Shown here in pieces: positions 1 through 64,000 of a DNA stretch of 64,000 bases (position 1 is the first letter of the stretch; every line of letters begins with the position of its first letter). Origin of the DNA: Azolla caroliniana (Eukaryota > Plantae > Polypodiophyta); contig JBHGNT010000009.1 in assembly GCA_043228905.1 (NCBI GenBank), positions 5,394,001 through 5,458,000 of the forward strand, written 5' to 3'. The notes beneath the pieces are model-generated. The model was given only the letters and a program-made list of their open reading frames with translations, did no database searches and was not told the DNA's origin. A program made the translations under genes and the position numbers.

Positions 1-809
1 TCCCAATAGCATGTGCATATAGCCATTGAAGTAGTAATGTGTGTGTATAAGTTGGTAGGTGCACTAATTGTGTGGGTATGAAACTATTCATACAAATACG
101 TACATGAGTGTGTGTAAACAGGTTGGATGTAAGGCTTCAAAAAACAACTACAAGTGGCAGTAGGTGGCGACAACGTTGAGGATTGATTGCGAAAATTGAC
201 TCAATGTGTAGATGGTGGCAATGGTGATGACAATGGATGGCTAGTGGCAACAGACGGTGGTAGGTGGCATGGTTGTAGAGGTGACGACTTGTCACATGGT
301 TGGACAAAAAGGTTCTACTTTCGACTCTAGTCAAAGTCGAAGGCTCAAGTTTTAAAATTTTATAGCTTTATAAGCTTGGATTTCTAAATTGAAAATTCAT
401 GCACGATCCTTGCTTGAAAGTAAATAATATTAGACAATAGTTTTAACAGAACCTATATAATTATATAATAATCAAAAGAAGAATTACAATGAAGGCTCAT
501 AAACTAGAATCAGATATTGCAATGAGTAACAACTGTAGTCCATTACATGGAGTGGATTGAAACCATGCATGTGCTCCCTTTCCATTCCATTTGAGCATTT
601 CAACATTTATACATTGAAGATCACTTGCCTTTTGAGAGGCCAATTTCTTAAGTCCTACATGCATATACCTTCAATTGTAAAGAAGGAGACATATGTGAAA
701 GAGAACCCTAACTCATCATCTTTTCGACAAGAGATAGCTCATATAAATTCTTACAATGCATAGACAAGTAAAGAAGAGTTAAGTCACCATAACTCGACAT
801 GTTTGCCCT

Positions 810-1700
810 TTACATTTCCCCAAATTTAGCATATGCATGTGCTTTCTCTTGCGTTTGGAGAAATTGTTGAGTAACTTCCCATAATATTCTTCTCTTTCTT
901 TGAATAAGCCTTTTATACTCATACAAATGCTTTTGGTAATTTTCTTTATCCTTGACTACATCCAAAATCATAAGGCACTTTCGAGCTTCATGACATTCTT
1001 TATCAAACCATTTTTTCTTTGAACTATGTTTCTTGGTGCATTTCCAAGATGTGTGCTTGGCCGAAAAACATTTGTTTGTGCATGAGAGAATGACTTTCTC
1101 AAAAGCTTTCAATTTGCATTCTAGTGTGGCACCATCTTGTATCTTTGTTATTTGTAACATATCCTCAATAATCTTGGAATACATGGCCGCTCGCTTAAGG
1201 TTCATGCTCAAGTGCGATTGTTTATTATCGTAAATTATGGCCTTCTCCCAATCAAACCTATACATACATTTGAGGTCAATGCATAAAGTCCTATGGTCAG
1301 ATTCCAATGTCCATTCACTAGTTGAGAATTTAGGTATATGATCCAAAATACCTTCGGAATGTAGCACATAGTCAATCACACTATTTCCATTGTGTTTTCT
1401 ACATGTGAAACACTTAATAAGCAATCCGATACTATTGCACGAACTTCCCAAATTTGTCTAGACCTCTAGAATAGCTGTTATACATTTATATATCCTCTTG
1501 CATCCTTGGGATATGTGGCATAAAATATTGTTGTGCATCAAGTTGGAAACTTCTTGTATGGCATTCATGACACCATAGACAATAACCACTGCTTTGGATT
1601 TGAAATAAGCAATATCATCTTCTAAATTGACAAAAGGTTGATATTCATCCAAACACGCACAAAAGTTAGAATCTTGACAAGGAATTTAACATCCAACTGC
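810..1700 (-). mobile_element. Degenerate non-LTR (LINE-like) ORF2 fragment: C-terminal part of AP-endonuclease plus linker
   Basis: ORF 810..1451(-) has FTC...SVIDYVL...SDHRTL (APE IDY/SDH motifs) followed by WFDKECHEARK, a typical endonuclease-to-RT linker. It is broken by stops and the boundaries are approximate. Confidence 0.7.
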
Positions 1701-1992
1701 AAAAGTGGGCAAGTCATTAGGTGTTTTTATTTTAAGCCATATGTAGCATTTATGTCCATCATTTTTTATGATTGACCGTCTTAATCAAACATGTCACTTC
1801 TCCTTGTCCTCTTCGTTGTCTTGGATTTTTTGCCCATATCAAAGAGTGTATATTATTGTTTCCTAAACCTTGAATCCTTTGAGTATCATGCTCCCATTTT
1901 TCAACAGAATGTGATATCCGAGTCATCGATAAACTCCTTTATGCCAAATCCCCCATTCCATCGGTATCCATTGCAATTCCAAAAGCATAGTT

Positions 1993-1994
<2 letters not shown>

Positions 1995-2033
<39 letters not shown>
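1995..2033. repeat. (AG)n microsatellite
   Basis: Pure AG dinucleotide run. Confidence 0.95.
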
Positions 2034-2035
<2 letters not shown>

Positions 2036-2095
2036 TAGCTCAGTTGGTAAGGTTGCCCAATGGAGACTAGGAGCTCATGGGTTCAACCCCTACAT
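2034..2095 (+). mobile_element. tRNA-derived SINE head or tRNA pseudogene
   Basis: GTAGCTCAGTTGGTAAGG (A-box) ... GGGTTCAACCCC (B-box) at tRNA-like spacing; no convincing anticodon or acceptor stem. Confidence 0.55.
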
Positions 2096-2194
2096 TTCAC
2101 AGTGGCATTTGGTGAATTAAAAGATATGTATGAAGTATACAATAGAGAGGTGAGTAAAATTTGGGTCTCAAAACCAAGACATAGTGGCTTGTAG

Positions 2195-2635
2195 TGTAAG
2201 AACTTACCAATAGGATAAGCTAATTACAATAAAAAAAATAGAGAGGGAATATATGATAAAAGGAAAATATATTATAGAAAAGGAGTACAAAGATATGAAT
2301 AGCTTAGAGGCTTAAGACCGGCATTGAATCGAATTGGTTTGAATAGAAAAATATGGCTCTATTTATAGGGCATTAGGAGTATTCCTGGAGTTTCTAGGAA
2401 GTTCTAGAATATTCATGAATTTTTTAAATTATTACGAAAAGTTTTCTGGAGTTTCTGGAAAGTTCTAGAGCATTCTAGAATATTCATGAATTGTTTAAAT
2501 TATTCCAAACAGTTTTAGAACCTAGGTGAAATAACAAATAAAATTAACAACCATATTTATTCTAATGATAAGGCCTCGATCTATGTATTGTAAGATCACG
2601 GGTTTAAATTCTGGTTGGGGCCAAATCATGATACA
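2195..2635 (-). mobile_element. Solo LTR, related to 25394-25912 and 26694-27150
   Basis: TGTAAG...CATGATACA ends, minus-strand TATA (ctatttatag ~2359), TTCTAGAA arrays, and AGAGGCTTAAGAC(C/T)GGC similarity to 26694-27150. TSD not resolved, so the left end is uncertain. Confidence 0.6.
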
Positions 2636-2704
2636 CTCACACACATATTATTCTCATTTTCTATTTTATTTTTATGATTTGTTTTGTATTTTTTAGTTTT
2701 TGGT

Positions 2705-2895
2705 CGTGACCTACTACAGTAGGACATTATGACTTGCATCAGATCATCATGATCGACTGCAACAGGTGAACTGCAACAAGTCACTGGGACCTATTATAGT
2801 GGGTAATCTACAATAGGTCAACATGACCTACTATAGTAGGTGACCTACAGTAGGTCAACGCAACCCTTATAGTGTTAGAGCATATAGTAGGTAAC
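2705..2895. repeat. Cluster of short palindromic repeats (CCTACTA(C/T)AGTAGG-like)
   Basis: gacctactacagtagg, gacctattatagtggg, gacctactatagtagg and gacctacagtaggtc recur. Confidence 0.5.
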
Positions 2896-3327
2896 ATGCA
2901 ACATGTCAACACACCTTCTTACCCACAACAACAACAAGTTCTCGCGACATCAGGTTATCACAACCTGTTACCCACAACAACAGGTTCTTGTAGCCTGCTA
3001 CAACAAGTCATCACAACCGTCTTGTGCATGGTTGAAGATGGCACACCCTGTTGCCTTACAACAATGATTGTTAAGTGGCATGCCACATATGAGGCGTTGA
3101 GATTAGGACAACTACACCATTGTTGGCGGTAATTCTGTTAGCATTAGTAGTAGAAAAAAGAAAAAAGAATTTAAAATAAAATAAAAATTTTAAAAGCAAC
3201 AGTTTGTTGATTTGAGGGGTTTGATTCCCCTCAACTTCATTTTTTTATTGATTGCTAAATAAACTACTATCTACAAGTTAATTTTAATGAAGATTCCCTA
3301 AGTTGGTGTATAAATGTGGAATCAAAA

Positions 3328-4685
3328 TGCTGAACAAGAAACCATATACAATGATAGTGACAATGAGAGATAGTGAGACACTATATAGGCACCCAAAAAA
3401 GTATTTGTATATTAATTCAAAAACCATATTACAAGACATTGTATGTTTATATACAACTTAGGGTTAACTTATTATCCCATTTCACTATTTATTTGTGTTT
3501 AACACTCCCTCATAATGTGCATACATAATGTAACCAAATTAGCTTGTCAATGTCGGAATGAGCTTCATGAAGCCCATTTGAGTGTGGAAAGACTGGAATC
3601 GATCTGTCAATAGACTTTTGGTCATGGCATCTGAATCTTGTTAGTGACAAGTCTCTTCTTGGTGACACATTCCAAGACAAAATGATATCAAACCTAAATG
3701 TGTTTTGATTCGTAATGATGTACTGGATTCCTTGCCAAAGAGATAACACCCTTACTATCACTATATAAGGTTGGAGTTGATCAATTCAGATTGATCTATC
3801 GTAACATGTTAGCTAATTAACTAAGCCAAAGTGCTTCCTTAGATGTGTTAAATGAAATTACATATTTAGCTTCAGTTGCCAAGGTCTCCATGTGCTCCTA
3901 ATTTTTTATTATCTCCATGTTATAACTCCACTTATGAATTTCAAAAATAGTTGCAGGTTAACTTTCGACTATCTAGGCACTTGCATAGTCTAAATTTGTA
4001 TAATTGACTAAATCGAGTTATGTTGAATTGAGGGTTTGTTGGGCCAAATTTTATGTTTAGGTACTTTCTGCAAATCAAATATCTGAGGATATGCTTCACT
4101 GCATTCCAATGTGGTCAGTCAAGGTTGTGCCTAAATCTACTTACAATGCCCACTACATCCACTAAGTCTAGTTGGGTTGCAACCATTGCATACATCAAAC
4201 AACCAACAACAATTCTATATGGTATTGTCTTCATACTATCTTGCTCTAAATGGGTTGTAAGAAAACCTTTCTAAGAAAGTCTAAGGTTGGCTAGTAATGT
4301 TGTCATTGCAGATTTGGCAAAATGCATGTTGAATATCTCGAAAAATCCTTTAAAGATGCAATCATTCTAAGATAGAAATAACTATTGAGTGGTCTATGTT
4401 GCGTAGCCTTCATCTTGAAAATATTTTGCGCGAGACTGAAGTCCATGGTGAAATTGTATTGTAGTTGTAGCTCCCAAGTTGGTCTAATGGAATCGTTAAC
4501 TCAAACCCTATTACATTTGTCAACATATTGTAAAGTAGCCATACGAGGCACCGTGTGCATTGTCCATGTGGCCACCATGTGTAACAATTAGGCATCATGA
4601 GTGCATGTGTAATAGTTGATTTGGGCCTCAATATAAGAGAAGCATTTGCCCACCAAAAAGAGCAGAAGAGGTGTTGAGAACGCGT
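3328..4685 (-). mobile_element. Old, highly degenerate Ty1/Copia fragment: RT/RNase H remnants, PPT and short 3' LTR (~3328-3504)
   Basis: Minus strand reads GAGGGAG (PPT, 3505-3511) then TGTTAAAC (LTR start). Decayed RT motifs (LLYVD-like, VGCLMYAMVATQ-like). It is the host of the Gypsy insertion at 4691. Confidence 0.6.
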
Positions 4686-5039
4686 CCGTCTGACTCCGTA
4701 ACTTGTGTTGTTCACCTTGATTGTAATCTAGGTGAACACACATATTTATACAAGTTTTGAGATTGAATATCTCTAGAATATACCTAAGAAATATCTCTAG
4801 AATATACTTGAGAAATATCTCTAGAATATACTCGTCTAGAATATACCATAGAACATTTCTAGAATATACTAAAGACTTGAATATTCTATATGCTTTACTA
4901 TATAAAATATTAAACATATATTATATATAACTTAAAGGTTTCCAAATGGTTTATCTAATACTAAGTATTAGGTGTGTTATAAGTCAGAGGTTCGAGTCTA
5001 GATGTGACATTATCCTCCCTCGTACGCTGCCTTCCCAAA

Positions 5040-8000
5040 CACGTCGTTGGTTTGTGGGGATATCGGAGATGAAAATATTGAACCACTTCTAGGGCATTTT
5101 GTAAATAAACTATTCACGGGGTTCGCATGTGGTGTTAGACAAGGGCTAACCCTTCCACAAGACGAGGTATTGCATGTGTCGACGATGCAAACGTGACTCA
5201 AGTATTTGGTCGACATCATATTCCTCGCATGTCGTCAACTGCATAGGTGGTGGTGGGGGGCATGGCGTCTTGGGAGTTGTGAAGCATAATGGGGCTCGAG
5301 GAGGGAGACATGAAAAACATCATGAATCTGGAAGTGGGATGGAAGGGCCAGCCAGAAGGCGACGAGTTTGATGTGCTCAATTATATGGATTTGGTTGACG
5401 TACTCCGTCTGACTGTCAATCTGAGGGTGATAGGCGGAGGACAACTTGACGAAGATGCCTAAAGTTTGCAGCAGGCGCTGCTAGAAGTGAGAGACAAACT
5501 AGGGTCCACGATCTGAGATGACATCATTGGGGAGGCCATGCAAACCGACCACATTACTGAGGAGTAGATGCGTCATTCCCTCTCCGGAAATGGTTTTAAA
5601 GCAAGGAGTGACGTGAGCCATCATTGTAAACCGATCAACAACGACCAACATCAAGTCATAGCTATTGACCAAGGGTAGATCAGTTATGAGGTCCATAGAG
5701 ATAGACACCCAAGGACGACTAGGACATGGAAGTGGCTGGAGTAAGCCATATGGCCGATGATGAGCAACTTTGGAGCGAGCGCAAACCTCACAAGTCTTGA
5801 TGTATTCTTTGACCAATGTCCATGGTTGTAGCCACCAATACCCTTGAGAGATTAGTTCGAGGGTTTTTGCAACTCTGAAGTGACCCGCAAGGGGGTCATC
5901 GTGGCATTCCCTCAACACCCGGGTGCGACACGGGCCCTCCGGGACGTATAAGAGACGATCGCGGAATAACAAACCATCTTGTATGGTGAAGTGATCAAGG
6001 TCCGTCATTATGGGCGTCTTGGAGGGATTTTGTAGACTATCTCAAATCTCGTTGGAAAATGCATCATCCGTGGATGCATCAGTGATCTGTTGGAGTAATG
6101 AATCATCCTGCAACATACAAGTGGCAAAAAGATGCAATTGGTCGGGTTTCAACAAACATCGAGATTGTTGAGCATGAACGGCATCCCCGAGGTGGATGGC
6201 AAATTCGAATTGATGAGAAAGAGCATCAACCTTCCCATGTAGGCCACTAGGTCGAAATATGATCTCAAAATCATAGTCGGCGAGAAATGTTGACCAACGA
6301 GCCTACCTTCGATTCAAAGTACGAGTAGTGGAAAAATAAACTAAATTCTTATGATTAGTCATTACTTGGACACAGTGTTGTGCTCTTGCCAAGTCGGCGC
6401 CATTCTTCAAAGGCAGCAATGTTAGCAGCAAGCTCCTTGTCGTATATTGGATCATTGATTTCAGATACCGTGAATTGGTAGGAGTAGTAAGCCACTGGGT
6501 GCATTATGTTGGATTCATCAACCTGAGATAAAATGACGCCAATGGCAAAGTCAAAGGCATCAGTCTCGACCTGGAAGGGTCGTGTGGGGTCAGCATGTAG
6601 AAGCACTAGGGCAATGGTGAATGCGTGTTTGAGAGAGTCGAACGCATTTTGTGCCCCTGAGGTCCATAGAAAGGGATTACCTTTGTGTGTGAGGGCAATA
6701 AGAGGATGGGCTAGAGTGGAAAACCCCCGCAATGAAGCGACGGTAAAAATTAGCAAAGCCAAGGAAGGATTGCACATCTTGAAGTTGAGTTGGAGTCGCC
6801 CACTCTCGAATGATGGAAACCTTCTTCATATCCTTCGTGATGCCAGTGGGCAAGGTATGGTCGAACTCATATTTCTCACTTTTGGCATAAAGGCCATGCT
6901 CCCGAAGTTTTGCAAGAACTAATTGTACTTGACGGGTGTGCTTCGCCATGTTTGGCGAAAAAATGAGAATATTATCCAGGTAGATGACCACAAAATGATC
7001 GAGATATTCCCGGAATAAATCGTTCATCATATGTTGAAAAACAGCTCCAACGTTAGTAAGGCTGAAAGGCATTACCTTGTATTCGAAATGCCCATATCGT
7101 GTTCAGAAGGCGGTTTTCCATTCATCACCGGGCTTGATGCACACCAGATTGTATGCGCCATGCAAATCAACTTTGGCGAAGACACGCGCAGCGTGGAACT
7201 GGTCAGGAGTTTGGGGATCAAAGGGAGCGGATAGAGGTTGCGCATAATGAGTTTGTTGAGATCCCCATAGTCTACACATAAGCGTAGAGAGTCGTCCTTC
7301 TTCTTCACAAATAATATGGGGGGGCCTGACTGGCGACTTAGAAGGTTGAATAAATCCTTTCGCGAGGTTCTCATCGAGATACACTCGAAGGGCCTTTAGC
7401 TCTGATGCAGACAATACATATAGAGGATGAAAGGGTGGACACACGCCTTCTTGAATATCGATGGGACAGCCATAGAGACGATGTTCTGGCAAACGATTTG
7501 CATTACGTTTCTCAAATACATTGGAGAAGTCTTTATACTTTTCGGGAATAGCATGGAGTATGTTAGAAGTAGCTCCACAAACGGCGAGTAGGTGATGAAC
7601 TAAGGGTGGAGTGGCCGAGTCAGAATCAACCGTATCCGGAGGATGTGAAACTGAATTGACCTTCATAGTTATGTGCGAGCATCTTGGCTCGCTAAATGTG
7701 ATCGAGCGATTGCACCAATCCACTATTGGATTGTGCGCCTCCAACCACGATAGTCCTAAGACGATTGCATGATGAGGGGATGCGATGAGGTAAAAGGGGA
7801 GCTCCTCCTAGTGGGAGCCCACACGAAGCCCTAATGGGATGGTAGTCTCGGTAATTGCTCCTGACGAGAGGACACACCCGTCAATGGTTTCAACAGGAAT
7901 GGGTTTTGAGAGGCACATGACGGGTATCCCATGTGCTGGGGGGAATGCCACATCAATGAAGCAAGAAGACACTCAAGAATCCAAGAAAGCGACAGACTAA

Positions 8001-9130
8001 ATGGAACTAGAATTAAAAGAAAGGCATGCCTCCAATGTGAAATTGCCTGATGTTCTAGCAATGGAACCACGATAATGTGGATGATGGGAGACTCCAGCTA
8101 CATGGCTCCTACTGCAACTAAAAATTTCGTTTTCCAGACGTTGGGGTTCATTGGCTTGATGGAACAGTGGGCGATTACTCCTAGGAAAATGGCGAAGGGG
8201 ATGACCCAAGGCAAAATAATATAGGCACAATATAGGAAATTCTCGTCGGCATTAGTCAATGGCTGAAAGCAAGCTTGATCAATTTCCATTGGGACTGGAG
8301 CATCTGCCAAAGTAGGGGAGCGTGATGCCACAAGAGGGAGTGATACCTAGGGTTGTACAATTGGGGCGTGTCGTCAAAGCGAATGAGTCGAACTCCAAGT
8401 CTGACGCTCTTCCTGGCGAAATTCAAAAACACAATTGTCACAATGGACTGCTTGTGAAATCGCTTGGATAACAAGGTGGGCTTGGGAAAGATCAAGAGAA
8501 GATTCTTGACATTGCTCCGAAGGCCCTACCAAAAGTGATCAGCTAAAGCTTGATCATCCCAGTTGCCATTACATGCTAGTTGTCGGAATTCCAAAGCATA
8601 GACAGAAGTTGCACGCGAACCTCGTTTGAGTGCATAAAGCTTGGTGAGGGATGTACGTCGCCGGTCCTTCTCTCCAAATGTGGCCTGTAACCTAGCGAGG
8701 AAGGCGGGAAAGTCCGGACCAATAGAGGTGACAAAGTTTCTTCTAAAGGTGCAAACCAAGCTTCGGTCGAACCGGAGAGGAGGGTGCCTACAAGTTCAAC
8801 TGGTCAAAGACCATCTGCATAACATTGAGGTTATTGCCGAAGGATTAGACGAATTTGGTTGATGAACCCCTGGAAACGTGACCTCGTTCCATCAAATTTT
8901 TCTGGGAGGCTAATCTTAGGCTCAAGAAAATGAGAAGAAGGTAGATCGGATGTTGGTAGAAGATTGGGCTCCGGGCTAGGTTATGGTGGCACACTAGGCT
9001 CTATGGGCTGTGAGGATAGGGAGGCGCCGACTTGAAGTTCTCGTAAAGAATTCCGAAGAGCTTCATTGTCAAGCTGGATTCGTTGTAAGGATGTCATTAT
9101 TTGGCTTAAGTCACAGACTACGTCAGACAT
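5040..9130 (-). pseudogene. Gypsy gag-pol pseudogene with C-terminal chromodomain
   Basis: ATG at 9130 (MSDVVCDLSQ...), gag (YALEFRQLA...WDDQAL; VPMEID), RT (VVIYLDNILIFS, QSFLGFANFYRRF), RH (ETDAFDFAIG, YDKEL), INT (CHDDPLAGH, ISMDLITDLP, ISDRGP), chromodomain EEYDVDQILESRLHRRHMQYLVLWKG at ~5070-5230. Many stops and frameshifts. Confidence 0.9.
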
Positions 9131-9167
9131 AGCTACGACTAACGAGAATGAGAGCTACAAGGATGGG

Positions 9168-9178
9168 AAGGTGAACAA
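9168..9178 (-). other. Self-priming primer-binding site (no tRNA complementarity)
   Basis: Minus-strand TTGTTCACCTT lies 2 nt downstream of the 5' LTR and is the exact complement of AAGGTGAACAA, found ~32 nt after the LTR TATA box (4708-4718). Confidence 0.75.
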
Positions 9179-9744
9179 ATTGACAGAGGTAGAAAATATA
9201 CACAAGAGAGTAGAAGATAATCAAAGGGATGAGTTGACTAATTGAAAGACTCTGTAACTGGTGTTGTTTACCTTGATTGTAATCTAGGTGAACATACATA
9301 TTTATACAAGTTATGAGATTGAATATCTCTAGAATATACCTAAGAAATATCTCTAGAATATACCCGAGAAGTATCTCTATAATATACTCGTCTAGAATAT
9401 ACCATATAACATTTCTAGAATATACTAAAGACTAGAATATTCTATATGCTAGACTATATAAAATATTAACCAACTTAAGACTTTTCAAATGGTTTATATA
9501 ATACTAAGTATTGGGTGTGTTATAGGTCATAGGTTCGAGTCTAGATGTAACACCGTCAAGTTGCGAAAATATCTTAGAACTCTTTTGTGAGGAGTCATTG
9601 TTAATAGATGCAATGAAGAAGACAGATGGCAACAAGAAACAAAATCAAGAAGGAAGATCAACAAGAACGCAAGAGAGAGAGAGAGAGACGTTAGGCACAA
9701 AATGAACTATATTTACAACCACCAAAAAGCTAGGTTACAAAGCT

Positions 9745-10027
9745 AGATGAACTTGAAAGAAAATAGTGCAGAATAGTGCTCGGCCATAACCAAGTCTTGA
9801 ATCACTTTTATGAGAATCAAACACAGAAATGGGAAGTAGGGAGTGAACACACATACACACACAACGATAGAAAGTACACATGATGTTTACGTGGAAAACC
9901 CCGAATGGGAAAAAACCACGGGAGCCCACAAACTCCAACTATCACTATGAAGAAAGAGTACAAACAGAGACTCATAGGCAAATGACCTCGAGCTCAGTAT
10001 CTTCGCCAGCCGGCTGTTACAACAGAG

Positions 10028-10077
<50 letters not shown>

Positions 10078-10436
10078 CAGCAGTTATGCACATACATACA
10101 ATATGACAACCCACATTGTCCACTACATAAAGTGATTGCCCTAAGTCAGATTTATACTTATATTAACTTAGGGCTATTTACAAATATAGCCTCAATAGGC
10201 TTACTCAAAACATATTTACAAATATGTCTTCTCTTCCGGTTCTCACCGGGTCTATCCGATCCGGTTTCCGGATCTCTTCCGGCTCTCACTGGGCCCTCTT
10301 TATTCATCACCGGATCCCATCCGAAGGGACCGATTTCCCAAAAAAACTTAAGGCAACTATCATTCTCACTATTTACATAAATAGCCTAAACCTAGTGTGA
10401 ATAAGTTCATTCGAGACCTGCATTCAACACTCCCCC
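9745..10436 (-). mobile_element. 3' LTR plus PPT of a Tork/Tnt1-related Copia
   Basis: Minus strand GGGGGAG-TGTTGAATG at 10436-10421. Shares GGTTTTTCCC...GGGTTTTCCAC and GGTT(A/G)TGGCCGAGC with the LTRs at 13144, 17534 and 19015. Contains (CT)n at 10029-10074. Left end approximate. Confidence 0.75.
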
Positions 10437-11074
10437 GTAATTGAAATAAATGTACTGTAAAAGATTATATTGTGGAAGCTTTGATAGAACCGATTCCACC
10501 ATATAACAACAAAGAATAAAGACACACGTTTAATGGAAACCTTACACAGGGGGTTCCACCGTATAACAATAGAGAATAAAGACACAGGTTTAATGGAAAC
10601 CTTACACGAGAGAGACAAAGAGAGTAAAAAGCATAAACTCAATTTAAAATAATAACCCTCTCTGTAACACTCTTTACATACAATGTGCTCAGTGAGCACT
10701 TTTATACAAGTCCATGAAAGGACTGATAGAAGTACTGACTAGTACTTCAATGCTCATACGAGCGAATGACATTGACTCCCAAAAATACACCTACGTACTA
10801 GGCTAGATTCATAGGTCTCTCAAGGCCTACCGGTTACAATATGATCCAGCTCTTGGTTCTAGATATCGATTTGGACATTGATCCAGTTCTTCGTTACGGA
10901 CATTGATCCAGCTTTGGCTTATTTAGCCGATCTGATCCGGTTGAGCTTGTTCGCTCAACACTCCCCCTCAAGCTCAATTTGAGGCCTGATCGCAGTGTCA
11001 ATGCCAGTGGTAGCCCGTCCTCTCCTCCGGCTCCACCTGGCGTCCTCTCGCCTTTCTCGCGCTCCTCCTCCCGT

Positions 11075-12290
11075 TGTCGTGAAGATCCGTCACTACGCGC
11101 GGATCGTGAGGCGGAACCACCGAGGTTCTGGACCAAAAGGACTCGAAGTACGCACTAGCTTTAGCGAGAAAGGAATTAAGATAGATTCAAAGAGAGAGAG
11201 ATTGAGATAAGATAGAACACATGACTTTAGATTGAGAGAGATTAAGATTGAACTCTTGACTTTAGATTTGAAGAACAAGATTGATACATCAATTGAATAA
11301 CGAATTTCTTACTTTTAATTTCTTGAATCATACATCACCTTTTTTTTCTTTTTCATCCACTCTTTTATAGATGCCCCCATGCATATGATGCATGTGGGGT
11401 ACAAGACATGCATAAAATGCATGATGCATGTTTGCCATTTGGCGCTCATGCGTTACATGTGATGCATGATAACCATGTCACTCATTTAAGCTCTCATATA
11501 AGAATTTTCAAGTAAAACTATAATAATAAAAATATAACTTTAAGGAAATGATTTGGCTTAGTGGTAAGTATATTACTTTCTATCTTGGAGGTGTAAGTTT
11601 CAAGTTTTGCTTACATCACTTTTAAAGCATAAATTACTATTAGGCTTTTAGACCAAATATCTTTAAAACACCATGCACTGCGATCAACCGATCCGTCCGA
11701 TTTGCATCTGTTCGGTTTGGCCCGGTTCAGTTCACATCCCGAGGTCGTCGGATGCTAGTAACCGTGTTTGCCAACACCGGTCGGTCGCTGGTTGCCGGTT
11801 GCCAGTTCCGTCGTCGGTCGACGCATCCTAAGCCGGTTCCGTCCGCATCCCGAGATCGCCGGATGCTGGATGCCGGTCACCGATCGCCGGTTTCGTTGCC
11901 GGACAAAGCCATTAAACTTGGCTACATCCATTCGTTAAGTCATTGAACTCATTCTTTCTATTCTCCACACATAAACACAAAGATAATAGTTTTTGCTCTT
12001 CCTTATATATGGTGAGATCCTTATTTGTCCTGTCTATGTGGGATATCTCACAATTTTTTATTTTTCTCTTTTTCTTTGCAAACTTCATACCCACATAACT
12101 TGACACTCAGATACCCACATAATTTGTTATGTAGCAAGTGCATTCAAAAGCTCTTCAAGATCTCCCTCTTTTTGTACCAAGATATTAAACTTATTTACAT
12201 TATTATTGTTTCATATTGTGTGTGAAGAACCACACTCGATTTTGTACGTTCCATGCAATTTTCACACCGTTGCCGAAAATCTTCACGACA
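11075..12290 (-). mobile_element. Solo LTR with 4-bp TSD (probably Gypsy)
   Basis: 12-bp terminal inverted repeat TGTCGTGAAGAT...ATCTTCACGACA, TSD CCGT/CTGT, host B1 3' region resumes at 12295, minus-strand TATA ~11362-11370. Confidence 0.8.
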
Positions 12291-13205
12291 CTGTCTAGCT
12301 CCGCTTTCCACCACCTGTCAAGTCTCATGCCTCTCGACCTTCTCAGTCAACTTGTTTGCTCATAAGGCCCTTCTCAGCTCCTTCGTTGTTGCAACTTCGG
12401 CGCTTCTTGACCCGTCAGTTCCTCTGTGTTGGTGTCGACTTCAACTGGCTCCTCGTCCATTTGGCCTTTTAGTTGATCTGTCTTCAATTCCCAGATCTTT
12501 CACGACATCGGCCCTTGTTCATGTCCTGGTCTTCCTGCCCTTCTTGGCTTTACCTCCTCCTTGTTTGGTTGGCTCAGGCTTGGGCACTCCATTCCAATGG
12601 CTCCCCCTGAGTCTAGCCTCAGCTTCTTCAACCGTCCTATGCACTCCGACTTCTTCAGTCTCGATGAAGTCGAAATCGGTTTCCGACTCCGTTTTTCGGT
12701 CATCTCCCTCATTCCTCCTTTCATTCCTCCCCCTCAAGCTCGGCATATCGAGGTACTGCACACCTAGTGTACTGGAAAATTTCCACAACTTGTTTAAACT
12801 GAGGTTTGGTGAAAATATCAATCACCTACCGATCCGTTGGAACATACACCAGTTCCACTTCACCGGAAAGAACATGCTCACGAACAAAATGATAGTGCAC
12901 CTCGATGTGCTTAGTCCAGGCGTGAAAGAAGAGGTTCTTAGCAACTTGGATGTTGTTGAGGTTATCGCAATAGATCACCGTCGGATCGGATATGTCAACC
13001 TGCAGATCCTATAGGAGCCTCTTGAGCCATATGGCTTTGCATGTCGCGAGAGCCGCTCCTCTATACTCGGCCTCAGTGCTTGACAATGCAACTGTCGGTT
13101 GCTTCTTACTACTTCAGGCGACCAAGGTGTTTCCAAGTGAAAACGGATGGGAAGGGAGAAGAACAGTGCTGATGAACAAACTCGGCAGAGGCCGACAGGC
13201 CGAGG

Positions 13206-13560
13206 CCCGGTGAGAACCGGATGACGAGTACCCGGCTACGGAGAGCCGGATGGTGCGGGCCCGGTGAGAACCGGATGACAAGTACCCGGCTACGGAGAAC
13301 CGGATGGCGCAGACCCGGTGACAACCGGATGAGGAGTACCCGGCTACGGAGAGCCGGATGGTGCAAACCCAGTGAGAACCGGATGAGGAGTACCCCGGCT
13401 ACGGAGAGCCGGATGGCGCAGACCCGGTGACAACCGGATGAGGAGTACCCTGGCTACGGAGAGCCAGATGGCGCAGACTCGGTGAGAACCGGATGAGGAG
13501 TACCCGGCTACGGAGAGCCGGATGGTGCAGACCCAGTGAGGAGTGCTCACCGGATGAAGA
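13206..13560 (+). repeat. ~53-54 bp CCGG-rich tandem repeat in U3 of the A2 5' LTR (~6.5 copies)
   Basis: Unit CCCGGTGAGAACCGGATGAGGAGTACCCGGCTACGGAGAGCCGGATGGCGCAGA. Confidence 0.92.
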
Positions 13561-14037
13561 GACATATTTGTAAATATGTTTCTGAGAGTCCATCATGGCT
13601 ATATTTGTAAATAGCAGAAAAGTCATATTAGTATAAATATGACTTAGGGCAAACTTTTAGTCACTGTTGTTGTTATTCTTGTCTGCGCGAGATCAGAGTG
13701 CGTTACTGTGTACAAAGAGAGAGAGAGAGAGAGGAAGAGGTCATTGCCTCTATTGTAACCGCCGCCTTTGGCGAAGATCGTGAGCACGAGGTCGTTGCCT
13801 CCGTGAACTCACCGTTGTACATTCTAGCATAGTGATAGGTTGCAGCCTGTGGGCTGCCGTGGTTTTTCCCTAGTTTGGGTTTTCCACATAAACATCCTGT
13901 GTACTCTTCTCTTCTTTGTGTCGTGCGTTTCATTTCCCGTTTTCTGTGTATGATTCTAAGCTCGGTTGTGGCCGAGCGTTGCGTATAAGGAGCCTTGAGT
14001 TCCCATCAAGTGGTATCAGAGCGAAACGACACAGAAA

Positions 14038-17000
14038 ATGGACGAATCGTTGGGAGGCATGTTTAAGCTCACCGGCTCCAACTATTCGGTGTGGAAGTCG
14101 AAGATGAGGGACATGCTAGTGGTTAAAGACCTCTAGCTGCCGGTTCAGTTCGGGGACAAGAGACCGGACAAAATCGACGCCGCGATATGGGAGGTGATGC
14201 ACATGACGGCATACATACGGTGCTTCATCGACATGAGCCTATACAACAACTTCAATGAAGAGAGCAAGGCTCATGAGCTCGGGGAGAAGATCGGCATAAT
14301 GTTTCAAAACAAAAATGTATTTAATCAAGTTTTGGTATTCCGGAAGTTGGTAAGACTCCGGTACCAAGATGGCTCCAGCATGGCGGAGCACATGAATGCC
14401 TTCCAAGGGTTGATACACCAGGCAACATCATTGGAAGTACCTCTCGCCGACAAGGTACTAGCGCTACTCCTGCTCGGTTCCCTCCTGTATAGCTGGGAGA
14501 CGTTGGTTGTCACTTTGGGCAATGCCGGGCCGGAAGGAAAGCGGTTATCCCTAGCAAGAGTAAAGTCGAGCTTGCTAGATGAGAAGGCGCGTCGGAAAGA
14601 TAAAGATACGAGCTCCGACTCCAAAGCGCTCCTTACCGAATCGGAACGCGGAAGACAAAGAAACCGTAGTCCCCAGAAGTGGGAAAAGTCGGGGACACAG
14701 TCAAAGTCAAGGGGGAGACCTACTTGCTTCTATTGCGGCAAGCCGGGACACTTCCAGAAGAACAGTCGGCATTTCCGAAACGACAAGGAAACCGACGGTA
14801 CCGATTCGAAGCGGATACTGGACAGGAACGGTAAAGACCGGAGGGGGCCGAACCAGAAGGGGACAACGGCAATCGCGGCAAGTGAAGAAGAGTTGATGCT
14901 CATCACCGAGGAGAGTGAGATAAACCTTGCCGGCGACGAGATGACCTGGGTGGTCGACTCCGGAGCGTCATTCCACCTTACCCCGGACCGGAAATGCTTC
15001 TCATCCTACTCAACCGGTGATCACGGCTGTGTCCGGATGGGGAATGAAGGGACATGCCGAATTGTCGGCATAGGAGACGTGTGGCTGTCAACACCAACCG
15101 GATGCAAGTTGTTTCTGAAGGATGTCTGACACGTTCCAGAGGTTCATCTGAACCTGATATTAGCCGGTCGGCTAGATGATGAAGGCTACACGGGTAGCAT
15201 CCGGAACGGTGTCATGAAGTTCAGCAAAGGGAGCCTGATTGTGGCTCGGGCCCGGAAGGTAAACACGTTGTACTTGATGAATGCCCGGTTATGTCCGGAG
15301 TATGCTAGCGCATGCAAAACTACCCAAGAAGTTTTGGGTTGAGGCATTGTCGACGGCGACATATGTGATAAATAGATCACCCTCAGTACCCTTGGACGGA
15401 GAAACACCGCAGAGAGTATGGACCGGTAAGGAAGTATCCTACCGGCATCTGAAGGTGTTCGGGTGTCTCGCGTACGTGCATGTAGCTAAGGACCGGAGAG
15501 GAAAGTTAGATCCAAAGACCCGGCCATGCATATTCCTCGGTTATGGTGACGATGAGTTCGGCTACTGAGTGTGGGACCTAGTCGACAAGAAGGTATTCTG
15601 GAGTCGAGATATTATCTTCATGGAGGACAAGACGCTCATCGACTGGGAGTCGGAGAAGAAGATAATGAACTCCGAGTCGACCGGTAAGGACCGACTCTAC
15701 GATGAGCAGACCCAACCGGCAAGAGACTGGTTAGCACTCGAGGGACCAGCCAAGTTACGGTGAGGATACCGAACAGGCTGAAGAAGAAGTAGTCAAAGCT
15801 GGAACCAGAACCGGCCAAGACCCCGAATCGGATTCGGATGAAGAGCAAATGGAGGAGCCGGTTACCGAAGCCCAAAGACGGAGATATCCTCTCAGAGAGA
15901 GAAGGGCGCCCCGGAGATTTCCGGATGTAGAGCATGTTCTGCTCACCGATGAGGGGGAGCCAGAAAGCTTCGAAGAAGTGAAGGATGACACCCACAGCCG
16001 CAAATGGTTAAGTGCCATGCAGGATGAGATGGATTCCCTGCATGAGAACCATACGTACGAATTGGTGGAGTTGCCGAAAGGAAGGCGGGCACTCCGAAAC
16101 AAGTGGGTGTACAAGTTGAAACCGGGAGATGCCGGCAACCCCCCAACATACAAAGCCAGGATCGTGGTGAAGGGGTTCCAGCAGAAAAAGGGCGTGGACT
16201 TTGACGAGATATTTGCCCCAGTAGTAAAGATGACCTCCATCCGGACGGTGCTGAGTATAGTGGCAAGCACGGACCTCGAGGTAGAACAGCTGGACGTGAA
16301 GACGGCATTCCTTCACGGCGACCTCGAAGAGGAGATCTACATGCAGCAACCAGAGGGATTTGTGGAGAAAGGGAAGGAGCACCTAGTATGCCGGTGGAAG
16401 AAGAGCCTGTACGGACTAAAGCAGGCTCCCCGAAAATGGTACCGGAAGTTCGATTCCTTCATGACCGATCAAGGGTACCACAAGACGCAGGCCGATCACT
16501 GCGTGTTTGTGAAGAAGTTCGAAGGAGGCGACTTCCTAATACTCCTTCTGTACGTGGATGACATGTTGATCATTGGACGGGACCAAGTCAAAATACAGAT
16601 GCTAAAGAGGCTCTCAACCGGACCTTCTCAATGAAAGACTTGGGTCCGGCAAGACAGATGTTGGGCATGCATATTATCTGGAACCGGTCAGTGAAGCAAT
16701 TATGGCTGTCACAGGAGAAGTACGTGACAAAGGTGCTTCACCGGTTCAACATGTCAGATGCGAAACCGGTCGGATCGACACTTCCGGCAAACTGCAGGCT
16801 ATCCGGTAAGCAAAGCCCGAAGACGAAAGCAGAGAAGGCGGATATGATGAAGATTCCATATGCCTCTGCCGTCGGGAGCTTGATGTACGCAATGGTGTGT
16901 ACCCGACCGGATATAGGATACGCAGTCGAAGTGGTGAGCCGGTTTATGAGCAATCCCGGCAAGGAGCACTGGAACGCGGTCAAATGGATACTCCGGTATT

Positions 17001-17523
17001 TGAAGGGCACTTCAAATATGTGTCTCCAATTCGACTCCGGAAAACCTCAACTTGACGGTTTCACCGATTCGGACATGTCGGCTGATGTGGATACCAGCCG
17101 GTCTACATCCGGGTATGTAATGACATATGCAGGGGCAGATGTCTCGTGGCAGTCGAGGCTGCAGAAGACGGTTGCATTGTCAACCACGGAGGCGGAGTAC
17201 ATGGCTGTTGTGGAAGCCGGCAAGGAAATATTATGGATGAAGGACTCGGAGAGCTCGGTATCCGGCAAGATGAATACCGACTCTATTGCGACAGTCAAAG
17301 TGCCATCCACCTTGCTAGGAATGTGGCCTACCATTCCCGGACGAAGCATATCCAGCGAAGTTATCACTGGATCCGGGAAAGAGTAGATGACTAGGAGTTC
17401 GCACTGACGAAGATCTACACGGCCGAGAACGGGTCAGATATGCTAACCAAAGTGCTGACACCCGACAAGCTGGATGCATGCCGGAAGAGGATCGGACTAG
17501 TAAGACACCCCATGCCAGAGTGA
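14038..17523 (+). pseudogene. Copia A2 gag-pol pseudogene
   Basis: Zinc knuckle CFYCGKPGH, protease WVVDSGAS, RT LLLYVDDML, RH TDSD. Stops at 14134, 15127 and 15566, frameshifts, and a 551-bp deletion at GTCCGGA 15293-15299 relative to A1. Confidence 0.92.
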
Positions 17524-17615
17524 AGGGGGAGTTTGTTGGGAGACAGGTCCCTCCGGATGGGAAGGGAGAAGAATAGTGTTGATGAACAAACTCGGCAGAG
17601 GCCGACAGGCCGAGG

Positions 17616-17970
17616 CCCGGTGAGAACCGGATGACGAGTACCCGGCTACGAAGAGCCGGATGGTGCAGGCCCGGTGAGAACCGGATGACGAGTACCCGGC
17701 TACGGAGAGCCGGATGGCGTAGACCCGGTGAGAACCGGATGAGGAGTACCCGGCTATAGAGAGCCGGATGGCGTAGACCCGGTGAGAACCGGATGAGGAG
17801 TACCCCGGCTACGGAGAGCCAGATGGCGCAGACCCGGTGAGAACCAGATGAGGAGTACCCCGGCTACGAAGAGCCGGATGGCGCAGACCCAGTGAGAACC
17901 GGATGAGGAGTACCCGGCTACGGAGAGCCGGATGGTGCAGACCCGGTGAGGAGTGCTCACCGGATGAAGA
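17616..17970 (+). repeat. ~53-54 bp tandem repeat in U3 of the A2 3' LTR
   Basis: Same unit and similar copy number as 13206-13560. Confidence 0.92.
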
Positions 17971-19014
17971 GACATATTTGTAAATATGTTTCTGAGAGTC
18001 CATCATGGCTATATTTGTAAATAGCAGAAAAGTCATATTAGTATAAATATGACTTAGGGCAAACTTTTAGTCACTGTTGTTGTTATTCTTGTCTGCGCGA
18101 GATCAGAGTGCGTTACTGTGTACAAAGAGAGAGAGAGAGAGAGAGGAAGAGGTCATTGCCTCTGTTGTAACCGCCGCCTTTGGCGAAGATCGTGAGCACG
18201 AGGTCGTTGCCTCCATGAACTCACCGTTGTACATTCTAGCATAGTGATAGGTTGCAGCCTGTGGGCTGCCGTGGTTTTTCCCTAGTTTGGGTTTTCCACA
18301 TAAACATCTTGTGTACTCTTCTCTTCTTTGTGTCGTGCGTTTCATTTCCCGTTTTCTATGTATGATTCTAAGCTCGGTTGTGGCCAAGCGTTGCGTATAA
18401 GGAGCCTTGAGTTCCCGTCAGACTTGTGGTTGCTGACATTTCTAGCTCAATCGACATCCGTGTCCTTAGTGCCACTAACATATCGCAGGATTCGGTGCGC
18501 GCACTGAAGGTGCTCCACGGTCGGATAATTGAGGTCCGACAGGGTGATGGTCATATAGATAAGGCTTCCGACTATCTGTCAGAACCTTTTCAGGTCGCAT
18601 GTCGTTCCGGAGTTAGGGCAAAGCTTCACATTCTGGTTCAGAGGAGTCTAGACGGATTTGCATTCCGTCATACCGAATTTGAAGAGCATACTCAACACAT
18701 AATGTTGTTGTCTGATCAATATACCTTCGGGGTTGCGGATCACTTGGATCCTGAGGAAGTAATGAAGGTCCCCAAGATCCTTCATGACAAATGATGCCAG
18801 AGCTGGGATTTGACGCGGCCGATTTCGTCCAGATCAGCACCGGCGATGACTAGATCATGTACATAAAGTAAAATACTAACCAACCCATTCTGACCTTGCC
18901 GGATGAAGAGAGAAGATTCTAATTTCGATGGAGCAAAACCCATCCAACGCAGTCTCTGCGTGATCTTCGTGTTCCAGGTGCACGTGGCTTGCTTGAGTCC
19001 ATAGAGGGACTTCT

Positions 19015-22000
19015 TGTTGGGATTATGGTCCCTTTCGGATGGGATGGTCGGATGTCTGAAGATGAATGCCGACATGCCCGGTTTCGGTTTCGGAACCGGA
19101 TGATGAAGACCCCGGTTTCGGAACCGGATGACGAATGTACCCGGAGAGAGATCCGGATGCGGGCACATATCTGCGAATATGTTTGCCAAGAGCCCTTGAG
19201 GCTATAGTTGTAAATAGCCCTAAAGTCATATGTGTATAAATATGACTTAGGGCAAACAGTTTTGTTGTTGCTATTCATTTTTCTGTTTTTCCACTCTAGA
19301 GGAGTGAAGAGAGAGCAGCCGTGAGAGAGAGAGAGAGATAGAGCGCGAGAGAGGAAGAGGACGACGCCTCTGTGTATTTCCGCCGCCTGTGGCGAGGACA
19401 GCGAGCTCAAGGTCGTCGCCTTGCAGCTCGCCATTGTATACTTTCTTGTGCATAGTGTTGGTTTGGAGTCTTGTACTCCCGTGGTTTTTCCCGTACAGGG
19501 TTTTCCACGATAAATCGTGTGTCCTCTCTATTTTTTTGCATTTCCCATTTTCTGCTCCATTGATTCGCGCTTGCTCGGTTGTGGCCGAGCGGTGAAGGTT
19601 AATAGAAGGGTCGATCCCCAACAATCTGGTATCAGAGCGAGTTGCTGCAGAAAATGGAAGGCGGCGGCAGCGGGCAGCCGGGGATGATGGTGCTGAATGC
19701 GCAGAATTACGCCGACTGGAAGATCAAGATGGAGGATCTTCTGATTGTTCGGGACCTGTACAAACCGATCGACAGGTCGGAAATACCGAAAGGGGTACTT
19801 GAGTCGGAGTGGAAGCTCCTGAACCGGAAAGCCGTAGCGACGATCCGACAGTATGTCGATGTAAGCGTCCTACAACATGTGGCGAACGACACCAACGCAT
19901 ATGAGATGTGGAAGAAGCTGTCGGGCCTCTACGAGAGGAAGAATGCGTTGAACCGGACCTCCCTGATGAGGAAGATAGTGAATCTCAAGTACCGGGATGG
20001 CGAGAGTATGGTGGAACACGTAAGCACATTCATGGGATTCGTGAATCAGCTTGCGGCGATCAAGTTCCCGTTGGAGGATGCAATGCAAGCCATCATCCTG
20101 ATGTGTACATTGCCGGAAAGCTGGGAGAACTTGGTGGTGACTCTCAGCACCTCCTGCACAGAAGATAACTTGTCCTTGCAAACGGTAAAGACAAGTATTT
20201 TGAACGAAGAAGCGCGTCGGAGAGATAAAGAACCGGCCTCCGACCCGAAGGCGCTGCTTACCGAATCGGATCGGGGAAGACAATGGAACCGGAGTCCGCA
20301 AAGACGGGAGAAGTCGGGGACCCGGTCGCAGTCAAGAGGAAGGCCCACATGCTTCCACTGTGGGAAGCCGGGGCACTTCCGAAAGAATTGTCGGCATTAC
20401 CGAAAAGACAACGGAGCCGACGACACCGATTCGAAGAAGTCACCGGAGAGAAACGGTGCATACCGGGGAGCCACGGACCGGAGAGGTTCGGATCGGCGAG
20501 GGCAGGACAGGAAAGGAACAACGGCACTCGCGGCAAGTGAGGAAGAAATCATGGTCATCACCGAAGAAGGTGAACTAAACATTGCCGGCGATGAGACGAC
20601 CTGGGTGGTCGATTCCGGAGCATCGTTCCACCTGACCCCGGAGAGAAGATACTTCTCATCCTACACAGCCGGTGAGCATGGCTGTGTTCGGATGGGAAAT
20701 GAAGGTACGTGCCGGATTGCCGGCATAGGAGACGTGTGGTTGACAACCCCGACCGGATGCAAAATGCTGCTGAAGGATGTCCGACACGTTCCGGAGGTTC
20801 GATTGAACCTGATTTCGGCCGGGAGGCTAGACGATGAAGGCTACACAGGTAGCATCCGGAACGGCGTGATGAAGTTCAGCAAGGGGAGCCTGATAGTGGC
20901 TAGGGCCCGGAAAGACAACACACTGTACCTGATGAATGCCCGGTTATGTCCGGAAGAGCTGAATGTGGCAGCCGACACTGCCGGTGAGCTGTGGCACAAA
21001 AGACTGTGTCACATGAGTGAGAAGGGGATGAAGAGGCTTGCAGAAGACAACCTCATTCCAGTGAAGCATGTGCACCTGGAGAAGTGCACCGATTGCCTGG
21101 CCGGTAAGCAGAACCGAGCCTCCTTCCACTCAAGGCCACCGACGAGACGTAGAGCACCATTGGAGTTGGTGCACACCGATGTGTGTCAGGTAGAAACGAA
21201 GTCACATGGCGGAGCCCAGTACTTCGTAACATTCATAGATGATCATAGCCGAAGACTGTGGACGGCACCGATGAAGACAAAGGACCAAGTGTTGTCCGTC
21301 TTCAAAGAACTCCACGCGAGAGTGGAAAGAGAATCCGGCAAGAAGCTGAAGGCGATACGAGCGGATAACGGAGGGGAATACCGGGGGCAGTTCCAGGAGT
21401 ACTGTCGCTCGAAGGGAATCCGGCTCGAGTTTACTGTGCCGAAGACGCCGGAACTGAACGGGCTGGCCGAGAGGATGAACCGGACCATAATGGAGAGGGT
21501 CCGGAGTATGCTGGCGCATGCGAAATTACCCAAGGGGTTTTGGGCTGAGGCAATGTCGACGGCGACATATGTGATAAACCGATCACCCTCAGTACCTTTG
21601 GACGGGGACACGCCGCAGAGAGTGTGGACCGGTAGGGAAGTATCCTACCGGCATCTGAAGGTGTTCGGGTGTCTCGCATACGTGCATGTGGCAAAGGACC
21701 GGAGAGGAAAGCTAGATCCAAAGACCCGGCCATGCATATTCCTCGGTTACGGCGACGACGAGTTCGGCTACCGAGTATGGGACCCGGTCGACAAGAAGAT
21801 ATTTAGGAGTCGAGATATCATCTTCATGGAGAACAAGACACTCGCCGACTGGGAGTCGGAGAAGAAGATGAAGAGCTCCAAGTGGACCGGTGAGGATCAA
21901 CTCTACGAGGAGCAGTCCCGACCGGCAAGGGACCGTTTAGCACTCGAGGATCTGGCCGAAGACGGTGAAGAAACAGAACCGGCCGAAGAAGATGAAAATG

Positions 22001-24346
22001 ATACCGGAACCGGCCCCGATCCCGAAATGGATTCGGATGAAGAAGAATCGGAAGAACCGGTTACCGAAGCTCCGGAACGGAGATATCCTCTAAGAGAGAG
22101 AAGGGCCCCCCGGAGATTTCCGGAACCAGAGCACCTGTTGCTAACCGACGAGGGGGAGCCGGAGAGCTTTGAAGAGGCAAAACATGACACCCAGAGCCGC
22201 AGGTGGTTGAGTGCCATGCAGGACGAGATGGATTCCCTGCATGAGAACCACACATATGAACTTGTGGAGCTGCTGAAAGGAAAACGGGCACTCCGTAACA
22301 AGTGGGTGTTCAAGCTGAAACCGGGAGATGCCGGAAACCCCCCGAGATACAAAGCCAGGATCGTGGTGAAGGGGTTTCAGCAGAAGAAGGGCGTCGACTT
22401 CGACGAGATATTTGCCCCGGTAGTGAAGATGACCTCCATCCGGACGGTGCTGAGCATAGCGGCAAGCATGGACCTCGAGGTAGAACAGATGGACGTGAAG
22501 ACGGCATTCCTTCACGGTGACCTCGATGAAGAGATCTACATGCAGCAACCGGAAGGATTCGAGAAGAAAGGGAAGGAGCACCTGGTATGCCGGTTGAAGA
22601 AGAGCCTTTACGGACTGAAGCAGGCTCCCCGGCAATGGTACCGGAAGTTCGACTCCTTCATGACCGACGAAGGGTATCTCAAAACGCAGTCCGACCACTG
22701 CGTGTTTGTGAAGAAGTTCGAAGGAGGAGACTTTCTAATACTCCTCCTGTACGTGGACGACATGTTGATCGTCGGACGGGACCAGGTCAAGATACGGATG
22801 CTGAAGAAGGCTCTTCACCGAACCTTCTCAATGAAAGACTTGGGTCCGGCGAGACAAATACTAGGGATGCACATCATCCGGGACCGGAGCAAGAAGCAGT
22901 TGTGGCTGTCACAGGAGAAGTACGTGACAAAGGTGCTTGAACGGTTCAACATGTCGGAAGCAAGACCGGTCGGATCGACCCTCCCGGCAAACTGCAAGCT
23001 GTCCAGCAAGCAAAGTCCCAAGCCAAAGGCTGAAAAGGAGGATATGATGAAAGTGCCGTATGCCTCAGCCGTCGGGAGCTTGATGTACGCCATGGTGTGT
23101 ACGAGACCGGACATCGGATATGCAGTCGGAGTGGTGAGCCGGTACATGAGCAATCCCGGCAAAGAGCATTGGAACGCGGCCAAGTGGATACTCCGATACC
23201 TGAAGGGCACGACAAACGTGTGCCTCCGATTCGGCTCCGGTAAGCCCGAACTCGACGGCTTCACCGATTCGGATATGTCGGCTGATGCAGATACCAGCCG
23301 ATCCACATCAGGGTATGTGATGACGTATGCAGGGGGAGCTGTTTCATGGCAGTCGAGGCTGCAGAAGACGGTTGCGTTGTCAACCACGGAGGCGGAGTAC
23401 ATGGCGGCTGTTGAAGCCGGCAAGGAAATGATATGGATGAAGGACTTCATTAGAGAGCTCGGTATCCGACAGGAGGAGTACCGACTCTACTGCGACAGTC
23501 AGAGCGCAATCCACCTTGCGAAGAACGCGGCCTATCACTCCCGGACGAAGCACATCCAGCGAAGATATCACTGGATCCGGGAAAGGATAGAAGACAAGGA
23601 GTTCGTGCTGACGAAGATCCACACGGACGAGAACGGGTCGGATATGCTGACCAAGGTGCTTACACCCGACAAGCTGGAAGCATGCCGGAAGAGGATAGGA
23701 TTGGAGAGACATCCCATACCGAAGTGAAGGGGGAGTTTGTTGGGATTATGGTCCCTTTCGGATGGGATGGTCGGATGTCCGAAGATGAATGCCGACATGC
23801 CCGGTTTCGGTTTCGAAACCGGATGATGAAGACCCCGGTTTCGGAACCGGATGACGAATGTACCCGGAGAGAGATCCGGATGCGGGGACATATCTGCGAA
23901 TATGTTTGCCAAGAGCCCTTGAGGCTATAGTTGTAAATAGCCCTAAAGTCATATGTGTATAAATATGACTTAGGGCAAACAGTTTTGTTGTTGCTATTCA
24001 TTTTTCTGTTTTTCCACTCTAGAGGAGTGAAGAGAGAGCAGCCGTGAGAGAGAGAGAGAGATAGAGCGCGAGAGAGGAAGAGGACGACGCCTCTGTGTAT
24101 TTCCGCCGCCTGTGGCGAGGACAGCGAGCTCAAGGTCGTCGCCTTGCAGCTCGCCATTGTATACTTTCTTGTGCATAGTGTTGGTTTGGAGTCTTGTACT
24201 CCCGTGGTTTTTCCCGTACAGGGTTTTCCACGATAAATCGTGTGTCCTCTCTATTTTTTTGCATTTCCCATTTTCTGCTCCATTGATTCGCGCTTGCTCG
24301 GTTGTGGCCGAGCGGTGAAGGTTAATAGAAGGGTCGATCCCCAACA
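19015..24346 (+). mobile_element. Intact, young Ty1/Copia element (Tnt1/Tork-like), copy A1
   Basis: 609-bp LTRs at 19015-19623 and 23738-24346 (3 differences seen by eye), perfect TSD CTTCT (19010-19014 / 24347-24351), PBS TGGTATCAGAGC 19627-19638, PPT 23726-23735. Confidence 0.97.
19654..23727 (+). CDS. Copia gag-pol polyprotein, intact (~1357 aa from the first ATG)
   Basis: Uninterrupted ORF: gag, CFHCGKPGHFRKNC knuckle, DSGAS protease, LWHKRLCH GAG-pre-integrase, integrase D-D-E (HTD, RADNGGEY, NGLAER), RT YVDD, RH (SDMLTK). Confidence 0.97.
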   Translation: MEGGGSGQPGMMVLNAQNYADWKIKMEDLLIVRDLYKPIDRSEIPKGVLESEWKLLNRKAVATIRQYVDVSVLQHVANDTNAYEMWKKLSGLYERKNALNRTSLMRKIVNLKYRDGESMVEHVSTFMGFVNQLAAIKFPLEDAMQAIILMCTLPESWENLVVTLSTSCTEDNLSLQTVKTSILNEEARRRDKEPASDPKALLTESDRGRQWNRSPQRREKSGTRSQSRGRPTCFHCGKPGHFRKNCRHYRKDNGADDTDSKKSPERNGAYRGATDRRGSDRRGQDRKGTTALAASEEEIMVITEEGELNIAGDETTWVVDSGASFHLTPERRYFSSYTAGEHGCVRMGNEGTCRIAGIGDVWLTTPTGCKMLLKDVRHVPEVRLNLISAGRLDDEGYTGSIRNGVMKFSKGSLIVARARKDNTLYLMNARLCPEELNVAADTAGELWHKRLCHMSEKGMKRLAEDNLIPVKHVHLEKCTDCLAGKQNRASFHSRPPTRRRAPLELVHTDVCQVETKSHGGAQYFVTFIDDHSRRLWTAPMKTKDQVLSVFKELHARVERESGKKLKAIRADNGGEYRGQFQEYCRSKGIRLEFTVPKTPELNGLAERMNRTIMERVRSMLAHAKLPKGFWAEAMSTATYVINRSPSVPLDGDTPQRVWTGREVSYRHLKVFGCLAYVHVAKDRRGKLDPKTRPCIFLGYGDDEFGYRVWDPVDKKIFRSRDIIFMENKTLADWESEKKMKSSKWTGEDQLYEEQSRPARDRLALEDLAEDGEETEPAEEDENDTGTGPDPEMDSDEEESEEPVTEAPERRYPLRERRAPRRFPEPEHLLLTDEGEPESFEEAKHDTQSRRWLSAMQDEMDSLHENHTYELVELLKGKRALRNKWVFKLKPGDAGNPPRYKARIVVKGFQQKKGVDFDEIFAPVVKMTSIRTVLSIAASMDLEVEQMDVKTAFLHGDLDEEIYMQQPEGFEKKGKEHLVCRLKKSLYGLKQAPRQWYRKFDSFMTDEGYLKTQSDHCVFVKKFEGGDFLILLLYVDDMLIVGRDQVKIRMLKKALHRTFSMKDLGPARQILGMHIIRDRSKKQLWLSQEKYVTKVLERFNMSEARPVGSTLPANCKLSSKQSPKPKAEKEDMMKVPYASAVGSLMYAMVCTRPDIGYAVGVVSRYMSNPGKEHWNAAKWILRYLKGTTNVCLRFGSGKPELDGFTDSDMSADADTSRSTSGYVMTYAGGAVSWQSRLQKTVALSTTEAEYMAAVEAGKEMIWMKDFIRELGIRQEEYRLYCDSQSAIHLAKNAAYHSRTKHIQRRYHWIRERIEDKEFVLTKIHTDENGSDMLTKVLTPDKLEACRKRIGLERHPIPK

Positions 24347-25393
24347 CTTCTTCAATCGGCACACTGCCGATGTATTCATGTCGGACTGAAATCCAGGGGG
24401 GTTGAACCATATACACCTGCTCCTGAAGGTCACCTTGCAGGAACACGTTCTTTACATCCATTTGATGTAGATGCCACCCCTTCACCGCTGCTACCGCAAG
24501 CCAATCCGCCTCGTTCGCCATGAGTGTGTGTCGGTTTGTGTGCTCGTTGACGCACCCGTGTGGTTCTCTTCTACTAGGAGCATTGACTATAAGTCAAAAA
24601 ATGAGGGGGTCTTCTCCCTTGTACAAACCACCATCCGGAATGCTCCGAATTTTGACACTAGGCCCACAAGACAAACCTGCACCATCTCATCTTCCTCGAC
24701 AGTCACATTAATAGAGGCAAGTGAGTTGCAGATGTCTTTGATCCGGGCCGTATAGTCGGCCACCGACATGTCCTTCTGTCAGACATTGATCAAGCCTTGT
24801 CGGAGTTGCAGCTTCCAAGTCATGGTGCTTGTGACAAAGACCTTCTTCAGGTTTCCCCAAGCTGCCTTCAACTTCTTGGCATCCCGGATATGGCTCAACA
24901 GTTGATCGCCAACATTGGGCACAAAGCAGTACATAATTCTGCTTGCCACTTGTTCCCAAGTCAGGAAGTCCTTGTGTGCCGCATCAGGTGTCATATCGTT
25001 AGCTCCGTCAACATAACTCTAGTAACCATGCCCGAGCAGGTACTGGTGCATCTTGTACGACCAAGATGCGTAGTTGGATCTGTCGAGCTTCTCCGTCAGG
25101 AGCGAGCTAGCCATTCCTCTATCCATTCTAACCTTGTTTCCTATTCTCTACCAGGTGTTAGGGTTTGTCTTTGGTAATCACTCGTCGACAAAAGAGGTTC
25201 TCAACCCTCGCACTCTGATACCATGTAAAAGATTATGATTGTGAAAGCTTTGATAAAACCGGTTCCACCGGATAACAACAGAGAATAAAGACACGGGTTT
25301 AATGGAAACCTTACATAGGAGAGACAGAGAGAGCATAAAGCATAAACTCAATTTAAAATAACAACCCTCTTTGTAACACTCTGTACATACAAT

Positions 25394-25793
25394 TGTCATG
25401 ACGACATACATTTTGGCCTTACAAGGATTCGAGCCCAAGTCGTCTTGGTCTATATGTTAGACCTTTAACCATTATACTGACATATATGATGTATAATTAT
25501 AATAAATATATTATTAGTTATTACAAGACATTTAGAGTATTCTAGAACATTCTAGAGTATTCCAAAACAATCTAGAGTATTCTAGAACATTCTAGGATAT
25601 TCCATGATTATATTAAATATCATAAATATCTAAAATATTCTAGAACATTCTAGAATACTCCATAAGGACCTATAAATAGGTGTCTATTCATTCATCACAA
25701 CTCATTCAGTTCAACACCAGTTTGTAGCCCCTTAGCTTACTCTTTGTAATCCTTGCTCTCTTATAATATAAACTCTCTTTCCATTTCTAGTGT

Positions 25794-25858
<65 letters not shown>

Positions 25859-25912
25859 CTCTACCTTCTACTGTCATCTTATTTTACTACCTCCTATTCT
25901 CAAGTCATGACA
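25394..25912 (+). mobile_element. Solo LTR inserted in the B1 5' LTR
   Basis: TGTCATGA...TCATGACA termini, perfect TSD ACAAT (25389-25393 / 25913-25917), TATA cctataaata ~25669-25678, (CT)n ~25798-25856. Confidence 0.9.
25638..25655 (+). promoter_or_regulatory. Perfect 4-unit heat shock element
   Basis: TTCtaGAAcaTTCtaGAA ~15 nt upstream of the LTR TATA box, with further HSE-like blocks at 25539-25600. Confidence 0.65.
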
Positions 25913-26009
25913 ACAATGTGGTCAGTAAACACTTTTATACAAGTCCATGAAAGCATTGACAGAAGTACTGACGGGTACTCCAATGCTCATACGAGCGACT
26001 GACATTGCT

Positions 26010-28233
26010 CGAAACAGACAAACCCTAATCACTAGTAAAGAATAGAAGAGAGGAGGAAGATATGGACAGAAGCATGGTGGGCTCACTTCCAACGAAAAAG
26101 CTCGACCGGAGCAACTATGCATCTGGGTCGTATAAACTTCATGAATACCTGTTGGGGCACGGATACTGGAGCTACGTGGAAGGAGCAAATGTAGCAGCGC
26201 CAGATTCGGCACACAAGGACTTCCCGGTATGGGAGCAAGGAACGAGCAAAGTGTTGTATTGCCTCGCGTCCTGTGTGCATGACCAAATGCTCGGCTATAT
26301 TAGGGATGCAAAAACGCCGAAAGAGGCCTGGGAAAATCTCCAGAAGATTTTCGTCGCAAGTACCACGGCTCGGCTCTTGCAGCTCCAACAAGAGCTCAAC
26401 AATATCCGGCAACGGGACATGTCGGTCACTGACTACACCACCAAGATGAAGGAGAGTTGCAACGTGCTCAGGTCCATCAACGTGACAGTGGACGAGGACG
26501 AGATGGTTCAGATCTGCCTCAGTGGTCTAGCACACCGGTACGGGCCAATCTAGACGGCAATTTGCACCCAGTAGAAGCCACCATCCTTCGTCGACCTGCG
26601 ATCAATGTTCATGGTCAAAGAAAAATGCATGAGTGTGTCAAGGACCACTCAATCGGACAACCTGATGTTGTACACGGAAACGGATCGGCCCCGTGTCAAG
26701 AATAGTACTAAAACAGAGAGAGAATTAGTACTAGAGAAGGGAAGTATTATTAGTCCTAAGAGGACGGGACTGCATAAGACTCCCGAGAGAGAGAAAAGAG
26801 AAGAGGAGAGAGAGAGTGTGTGAGTGAGTGAGGACGAGAGAGAGAGAGAGGAGATGATGATAACAGATGATATATTATAGGAAGAGTAAGTACAAGATGG
26901 CTATGAGGCTTAAGACTGGCGTTGAACCAATTTGGTTCAACATAATGCCTAGTGCCTTCTTTTATAGTGTTCTCAGGAGTAATCCTGAAGCTTCTAGAAT
27001 GTTCCAGAGAAATCTGGAATATACATTAATTTCCTATAATAAAACTTAAATGAAAATATTCTCCTACGTATTACAATAGATGGTATAATGTTCAAGAGCT
27101 CAACCCATATAACATAAGTTCATGGGTTCGAGTCTTGCCATATCATGACACCCCATGGGCATGGAGGACAAGGTGGGTCGGCACACAATGCAAGCAGCCA
27201 ATAAGAGCGGAACCGGAGGCACAAAGATAGTGCCAACAACAATTCCAGACCCTCCACAAGCAGGGGGAGTCAAAGCGGCGCCGGAAACCAGCAATCAAAG
27301 ATCAACACAGAATGTTGGTATTGTGGCAAGAAAGTCCACCGGGAGAGCGAGTGCTGGAAGAAGCATGCCGATTCGAATAGATCCGGATCCGGCAAGACCG
27401 GACAAGGGAACCGGCAAAGCTCGCACTATGTTGAAGGATCGAAAGGTTTCGGAATTGGTAAGACCTGAAAGGGGCCACCCTTTGTGATGAAACACAAGGC
27501 GAACTCAATGAAGAAGACCACTTCTGGATCGGAGGAAGTGTGGTACATTGACTCCGGAGCATCTAACCACATGATGAGCCACGAAGAGTGGTTCTCGTTT
27601 CTGGAAAAGCCGGAGCAACAAGGAGTTGTCGAAACCGGAGACGACACTCCTCACCCGATAGTGCATGTCGGAGAAGTCCCTTTAAGCCATGTCGGACAAA
27701 AGGGAAAGTTAATGAATGTCACCCGATAGTGGCAGATGAGAAGCGGAGAAATGCATCCTTGGCGGCTACTCACATGAGCAAAAGGGTTATAAGTGTTATA
27801 ACCCTCGAACAAGATAAGTTCCAATGAGCCAAGATGTCGAATTTGATGAGTCGGCATCATACTACTCTCTACCAACTCCAACCCGGTTTGAGAGGATAAG
27901 GCCAGTGAGCCCGAAACAATCCGGACAGAAGGTGAGGAAGGGATCGACACTCTGGATGAGAGTCCAATCTCATTCCCTCTAAGTGGGCCGAATGGGCGCT
28001 TGAGTCAAAATGACCAATCAGATGACGAGTCCGCGAGTAGCGAAGACTTGACCGTGTTATCCCCGCGCAAGGAACCGAGGAGACAATTCACATGCAAAAA
28101 GAAGGGGAAGAAGAAGATGTCAGAGTATGATACCAACAAAGAAGAGTTGGATCATAGTGAATCTGGCAAAAGATGGACCTCCAAAGAAGAGGTCAGAGTC
28201 AGCCAAGAGGTCCATGAAATTGGCGAACCAGAT
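26010..28233 (+). mobile_element. Copia family B, copy B3, 5' part (gag, protease; integrase deleted)
   Basis: ORF 26062..26553 (KLDRSNYASGSYK, AKTPKEAWENL), WYIDSGASNHM, deletion at ~27720; continues in frame on the minus strand from 34000. Confidence 0.85.
26694..27150 (-). mobile_element. Solo LTR inserted in B3 gag
   Basis: TGTCAAGA...TCATGACA, TSD CCCCG/CCCCA (uninterrupted homolog GATCGGCCCCATGGGC at ~35095), HSE GAAgcTTCtaGAAtgTTC at 26987-27004. Confidence 0.88.
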
Positions 28234-30010
28234 TGTGAAAAGAATAGCATGCGGAAGCAATAGAAAACTGAACACAGAAACGCAGGTTTAATGGAGAGCT
28301 TAGAATATACACAGTACGCGGGAGAGACTGAGAGAGAGAAGGCACAAAAACTCTATTTTGTAAATAACAGTTCTCTGTAATGCTCTGTACATCGTATGTG
28401 TTCAGTGAACACTTTTATACAAGTCTATACGGACTGACAGAAGTACGGTGTACTTCAATGCTCACACAGGCGTCTAACACTAACTATGAGACATTAACTA
28501 CCGGGTAGTCTAGGCTGCAACTAGACTTTCGGTTACTGATGGATCCGGCTAACCGGCTCCCCAGCTCACCAGCTCACTTGCTCACCGGCTTACCGATCTG
28601 GCTCATCCTTCCCAATGCCGATCCGGCTCAGGCTTATTTAGCCAATCCGGATCCAGTTGAGCTTGCCGCTCAACACTCCCCCTCAAGCTCAACTTGAGGT
28701 CAGATCATAGTGTCAGTCTTCATGGCAGCCGGTCCTTCCACCCGGCTCCTTATGGCGTCACTCCGCCTTGCTCGCACTCCTCGTCCGGTCTGATCCCATT
28801 TGCCGCGACCCCTCTGGTTCTGCGCGCCTCGACCTCCTCGGTCGGCTTGTCTGCTCAACATGCCCAATTCAGCTCCCTCGTTGTTGTGACTTCGGCGCTT
28901 GCCGATTCGCCGATTCCTTCGTGTTGGCGTCGACTTTCGCTGCCTTCTCGTCACCTTGGCCTTGAATTGATCCGGTTCTTCCGAATCCATCTGTTGAACC
29001 AAATCAGTTGTCTCTGATTCGTTCCATCTCTTGTCCGAATCAGTTGTCTCTTATTCGTTCCATCTCTTGTCCGAATCAGTCGCTCTCGATTCGTCTTCCG
29101 GTTCCAGGCCCTTCACTACATCGGACCATGTCCGGGTCTTGGCCTTCTTCTCCCGGTCAACTCTGTCCTTCTTGACTTTGCTGCCGATGCCGCTTGCTCC
29201 AACTTGTTCGGATGTGTCAACTTCCTTTGTCGACTCGGCCCCTTTCTTCTTCGTGTCTCTCCCTTCGTCGGTTCTTCCCTCACCGGCGCAATCGGCAATT
29301 TCTTTGCCTTTGCCCGTTCCGTTTTCTTTGCCCATTCTCCCCCTCAAGTGTGGCACGTCGAGATGCTGAACACCAAGCATTTCGGTGAAGTGTTGCAACT
29401 TGTCCGATCCGAACGGTTTGGTGAAGATGTCGGCAACTTGCCGATCCGTATGAACATACTGAAGTTCGACTTCACCGCTCAGGACACGCTCACGCACGAA
29501 GTGGTAGTGCACCTCTATGTGCTTTGTGCGAGCATGAATTACGGGGTTCTTGGCGAGCTACATGCTGCTGATGTTGTCGCAGTAGATCAGGATCAGGGTC
29601 GGTACCTCGATCCGCAGGTCTTGCAACAGTCATCGAAGCCAAATGGCTTCATAGGTGTCAATGATAGCGCCCCGGTATTCAGCCTTAGTGCTCGAAAGGG
29701 CCACCGTTGGCTGCCTTTTGCTACTCCACGCAACAGCCGCGCTACCAAGGGAAAACATATAGCCGGAGGTGGATCAACGTTCCGAAGCATCGTCGGCCCA
29801 GTCGGCATAAGTGTAGCTGACTAGCTCTTCGATTATACCATGCCGGTATAACAGTCCTCGTTCCTTCGCGCCGCTCACATATCGCAAAATTTGATGCGCA
29901 CATAGAAGGTGCTCCACGGTCGGCTTCTGCATATATTGGATGATCACGCCGAGCAGATAATTGATGTCAGGTCGGGTGATTATCAAATATATAAGGCTTC
30001 CGACAATTTG
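28234..30010 (-). mobile_element. Copia family B, copy B2, 3' part (RT C-terminus, RNase H, extension, PPT, 3' LTR 28234-28675)
   Basis: ADIFTK, HYHFVRERV, PPT 28676-28687, LTR homologous to 34001-34390, flanked by CAGAT (28229-28233). Confidence 0.88.
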
Positions 30011-31260
30011 TATCTACAATGGGGTATCTACAATGTATCCCACGTAAGTACAAGTACAAAATCCTACTTAATACTTTATGGTCAACACACTAACTAGATT
30101 TTATTCATGTAACTACTAAATTGTTGGTTGACTAAATGGCTAAAACTTAGTCGAGCTTGATATCTCAATGCGTCCCTTGAAGCTCAAGTGTGTTGTGTTC
30201 GACTTCCTGTTCGGCTTTCGGTTCGGCTTTTAGCGTTACTTGATTTTTGGTTTCGGCTTCCAACTCATGTTAGCTCTTGTTTGGCATCCGACTCTCAACT
30301 TGCTTCCCTCCCCCTCAAGCTTGAGATGTGGAGTAGCCAAAGGGTGAGCACCATTGAAAATTGTTGAAGCTTGCCCGCTCCAAGCGCTTTGGTGAAGATA
30401 TCCACAGTTTGCTGATCGGTGTCAATGTGTTGGAGATCAATGTCTCCCGTGATGATACGTTCCCGAACATAGTGATAGTGCACCTCAATATGCTTTGTTC
30501 GGGCGTGGAAGACTGGGTTTCGAGTTGGTTGAATGTTACTTTCATTGAAGTCCTTGAGTAGCCACTTCAACCAAACAGCTTCACAAGTGGTTATGGCCGT
30601 GCCTCTGTATTCAGCTTTGGTGCTCGACAATGCAATTGTCGACTGCTTTGTGCTACTCCACAAGATCACTCCGCTTCCAAGTGAGAAGTCGAAGGTGGAT
30701 GTTTACCATTGATCAGATATACTACCGACCCAACTGACATCCGTGTAGCCTTCCAACCGAATAGCCGCTCCTTCCTTGTAGAAGAGAACTCGATCCAAGG
30801 TTCCATTAACGTATCTTAGTACCCGCTTAACACTTGTATTCAAATGCGTGTCGTAGGGTGATTGCATGAACTAGTTAAGGAGGCCAACCGGATGGCTAAG
30901 GTCGGATCGGGTGATAGGTAGGTAGATGAGACTCCCAATGATTTGCCGATATTGAGTTAGTTCACATGGTTTGCTACAATCCATGTGCAATTTCAAGTTG
31001 CAATCAAGGGGGGTCGAAATTGGCTTGTGAGTCACATCATGCCAAACTTGAACAGAAGATTCACGATGTAGTGGCGTTGGAAGAGTATGAGGCCGTTGCT
31101 GGTGCGGATGACCTCGATTCCTTGGAAGTAATGAAGCTGATTCATATCTTTCATCTCAAACTTCCCAAAGAGGAGCATCTTGACCTTGTTGATGTCGGCT
31201 AGGTGTTTTCAACACCACCAATCACCAAGTCGTTGATATATATGATGATGAAGTTGCAAT
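30011..31260 (-). mobile_element. Older degenerate Copia RT/RNase H fragment with partial 3' LTR
   Basis: [42 protein letters not shown]; PPT-like sequences at ~30305-30320 and ~30170. Confidence 0.8.
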
Positions 31261-31447
31261 GCTTCAGATACACAATTAATTGTCAGATTTAGACATCCGA
31301 AAGCTGATTCAATGCAGAAACTACGCTATCTTTGAATGCCAAGCCCGTGGCACTTAATTGAGGCCATAGAGGAGCTTCGTGAGTCTGCATACGACATTTA
31401 GATGTGATTCCGACTTTAAGCCGGGTGGTTGTATCATACACACCTCC

Positions 31448-33995
31448 TGTAAAAGATATTGTGCGGAAGCTTGTAGACAAACCGACTCAGTTGGATAACA
31501 ACAGTAAAACAAAATGAAGGTTTAATGGAAACTTGAGCCTACACAGGTACGCGGGAGAGATAGAGAGAGCAGAATAGCAAAAACCTCAATTCAAAATAAT
31601 AACACTTTGTACATACAAATGTCCTACAAAACACTTTTTATACAAGTTCTTAAAATGCCTGACACTTCAATGCTCATACGAGCGACTGACACTAACTCCA
31701 AGGAATATGCCTACGTACTAGGCTCGGACTGTAGACTCCAATGGGCTACTAGTTCTCACTATTCTCCAGCTCCACCTGGCATCCTCCCGCTTGGCTCGCG
31801 ATCCTGGTCCGGTCCGGTCTTGCTTTCCTCAACCCGTCCAGTTCCATGTTCCTCGACCTCCTCGGTTGGCTTGTATGCTCCTTCGGCCCTTATCAGCCCC
31901 CTTGTTGTCGCGGTGCTGTCGCGGTGCTGGCGCCCCTCCACCCATTGGCTCCTCCGTCTCGGCATTGGCTTCGATTGCCTTTTTGTTTGCTTGGCCCATC
32001 GTAGATTCGGCTCCGAATCAATCATTTCGATTCAATCGGGTGCTTCTGATTCACTTTGACTCTCAACCGAATCGGTTGTCTTCAATTCTTCCTCTTCGTT
32101 GTCAGAGTTCGCAGTTTCCAACTCACCTCCGATCATAGGACCTTTCATGACATCGGCCCATGTCCATGTCTTGATCTTTTCGGCTTTGCCTTCCCCTTTT
32201 TCGGCTGGCTCCGGCTTGGGCTTTCCGGTCCAGTGGCTCCCCCTACGTCCGGTCTCGGCTTCTTCAGCCGACTCGTGCACTCCGACTTCTTCAGTAGGGC
32301 CGAAGTCGAAATCAATTTCCGACTCGGCTTTTCGGTCGTCTTTCTCATTCCTCCCCCTCAAGTTCGGCATATCAAGGTACTGCACACCCAATACACCGGA
32401 TAATTGCCGCAAGTTGCCTAAGCCGAGGGGTTTGGTGAAGATGTCGGCCACCTGCAGATCCGTTGGAACATGTAGTAGTTCCACTTCATTGGAGAGAATG
32501 CGCTCTCGGACAAAATGATAGTGCGCCTCGATGTGCTTACTCTGGACGTGAAAGATGGGGTTCTTTGCCAATTGGATGCTGCTGAGGTTGTTGCAATAGA
32601 TCATCGTCGGATCAGACACCTCGACTCCCAAATCCTTTAGGAGCCGCTTGAGCCATATGGTTTCGCACGTTGCGATAATCGCTCCTCGGTATTCGGCCTC
32701 CGTGCTCAACAATGCTAATGTCGGCTGCCTTTTACTGCTCCAAGCTACTGCGACGCTTCCAAGTGAAAACACATATCCGGATGTAGACCTACGGTCGCCG
32801 ACATTTCCGACCCAATCAGCTTCTGTGTAGGTGACAAGTTGTCCTTAGTGCCGCCTGTCCTTACATCAACCCCCTGTCCTTAGTGCGCTGACGTACCTCA
32901 GTATTCGGTGCGCGCATTGAAGGTGCTCCATAGTTGGATGTGCCATAAATTCACTAATCAATTTGACTGGATAATTGAGGTCCTACTGGGTGATGGTTAG
33001 CTATATGAGGCTTCCAACTATTTGTCGGAACCTTTTTGGGTCGCATCCCTTTCCGGAGTTGGGGTGAAACTTCACATTTCGGTCAGAGGAGTTGAGACGG
33101 ATTTGCATTCCGTCATACTGAATTTGAAGAACATACTCCACACATAGTGGCGTTGAATGATTAGTATGCCTTCCAGGTGCGGATCACTTCAATCCCGAGG
33201 AAGTAGTGAAGGTTCCCAAGATCCTTCATGTCAAATGATGCCGCGAGTTCGTACTTGAAGCGGTCGATTTCATCCAGGTCGGCGCCGACGATGAATAAAT
33301 CATCAACATAAAGTAAAATACTAACCGGCCCGTCTGACCTTGCCGGATGAAGAGTGAAGAATCCGACTTTGACGTGACAAACCCCATCTGACGCAGTTGC
33401 TGCGTCATCTTTGCATTCCAAGCATGTAGGGCTTGCTTTAGTCCGTAAAGGGACTTCTTCAGTCGGCAAACGACCGACGTGTTCATTCTAGACTGCAATC
33501 TGGGGGGCTGAACCATGTGTATACTTGTTCCTCAAGATCACCTTGTAGGAACGGATTTTTCACATCCATTTGATGTAGATGCCACCCCTTCGCTGCTACC
33601 ACCGCAAGCAAGACACATACGATTGTCATCTTTGCGGCCGGCGCGAATGTCTCATCGTAGTCGATGTTGTGCTGCTGCACGTAGACCTTTGCCACTAATC
33701 AGGCCTTGTACCAGTTGACGGAGCCGTCGGTGTTGTATTTGACTTGTATACCCACCGGCAACCGATCGGCTTCACTCCTTTCGGTACGTCCACCAAGTTC
33801 CACGTCTCATTGTCCATGAGCGTGAGCATCTCTTCCTCCATGGCCTTTTGCCAATTCGGATCCTTAGTCGCTTTTGTGTAACTCTCCGGCTCACGCGCTA
33901 CTACCACCTTCACCATGTAAGCATAATGACGCGCCATATACTCGTTATATTTGTAACAAATTACATGGTGCTTTTGGCGGGTGCATCAACGCAAC
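31448..33995 (-). mobile_element. Copia B3, 3' part (RT, RNase H, extension, truncated 3' LTR 31448-~31755)
   Basis: EPESY...WQKAMEEE, HQMDVKN, LLYVDDL, ADIFTKPL; the LTR end TGTAAAAGAT at 31448 matches family B. Confidence 0.85.
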
Positions 33996-34000
33996 ATCTG

Positions 34001-37000
34001 TATTGAGTGGCAAGCTCAACCGGATCCGGAAGGATGAGCTAGATCAGTAAGCCGGTGAGCTGGGGAGCTGGTTAGCCGGATCCATCAGTAACCGGAAGCC
34101 TAGTAGCAGCTTAGACTACTAGGTAGTTAATGTCTCATAGTTAGTGTCAGACGCCTATGTGAGCATTGAAGTACACCGTACTTCTGTTAGTCCGTATAGA
34201 CTTGTATAAAAGTGTTCACTGAACACATACGATGTACAGAGCATTACAGAGAACTGTTATTTACAAAATAGAGTTTTTGTGCCTTCTCTCTCTCAATCTC
34301 TCCCACGTATTGTGTATATTCTAAACTCTCCATTAAACCTGCGTTTCTGTGTTTGGTTTTCTATTGCTTCCGCACGCTATTCTTTTCACATGGTATCAGA
34401 GCGCAAGGGTTGAGAACCTCTGTAGCCGACGTAGCTTGAAAGGAAAACCAACCAAGAGGAACAGGTAAAACCGATGGATAGAGGCATGGCTAGCTCGCTT
34501 CCGACGGAGAAGCTCGACTGAAACAACTACGCGTCTTGGTCCTACAAGATGCACCAGTACTTGCTCGTGCACGGTTACTAGAGCTATGTCGACGGAGCAA
34601 ATGTCACAACACCCGAATCGACACACAGAGATTTCCCGGTGTGGGAACAATCGGCGAGCAGAGTACTGTACTGCTTCGCATCTTGTGTGGGCGAACAACT
34701 CCTAAGCTACATTCGGGATGCAAAAACGCCGAAAGATGCTTGGGGAAGTCTGAAGAAGATTTTCGCCGCAAGCACTACAGCCATAAAGCTTCAACTCTGA
34801 TAGGAGCTGAGCAACCTACAACAATGCGACTTGTCGGTGGCAGACTACACCTCCAAACTCAAGGACATTTGCGACTCTCTAGCCTCCATCGATGTGAATA
34901 TCGAAGAAGCCAATATGGTGCAAATCTGTCTCGGAGGTTTTGCGTCAAAGTTCGGAGCGTTCCGAACTGCTGTGTGTACAAGGGAGATATGTCATCGTTT
35001 TTTGACTCACAGTCGATGTTCCTTGTGGAGGAGAACCACGCCGGTGTGTCAACAAGTGCACCCACCGACAACCGGATGTTGTACACGGAGGCAGATCGGC
35101 CCCATGGGCGTGGTGGACGAGGCAGGCCGGCTCGCAATGGTAGCAGTCAACAAGAGCAGGACTGAAGGCACAGAGAACATGCCGACAACAACTCTAGACC
35201 CTCCACAAGTAGGGGGAGTCAAGGCGCCGCCAGAGGCCGGCAAGCAAAGGCCGACACAGAATGTTGGTACTATGGTACAAAGGGCCACAGAGAAAGCGAG
35301 TGCTAGAAGAAGCGCGTCGATTTGGACAGATCTGGATCTGGCAAGGCCGATAGAGAGAACCGGCAATACTCGCACTATGCAGAAGGCTTGGGAGGATCCA
35401 AAACCGGAAAAGCCGGTAAAGGGCAAGCCTTGGTGATGAAACACGAGGCTAACTCGATGAAAAAGACCACTTCCAATCGGAGGAAGTGTGGTACGTTGAT
35501 TTCGGTGCGTCGAATCACATGACGAGCCACAAAGAGTGGTTCTCCTTCTTGGAAGAACCAGAACAACCGAGAGTCGTCGAAACCGGAGACGACACTCCTC
35601 ACCCAATCGTGCATGTTGGAGAAGTCCCTTTGAGCCACGTCGGATAGAGGGGGAAGCTGATGAACGTATTACACGTTCAGACTATCACGAAGAACCGGGT
35701 GTTAGTTGGTCAGATCGTTGACCAGGGGATGCAGGTGCGGTTTACGCACCTTGGGTGCTTCATCGAGGAAGAATGTCAAATTATTACGCAAGGTCGTAGA
35801 GACGGGAGGAGGTTCATCCTTGACACCAATGACGTCGGCACCACTTTGTTCGCCAAAGGGCAGAAGGTCGAATTGGACATCGACCTGTGGCACAAGTGGA
35901 TCGGCCACGTCAATTACCGGAGGCTTCAAGACCTGCCATGAAACAAGTTGTTTTCGGTTTGCCGAAGTTCAGTAGCCGGAAGGCCCAAATATGTGAAGCC
36001 TGCCAACTTGGGACCGTAGTCGTAACAAGCTCGACCTTATTCATTCGGATGTATAGGGACCGACACAAAATGTTAGTCTTGGCGGGAGTCGGTATTTTGT
36101 CTCCTTCATTGACGACTACAGCCGGCACACATGGATCTACCTCATTGAGCAGAAGAGCAAAGTCTTTGAGTGTTTCTGGAACCTTAAAAGCTTGGTTGAA
36201 CGGGAAACGGAGAGGAAGATCAAGTGCTTGCGGTCGGATGGCGGAAAAGAATATTTTCCCGGCCAATTCAACAGTTATTTGTAGCAAAAAGGAATTCGGA
36301 GAGAGTTCAGCTGTAGATACACACCAGAACAAAACGATGTGGCCGAGAGGAAGAACTGGTCGATTGTCGACGCAGCAAGGGCAATGCTAGAGGAGAAGAG
36401 CATGCCCCATTTCTACTGGGCGGAGGCGGTCCGGATGGCCGTCTACATCCAAAACCGGTGTCGCATTGTTACGTGCGTGCGTGGAGAAAGGCGGGACCAC
36501 GGGGGTCTTGGACTAGGGAGCGACGAAGCGTAGGAAGTCGCACTTCACCGTTTCCAGGGCATCCCAGAAGCACACCGGAAGCAACCGAAAGGAGGGAGAG
36601 ACAGAAAGGGAGTGCGCGCTTGACACCGACTCACGCACACGCACGCACGCACACACGCACACACACACACAGCTCGCGCCCTCATGTACAGGAAACGCAG
36701 GAAAGGGGAAGCACCCGACACCAACAAAGACGCCAAAATACACAGACAGACGCAAACATATATATATATATAAGAAGAATACATTCCCGGCTTCGAGCCG
36801 GGCTGAGGTTGGTTACAGTAGTCGTCTGCTGCCAAGCCGCCGTCGGGGAGCTCTCAGCTCGTCGCGCCGAGCGGGGTCTTGCACAGGAGGCCGAACCCAA
36901 GCAAACCCTAAGCAAACACGAAGGGGGGGGGGAAGAAGAAGAAGACCTAACTCTAAACCTAACGGTATACCCTCTAATGCAAAATGGGCAACCCCTTCAC

Positions 37001-38825
37001 GAAGGGTGTTCCCTTCCTTTTATAGAACAAGGAAAGGGATGCGTTACAATGTGGGACAAATGCCGCCTTACATGGGATCGTCTGCCCCGACTTGACTAGT
37101 CTTCGGCGCCATAAAGGCGCCCTCGATTTCACACTAAATGTACATGGGTGCGTACACACGTTGCACCCCGCCGATTTAGCCAATGTTTCCCGGTTTCCGC
37201 CTCTGGCCGAAATTCTTCACGACACCGGATTGGTGACAAGGTGTCCGCGCATGAGCTATATTTCGGATGCAAGCCAAATTTGCGACACCTTCGGATATTC
37301 GGTAGCATTGCATATGTGCATGTGCCGGATGAGAAGCGGAGGAAGTTGGATGCAAAGTTGGAGAAATGCATCCTGGTCGGTTACTCGCATGAGCAAAAGG
37401 GGTATAACTGTTATAACCCTCGGACGAAGTAGGTCTGAGTTAGCCGGGATGTTGAGTTTGATGAGACGGCGTCATGGTATGCCTTACCGGCTCCGACTTC
37501 CGACCCCGAACTGATACCGGAGGATGAGGATAGTGAGCCTGAACTGGTCCAGTTAGATGATGAAGACTTCGGCACTCTAGAAGAGAGTCCGATCTCACTC
37601 CGGCTAAGTGGACTGAATGAGCGACTGAGTCGGGATGACCAGCACGGATGAGGAACCGACGAGTAGTGGAGACTTTGCCGTGCTCTCCCCGCGCAAGGAA
37701 CCGAGGAGACGGTTCATGCGCAAAGAGAAGGGAAAGAAGAAGATGACGGAATACGAAACCGGCAACGTTGAGTTGGATTGGAGTGAATCCAACTCCGGAA
37801 AGGATGAAGGCAGATCTTCGGCAGCAAAGACTGCACCGGCCAAGAAGGGCCTCAAACCGGGTAACGATAGATTACGCCGGTCTTCCCGTTAGAAGAAACC
37901 CGTGAAGCGGTACGGGTACAATGAGTACATGGCGCATCACTATGCGTACATGACCAATGTGGCGCAAGTGCGTGAGCCGGAGAGCTACGCAAAAGCGGCA
38001 AGGGACGCAAATTGGTGTGCCGCTATGGAGGAAGAAATGCAGGCACTTGATGCGAACGACACATGGGACCTAGTTGACCCTCCCCGACACTGTAAACCGA
38101 TAGGATGTAAGTGGGTGTACAAGGTAAAGTACAATGTTGATGGTTCGGTTAACCGGTACAAGGCTTGGTTAGTGGTGAAGGGATACACGCAGACCCACGG
38201 GATCGACTACGATGAGACCTTTGCTCCGGTAGCGAAGATGACGGCGGTTTGTGTGGTGTTGGTGGTTGCTACGACAAGAGGGTGGCATCTTCACCAGATG
38301 GACGTGAAGAATGCATTTCTTCAAGGAGATCTTGAAGAAGAGGTCTTTATGACCCAACCCCTCGGTTTCCAGTCGGAGATGAACAAGTCGGCGGTATGCC
38401 GACTGAAGAAGTCACTTTATGGCTTGAAGCAAGCCCCCTGAGCTTGGAATGCGAAGATCACGCACCGGTTGCATAAGATGGGGTTTGTGGCCTCCAAGTC
38501 TGACTCTTCGTTGTTCATCCGACAAGGTCCGGACGGTCCAGTTTGCATCTTATTGTATGTTGATGATCTAGTCATCACTGGACCCGGACTCGATGAAATC
38601 AATCGAGTCAAGTCCCAACTGTCGGACACATTTGAGATGAAGGACCTGGGGGACCTTCACTATTTCCTTGGGATCGAAGTGATCTGAACCCCCGACGGCA
38701 TACTGCTCTCACAAAGACACTATGTGTTGACTATGCTGTACAAGTTCGGCATTACGGAATGCCGATTGATCTGCACACCCAAGGATCGGAACTAGAAGCT
38801 CCGTCCCGACTCTGGACTGGCCTGC
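34001..38825 (+). mobile_element. Copia B2, 5' part (5' LTR 34001-34390, PBS, gag, PR, INT, RT N-terminus), decayed
   Basis: LTR preceded by ATCTG, PBS TGGTATCAGAGC 34391-34402, LWHKWIGH, SDGGKEY, FYWAEAV, RT ORF 37902..38441, LYVDDL. Confidence 0.9.
36459..37224 (-). mobile_element. Solo LTR with 4-bp TSD inserted in the B2 integrase
   Basis: TGTCG...CGACA termini, TSD CCGG/CCGG (host reads N-R-I-G-D across it), right end GCCGAAATTCTTCACGACA nearly identical to 12272-12290. Confidence 0.85.
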
Positions 38826-38930
38826 TTCACACATGCCAACCGTTCGACCCGTTGTACTCTAGCCTCCTCGCCCCCGACCCTCCATCTCAACACCCACCTA
38901 CCATAGTGCACCCACGAGTGTGCTCTCATT

Positions 38931-39442
38931 AGGTTGGGGGGGATGCTAAGTAGACAGTATGTGGCACACTAGTTGTGAAGATATGGGCACCAACAAGGAA
39001 CACCAACAACCAACCTAAGAAAAGGCGAATAGAAGTTACAAACTAAGTAGGACGAAACGTAAACCAATGGGCAACTTGGTGTGAAGGAGACACACTTTGT
39101 AAAAGTTATTAAACCCACATTGTAGTGTCTTTTATAGCTCTTCTAAAATCTTAAGATTTCTCCTAGAGATTAATGTGCTAAGCCTCCTCTTCTATCTCCA
39201 TAATTTTAATTAAGAGCTAAGAGAGATTAGTGACAGAGGTTAGTAAACGAAACTCTAATCTCTCTCTTTACTTTTGCTCACATGTACAAGAGAGTAAAGC
39301 AAGAGAGGGTAAGAGAAAGATTAACATTAATCGTGTAAAGCTAAGTACGCTAGTATCTTGGAGGTATTTGACAACGATCTTCGCCCGGTTCACCACCAAG
39401 AGAGTATACGCCGGTTCGGATACTAGGCTAACAACATTGACA
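38931..39442 (+). mobile_element. PPT plus 3' LTR remnant (probably Gypsy)
   Basis: GGTTGGGGGGGA followed by TGCTAAG at 38944 and ending CATTGACA at 39442; no partner LTR in the window. Confidence 0.5.
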
Positions 39443-41833
39443 GGAGGCAAAAATCCACTAATTCATAGAAGTGTTTCTATGCGCACATGGAAATGACACA
39501 AAAGAGTGGTTCATTTTGCTTATAACAACATTTTGACTCGTTTTTCTTATTTCATTTTCACATGTAAATTTTGTTTAACTAAATTGACTCCCTAGTTTAG
39601 AGAATGTAACCCATTAGATTTATCCTACACACACACGCACACACATTAGTTTTGCCTTTGTAAGCCATCATTTATTAGTACTCGTTGAATTTGTCTTATA
39701 ATACATAATACATTATCAAAACATAATCTACAGAGGCCCTACTGTGTTCAATATTCCCCTTGAACGCATATAAAGAAGACAAAGCAATGGAGAAGAGTCA
39801 ATATTCGTATGTCTCCTTACGTACTCTTACGTACCACCTAAGTTATGTGTTGTACAACTTGAGTTATGAGTTTCTCTTAATGTTGATTATAGGAAACATG
39901 CTTAGAAGCAAACCCATACATTACACGAATTGGTGGCTTTGATTTTTCATGTTTTGACTTTGAAGGTAGGGAACAGTTGGTGGCAAATTTCAATGGTACA
40001 ACTTTTTTCTTTTAAGGGTGGTACTTTCTAGCCATTTCCTAGAAAAATAAGTTATATTTATCCATACATTGATTAGATAGTGGCATCGTTCTCAGGATAG
40101 ACTATCTTATTGTTAAGTTGACAAAATCATCATTTGATTTATTTTCAAAATATGGCCGTAAAGTTGTTACCCTTTTACTTTGGGAACAATTTGTGTACCC
40201 TAAAAACATTATTATTTGTGCCAATGATCCTTAACTAAATAAATAATAGAACCAACAAAAAAAATCCCATGAAGTATTCTTTATTTCATGAAATGTGCTT
40301 TGTCAAACTTGTCTCGGTCCATTATGTGTGTCCTATTGGATCAATTGTACAGTCAATTTCCCCATTTTTCCAAGTCATATGTCTTGCAATTATATGGGCA
40401 TGATCCACTTTCCCTAAGGGCTCCTCATGGAAATAAACAAAACGTAAGGGTCTTTGGGAAATAACTTAGGAGTTTCAGTTTAGAAAAATATCTAAGTTTA
40501 GACTTTTGTCATAGTGAGAGGAGTGTAGATCTATGGCAATTATTTGAGCGTACATCATATGTAAAGAGGTGAAATTGAAACTATTACTATGCTAGTTGAG
40601 TGCCATACATCAATTAACTATGTTTATTGACTTGCAGGCTAAACTCTCAAATAGTACCTCCTTGGGAGCCTTCACTCAACATCAAAGTGTCCAAATCTTT
40701 AACAAAACATATGCATGATTTACTATATCAAGGGAATGTCATCATATTTTATGATGATTGTATTATGACAAACATTCAACTTAGCTTACATGAATGCTTG
40801 CTTTACATAATATCCTGTTATCAAATATTGATAGGATTGTTGCTAAATCTATGTGTGCTATGATAGATTACCAAATGAACATGAGCAATATGCAATACAA
40901 CTAAATCATTTCATGGTTAATTCCCATTTCATTGAATATAATTCCCTTTGCCTAAAATATATTTCAAGTTGTGTCATGGTTAATTGTAAAAGTTTACTAC
41001 CTAGACAAAATCGTATCATTTTTGCTTTCTAGGCAGAATGCAACTTTAATAGATATTTGAGTATGAAAAAGTCTGTGTTCTTATGCATGCAAATCATGCA
41101 ATTATTCAACAAGTATCTTTGATGTGTATAGAATAATGTTTTACCTTCACTTAAAGTCATCCAAATTCTTTAGATTATAGTGGAGTAAACAATATCTTTA
41201 TGGTTTTCTTGTCAAAGGTAGTTTGACAAATAGGATATCAATCTTATGGCCTAATTTTAAAATTCGTCGTTTATTGCATGCTCATAGACTATCCTAAGAT
41301 GACATAGGCCTAAAGATACTAATCCATTGTGATTTAGATATATCACGCCTACAAGGACAACCTTGTACAACCTTTTTAGGTGATATTTCATAATAAGTGT
41401 GTGTTTGAATAACAAAAACATGAGACATATTTGGAAAAATCATCAAATAACATCATCCTCACCAAATGTGTATAATTGGACTTTGTTCATGCACAATTAT
41501 TAAATGTAGTTTGTGGGACTCATTTAATAGAAATTGCAAACAAATAATGAACAAATAAATATGTTTATGATCAATATTGTTTCGTGTCAAATTTTCGATT
41601 TCTTTCACATTCAATGTGTTTTTCTGACGACAAAACCAATGATACCATAAACGTCATGGACTAGTCAAAATTATTGGAATCAATGGTGATAAATTCAAAC
41701 GTTTATAATTATGGTAAGCATGCAAATGAAGAGTCTTCATGTCTACATGAACCTATAAACTTAATGCAATATGTTTGTGCTCTTTTTTTTCTCTGAAGCT
41801 AGTTCTACATCCCTAAACATAACGAAATTCAAT

Positions 41834-44201
41834 ATGAATTTGATCCATATGCCTTCAACTTCTTTTATTGTAGCCTTTCTCTTGCTCAACATAGTGAAGA
41901 TTGCTCATGCCAATACAAATCAAAGGGATGGTAATGAATTTCTCTTCTCAAACAACTAGTTATATTTATATTCATGGAACTTGATCCAAGGTCATGATAT
42001 CTTAACATATCTCTTCAACATTTTCACAAGTGCTTAAAATTCAATCCTATAACTCCTAACAACAATAGGATTTCTACTCATGTGATGGTATATTTATAAG
42101 TCTCGATCATCAAGTAGCTATACGTATATTGTTTGTTATGCATTGGTGTGTTTATTATCTACTTACATTTAGTAAGGTCCTAGTTAATATATGTGCATAT
42201 CACATAATAGAAGAAATTGGAGGGACATGTTATTAAGATTAAATAATGGACTTAAAATTGGACCTTGTAAGATATGGCATCTCTACATTCAACATTTATA
42301 AAACTCTGCTCACCCAATTTCACTAAGTAGATAAGGAATTATATCAAACCTAATTGTAGGAGTGATGGGTGAGTGAACTCAAAATATTTGTCATTAACTA
42401 AAGAACTAAAGGAGCATGTATACTCCATGAACATGAAGAGACGGATTAATAGAACTACATATAAACAGATAAATTAGGTGGCATACATTGTGATGATATC
42501 ACATTATACTTGAACCACATAATCCTATCATATCAAGGAACGAGCATCTAACCATACATCTATGATGTTGTCTTTCCATTCCTACCCCCTTTGGAGAATT
42601 GTTGATCGTATCCTCTTCAATCCCCCCGGCTACAACATTGAGTTTTAGATCAACTAATTTGATTGTGCTATTAAGGCGTGAGACCTTATGATCACTTGAC
42701 CTCATGAACAATATAGTATATATTCAAGTACCAACACCACTTTTATGTAGGACTATTGTCCTATCTCATCATCATACTTATTATGACATTGTGCTTATGC
42801 GAAGTGTGACACCATGTAAGAAACATATAGTTTTAATGCCCATGAGAGATTGATTGGAATCAATGGGATACACGCAATCTAGCCCATGGCTAGGATCAAA
42901 CATAGGTTTTCTCTATTTTCATGATCTTTGATGCTACGATGGAAACCAACAAGCCAACATATAATTGCTAAATTAAGTGGCTATAAGACCCATTGAAGAT
43001 ATTCCAAAAACAATCATTTTGTTTCATACCAAAAACTTAACCTAAGAAAATCAAAGAAAGACACTTGTTTTCTACTAAATGGAACCAAAGTTTTGCATAT
43101 GTTCTCTATTACATTGCTAAAATTGAGCTTATTTGACTCTAGTGGATGCACTCATAGCACTGCATGATGGATGGCTCAAAAACCCAACATCGTGGGATAC
43201 TAGCAAAGATCCTTGTGATGATGGATGGTTGGGGATTTGGTGCAACGATGATCAAACACGCGTCATTGGAATGTATGAAATCCAACATGTCTTTTCGATG
43301 ACAAATGTTATTTTAAATTTTGCATATTCTAATAATACAAAGAAGCATTTTTTATTAGTATGAACTTTATATTTTTAACCACATGAACATTAAAAACCAA
43401 CATATTATGATCACACTTAGGGAATCAATAGGTCATGAGATTTCATTTAAGGTGAAACCACATTAATTGGACATGGGATTAGCAATGAGAAAATAGATTG
43501 ATAACTTTCGATCAAATGATGTACAATTGTATTATAATATAACAAACTCAATCCTAAACACATTAATAAAGTGCTCACAAAAGTTAGCATATGTTTTCAT
43601 TAGTAGAAAGTCAAGTCCGTATGGGGTTTCACAAAATTTAGCCATCTTCATATTGAACCGACTTGATCATAAATGAAGACCCTATTGAAGCTTCCCTCTC
43701 TAGTTTATTCACATACTAGTCAGGGATTAGGGATCGGCAACGGCTCGGCTCAAGCCTAAACCGTTTGGCTTAGCCGGCTTGAAAACGGCTTAGCGGCTTA
43801 GCGGCTCGGCTCGGCTCGGTTTAGGCTTGAACTTGCCTTAACGGTTTGAGCTCAGCTCGGCTTGGCTTGAGCCTCGCCAAACCGGCTCAAGCCGGCTAAG
43901 CCGGATAAACCGTTTAAGCCGTTTATAAACTTTAGAGAGGGGGAGAGAGACAACAGACAAGGGGAAAGAGAGAGAGAGAGTAAGGGAGGGAGAACTACAT
44001 AGACGAGGAGAGAGAGAGAGAGAGGGAGGGAGACAACATATAAGGAGAGAGAGAGAGAGAGGGAGGGAGACAACATATAAGGAGAGAGAGAGACTACACA
44101 AACGAGGAGAGAGAGAGAGAGGGAGGGAGACAACATATAAGGAGAGGGAGAGAGAGAGAGAGGAACTACATAGAGGGGAGAGACAGAGAGACTACACAGA
44201 G

Positions 44202-44237
<36 letters not shown>

Positions 44238-47200
44238 CTACATAGAGGGGAGAGACAAAGAGACTACACAGAGGGGAGAGAGAGAGAGAGAGAGAGAGAG
44301 AGGAACTACATAGAGGGGAGAGAGAGAGAGAGATGAACTACATAGAGGGGAGAGAGAGAGAGAGAGGAACTACATAGAGGGGAGAGAGAGAGGATTTACA
44401 TAGAGGGGAGAGAGAGGGAGAGGGAGAGAGAGTCGAGACCACAGACGTGAGAGAGAGTGGGAGGGATCATCTGGGAGAGAGAGAGAGGGAGGTAGGGAGA
44501 GAGAGAGAGAGAGAGAGACGGAGGTTTCTAAACCGGTTTCCAAGCCGGTTTGGAAACCGGTTTCCAAGCCGTTTACCAAGCCGGTTCACAAACCGGTTTA
44601 GCATAAACCGGTTTAGCCTAAACCGGTTTGTGAACCGGCTCGGCTCGGCTCGGCTCAGGTTTGAGATCCTGTAAACGGTTTAGGCTTAGCCGGTTTGGCT
44701 TGGATCAGGCCAAACCGGCTAAGCCTAAACCGAACCGTTGCCGATCCCTATCAGGGATGTCATTATAAAGTATCCAAAGGTAGAGAATGGGAGGGTGGTA
44801 TATGTCTACTCTAAAGAACAAGATAAATAAAAAATAATGGGAAAAAAAACTCTAGAATGACATTGGGTTTTTCATTTTTTTCCCAAACGCTCCTCCTTGA
44901 AGTTTTCATTATTTCCCAAATGTTAATTATCACCCCCGTCAACTTGAGGAATTACATATGCTATTGAGCATATATACGATAAACTCGTTCCTTATTCTCA
45001 ATTATATGTATTATTTAGCAATTATATGGTCAATCATCCTCTTTTGCTCATTTCAAGGGCTGGTGAATTATATTTAGTCAATCATCCTCTTTTCCTCACT
45101 TTCAAGGGTTAATGAATGATATTTAGTGAAATATAGAAACTATGGTCATGTATATAGATAAAGAACAAAAGAGTATTTTGAAGGTGCAAATTGAATATAA
45201 AAGACAATGCAAATTGTGGAATCATGTTAGAAGATAGATTGATAGATAGATAAGTGTAATTTAAACCTTGACTAGACCAATTGCGCTTTATGAGATGGGG
45301 CCTAGCCCATGGCATGATCGAATTTGGGTTCTCTCAATTTTATAACTTTGATACTACAAAATAAACTACCAAGTACCTTAGTGGTCGCAGTTTTGGACTT
45401 TGGACTTTTAGACCTTTAAAGAATTGATGATTAAGAGATGAGTTTGAGAAATGAGAAAAGCTAGACAATATAAATGGTTGAAACTTCAAACTGTAAATGT
45501 TATGTCTTGTTGATAGAAACTATATTGTGATGGTTTGAAATGAGTCTCAACGTCAAATGCTAAATTTAATAGTTGGGGCTTAGTTTTTTCAACTATTATA
45601 TTTTCATGTAACACTCAAGTTAGTTTGCTAATCATATTTCGATGAAAATGGTAATAAAGTAACCAAACACATGGAATGTTGGGTTATAATTGTGAGGAAA
45701 CATAACACGATGCAATTTTGGCAAAGCAACCTAGTCTGATTGTAGTTTGAGATTTATGATACATTTTCAACCATGATCACACTTTTCTCTACATTCAAGA
45801 GGCCCAATGGATATAGTGATTTGACTATGAAAATGCAATAATGTATCCTCATTGTTGTTATGGGCATAACTTTAGGAACCCATTGTAAAGCTTGAATTTA
45901 ATGGATTCATGGTGCTTATCAGCACCAACTACCCTTGACTAGAGAATTTGAGACTAATTCAAAACCCAATCGACATCCCATACCACCCATTGACCCAGTA
46001 TAGCCTTGTATTATATCTAAAAATAAACTATGAGCGCTTTTCTGCACCAACAATGTCTCTGCAGCATCTTTGCGAAGTGGGGTCAAAAGGGATAGTTTGT
46101 CCACTTTGTATAGTAGAACTTCTCAACATCCTAGACCAGTGACCACCATGTGGTGTTGTGTGTCCCAAATCCATATGGTTTGCCATGAGTCCTAGGATAG
46201 TCAATTCCCTATTTATCCTACCCTTAAATCCCATTTTTCCCATTTGTGGATGTAACAATTGCATCCTTGGTGCTTTTCTTGGCACCTTAATGAATATTCT
46301 CAAGGTGATTGTTCCCACTAGATTATTTCATGGGTAAACTTTTATGCTCAAGAAATAAACCTTTACACGATGGCACTATGATCATTTTCCTTCAATGTCA
46401 AATCATTTGCTCAATATAAAGCTAATCATTGTAGAGTCCCTAAAATACTATAGCTGGAAAAAACTAAATCAACTTCATGAAACCTCATAGTTAACTCTTG
46501 AACACAACCTTTTAAATAATGTATCATCCGTCATGGTTTCATCTATGCAAATATAAAGACCTAAATTTATGAAATTTTGCACCAAATCATTGATTTTCCT
46601 TTTAAAACATCAAAGACGATAGAAACTATTTGACATCTTTTGGGGTTTAAAATTGTGGGTTGCATTTTCTATTAATCCCTAACTCTTTCACTCAAATTTT
46701 ACTTTATATCCATCCATTGTTGAATGCTTTTTCATTTTGTAGGCTTCTCATTGATCAAAATTTGGAAGGACGAATCTCCCCATTCATTGGAAACTTGACA
46801 AGATTGGTGCACTTGTAGGTTTAATTGATGTCCGAAATGTTCTCCACTAATTTCAAAGATGTTTATATGATTCAAAATGTATTGTAGGGATTTGTCATCT
46901 AATCAAATGTTGGGAGGCACTCTTCCATTAGAGATGGGTAAACTAGAACGTCTGGAGAGATTGTAAGATCTATCAAGTTATAGATTGAATATAACATTGC
47001 ATCTAGTATAAAAATCCACTAATATGGCTTTCTATTTCACAGATTTATTCAAAATTGCAACTTATCAGGAACCATTCCATCAGAAATAGGGAACATGACA
47101 AGATTGCAATACTTGTAAGTTTATATATATATATATATAAGTAACTTTCACATTGGTAACTCTCCCAAAATATTTTAATGAGGTGGGAATGTTTTTCTTC

Positions 47201-50200
47201 AGTGGATTGACAGACAACAACTTAGCGGGATCATTACCACCCACAATCGGTCTTCTTGAAGATATAATTTGGTTGGATGTAGGGGTAAATCGCATTAATG
47301 GGACTCTTCCTGTGTCTAACAATGTGAACATTGGAGTGGGTCTAGACAACCTTACTAAAGCAAGACACTTGTATGTGATAAAGTGCAATTCTCAAACATG
47401 CTACCAAAATGCAATATAATGGATATGAATTGGTTATGTCTTCTCATAGTTTTGTTATTTTGCATACATTCTAAAGTCATCTTGAAAGAAATGAGTTCTC
47501 TGGCCTAATACCACCCTCGTTGTTCAATACTCAACTACGTCTTGTACATATGTAAGTACATTCCACATTTGTTATATCCATTGATGCTAGATTTGTGTCT
47601 CTTTCAACACATGTATAAATTAGCGTGCCCGCACACACTATCGTGTTTTACAATCTTACTCTAAATTTATTGTGTTAGATTGTTGTATGATAATGCTCTT
47701 TTTGGTGAAATTCCTTCCACCATTTCAAATTTGCTTCATGTCGAAATCATGTGAGTATTTGTCGTTTAGTTTTTATCAATCTATTCATACAATTATTTCA
47801 ATACAACAAAGCTCATAGCATAATAAATACAGACGCTTTGATCAAAATTCTCTTAATGGTACGTTGCCGAGTACTATCAGTTCTATAAAAAACCTTACCA
47901 CTCTGTAAGTATTGTTTATAACAATGATATGTTGCATCATATGGATATGGGATTTTAAAATATCTTATTGGTTGTGTAGACAAGTTGATCATAATGCCAT
48001 CACCGGAAGAGTACCAGATTTATTGAACAATACAAAACTACAAATATTGTAAGTACTTGTTGGTACATGTGTGACAAATAGATGGGCCTTGGCAACTTGA
48101 AAGTCTCATCATAGTACCCTACAACATATGAAAACACTCTAAATTGGAGGAGCAAGAGTCCTTTTTATAGGATTAACTAATATTCCTCCAATTAAGAACA
48201 TGCTCATTACTAAGGGCCTTTCATAAAATCTAATGGATGTCTGGTACGTAGGAATTGACCACAAATGTTATACATTTCTTCCTCATATGCCTTTTTTAAT
48301 CTCCACATGCTTTTGCAGAACTATTGGTAACAATCCCCTTGACCCTTTCGAGATTCCTACTTGGATAACTCAATTAACAAACCTTCGTTTTTTGTAAGCA
48401 TTAATATCACATATGGATGATTTTCTTGTTTCTTTTGCATATTTCATATATAATTTCTTTCCATATTTGTTTATTTTGTTTTTCCTTATGGTCAAGGTCC
48501 ATGGACTCAGCAAACTTGATTGGGAACATACCAATTGACTTATTTAGATCCAAGCCCTTCTTAACTAATGTGTAAGGATTGTTGCTTAAAACCTTGTATG
48601 AAATACTTGAAAACATTGACCATGATTTCTAATGTGTAATGGTGCAACAGCTCTTTAGCATCGAATCAACTAAATGGAACCTTAAATCTCACAACTGCCA
48701 GTGCACCAATGATTACGTTAAATCTCACGAACAACCAGTTAACTAATGTTGACAAAGGGAATTATACAAATGCAATTATGTAAGTATTATCTAAACTAAT
48801 ACATAATATATGTTGATATTGTGTACAATATAATGCAACATTCCTTATAAACCTTGAATGAATGCTCCAATCCTTTGTGCTCAAGAGCATGGATTTACAC
48901 CTTGTGAAAGGAAGAATCTTTAACCTCATTTGTCTTTTATAAAGGCTAACAATACATAGGTTTGGCTAATCCTTAATGGAATTGATCAACATCAAAAAGT
49001 TCAATCACTAATTTATTTTTTTTAACAAGATGTCATTTGTTTGTTTGATTTCTAGTTTGGATGAAAATCCTTATTGTGAGATAGTACCGAATGAGTGTAC
49101 CATGATGCAAAATCAAACATTGGTTCCTACACCATCTCCACCAACGTCGACTACATCTAGTTGTACAGAATATTGTTTCCCCAACTATGCGATAAATCCT
49201 AAGGTTAACATTTGTCAATGTGTTCGCCCAGTCGTCGCATATTGTGAATTCTTTGCTGTGAAGGTGCCTATAATTTCTTCTACAGACATTGAGTTTGCTG
49301 AAAACCAATATGTTACAAAATTCAATGAAAATAATGTTGTTCAAGGGTTAACATTTGATATTACCCAATTGACAGTAGAAGTTGTCACCAATTATCTAAT
49401 AGCCATATCAGTATTTCCACCCACTTCAATAACATTGTGGCCTACTACTCATGCAAACAACTTATCCTATGCTATAAAAAATCAAGATATTCAATTCCCA
49501 TCCATTGGACCCATGTCATGTGAATACATTGCAGGACCTTACCCAGAAGGTTTGGAGCATTGAACAATTATCTTGATCATATTTCATTCTTGAATTTGGA
49601 TACCTTTGCATTTATTCTCACATTGAATGCATCATGCAGCTCTAACAGTCGAAACTTTGAGCAAAGGTGCGAAAATTGGAATTGGAGTTGGAGTAGCAAT
49701 ATTTGGGATATTCCTTCTATTTGTTGGATTTTACGTGATCAAAGTAAGGAAAAGAGCTCTAAATGCGGAGAAACTAAACAAACCTTTTGGTAAGCCAATG
49801 TTGTGGTTTTAGGTGTTAGAAAATAGTTTATTTGTTGAGCTTCGAACATGTGAGTTTCTTGTCTTGCCTAGCTTTTTTATGGTCTTTTTCACCTAACTAG
49901 TGACCTCTTTTTGCCAATGAATGTCATGAACAAATTCCTCTATTAGCACTACAACAATGTTGTTCGTTGGCATTATATAATGATGTGTTTGGTCTCAATG
50001 TCATCTTTATTCAAGTAATTAGTCAAGTATCTTCATAGATTCAATCTATATGGAATTTTATTATTTCTATCTATGCAAATACCTACCTCAACAAATGTGA
50101 CCTTCTTTAGGAATGACTTCAAGTGTTATAAAGAATGCAGTTTCATGATGTATTAAGCTATCACTCATTTATGCATTTCCATATGACCCGCTAGAAATTA

Positions 50201-51593
50201 ATACATTCATAATTATTTTCTTGGTACAAAAATCTTTTTGTGCCATTTCTAGCTGCTTGGATAGGATCAACTAAAGATGATTTTGCGGATATTCCGCAAA
50301 CGAAAGGTGCACGATGGTTCTCCCTCTCGGAACTAAGGATTTGTACGAACAACTTTAATGTGACAAATGAAATTGGTGAGGGGGGATATGGAAAGGTACA
50401 TATTCTTCTTTGTATTCGATTTGCATAAATTTGGATACCCTCATTTTATGCATAAACAATATGCACACTTTGAGACAGGTATATAAAGGTATTCTCTCAT
50501 CGGGTGAGGAAGTGGCAATTAAAAGAGCGAGAAGTGACTCTCTACAAGGTGCCCCTGAGTTCAAGAAAGAGATAGAAGTGTTATCAAGGGTTCACCATAG
50601 AAACCTAGTGGGGCTTGTTGGATTTTGCTTTGAAAACGGTGAACAAATGCTAGTATATGAGTTCATGCCAAATGGGACATTACGAGACTACTTATCAGGT
50701 ACTTGACATTACATACGAGGAATATCACATCCAATGAACAAAAAGAGTTTATTGATTGTCCAAACATAGGTCAAAGTGGATTGCAAATGGATTGGTATAC
50801 AAGAATAAGATTTGCATTAGACTCAGCAAGGGGCATTGCCTATCTACATAATGAAGCTAATCCACCCATTATCCATAGAGACATAAAGTCCACCAACATC
50901 CTTCTCGACAAGAAATCAGTTGCTAAAGTAGCTGATTTTGGACTTTGTAAGCTTGCATCAAACGAAGATGGAGTGGTGGACGAATCCACAAATATAAGAG
51001 GAACTATGGTGAGTTATGATTGAAATTTTTAGAATGTAAACATTAATTCATATTCTATACTTTGATTTGCTCTCCTCAATGTTGATTGGCAGGGATATTT
51101 AGACCCGGAATATTTCTTGAACAACAAACTAACGGATAAAAGTGATGTGTATAGCTTTGGCGTAGTGTTGATTGAGTTGATCACAGGTAGGGCACCATTC
51201 CAAGGTGGAAGGTACATTGTCAATGAGGTGAAAACAACACTTGAAAAAGGTGGCATAAGTCAATTGATGCAAACCTTGGTGGATCATAGTCTCATAGACT
51301 ATGACCCAAAATGTTTGGAAAGACTTGTTCATATAGCACTCATTTGTGTCGAAGAAAACCCAAATAATCGATTAACTATGGTGGAGATAGTCAAGGAACT
51401 AGAGACCCTTATACAAGAAAGCCATGAAAACCAATTGGCATTGCCGCCTATCCATGAAAAGATGGATAAAGTTATGAAACCTTCTCAACTATATACCAAA
51501 GAGTTACATCATGCCACACAAAACTATGATAGCTCGTCATTTGGATATAGTGGTAGTTATCTCGACAAACCCGTACATATCGAGCCAAAATGA
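41834..51593 (+). CDS. LRR receptor-like kinase, subfamily LRR-VIII-1 (HPCA1/At1g79620-like), ~975 aa, 19 exons
   Basis: GT-AG exons: 41834-41930, 43143-43272, 46743-46814, 46888-46962, 47043-47114, 47203-47370, 47477-47551, 47679-47750, 47833-47904, 47980-48048, 48319-48393, 48497-48571, 48651-48779, 49056-49549, 49640-49789, 50253-50395, 50479-50698, 50770-51008, 51093-51593 (2928 nt, in frame). Signal peptide, LRRNT ([12 protein letters not shown]), 69-75 nt LRR exons, Cys-rich domain, TM, KGARWFS, RD kinase (GEGGYG, VAIKR, HRDIK, DFG), C-terminal YSG...EPK. Confidence 0.93.
43728..44750. mobile_element. Non-autonomous hAT-type DNA transposon (MITE) in RLK intron 2
   Basis: 16-bp TIR TAGGGATCGGCAACGG / CCGTTGCCGATCCCTA, perfect 8-bp TSD TCAGGGAT (43720-43727 / 44751-44758), subterminal AAACCG/AAACGG repeats, central GA-rich minisatellite. 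Confidence 0.93.
43934..44520. repeat. Compound (GA)n minisatellite (GGAACTACATAGAGGGGAGAGA...) inside the MITE
   Basis: Repeated ACTACA(T/C)AGAGGGG / ACAACATATAAGG units separated by GA runs. Confidence 0.9.
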
Positions 51594-54500
51594 CCAATCA
51601 TTGAATGATTTTGTAAATTAGTGTTTCTTTCATGTATAGGAATCCTAGGGAGTTTTGAAAACAATGTTAGTTCCAAGTTTTTTAGAGATTTTTTATCTTG
51701 GTATATGTACATACATGTTGAATCTTGTAATTGGAATAAATTGAACTTGTGAAAGTTCTAACAACTAGACAATATAATTTTGCACGGACCCAAATTCAAT
51801 GTGATCATTAAAAATGTGTTAGAATGAATATGTTTGACCAGTCAACATTTAGTCCAAGTCTAATTTTATAACAAATAGCTTGTATTAGTGAGGCACGAAC
51901 AAGTTTCAATCATGTTAAATATTGTCTAACCATGCATGGAGGTGGATTACCAAGAGGAGTGAGTCAACATTTAATAGAGCATGTTAACGTAATACTAAGT
52001 ATACATTTCTTTACCTATCCCTCTCCTTTTAATCACTTTTTTAAAACTTTATTTGTTTCTTAGATTGAAAACATAGTGGTTTCTTTCATAATGTTACAAA
52101 CTAGCTGCCCTTCAAATGTAAATCATTAAGACTTGGTAGAAACTAAAACCCATTGAATTTGTAGGTCAAGGGAATCATTGACAAAAGATATGTTTAGCGT
52201 AAAAATGTTGTAGCAATTAAATGGGATGAATAGATAGTTCATTTTTCTATGCTACTTTTGGTACCAAAGAAGTTGGTGTTAGGATTTTAAACAGATGTCA
52301 TGCAAAGTGTTATTTGCACTCTCAACAAGGTTCAAATATACACAACAATTCATACCTTATTCACAAGAATTGATGTCCCTTATTGTGAACCCAATTTAAG
52401 GAGCTTCTCGTAATAAAACACATTCTCTCCACAAAGCACAAAATAGGGTTCTCGTGTCTACATGTTGTGATTAGTCACGACTCTAATAGTTCTTACATTC
52501 GTAGAACATTGGTTCCATGGTACTCCTATATGTTATTATCAATAGAATTCTTTTCCTTTTTTTGTCTTCGTTTGTTTTTATACTTGGTTTTAAGGGTCTT
52601 ATTATGAATAGTTTGGTTTTGATATATTGAGTGCATTGAAGGAGTACTATAGATAGGACCATGTTAGCAAATGAAAGAATGAAACTTTCAAAAATCTCAA
52701 ACAATGATAATGTTATCTATGGTCCTCGAGAATCGGGATACTATTTATATTATCTAGATACCCATTGTATATTACCTGGCAAGGAGAAAGACTATAGATT
52801 TGAAGGCATGCTTCATAGACAATGTCTAAGCTCTCAAACATGAAGATGATTGGAGCAAAACATGTGCATATCATTAAAAAGACACACTCTATTTATTGAA
52901 AAGTTAGCCATGGCACATCATTTTCACAAGCAACAAGAGAAATGTTCATGACATATTACTTGTAAACAAATCCAACGGTATTGTATGCAGAAAGAGTTGT
53001 AACATCCAGCTTGCAAGAAAAGCATGCAATGATTACCTAGTATGGAGCTCAACTAGAGCTTGAACCTATCAAAATGTTAGGTTGGCATCTTATAGCATTA
53101 TTCCTCTCCTAAATAGGACTATCATCTATATAAATGTAAACGTAAATGTTTGAATGGCTTGAAAATTAGTTTGACTTATCCTCGAAAGCAATGTCCCTCC
53201 AGAGTCCACACTACAACTTAGTAAAGCTTTATGTTAAAATTTTAGCATGTATGGAAACATTATCTTTGTAAAATTTTCACCACATTACAACATTTTTTAA
53301 ATCTATTCATGTGAGTCTCGTGTTTTAATCAATTTAGCAAGGTTATTCTTCATGAAGAGGACCAAGAATTTTCAAGAGGCGACTCTATTTTAATGCAAGT
53401 CATCTTTTCTATATCATAAATCTATGGTGTATAAGGCCAAGAGTTAAAAGTCTTTAGTAATGCCAAGGTCACTGAGGGTTTGCATCCAATGGATGTGAAT
53501 GTGTTCTTCAATAGGACAAACACATGAGTTCATGTGCATACATAGATGAATAAGGATTTCACTAAATTTTACACTTTAACTCAACCTATGACGCATTAAA
53601 CCTATGGTTACTTGTGCACCATTCATAGATTTCATTTCACCCATACATCTTTGATTGTTTCATCTTAACTACTTATGTAATGACCTAGTGGACCACAAAC
53701 CATAGACCCAACTCAAATCTTTCAACATTCCACCAACTCTTTTCAACACCATACCACAAACATTTATTTATTCTTAAAAGGTAGTTCATGTCATATCAAT
53801 GCATCAAAGTAATGAGCTTGAGTTCAAACCCCATATGCTAGACAAGGCTTTAATTGTACTGTCGGCAATCGGCCAATAGCCTTTGTCTACATTGCTAGCG
53901 TGTATATCGTCTATTCCCCCCACTCTTAGCAAAGACATGATAGAAAATTGCTTTCTTCTGACAACCAAAAGAGACAATGCCAGTTCATTCCATTAAAGTT
54001 TAATCAGACATTCATTGACATTTGAGCATTGGAGGTAGCCATATTCAAAGATGGAAAATAGACCATCCTCACATGATTGGCCCACATGCATTACTAAAGT
54101 CATAAATGAGAATTTAATAAGATTGACTTAGATGTACTCCTCTCATGAATGCACAATGTAATCCACTTCTTGTATACTTATAAGTTGACAAGATTGCATA
54201 AATAAATGTGCTTTCTTTTAGAATTTGTGGATAGCTTCGATTTTCAAAAGACCACATATAGAGCAATACTATGTATAGGAGGTTTGGAGTAAATTAGTAT
54301 ATACACATGTTATGCAGATTTGGGGTTTCTTAAAAGGTTGTCAAATGAAAATAAAAAAAAGGAATACCCAACAAAAACCTGTATTTTTAAAAATATCATG
54401 TCCAGATAATCTCATATAGTGCGCTTTAAATGCAAAATCTTGATGTGAAAACCTCTATATAACTTGAGGCTTTGTCAGCCACAACGAGATGATTAATTTA

Positions 54501-54927
54501 GTATAGATGTCGCATTGAAGAAACACAATACACAAGGTGTGTGTACATATACAACAATTACTTATCTTGCCATAAGAAATATACCAATCAGTATACATGG
54601 AATGCATCTTTTATAGCTTACATTGAAGAAAACATATAAGCTTGATTTTCTATGCTTTTGTGTCCCCAAAACAAAATCTATGGAATTGAAGTATGTTAGA
54701 ACTAGATCATTAGTCCAAGAATCATGATTAGAACTAGATGATCACTTCATCCACACACAACTATACATTATAAAGAGAAAAGGCACATATATTTGGCCAC
54801 CTGATTTGCTTGCACTGGGTATACATAATTTCCTCAAGCCTTCATGTAGATTTGCTTGAGGATTTCTTCCACAAAAGGACTAAATATATTATATAGCAAA
54901 ATGGTAAGAAACAAATTTCTTTTTCAT

Positions 54928-57900
54928 TTAATGTCCGCTACCTTTTGTTCTTCCAAAGAACCTACTGAATCCAGAAGAACCATGCTTCTCTGCATTCTCA
55001 TTGTCTACATGCTTAGATTGCTCATGAGAGTTACCATTATTATTCTTACTTCTTAAGCTCAGAAACCTGGCGGGAGACCGCAATGGAGAGCTTAAAATCG
55101 GGTCAGAATTGGGATTTGTAATATTTTGCCCATTCTCCTGAAAATCACCATGAGTTGGCGATGGATAGCTATTGAAGCTCTTGTGGTTTTGTGTCTGCTT
55201 TCCATATGATCTTTGCCCACCTTTCTTACCTACAGGTGTACTAGGTTCTTCTTGATACCCTCCTGAATAGGGAATAGCCTTTAAAGATTTCATTCCTCCA
55301 TTATCTTGTTTATGTTTGCTCTCATCTATTGATCTATAACGTTCTCTCACATCGTCCATGCATTGCCTCTCATCTGTAGCGGAATCTTGTTCACTTGAAC
55401 TATATGTAGAGTTATTATGAGGTGAAGGTAAATCCAATATATTCTTAGAAACACCCAATGCCTTGAGCTGCTTTCCTAAATCCAATATTGTTTGTTGACA
55501 TTCTGCCAATTTCTCTGCTGCAGCAGCTATCTCTTGCTCCTGTATAAATAAGCATGATTATTTTCAATACCTATTGAATGCTTTATTTAAGGAGTTTTAC
55601 TAGGGCCAAACATTTTCCATCCATGCAAAAGAAACATATTTTTATGCATAAAATGACTATGGACCATGGTGCAGATCTAAATTATTTAAAGAAAAATCGG
55701 TAAAAGTTAAGTGGATTCTATTATACATAGATTTAACCCTAGTATATAATGCCCAGTAAAAGGAAATGGAAAGATAGTAAAGGAAATGGAAACTCTAGGT
55801 ATACCTTCTTTAACCTTGCAACTTCGTTGTCCTCTGACAATACTGAATTATTTCTTCCATGCATTCTTGTCTCCCTAGATCACCAGATTTAATACATTAT
55901 CAGGTAATGATATCAGAAATCTCAATCATGAATGCATACAATGTTACATGTAAGTTCAGCCAAAATACTAGTGAAAAAGAAAAATAGAAAGCCTAGTCAC
56001 TCTAGTGTTATTACATTTCAGTTCAGGCTAAATGCATTGTCAAGGACTGAACCAATTTCTAGCATGTAATATATATTCCTCCAGGATTACATCGAAGTTC
56101 AGTCCATATTTAAAGTTAAGGAAAAGGAAAAGAGTACATAGACAGTTCTTTGAGGGGTACATTATCAAGTAATGAAATCACAAATTCAAAGTACTTCATG
56201 AAAGTTCAGACCAAAAACAAATAAAAACAGGAAAAGGATACTTAATCCGTAACAAAACAAAGAAACAGCTAATCCATAACAAAAGAAGAAGAAATCTAAT
56301 ATCCATAATAAAAGGGAAAAAACCTGATATCCATAAAGAAGAAGAAAAACTAATACTTCACATCACAAAAACATGCACAAGGCAAAAGAAAGTATAATTA
56401 CCCTTTCTGAATGTCATACTCTCGCTTGAGTTCTAAATACTGCAAATTGGCTTCCTTTCGGCATCTAATCTCTTCATTTAGTTCTTTCTCTAAGTTTATA
56501 ACTTTCCTCTGAAGAGATTCCACATTTTCTTTTGCCATATACAGTTCAGATTCTAGTGCATTTTTGGCATATTCCACATCTCCAAGAATGGTCTCCATTG
56601 ATTGTTTTTTATCCATAGCTTCTTGGAGCTGAGCTTGCAATTCTATGGAATGTGCTTGTGAACTTACAAGTTCTTTACTTAGTTCCTGAACCCTTTGGTT
56701 TGCTTCATGTACTTGTGAACCAAGATCTGTAAGTTTTTCCATGGTAAGTTCATGGGTATGTTCTAGTTGTTCATTCACAAGCTTTAACCTTAATATCTCG
56801 CTTTCATATATGTTAGCCTTTCTTGTTTCTGCATCTAGACTCAACTTCAGCGTAGATAGTTCACATGAATTCTTTGATATGTCTTCTTCTTGAGTAGAGG
56901 ACTCAGAGAACTGGAAGCTTAGATTAGAAACTGAGCTATGGTCTTGAAGTGTTTCAATGGTTTTAGCTTCTTCGATATCACTTCCATTACCCATCATTTG
57001 AGTAGGACTACTTCTTGCACTACAAGTGATCTCAGAATCACTAGTATCAATTTGTAATTTATTATTGTTTTTGCAGTTTCTTGAAGAAGAAGAAGAAGAT
57101 GGTGATGATTTGACTTGATCTGCAAATATAAGACCAACAAGCCAATCTAGAGCTGAAGCAACCTCTGCAATAAAATCGATTATATCCACTTTTCCTTGAA
57201 CCAGACTATTACAGAGATTGATAAGACTTTCAACACAAGCATCTAAACCAGAGGTTCTCCATTGCTTCCCAGGACTATCAAAATCTCGTCCATCACCATT
57301 TTCTGTGTTATTTCCTGATATCCATCGAGAATAAGGAAAACTGTAGTCTGTTCTTCCTATACCTTCCACGATATCGAGAACTTTCCTCACAGCTGAAGCT
57401 AACTCTGCACCTGCATTACCAAACTCTATAGATGCATTTATTTGAGGTTCATCCACTATGTCTTGTGAATTGGTCCAAGAATTTAGTTTTTCTCCCTCAT
57501 TTGATGTGAAATTCTTGGTGGAAAGACAATCAATCTTGTTTATGCAATTATTACCTTCTTTTCTAATCTTGTTTCCATGATTATTATTCACTTCTTTTCC
57601 ATGTTTGTGTTCTTCATCTTTCTCACATTCAATTGCAATATTGGTTACACCCATAGACTTGCTAAGGAGAATTTTTCCATTTCCTTCTCCTTCCGCGCCA
57701 TTGAATCTCAGATCTAACAACTGCTCAAGTTGACTGATCGTGGAATCACTTACACTCTGTTTCTCCTTCAAAGCAATCAGTTGAGCTTCAGCATCAGCAA
57801 GCTTCTCTCTCAATTCTCTACATAGCTCATCCATAGACTCAGATAATACTACCACATTTCTTCCTCTTAGGCCATGTTCTTCTGTGTCTACTTGCTTCTC

Positions 57901-60189
57901 TTGGCAATCTAACAAATTATCAGAAGAAGATCTACCTTGTCTATGAGTTTTCTCTACTTGTTTGCTCCGAGGAGATGACAAAGACGCAAGTCTTTCCATC
58001 TCTGCAAAGTCATCCATCATCATTTCTAAGCTAATAGATGTCTGCAAGCTTTTCTCAGAAATGGAGCTTTTTCTATCTTTCTTGAACTGTGACAGTTCTG
58101 AAATAAGGGCGGAGGCCCATGGATCAGCACAAGCATCATTCTCTGTTCTGAATTCATCTGAAACAGAAGCCATTCGAGCTTCCATTGAAGCATGATTGAC
58201 AGGTAGTTGTTTGCTAGCAAACCTTAGCCTTGCAGATTGAAGCTCCGTGTCTTTCTTTACCAGCAATTCCCTTAAAGATTTAGCTTCTTCTTCTAGGGAC
58301 ATCACTTTATCAGAAAGAATCCTATTCTCTTCTCTTAGGCTGTCTTCAGTCATATCTGTACCAGCGCTTTCCACAGAGTGATGCGGTAGAGATATGGTGT
58401 TTCTTCTACAGGGGGATGGCCTTCTGCTCTTATCAAATATGGCCATCTCACCTTGAGTTTTCAGCGAATTAGCTGAAGAAGTTGTATTAACGGGACCTCT
58501 TTTCTTCAGCAGAAGCCTGAGTCTCTGGCATTCTTCTTCAAGCTTTGCTATCTTCTTGTTGTTTTCCGTGTTTTGTTTAGTAGCAATCTCATTTGATCTC
58601 TTTCTGTTCTCATGTTCTTCATTTTTAAGTTCAATCTCTTTACTCAGGGAGTGAAGCTCATACTTGAACCTTATATTCTCCTTCTCTACAGATGCCATGC
58701 GAGCTTGGAATTTACTATTCTCACCTTCTAGACGGGTTTTGGCTTCCATGAGTTCAGATATGGTTTTTGCTCGTTCTTGCAGAGATTTAGCCATGGCGTG
58801 ATTCTCTGCTATGGTTTCACAGATTTTATTTGCTGAATCATCCAGCTTTTCTTCTAAATCTGTGCGAATTTTCTCCCATTCTCGAGTATTTTTTAACACA
58901 GCTTCATGGATCTTATTTTCTTGCTCCTCTCTTACATGTCTTAGCTGCTTCATACATTCTTTTAAAGCTCCATCGAGATGAGATACTCTATCTTCTGTAG
59001 CTAATTTCTGCTCCATTAAAGCTTCCAGCTTTTCTTTAATCTCTGCAGCTTCCGCTTCCGCTCTCTCCCATCCTGAAAAAAACACATAGAAACATTTTAG
59101 CGTATAGCTATGACCATGATCTCATTCATGTCCAAAGATGCATCCATGCATGCAGTTAATAAATATGAAACTATGTCTGTGTGGTCTGATTTTATTAAAA
59201 AATAATGCATCAATAAGTATAAGGCTGAGTCTCAATGACCTGTTTCATATCCAAAAATTAGAGGGATAAGTATGAAGCTACGTCTCTGTGATTTGATTCA
59301 TATTTAAAACTACATCAATAAGTATGATACTATGTCTCTATGATCTGGATAGGTTGAAGCTATGTGTCTGTGATCTAATTCTATTCAAAAAATACATGCG
59401 TTTAGTTTAATAAATATGCCTTAATACCACTGTGTCGGTCCTTTCTATTTGTATGAACAAATATTTGACCAAAAACACACCTGCTATTGCATCTTCTGCA
59501 ATTTTCATGTGTTGTTTTACCAATTCATCTTTAGCATTTGATGTTTCCATTGAGGCTGGCACAGTGTCTTCTGAAGTGATCATAGGTGTTGATATAGATT
59601 GAAGATTCAAATCAGCCTGTGAGGAGTTATTCATCGTTGAAGGAGAGCCATGTGAGCTACACTGAGTAATCGTAGACGATGCTTCAGGATTCTGCTGCTG
59701 TTGCAAGATTGAGAAGAAGAAGAATGTGAATTAAATAGATTAAAGATGAGAGGAAGAAAGAAAGAAAGAACTTGGTCAGAATAACAGAGAACTAGAAGAT
59801 GGGAATTTTACAAAGCTTCTTAGATAGAGAAGAAAAGAAAGGCAGAATAAAGAGCTGGAAAAAGCAAATTTTTCCTGCAACCCTGGGGAGGAAGAACGAA
59901 CTCTTTCAGATTAATGGAGCTAGACGATGAGAATCTTGCAATGGCGGTAAGTAAGAAGAAAGAAAATAAAAAAGGAGAGACAGACACAAAGAAGAAAAGG
60001 AAGGAAGGGAAATGGGAAAAAAGAAAGAAAGAATGGCGAAGGAGAGAAAGAAACCTGTTCTAATTCAGATGTTTTTGGAGGTGAGATTTGCGATATGATT
60101 ATTTCAAAAGAGTCCTGGTGTTCCACTGTTTGTGACGATGATGGTTTATCGGGGGATTTCTTCTTCCATGGCCAGCTTTTCTTGTCCAT
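54928..60189 (-). CDS. FPP: Filament-like plant protein (FPP/DUF869 coiled-coil), ~1234 aa, 5 coding exons
   Basis: Exons 60189-60055, 59697-59481, 59072-56402, 55874-55805, 55539-54928 (3705 nt, in frame). Hallmarks MDKKSWPWKKKS, LVKQHMKIAEDAIAGWERAE, HLDGALKECMKQLR, KIAKLEEECQRLR, WASALISEL, MDDFAEMERLA, EIAAAAEKLAECQQTILDLGKQLKAL. Confidence 0.93.
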
Positions 60190-61370
60190 GACTTTTGAGC
60201 TCTCTGGGCACTTGATGCAATTTTGCCTGCATTCTTGAGATGAAATGGTGAGATTTCTTCACATCATTCAACATGCAGAACAGATGAGTGGATGTCTCTG
60301 CACGATAACAGAATTCGGCATTTTATAGTACTACAGACATGAAGGCTTGAAAAGGAAGAAGCAGAAATTAGAGATCGATCTACAAATGGCGATTTCTCCA
60401 CTCTCTTGAGATTATGAAATTATATAGAGACGAGATATTAGCTCGGGGGAAGAGAAGCAATTGGATATGGTGCAAGAAATGGCGATCTCTTTACAATTTC
60501 AAAGAATAGGGGAAGAAAGGGGGGGAAGGTAAAGAAGAAGAAGCAGAAAAGGAAGACATTCTGGACCACTTCCGTTTCCTGTCAGATCTCTGAACTGCTC
60601 GTTTTCTGTACAATTGTGTCGTACTGCTTCATTAAAACTTGAACCAAAAGCTCAAACAAGAAGAAGGGAAAAAAAAAGTTCTGTCGGAACGAGGAACCAT
60701 GGAAACCTTCAATTGTCCAACAGACTAATAAGTAGGGAATATTTCAGACGACAGAAGAGAAGTAAGAAGAAGAAGAAAAAAAAAAGTTTCGTAAAATCTT
60801 AATGAGAGAATCTATTGTTGTTCATGGAGAATTAGGGCAGCTTTATCAAAAAAATCGCCTGTATTTATAACTTGATTAGCAAACTTTTTTAGAAGCCTTT
60901 CTTTTTCATCAATCAATAGAGCAATAGAAAAGCTCAATTGCAGAAAACAGCTATGTTGGATTCAGACGACTTCAGAGACGCTATTGAGACCTCATTGCTA
61001 CCTACATAAGTGAGTTTTTCTCATCATTCTCAAAACCGGTGGAAAGTTTACAATGTTAATGCAGAAAAAATTAAGGGATGACAAACCAAAAAAAAAACTT
61101 CTTCTTCTTTTTTTTTTTGTCTAGGATACAAGAATTGAGAATCTCTGATAATAATAGAAGATTTACCTTGTTTATCGGTTGCGTGTAGTCTTAACTTGGA
61201 TTGAAACAAGTGGTATTGGATGGGTAATTAATCGGAAGGAATGGAGTTTTTGAGTAGGCGTGGGAACAGATAAGAGGATGGAAACCCTAAATTGGGAATG
61301 GAGATTATTAGGGGGTGGGGGGGGGGAGAAGATGACGAAGATGATGAAAAGGAAGGGTTTGATGATGTTT

Positions 61371-61400
61371 ATGATGATGATGATGATGATGATGATGATG
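61371..61400. repeat. (ATG)n trinucleotide microsatellite in the putative FPP 5' region
   Basis: About 10 ATG units. Confidence 0.9.
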
Positions 61401-61714
61401 TACAGAGAGAGACAGAGAGGGAGATGCGGTTCTTCAGATTAAGAGAGAGAGAGTAGAGAGAGAGTAGAGAGAGAGAGAAGGGGCATGTGAGAGGTCGCCA
61501 TAGCCGCATGACAGTAAAAGGAAAAAGAAAGTGAAACAAAAAGCGTCTCTCTCTCTCTCTCTCTCTGTGTCTGAGTGCCTTTTGGAAGATGAAGATGATG
61601 ACCCCCTATTGCCCGTCCCCATCCGGTGGCCCGGTGGCTCTCGAAACTAGCCTCTCCACATATTTCAAAAACCTCTGGTTTGGCGGGAACTTCGCCACCG
61701 CCTCCAGCCAGTCA

Positions 61715-61960
61715 CCCTTTTTTTTCCAATTCTTCATTTTCTTTTCCTTTCTCTTTTGTCTTTTTTTCCTTTTTCTTTTTCTTTTTCTTTTTCTTTTTCC
61801 TTTTTCCTTTTTCCTTTTTCTTTTTTCTTTTTTCTTTTTTCTCGATAAAACTTTTTTTGTTATTTTTCCTTCCTATTTTCTCTTTCTTTTTATGCATTTT
61901 CTTCCTTCTCGCTTCTCCATAAATCCTTTTTTTCCTTTCTTTTCTTCCCTTTTTAATTCC
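61715..61960. repeat. Polypyrimidine low-complexity tract, (TTTTTC)n-like
   Basis: T/C-rich run upstream of FPP. Confidence 0.85.
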
Positions 61961-62860
61961 ATAAATTGGCCCTTTTTTTTAAAAAAAATTTGTCTGCCTT
62001 ATTTATTGAGAGGGGAAAAAACAAAAAGCTTTTTTAATTATTCTTTATTGTATTTAGAATCTACTCAGTTGTTTTTTTCCAAAACTTTATTTTTTTTATT
62101 TTTTTCCCAAAAAAAACTCCTTTCATTACTTATAAAATTTTACAAATGAGACTATTTTTTATTTTTATTCTTTTTACTCTTTCTCTTTTTAAAATTATTT
62201 ATCGAATCAATCATACATAGGCTTCTTCATTTTATTTTTCTCCATAATCTGCTGCTTTTCTAAGCCTGGATTAGGGGGGTGGACAGAGTATCAGTGCAGT
62301 AATTAATCATTAATCCCTCGCGATCATCACGCCCTTCTTCATGTGCTTCTAAAAGGATTCATTAATTAGCGACTGCTAATTGCTAATCAGGCTCTTATTA
62401 TTCTATTAAGTCTCCCTTGCACATCTTAACTCCTCTTCTTGATTTTTCTATCCCAAAAAAATAAAAACAAAAGAGATTTCATTTGGATTCCTCAACTGTT
62501 TTTTTGGTTTCTTTAAGATACGCAGATTTGTTTGTTTGCTTGCTTTTTTTTTTGTTTTATTATTTTAAACTTTAAAATCCTGATATTTTCTTACATAGCA
62601 TTTGACTTCAATTAAAAAGAGTGGATTTACCTGCTGATTGCTTCTTCTTCTTCTTCTTTTGAATAAATTTTTTCCCTGGTCTTTTTAGTTTGATAATTTC
62701 CTCAACATAGAAATTAATTCTTTGTCCCCCTAAACATATCATTCCGGGTTTTGAGAAAGAGAGAGAGAGAGAGAGGATTTTGTCTATATGCATCTACTAC
62801 ACATTGATCGGCTAACTCATGTCAAATATGTGTATTTCATTTGATCCATCCATCCATAGA

Positions 62861-63100
62861 AGACATTCCTTCAATTCGATCCATCCGTTGAAGGTGCACA
62901 TTCATTCATTTGATTCGATCCATTCATTGAAGGGTGCACATTCATTCATTTGATTCAATCCATCCATTGAAGGGTGTGCATTCCATTCATTCGATTCGAT
63001 CCAGCCATTGAAGGTGCACATTCCATTCATTCGCTTTGATCCATCCATTGAAGGTGCACATTTCATTCCTTTGATCCGATCCATCCATTTGCAGGTGCAA
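62861..63100. repeat. 40-bp tandem repeat, ~6 copies
   Basis: Unit ~TTCATTCATTTGATTCGATCCATCCATTGAAGGGTGCACA. Confidence 0.9.
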
Positions 63101-64000
63101 GTTTCGGTCGATCAATAGAATAAAGTCAAGCAAAACACCCAATTTTCACCCGTCATTCGCAAAACACCTTTTCTTTTTGTCTCGTTCATTGCCTGATAGC
63201 CTCGGAGCATTTCAATAGAAGCCTCTCTAGCATGCCATGTTATCATAATTTTAGTTGTGTATCGACTGAGGATTGCAGGAATCGCTACTACACCCATATG
63301 ATTGCCAAGATTGAATGGTATTTTATGCTAGTTTAAAAAAGAAAAGCTCTAGTTCCAAACATTCTCTTACCACCCATGTTCTCATCTTTTGCTAGAAAAT
63401 GAGCAATGTAGCAGGTTTTATTCTCTCCAAAGCCACCCAAATTCTTAAAGGTTGGATTTCCAAGTATTTTAAAGAGCATCTATCTAACCAATAAAAAAGC
63501 CCTTCTTGTTTAAGGTGAAAGTCGAAACTTTCTCTTTTCTATCCGAATTTTACGGTACGTGGGACTAGGATTTAACAACATTTAGTTAAGGTTTTTAGTG
63601 GGACGTGCCTCTCAAAGCAAATTGTGGCTCATATCCATTTTGATTTCATGTGACGTACCGACGACTGCCCTTGAACCAAAAGTGTGGAAATGTGTTTTTC
63701 CATATTTCTTGTCCTCGTGACAAACTGCAAGCTATAAATGTCCTCAGCTCGTATAATGTATTCATGGGTAGGTACAAGTAGACTTCGCCTCTATTTGCAT
63801 GAGTATAGTGCTTGCCCCTTATTAGCCATGAGTCATAAGCATGTATTGCTTGGCTCACCATGTTGCCACAACGAAAGCTCTTGTGCACTCTTATGACATC
63901 CAAGTTTGATGTCTTCACCCAAAAAAGAAACAAACAAAAGGAAAAGACATGGAACATGCACAAATCAAATAACGTATTCTTAGGTTGGATTCACAAGTAG

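What the first reader, a model, noticed from the sequence alone, without database searches (positions are those of the whole stretch)
25539..25678. Perfect heat-shock-element arrays directly upstream of the TATA box in a solo-LTR family
Seen: alternating nGAAn/nTTCn 4-unit elements in three related solo LTRs: TTCtaGAAcaTTCtaGAA (25638-25655), TTCtaGAAtaTTCatGAA (2402-2419 and 2473-2490) and GAAgcTTCtaGAAtgTTC (26987-27004). Each lies between the tRNA-like module and the TATA box. The chromovirus LTRs have degenerate versions (22-bp CTCTAGAATATAC repeats, 4765-4890). Known: three or more alternating nGAAn units bind HSF, and heat-activated plant LTR elements such as ONSEN are Copia. Inference: a heat-inducible, probably Gypsy-type LTR with layout [Pol III box]-[HSE array]-[TATA], whose solo copies could confer heat responsiveness on neighbours.
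Basis: partly seen in the sequence, partly recalled or inferred. Interest (0 to 1): 0.7.

Follow-up and report, generated by a model that had tools for sequence, protein, structure and literature searches.

The report
Heat-shock switches in fern retrotransposons
A high-copy family of jumping genes, most likely in a fern, carries matches to the heat-shock-factor binding site at a fixed distance before the TATA box in nearly 4,000 end-repeats, so heat likely switches it on, a trick known from other jumping genes but untested here.

Summary
The motifs are real and far above chance: four perfect 4-unit HSEs against 0.035 expected. The 25394-25912 copy is a solo LTR with a 5-bp TSD. Full-length relatives (about 5.7 kb) encode gag-PR-RT-RH-INT-chromodomain, so the family is itself a Gypsy chromovirus. 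It has no tRNA PBS; the PBS pairs with the R start, and the two co-vary across subfamilies (Tf1-type self-priming). The host is most likely a fern. Genome-wide, 3,933 of 4,442 such LTRs hold TTCnnGAA exactly 33 bp before the TATA box. 59 of 60 LTRs picked without regard to HSE carry three or more perfect units. Core bases are conserved more than flanks (p=0.003). The host has HSF genes and similar HSEs at small-HSP genes. Best reading: an ONSEN-like, HSF-driven promoter, untested because no RNA data were found. Corrections: the '22-bp' repeats are 24-bp, belong to another family and are not HSE arrays; the Pol III-like box is antisense; no host gene was found near this solo LTR. Side finding: 149 fold-back junctions record the self-priming duplex. 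The scan's index held no earlier HSE finding. New variant of a known kind.

The parts
25394..25912 (+). Solo LTR A of a self-priming Gypsy chromovirus (TG...CA ends, 5-bp TSD ACAAT), inserted in the LTR of a minus-strand Copia element
   Evidence: full-length relatives
25426..25476 (-). Antisense tRNA-like module: A-box-like motif (25469-25476) and B-box-like motif (25426-25435), about 41 nt apart, followed by CCA
   Evidence: no tRNA call at default thresholds
25530..25607 (.). Distal HSE array: 16 in-phase 5-bp units, 8 perfect, including two perfect 3-unit runs (25540-25552, 25580-25592); the region 25539-25678 has no CG or CHG cytosines
25638..25655 (.). Proximal perfect 4-unit HSE; its first TTC is 33 bp before the first T of the TATA box
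25671..25678 (+). TATA box
   Evidence: position supported by the self-primer 33 bp downstream
25704..25715 (+). Inferred R start / self-primer, complementary to the PBS of full-length copies; marks the inferred transcription start
25799..25856 (+). CT microsatellite in the R/U5 part of the LTR
26694..27150 (-). Solo LTR C (sister subfamily, TSD 4 of 5 matching) inserted in a Copia gag: B box 27125-27134, perfect 4-unit HSE 26987-27004 with a TTC at -33, TATA 26960-26966, self-primer 26921-26932
2246..2633 (-). Decayed LTR B (third subfamily; left limit approximate): perfect 4-unit HSEs at 2402-2419 and 2473-2490, 3-unit at 2453-2465, TATA 2360-2367, self-primer-like site 2324-2335
2032..2245 (.). 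Separate high-copy repeat of about 215 bp with two opposed tRNA-like heads, flanked by (AG)n, interrupting LTR B
4692..5012 (-). 3' LTR of a different chromovirus family (E; partner LTR about 9248-9560) with 24-bp repeats that do not form HSE arrays

Best explanation
The array is the upstream promoter of a self-priming Gypsy chromovirus clade, most likely in a fern, and it likely binds host heat-shock-factor trimers, so that heat would switch on transcription from the TATA box 33 bp downstream. Shown: solo LTR of a gag-PR-RT-RH-INT-chromodomain element; HSE at a fixed place in about 89% of 4,442 LTRs; cores more conserved than flanks; PBS complementary to the R start. Inferred from established HSF biology and ONSEN: heat-activated HSF binds the 4-unit site (two trimers) and the distal array, Pol II starts about 33 nt after the TATA, the 5' end of the transcript folds onto the PBS and primes reverse transcription, and new copies arise after heat. 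In subfamily A the HSE region lacks CG and CHG sites, as the ONSEN LTR does, which would blunt maintenance methylation (inferred). This solo copy is most likely an inert or locally transcribing remnant.
For: Enrichment: 4 perfect 4-unit sites against 0.035 expected. Genome-wide: 1,031 sites of TTC-first 4-unit HSE plus CTATAAA, control 0; all but one of the 100 listed fall at two spacings 10 bp apart. 3,933 of 4,442 TATA+self-primer LTRs have TTCnnGAA at -33; 30 have it at -34 to -42. HSE-blind sample: 59 of 60 have 3 or more perfect units, 50 of 60 have 4 or more, shuffles give 0.14; the one miss is not a family member. Conserved across subfamilies whose LTRs are 66-71% alike and whose RT-RH is 75-90% identical. 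In lineage C (64 of 65 LTRs kept), 0 of 12 core columns of the 4-unit site carry an allele shared by 3 or more copies, against 15 of 31 flanking columns (Fisher p=0.003); spacer columns -25 and -24 do vary. The host has 10 HSF DNA-binding-domain matches, and 9 of 30 small-HSP loci have perfect arrays of 3 or more units of the same type upstream. Young copies exist: LTR pairs 99.7-100% identical in one subfamily. Precedent: 4P elements correlate with up to thousand-fold induction in Brassicaceae Copia (PMC5059998, passages); HSFA2 binds the ONSEN LTR (PMC3907296, passages); HSE mutation abolishes induction of a flatworm Ty3 LTR (PMC12801592, passages).
Against: No binding or induction was measured. 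Copies share descent, so counts are not independent, and the column test ignores the tree and includes some LTR pairs of one element. Subfamilies A and D are built from a 10-bp repeat that slips in 10-bp steps, which keeps phase without selection. Host small-HSP promoters show no fixed HSE-TATA distance (read by eye), so a helical-phase requirement is not shown. The mismatch-position test was weak: LTR units deviate at A3/G/A2 40/26/17 against 34/6/1 in host promoters. Two flatworm Copia families with an HSE were not induced. Solo LTRs and fragments of ONSEN were not heat-responsive, though they lacked functional HREs. The moss chromovirus RLG1 is repressed by heat (PMC7466625, section 17); it is a different host and family.
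Confidence: 0.68

Rival explanations
1. The arrays are bound by HSF-family proteins (or another factor reading the same palindrome) but serve another end: constitutive or developmental expression, response to another stress, or repression. Heat induction is weak or absent.
For: The conservation tests show constraint but cannot tell which signal uses the site. The host has several HSF genes; that some plant HSFs repress or answer other stresses is recalled, not tested. HSE-bearing families without induction exist.
Against: Perfect 4-unit sites close to a TATA box track strong heat induction in the Brassicaceae and flatworm studies. The same motif type marks the host's small-HSP promoters.
Confidence: 0.17
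2. The arrays are a neutral by-product: a 10-bp palindromic unit expanded by slippage in an ancestral U3 and was carried along by recent amplification.
For: 10-bp gains and losses among family A copies. Family E has TCTAGA-based repeats without HSE phase. The mismatch-position bias is weak. High copy number reflects few ancestors.
Against: Lineage C keeps invariant cores with unlike spacers, so it is not a tandem repeat. The TTCnnGAA at -33 persists across four subfamilies that each form one side of a branch in the RT tree and differ in the sequence between HSE and TATA. Two Copia LTR regions in the window have no such arrays.
Confidence: 0.1
3. The palindromes act as RNA or cDNA hairpins in replication, packaging or small-RNA production rather than as a protein-binding site.
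For: The D and A arrays fold into hairpins that weakly resemble miRNA precursors, all far below the Rfam gathering scores. The family does use fold-back pairing for priming.
Against: Any HSE array is palindromic. Lineage C has no long inverted repeat yet keeps the cores. The position is tied to the TATA box, not to PPT or PBS.
Confidence: 0.05

Closest known systems
ONSEN/COPIA78, TERESTRA, COPIA37, ROMANIAT5 (Brassicaceae Copia; PMC3907296 and PMC5059998, passages)
   Same: Perfect 3P/4P nGAAn arrays in the LTR. In subfamily A the HSE region has no CG or CHG sites, like the ONSEN LTR.
   Different: Here a Gypsy chromovirus, probably in a fern, with about 4,000 HSE-bearing LTRs (ONSEN has 24 copies in A. 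thaliana), a clade-wide fixed distance to the TATA, an antisense tRNA-like module and self-priming. No functional data here.
HSE-bearing Ty3/Mdg4 families of the flatworm Macrostomum lignano (PMC12801592, abstract and passages)
   Same: Gypsy-superfamily LTRs with canonical HSEs upstream of the start site.
   Different: Those are animal Mag, CsRN1 and Gmr1/Osvaldo clades of 4-20 copies with variable HSE position, and they were tested by reporter. This one is a plant chromovirus with invariant placement, untested.
Tcn1 clade / Tf1-sushi chromoviruses (PMC6317226 passages; PMC2864245 passages and section 7; bioRxiv 10.1101/2022.12.06.519325 passages)
   Same: About 5.7 kb, TG...CA LTRs, 5-bp TSD, chromodomain with Y/W/Y cage residues, no tRNA PBS, self-priming complementarity. 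RT-RH is closer to named fungal and vertebrate elements (48-63%) than to named seed-plant ones (45-49%).
   Different: Those papers place plant Tcn1 in mosses and spikemosses, and a PCR survey of 26 ferns and horsetails found none. No reference Tcn1 sequence was in my tree. HSE arrays are not mentioned in the passages read.
Helenus / TRIMp3 (PMC10886601, abstract and passages)
   Same: tRNA-like sequence inside an LTR.
   Different: Helenus are non-autonomous TRIMs whose Pol III promoter is thought to make the template. Here the element is autonomous-type, has a TATA promoter, and the module is antisense and degenerate.
Cryptococcus Tcn12 (PMC9942834, passages)
   Same: LTR retrotransposon mobilised only at 37 C, with a putative HSE in its LTR.
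   Different: A single imperfect step-type HSE, untested; fungal. I did not establish any kinship to this family.

Membership tests
Ty3/Gypsy chromovirus | Domain order gag-PR-RT-RH-INT | tested here: met
   Pfam on 2 full-length relatives (L031, L032)
Ty3/Gypsy chromovirus | Chromodomain at the integrase C-terminus | tested here: met
   PF00385 in L031; motif found in 18 of 25 elements scanned
Ty3/Gypsy chromovirus | TG...CA LTRs, PPT, 5-bp TSD | tested here: met
   perfect TSD in 14 of 18 elements whose two ends were located
Tcn1 clade (Tf1/sushi group) | No tRNA PBS; PBS complementary to the R start (self-priming) | tested here: met
   Complementarity with compensating changes between A/A2, C and D; fold-back junctions at the primer end
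Tcn1 clade (Tf1/sushi group) | Aromatic cage in the chromodomain | tested here: met
   Y, W and Y present in 15 of 18; the cage positions are recalled, not taken from a call
Tcn1 clade (Tf1/sushi group) | RT-RH-INT groups with Tcn1, PpatensLTR and SM-Tcn1 | tested here: inconclusive
   Quick tree separates the family from seed-plant and algal rows; the nearest named row is a fungal element (63%). No reference Tcn1 sequence was available.
Tcn1 clade (Tf1/sushi group) | Plant hosts reported: mosses and club-mosses | tested here: not met
   Host gene's best named hits are ferns (46-51%) against mosses and liverworts (31-39%). Filed as Tcn1-like, not as a proven member.
Heat-activated LTR retrotransposons (ONSEN type) | 3P/4P heat-shock element in U3 upstream of the start site | tested here: met
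Heat-activated LTR retrotransposons (ONSEN type) | HSF binds the LTR | not testable with these tools
   needs EMSA, DAP-seq or ChIP
Heat-activated LTR retrotransposons (ONSEN type) | Heat-induced transcripts and extrachromosomal DNA | not testable with these tools
   no run on record as RNA was listed
Helenus / TRIMp3 | Non-autonomous, no coding region | tested here: not met
   full-length coding elements exist
tRNA gene | Cloverleaf passing ARAGORN or Rfam thresholds | tested here: not met
   only inconsistent calls at a lowered ARAGORN threshold (5 of 6 modules)

The most novel reading that the evidence does not exclude
A fungal-type self-priming chromovirus clade has seeded a fern genome with about 4,000 complete heat-shock promoters of one fixed design (outward-facing Pol III box, HSE arrays, TATA at a fixed register). 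The Pol III box keeps the promoter open in heterochromatin, so heat triggers transposition bursts and a genome-wide LTR-driven heat regulon that outnumbers the host's own HSP promoters about a hundred-fold. The 149 fold-back insertions are a direct genomic record of self-primed reverse transcription in a plant.
Probability: 0.2. Interest if true: 0.78.

Novelty: new variant of a known kind. Interest (0 to 1): 0.5.

Why it matters
If true, this extends HSF hijacking from low-copy Copia families and flatworm Ty3 elements to a high-copy plant chromovirus in a non-seed plant. It gives thousands of natural promoter variants for testing HSE grammar, and asks whether so many sites titrate HSF or couple warming to genome expansion. 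The fold-back junctions give sequence-level evidence for self-priming, which the survey I read lists for plant elements only as predicted, and fix the primer end to the base. The basic idea (an HSE in an LTR) is known, which caps the interest.

Tried and rejected
Expression: no RNA holder listed. Three coded runs were laid as contigs: one, probably DNA, covers the element with mostly diverged relatives; the other two cover little or nothing. This is no evidence either way. Moss hypothesis: I first suspected a moss and compared the first 400 letters of the P. patens RLG1 and RLG2 transcripts by eye (Supplementary Table 1, cells cut at 400 characters). I saw no resemblance, and one search then pointed to a fern, so the P. 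patens expression data are context only. The uncut supplement sequences and the docx supplement were not seen. tRNA origin of the U3 module: no Rfam tRNA hit; BLAST against 40 host tRNA calls gave mostly T-loop-sized matches, best E 5e-4; no source tRNA assigned. Mismatch-position test: weak. Helical-phase requirement: not supported by host promoters; the literature search gave 2 unrelated papers; spacings shorter than -33 were not counted genome-wide. Family E as a degenerate HSE array: rejected. Effect on neighbours: no host gene found within about 25 kb of solo A among ORFs of 150 aa or more, of which 26 of 44 were scanned; the DNA left of the window, next to LTR B, was not examined. MAGGY: passages of PMC3978060 mention heat and copper effects but no HSE. 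Earlier findings: none on HSEs or this sequence; two searches returned notes on an unrelated PPT-less lineage.

Full report
Observation. The four quoted elements are exactly where stated. The window has 8 perfect arrays of 3 or more alternating GAA/TTC units (1.18 expected) and 4 of 4 units (0.035 expected); 7 of the 8 fall in three LTRs, here called A (25394-25912, +), B (about 2246-2633, -) and C (26694-27150, -). In A, 16 in-phase units run from 25530 to 25607, 8 of them perfect, then a perfect 4-unit site at 25638-25655 and the TATA box at 25671. A has TG...CA ends and the TSD ACAAT; the same target sequence stands uninterrupted near 10680, so A is a true insertion into a Copia LTR. C has a 4-of-5 TSD inside a Copia gag. 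B is decayed and interrupted. The three are 66-71% alike locally. The repeats at 4765-4890 are spaced 24, 24, 15 and 23 bp, belong to a family whose RT is 56% identical, and give 3 perfect units in 1 of 14 copies with a located TATA.

What the element is. Genome searches with A and C returned 40 scored matches each at 92-100% identity, many in pairs about 5.3 kb apart. I fetched 25 such regions; 24 were analysed as full-length elements and one short pair was left out. Pfam on two of them gives gag, protease, RVT_1, RNase H, integrase, SH3 and chromodomain in Gypsy order. 14 of 18 elements with both ends located have a perfect 5-bp TSD. The chromodomain keeps Y, W and Y at the cage positions (recalled) in 15 of 18. 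Four subfamilies (A, A2, C, D) each form one side of a branch in an RT tree. LTR pairs are 99.7-100% identical in A2 and 87-99.5% in the others. A neighbouring host gene has its best named relatives in Adiantum and Ceratopteris (46-51% identity) against 31-39% for mosses and liverworts, so the host is most likely a fern. RT-RH identity to named proteins is 48-63% for fungi, 53-56% for vertebrates and 45-49% for seed plants, and a quick tree keeps the family apart from seed-plant rows. Neumann et al. (PMC6317226, passages) describe plant Tcn1 as moss and club-moss chromoviruses with a cage and predicted self-priming; Novikova et al. (PMC2864245, passages and section 7) found none in 26 ferns and horsetails by PCR. 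I call the family Tcn1-like; no reference sequence was in my tree.

Promoter geometry. There is no tRNA PBS. The 12-14 bases after the 5' LTR are the reverse complement of a stretch starting about 33 nt after the TATA, and the two change together between A/A2, C and D. By analogy with Tf1, where the transcript start is the 5' end of the self-primer (bioRxiv 10.1101/2022.12.06.519325, passages), this places the start site near 25704 and supports the TATA call independently of the HSE.

Is the HSE kept? Among the top matches, 30 of 30 A copies and 18 of 20 C copies have 3 or more perfect units, but these were ranked by identity. So I selected LTRs by TATA plus self-primer only: 4,442 sites. Of these, 3,933 have TTCnnGAA exactly at -33 and 30 at -34 to -42; shorter spacings were not counted. 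In 60 loci have 3 or more perfect units within 200 bp, 50 have 4 or more, and shuffles give 0.14; the miss is a chance pattern match. Lineage C is the informative case: its array is not a tandem repeat, its spacers differ from unit to unit, and among 64 copies (of 65; HSE-selected loci excluded) 0 of 12 core columns of the 4-unit site carry an allele shared by 3 or more copies, against 2 of 6 spacer columns and 15 of 31 flanking columns (p=0.003; whole array 4 of 27 against 21 of 47, p=0.011). These tests ignore the tree. Against my reading: A and D arrays gain and lose 10-bp units by slippage; imperfect units in 12 LTR representatives deviate at A3/G/A2 40/26/17, much less sharply than 17 chosen host promoters (34/6/1); and host promoters show no fixed distance to the TATA (by eye).

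Host side. The genome has 10 HSF DNA-binding-domain matches, exon by exon. Of 30 small-HSP loci examined (33 matches), 9 have perfect arrays of 3 or more units 570-700 bp upstream of the domain match, built on the same TTCnnGAA core. The HSE region of A has 35 cytosines, all CHH, as in the ONSEN LTR (PMC3907296, passages); over the proximal region of the 59 LTRs there are 178 CHG and 4 CG, so this is not clade-wide. Methylation-driven decay could also produce it.

The tRNA-like module. It is antisense at the start of U3: a B-box match in 39 of 45 LTRs whose start was found (of 60), 0 in sense, with an A-box-like motif 39-41 nt upstream in four subfamilies and CCA soon after in 17 of the 39. 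It is not a tRNA gene. A barrier or insulator role is a guess; Helenus TRIMs (PMC10886601, abstract and passages) are the nearest precedent I found and differ in being non-autonomous.

Fold-back junctions. In 5 of 24 full-length elements the self-primer is followed directly by the reverse complement of the LTR end. Genome-wide there are 149 such pattern matches against 4,442 normal ones. Of 30 examined, 26 were confirmed by BLAST, 3 more by their first letters, and 1 was chance; the inverted stretch varies from under 30 bp to a whole LTR. One (L196) is U3-primer-inverted LTR with a perfect 5-bp TSD, so a fold-back cDNA was integrated. The likely cause is mispriming at the self-primer/PBS duplex during reverse transcription (inferred); template switching during DNA replication and assembly error were not excluded.

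Mechanism and verdict. Most likely HSF binds the arrays after heat, Pol II starts at the self-primer, and the element replicates by self-priming (0.68). Rivals: another signal or repression through the same site (0.17), neutral repeat (0.10), hairpin function (0.05). For this solo copy an effect on host genes is unlikely: it lies in a retroelement nest, about 25 kb from the nearest host-gene ORF found.

Literature. HSE-driven LTRs are known in Brassicaceae Copia (PMC5059998 and PMC3907296, passages) and flatworm Ty3 (PMC12801592, abstract and passages). A review lists heat-induced plant Gypsy transcripts, without HSE evidence in the passages seen (PMC9780303). Cryptococcus Tcn12 has a putative HSE (PMC9942834, passages). 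P. patens RLG1 is repressed and RLG2 induced by heat (PMC7466625: abstract, part of the text, section 17, Supplementary Table 1 with cut cells). I found no report of HSE arrays in fern or Tcn1-like LTRs (searches; one search gave one paper, PMC11656987, whose passages are not about ferns), nor of the fold-back junctions (two unrelated listings), nor of such a module in an autonomous LTR. The library lacks most subscription journals and supplements were mostly not read, so absence is weak. Rating: new variant of a known kind, interest 0.5.

Noticed in passing
L171-L200 (30 of 149 genome-wide matches); L106, L107, L109, L112, L118; L196: Fold-back junctions: the self-primer is followed directly by the reverse complement of the LTR end for variable lengths. 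L196 is a mirrored LTR integrated with a perfect 5-bp TSD. Likely footprints of self-primed reverse transcription.
   Followed up: partly
window 25426-25476, 27084-27134, about 4945-5000; L108, L115: Antisense tRNA-like A/B-box module at the start of U3 in this clade; a B box also stands at that place in the distant family E. In A2 the first 24 or so bases of the LTR appear duplicated.
   Followed up: partly
window 2032-2245; L037-L055: High-copy repeat of about 215 bp (hits 85-91% identical) with two opposed tRNA-like heads, flanked by (AG)n tracts, sometimes in tandem, and found inside the CT-rich part of related LTRs. SINE- or MITE-like, possibly microsatellite-targeting.
   Followed up: partly
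window 4692-9560: Decayed chromovirus of a second family (E) with 24-bp U3 repeats; LTRs 89% identical; RT 56% identical to family A.
   Followed up: partly
window 12200-38700: Nest of Copia elements (several tRNA-iMet-type PBS sites; a long ORF at 19606-23727 whose LTRs are 99% identical over the 300 bases compared) into which solo LTRs A and C have inserted.
   Followed up: no
G000:C9:17.88-18.26 Mb (L142-L145, L147-L153, L155-L158, L161): Cluster of 16 small-HSP matches on one contig, most with HSE-like arrays 570-850 bp upstream of the alpha-crystallin match.
   Followed up: partly
L035 (G000:C17:14410400-14413800): Two family A LTRs only 1.4 kb apart: an internally deleted, TRIM-like copy.
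   Followed up: no
proteins P0127-P0151: Unnamed proteins 80-91% identical to the family's RT-RH on contigs of mostly 3-6 kb in public assemblies, so close relatives occur in other samples; their LTRs were not seen.
   Followed up: no
window 56195-56207: A lone perfect 3-unit HSE between two ORFs of the filament-like plant protein gene; about one is expected by chance in the window.
   Followed up: no
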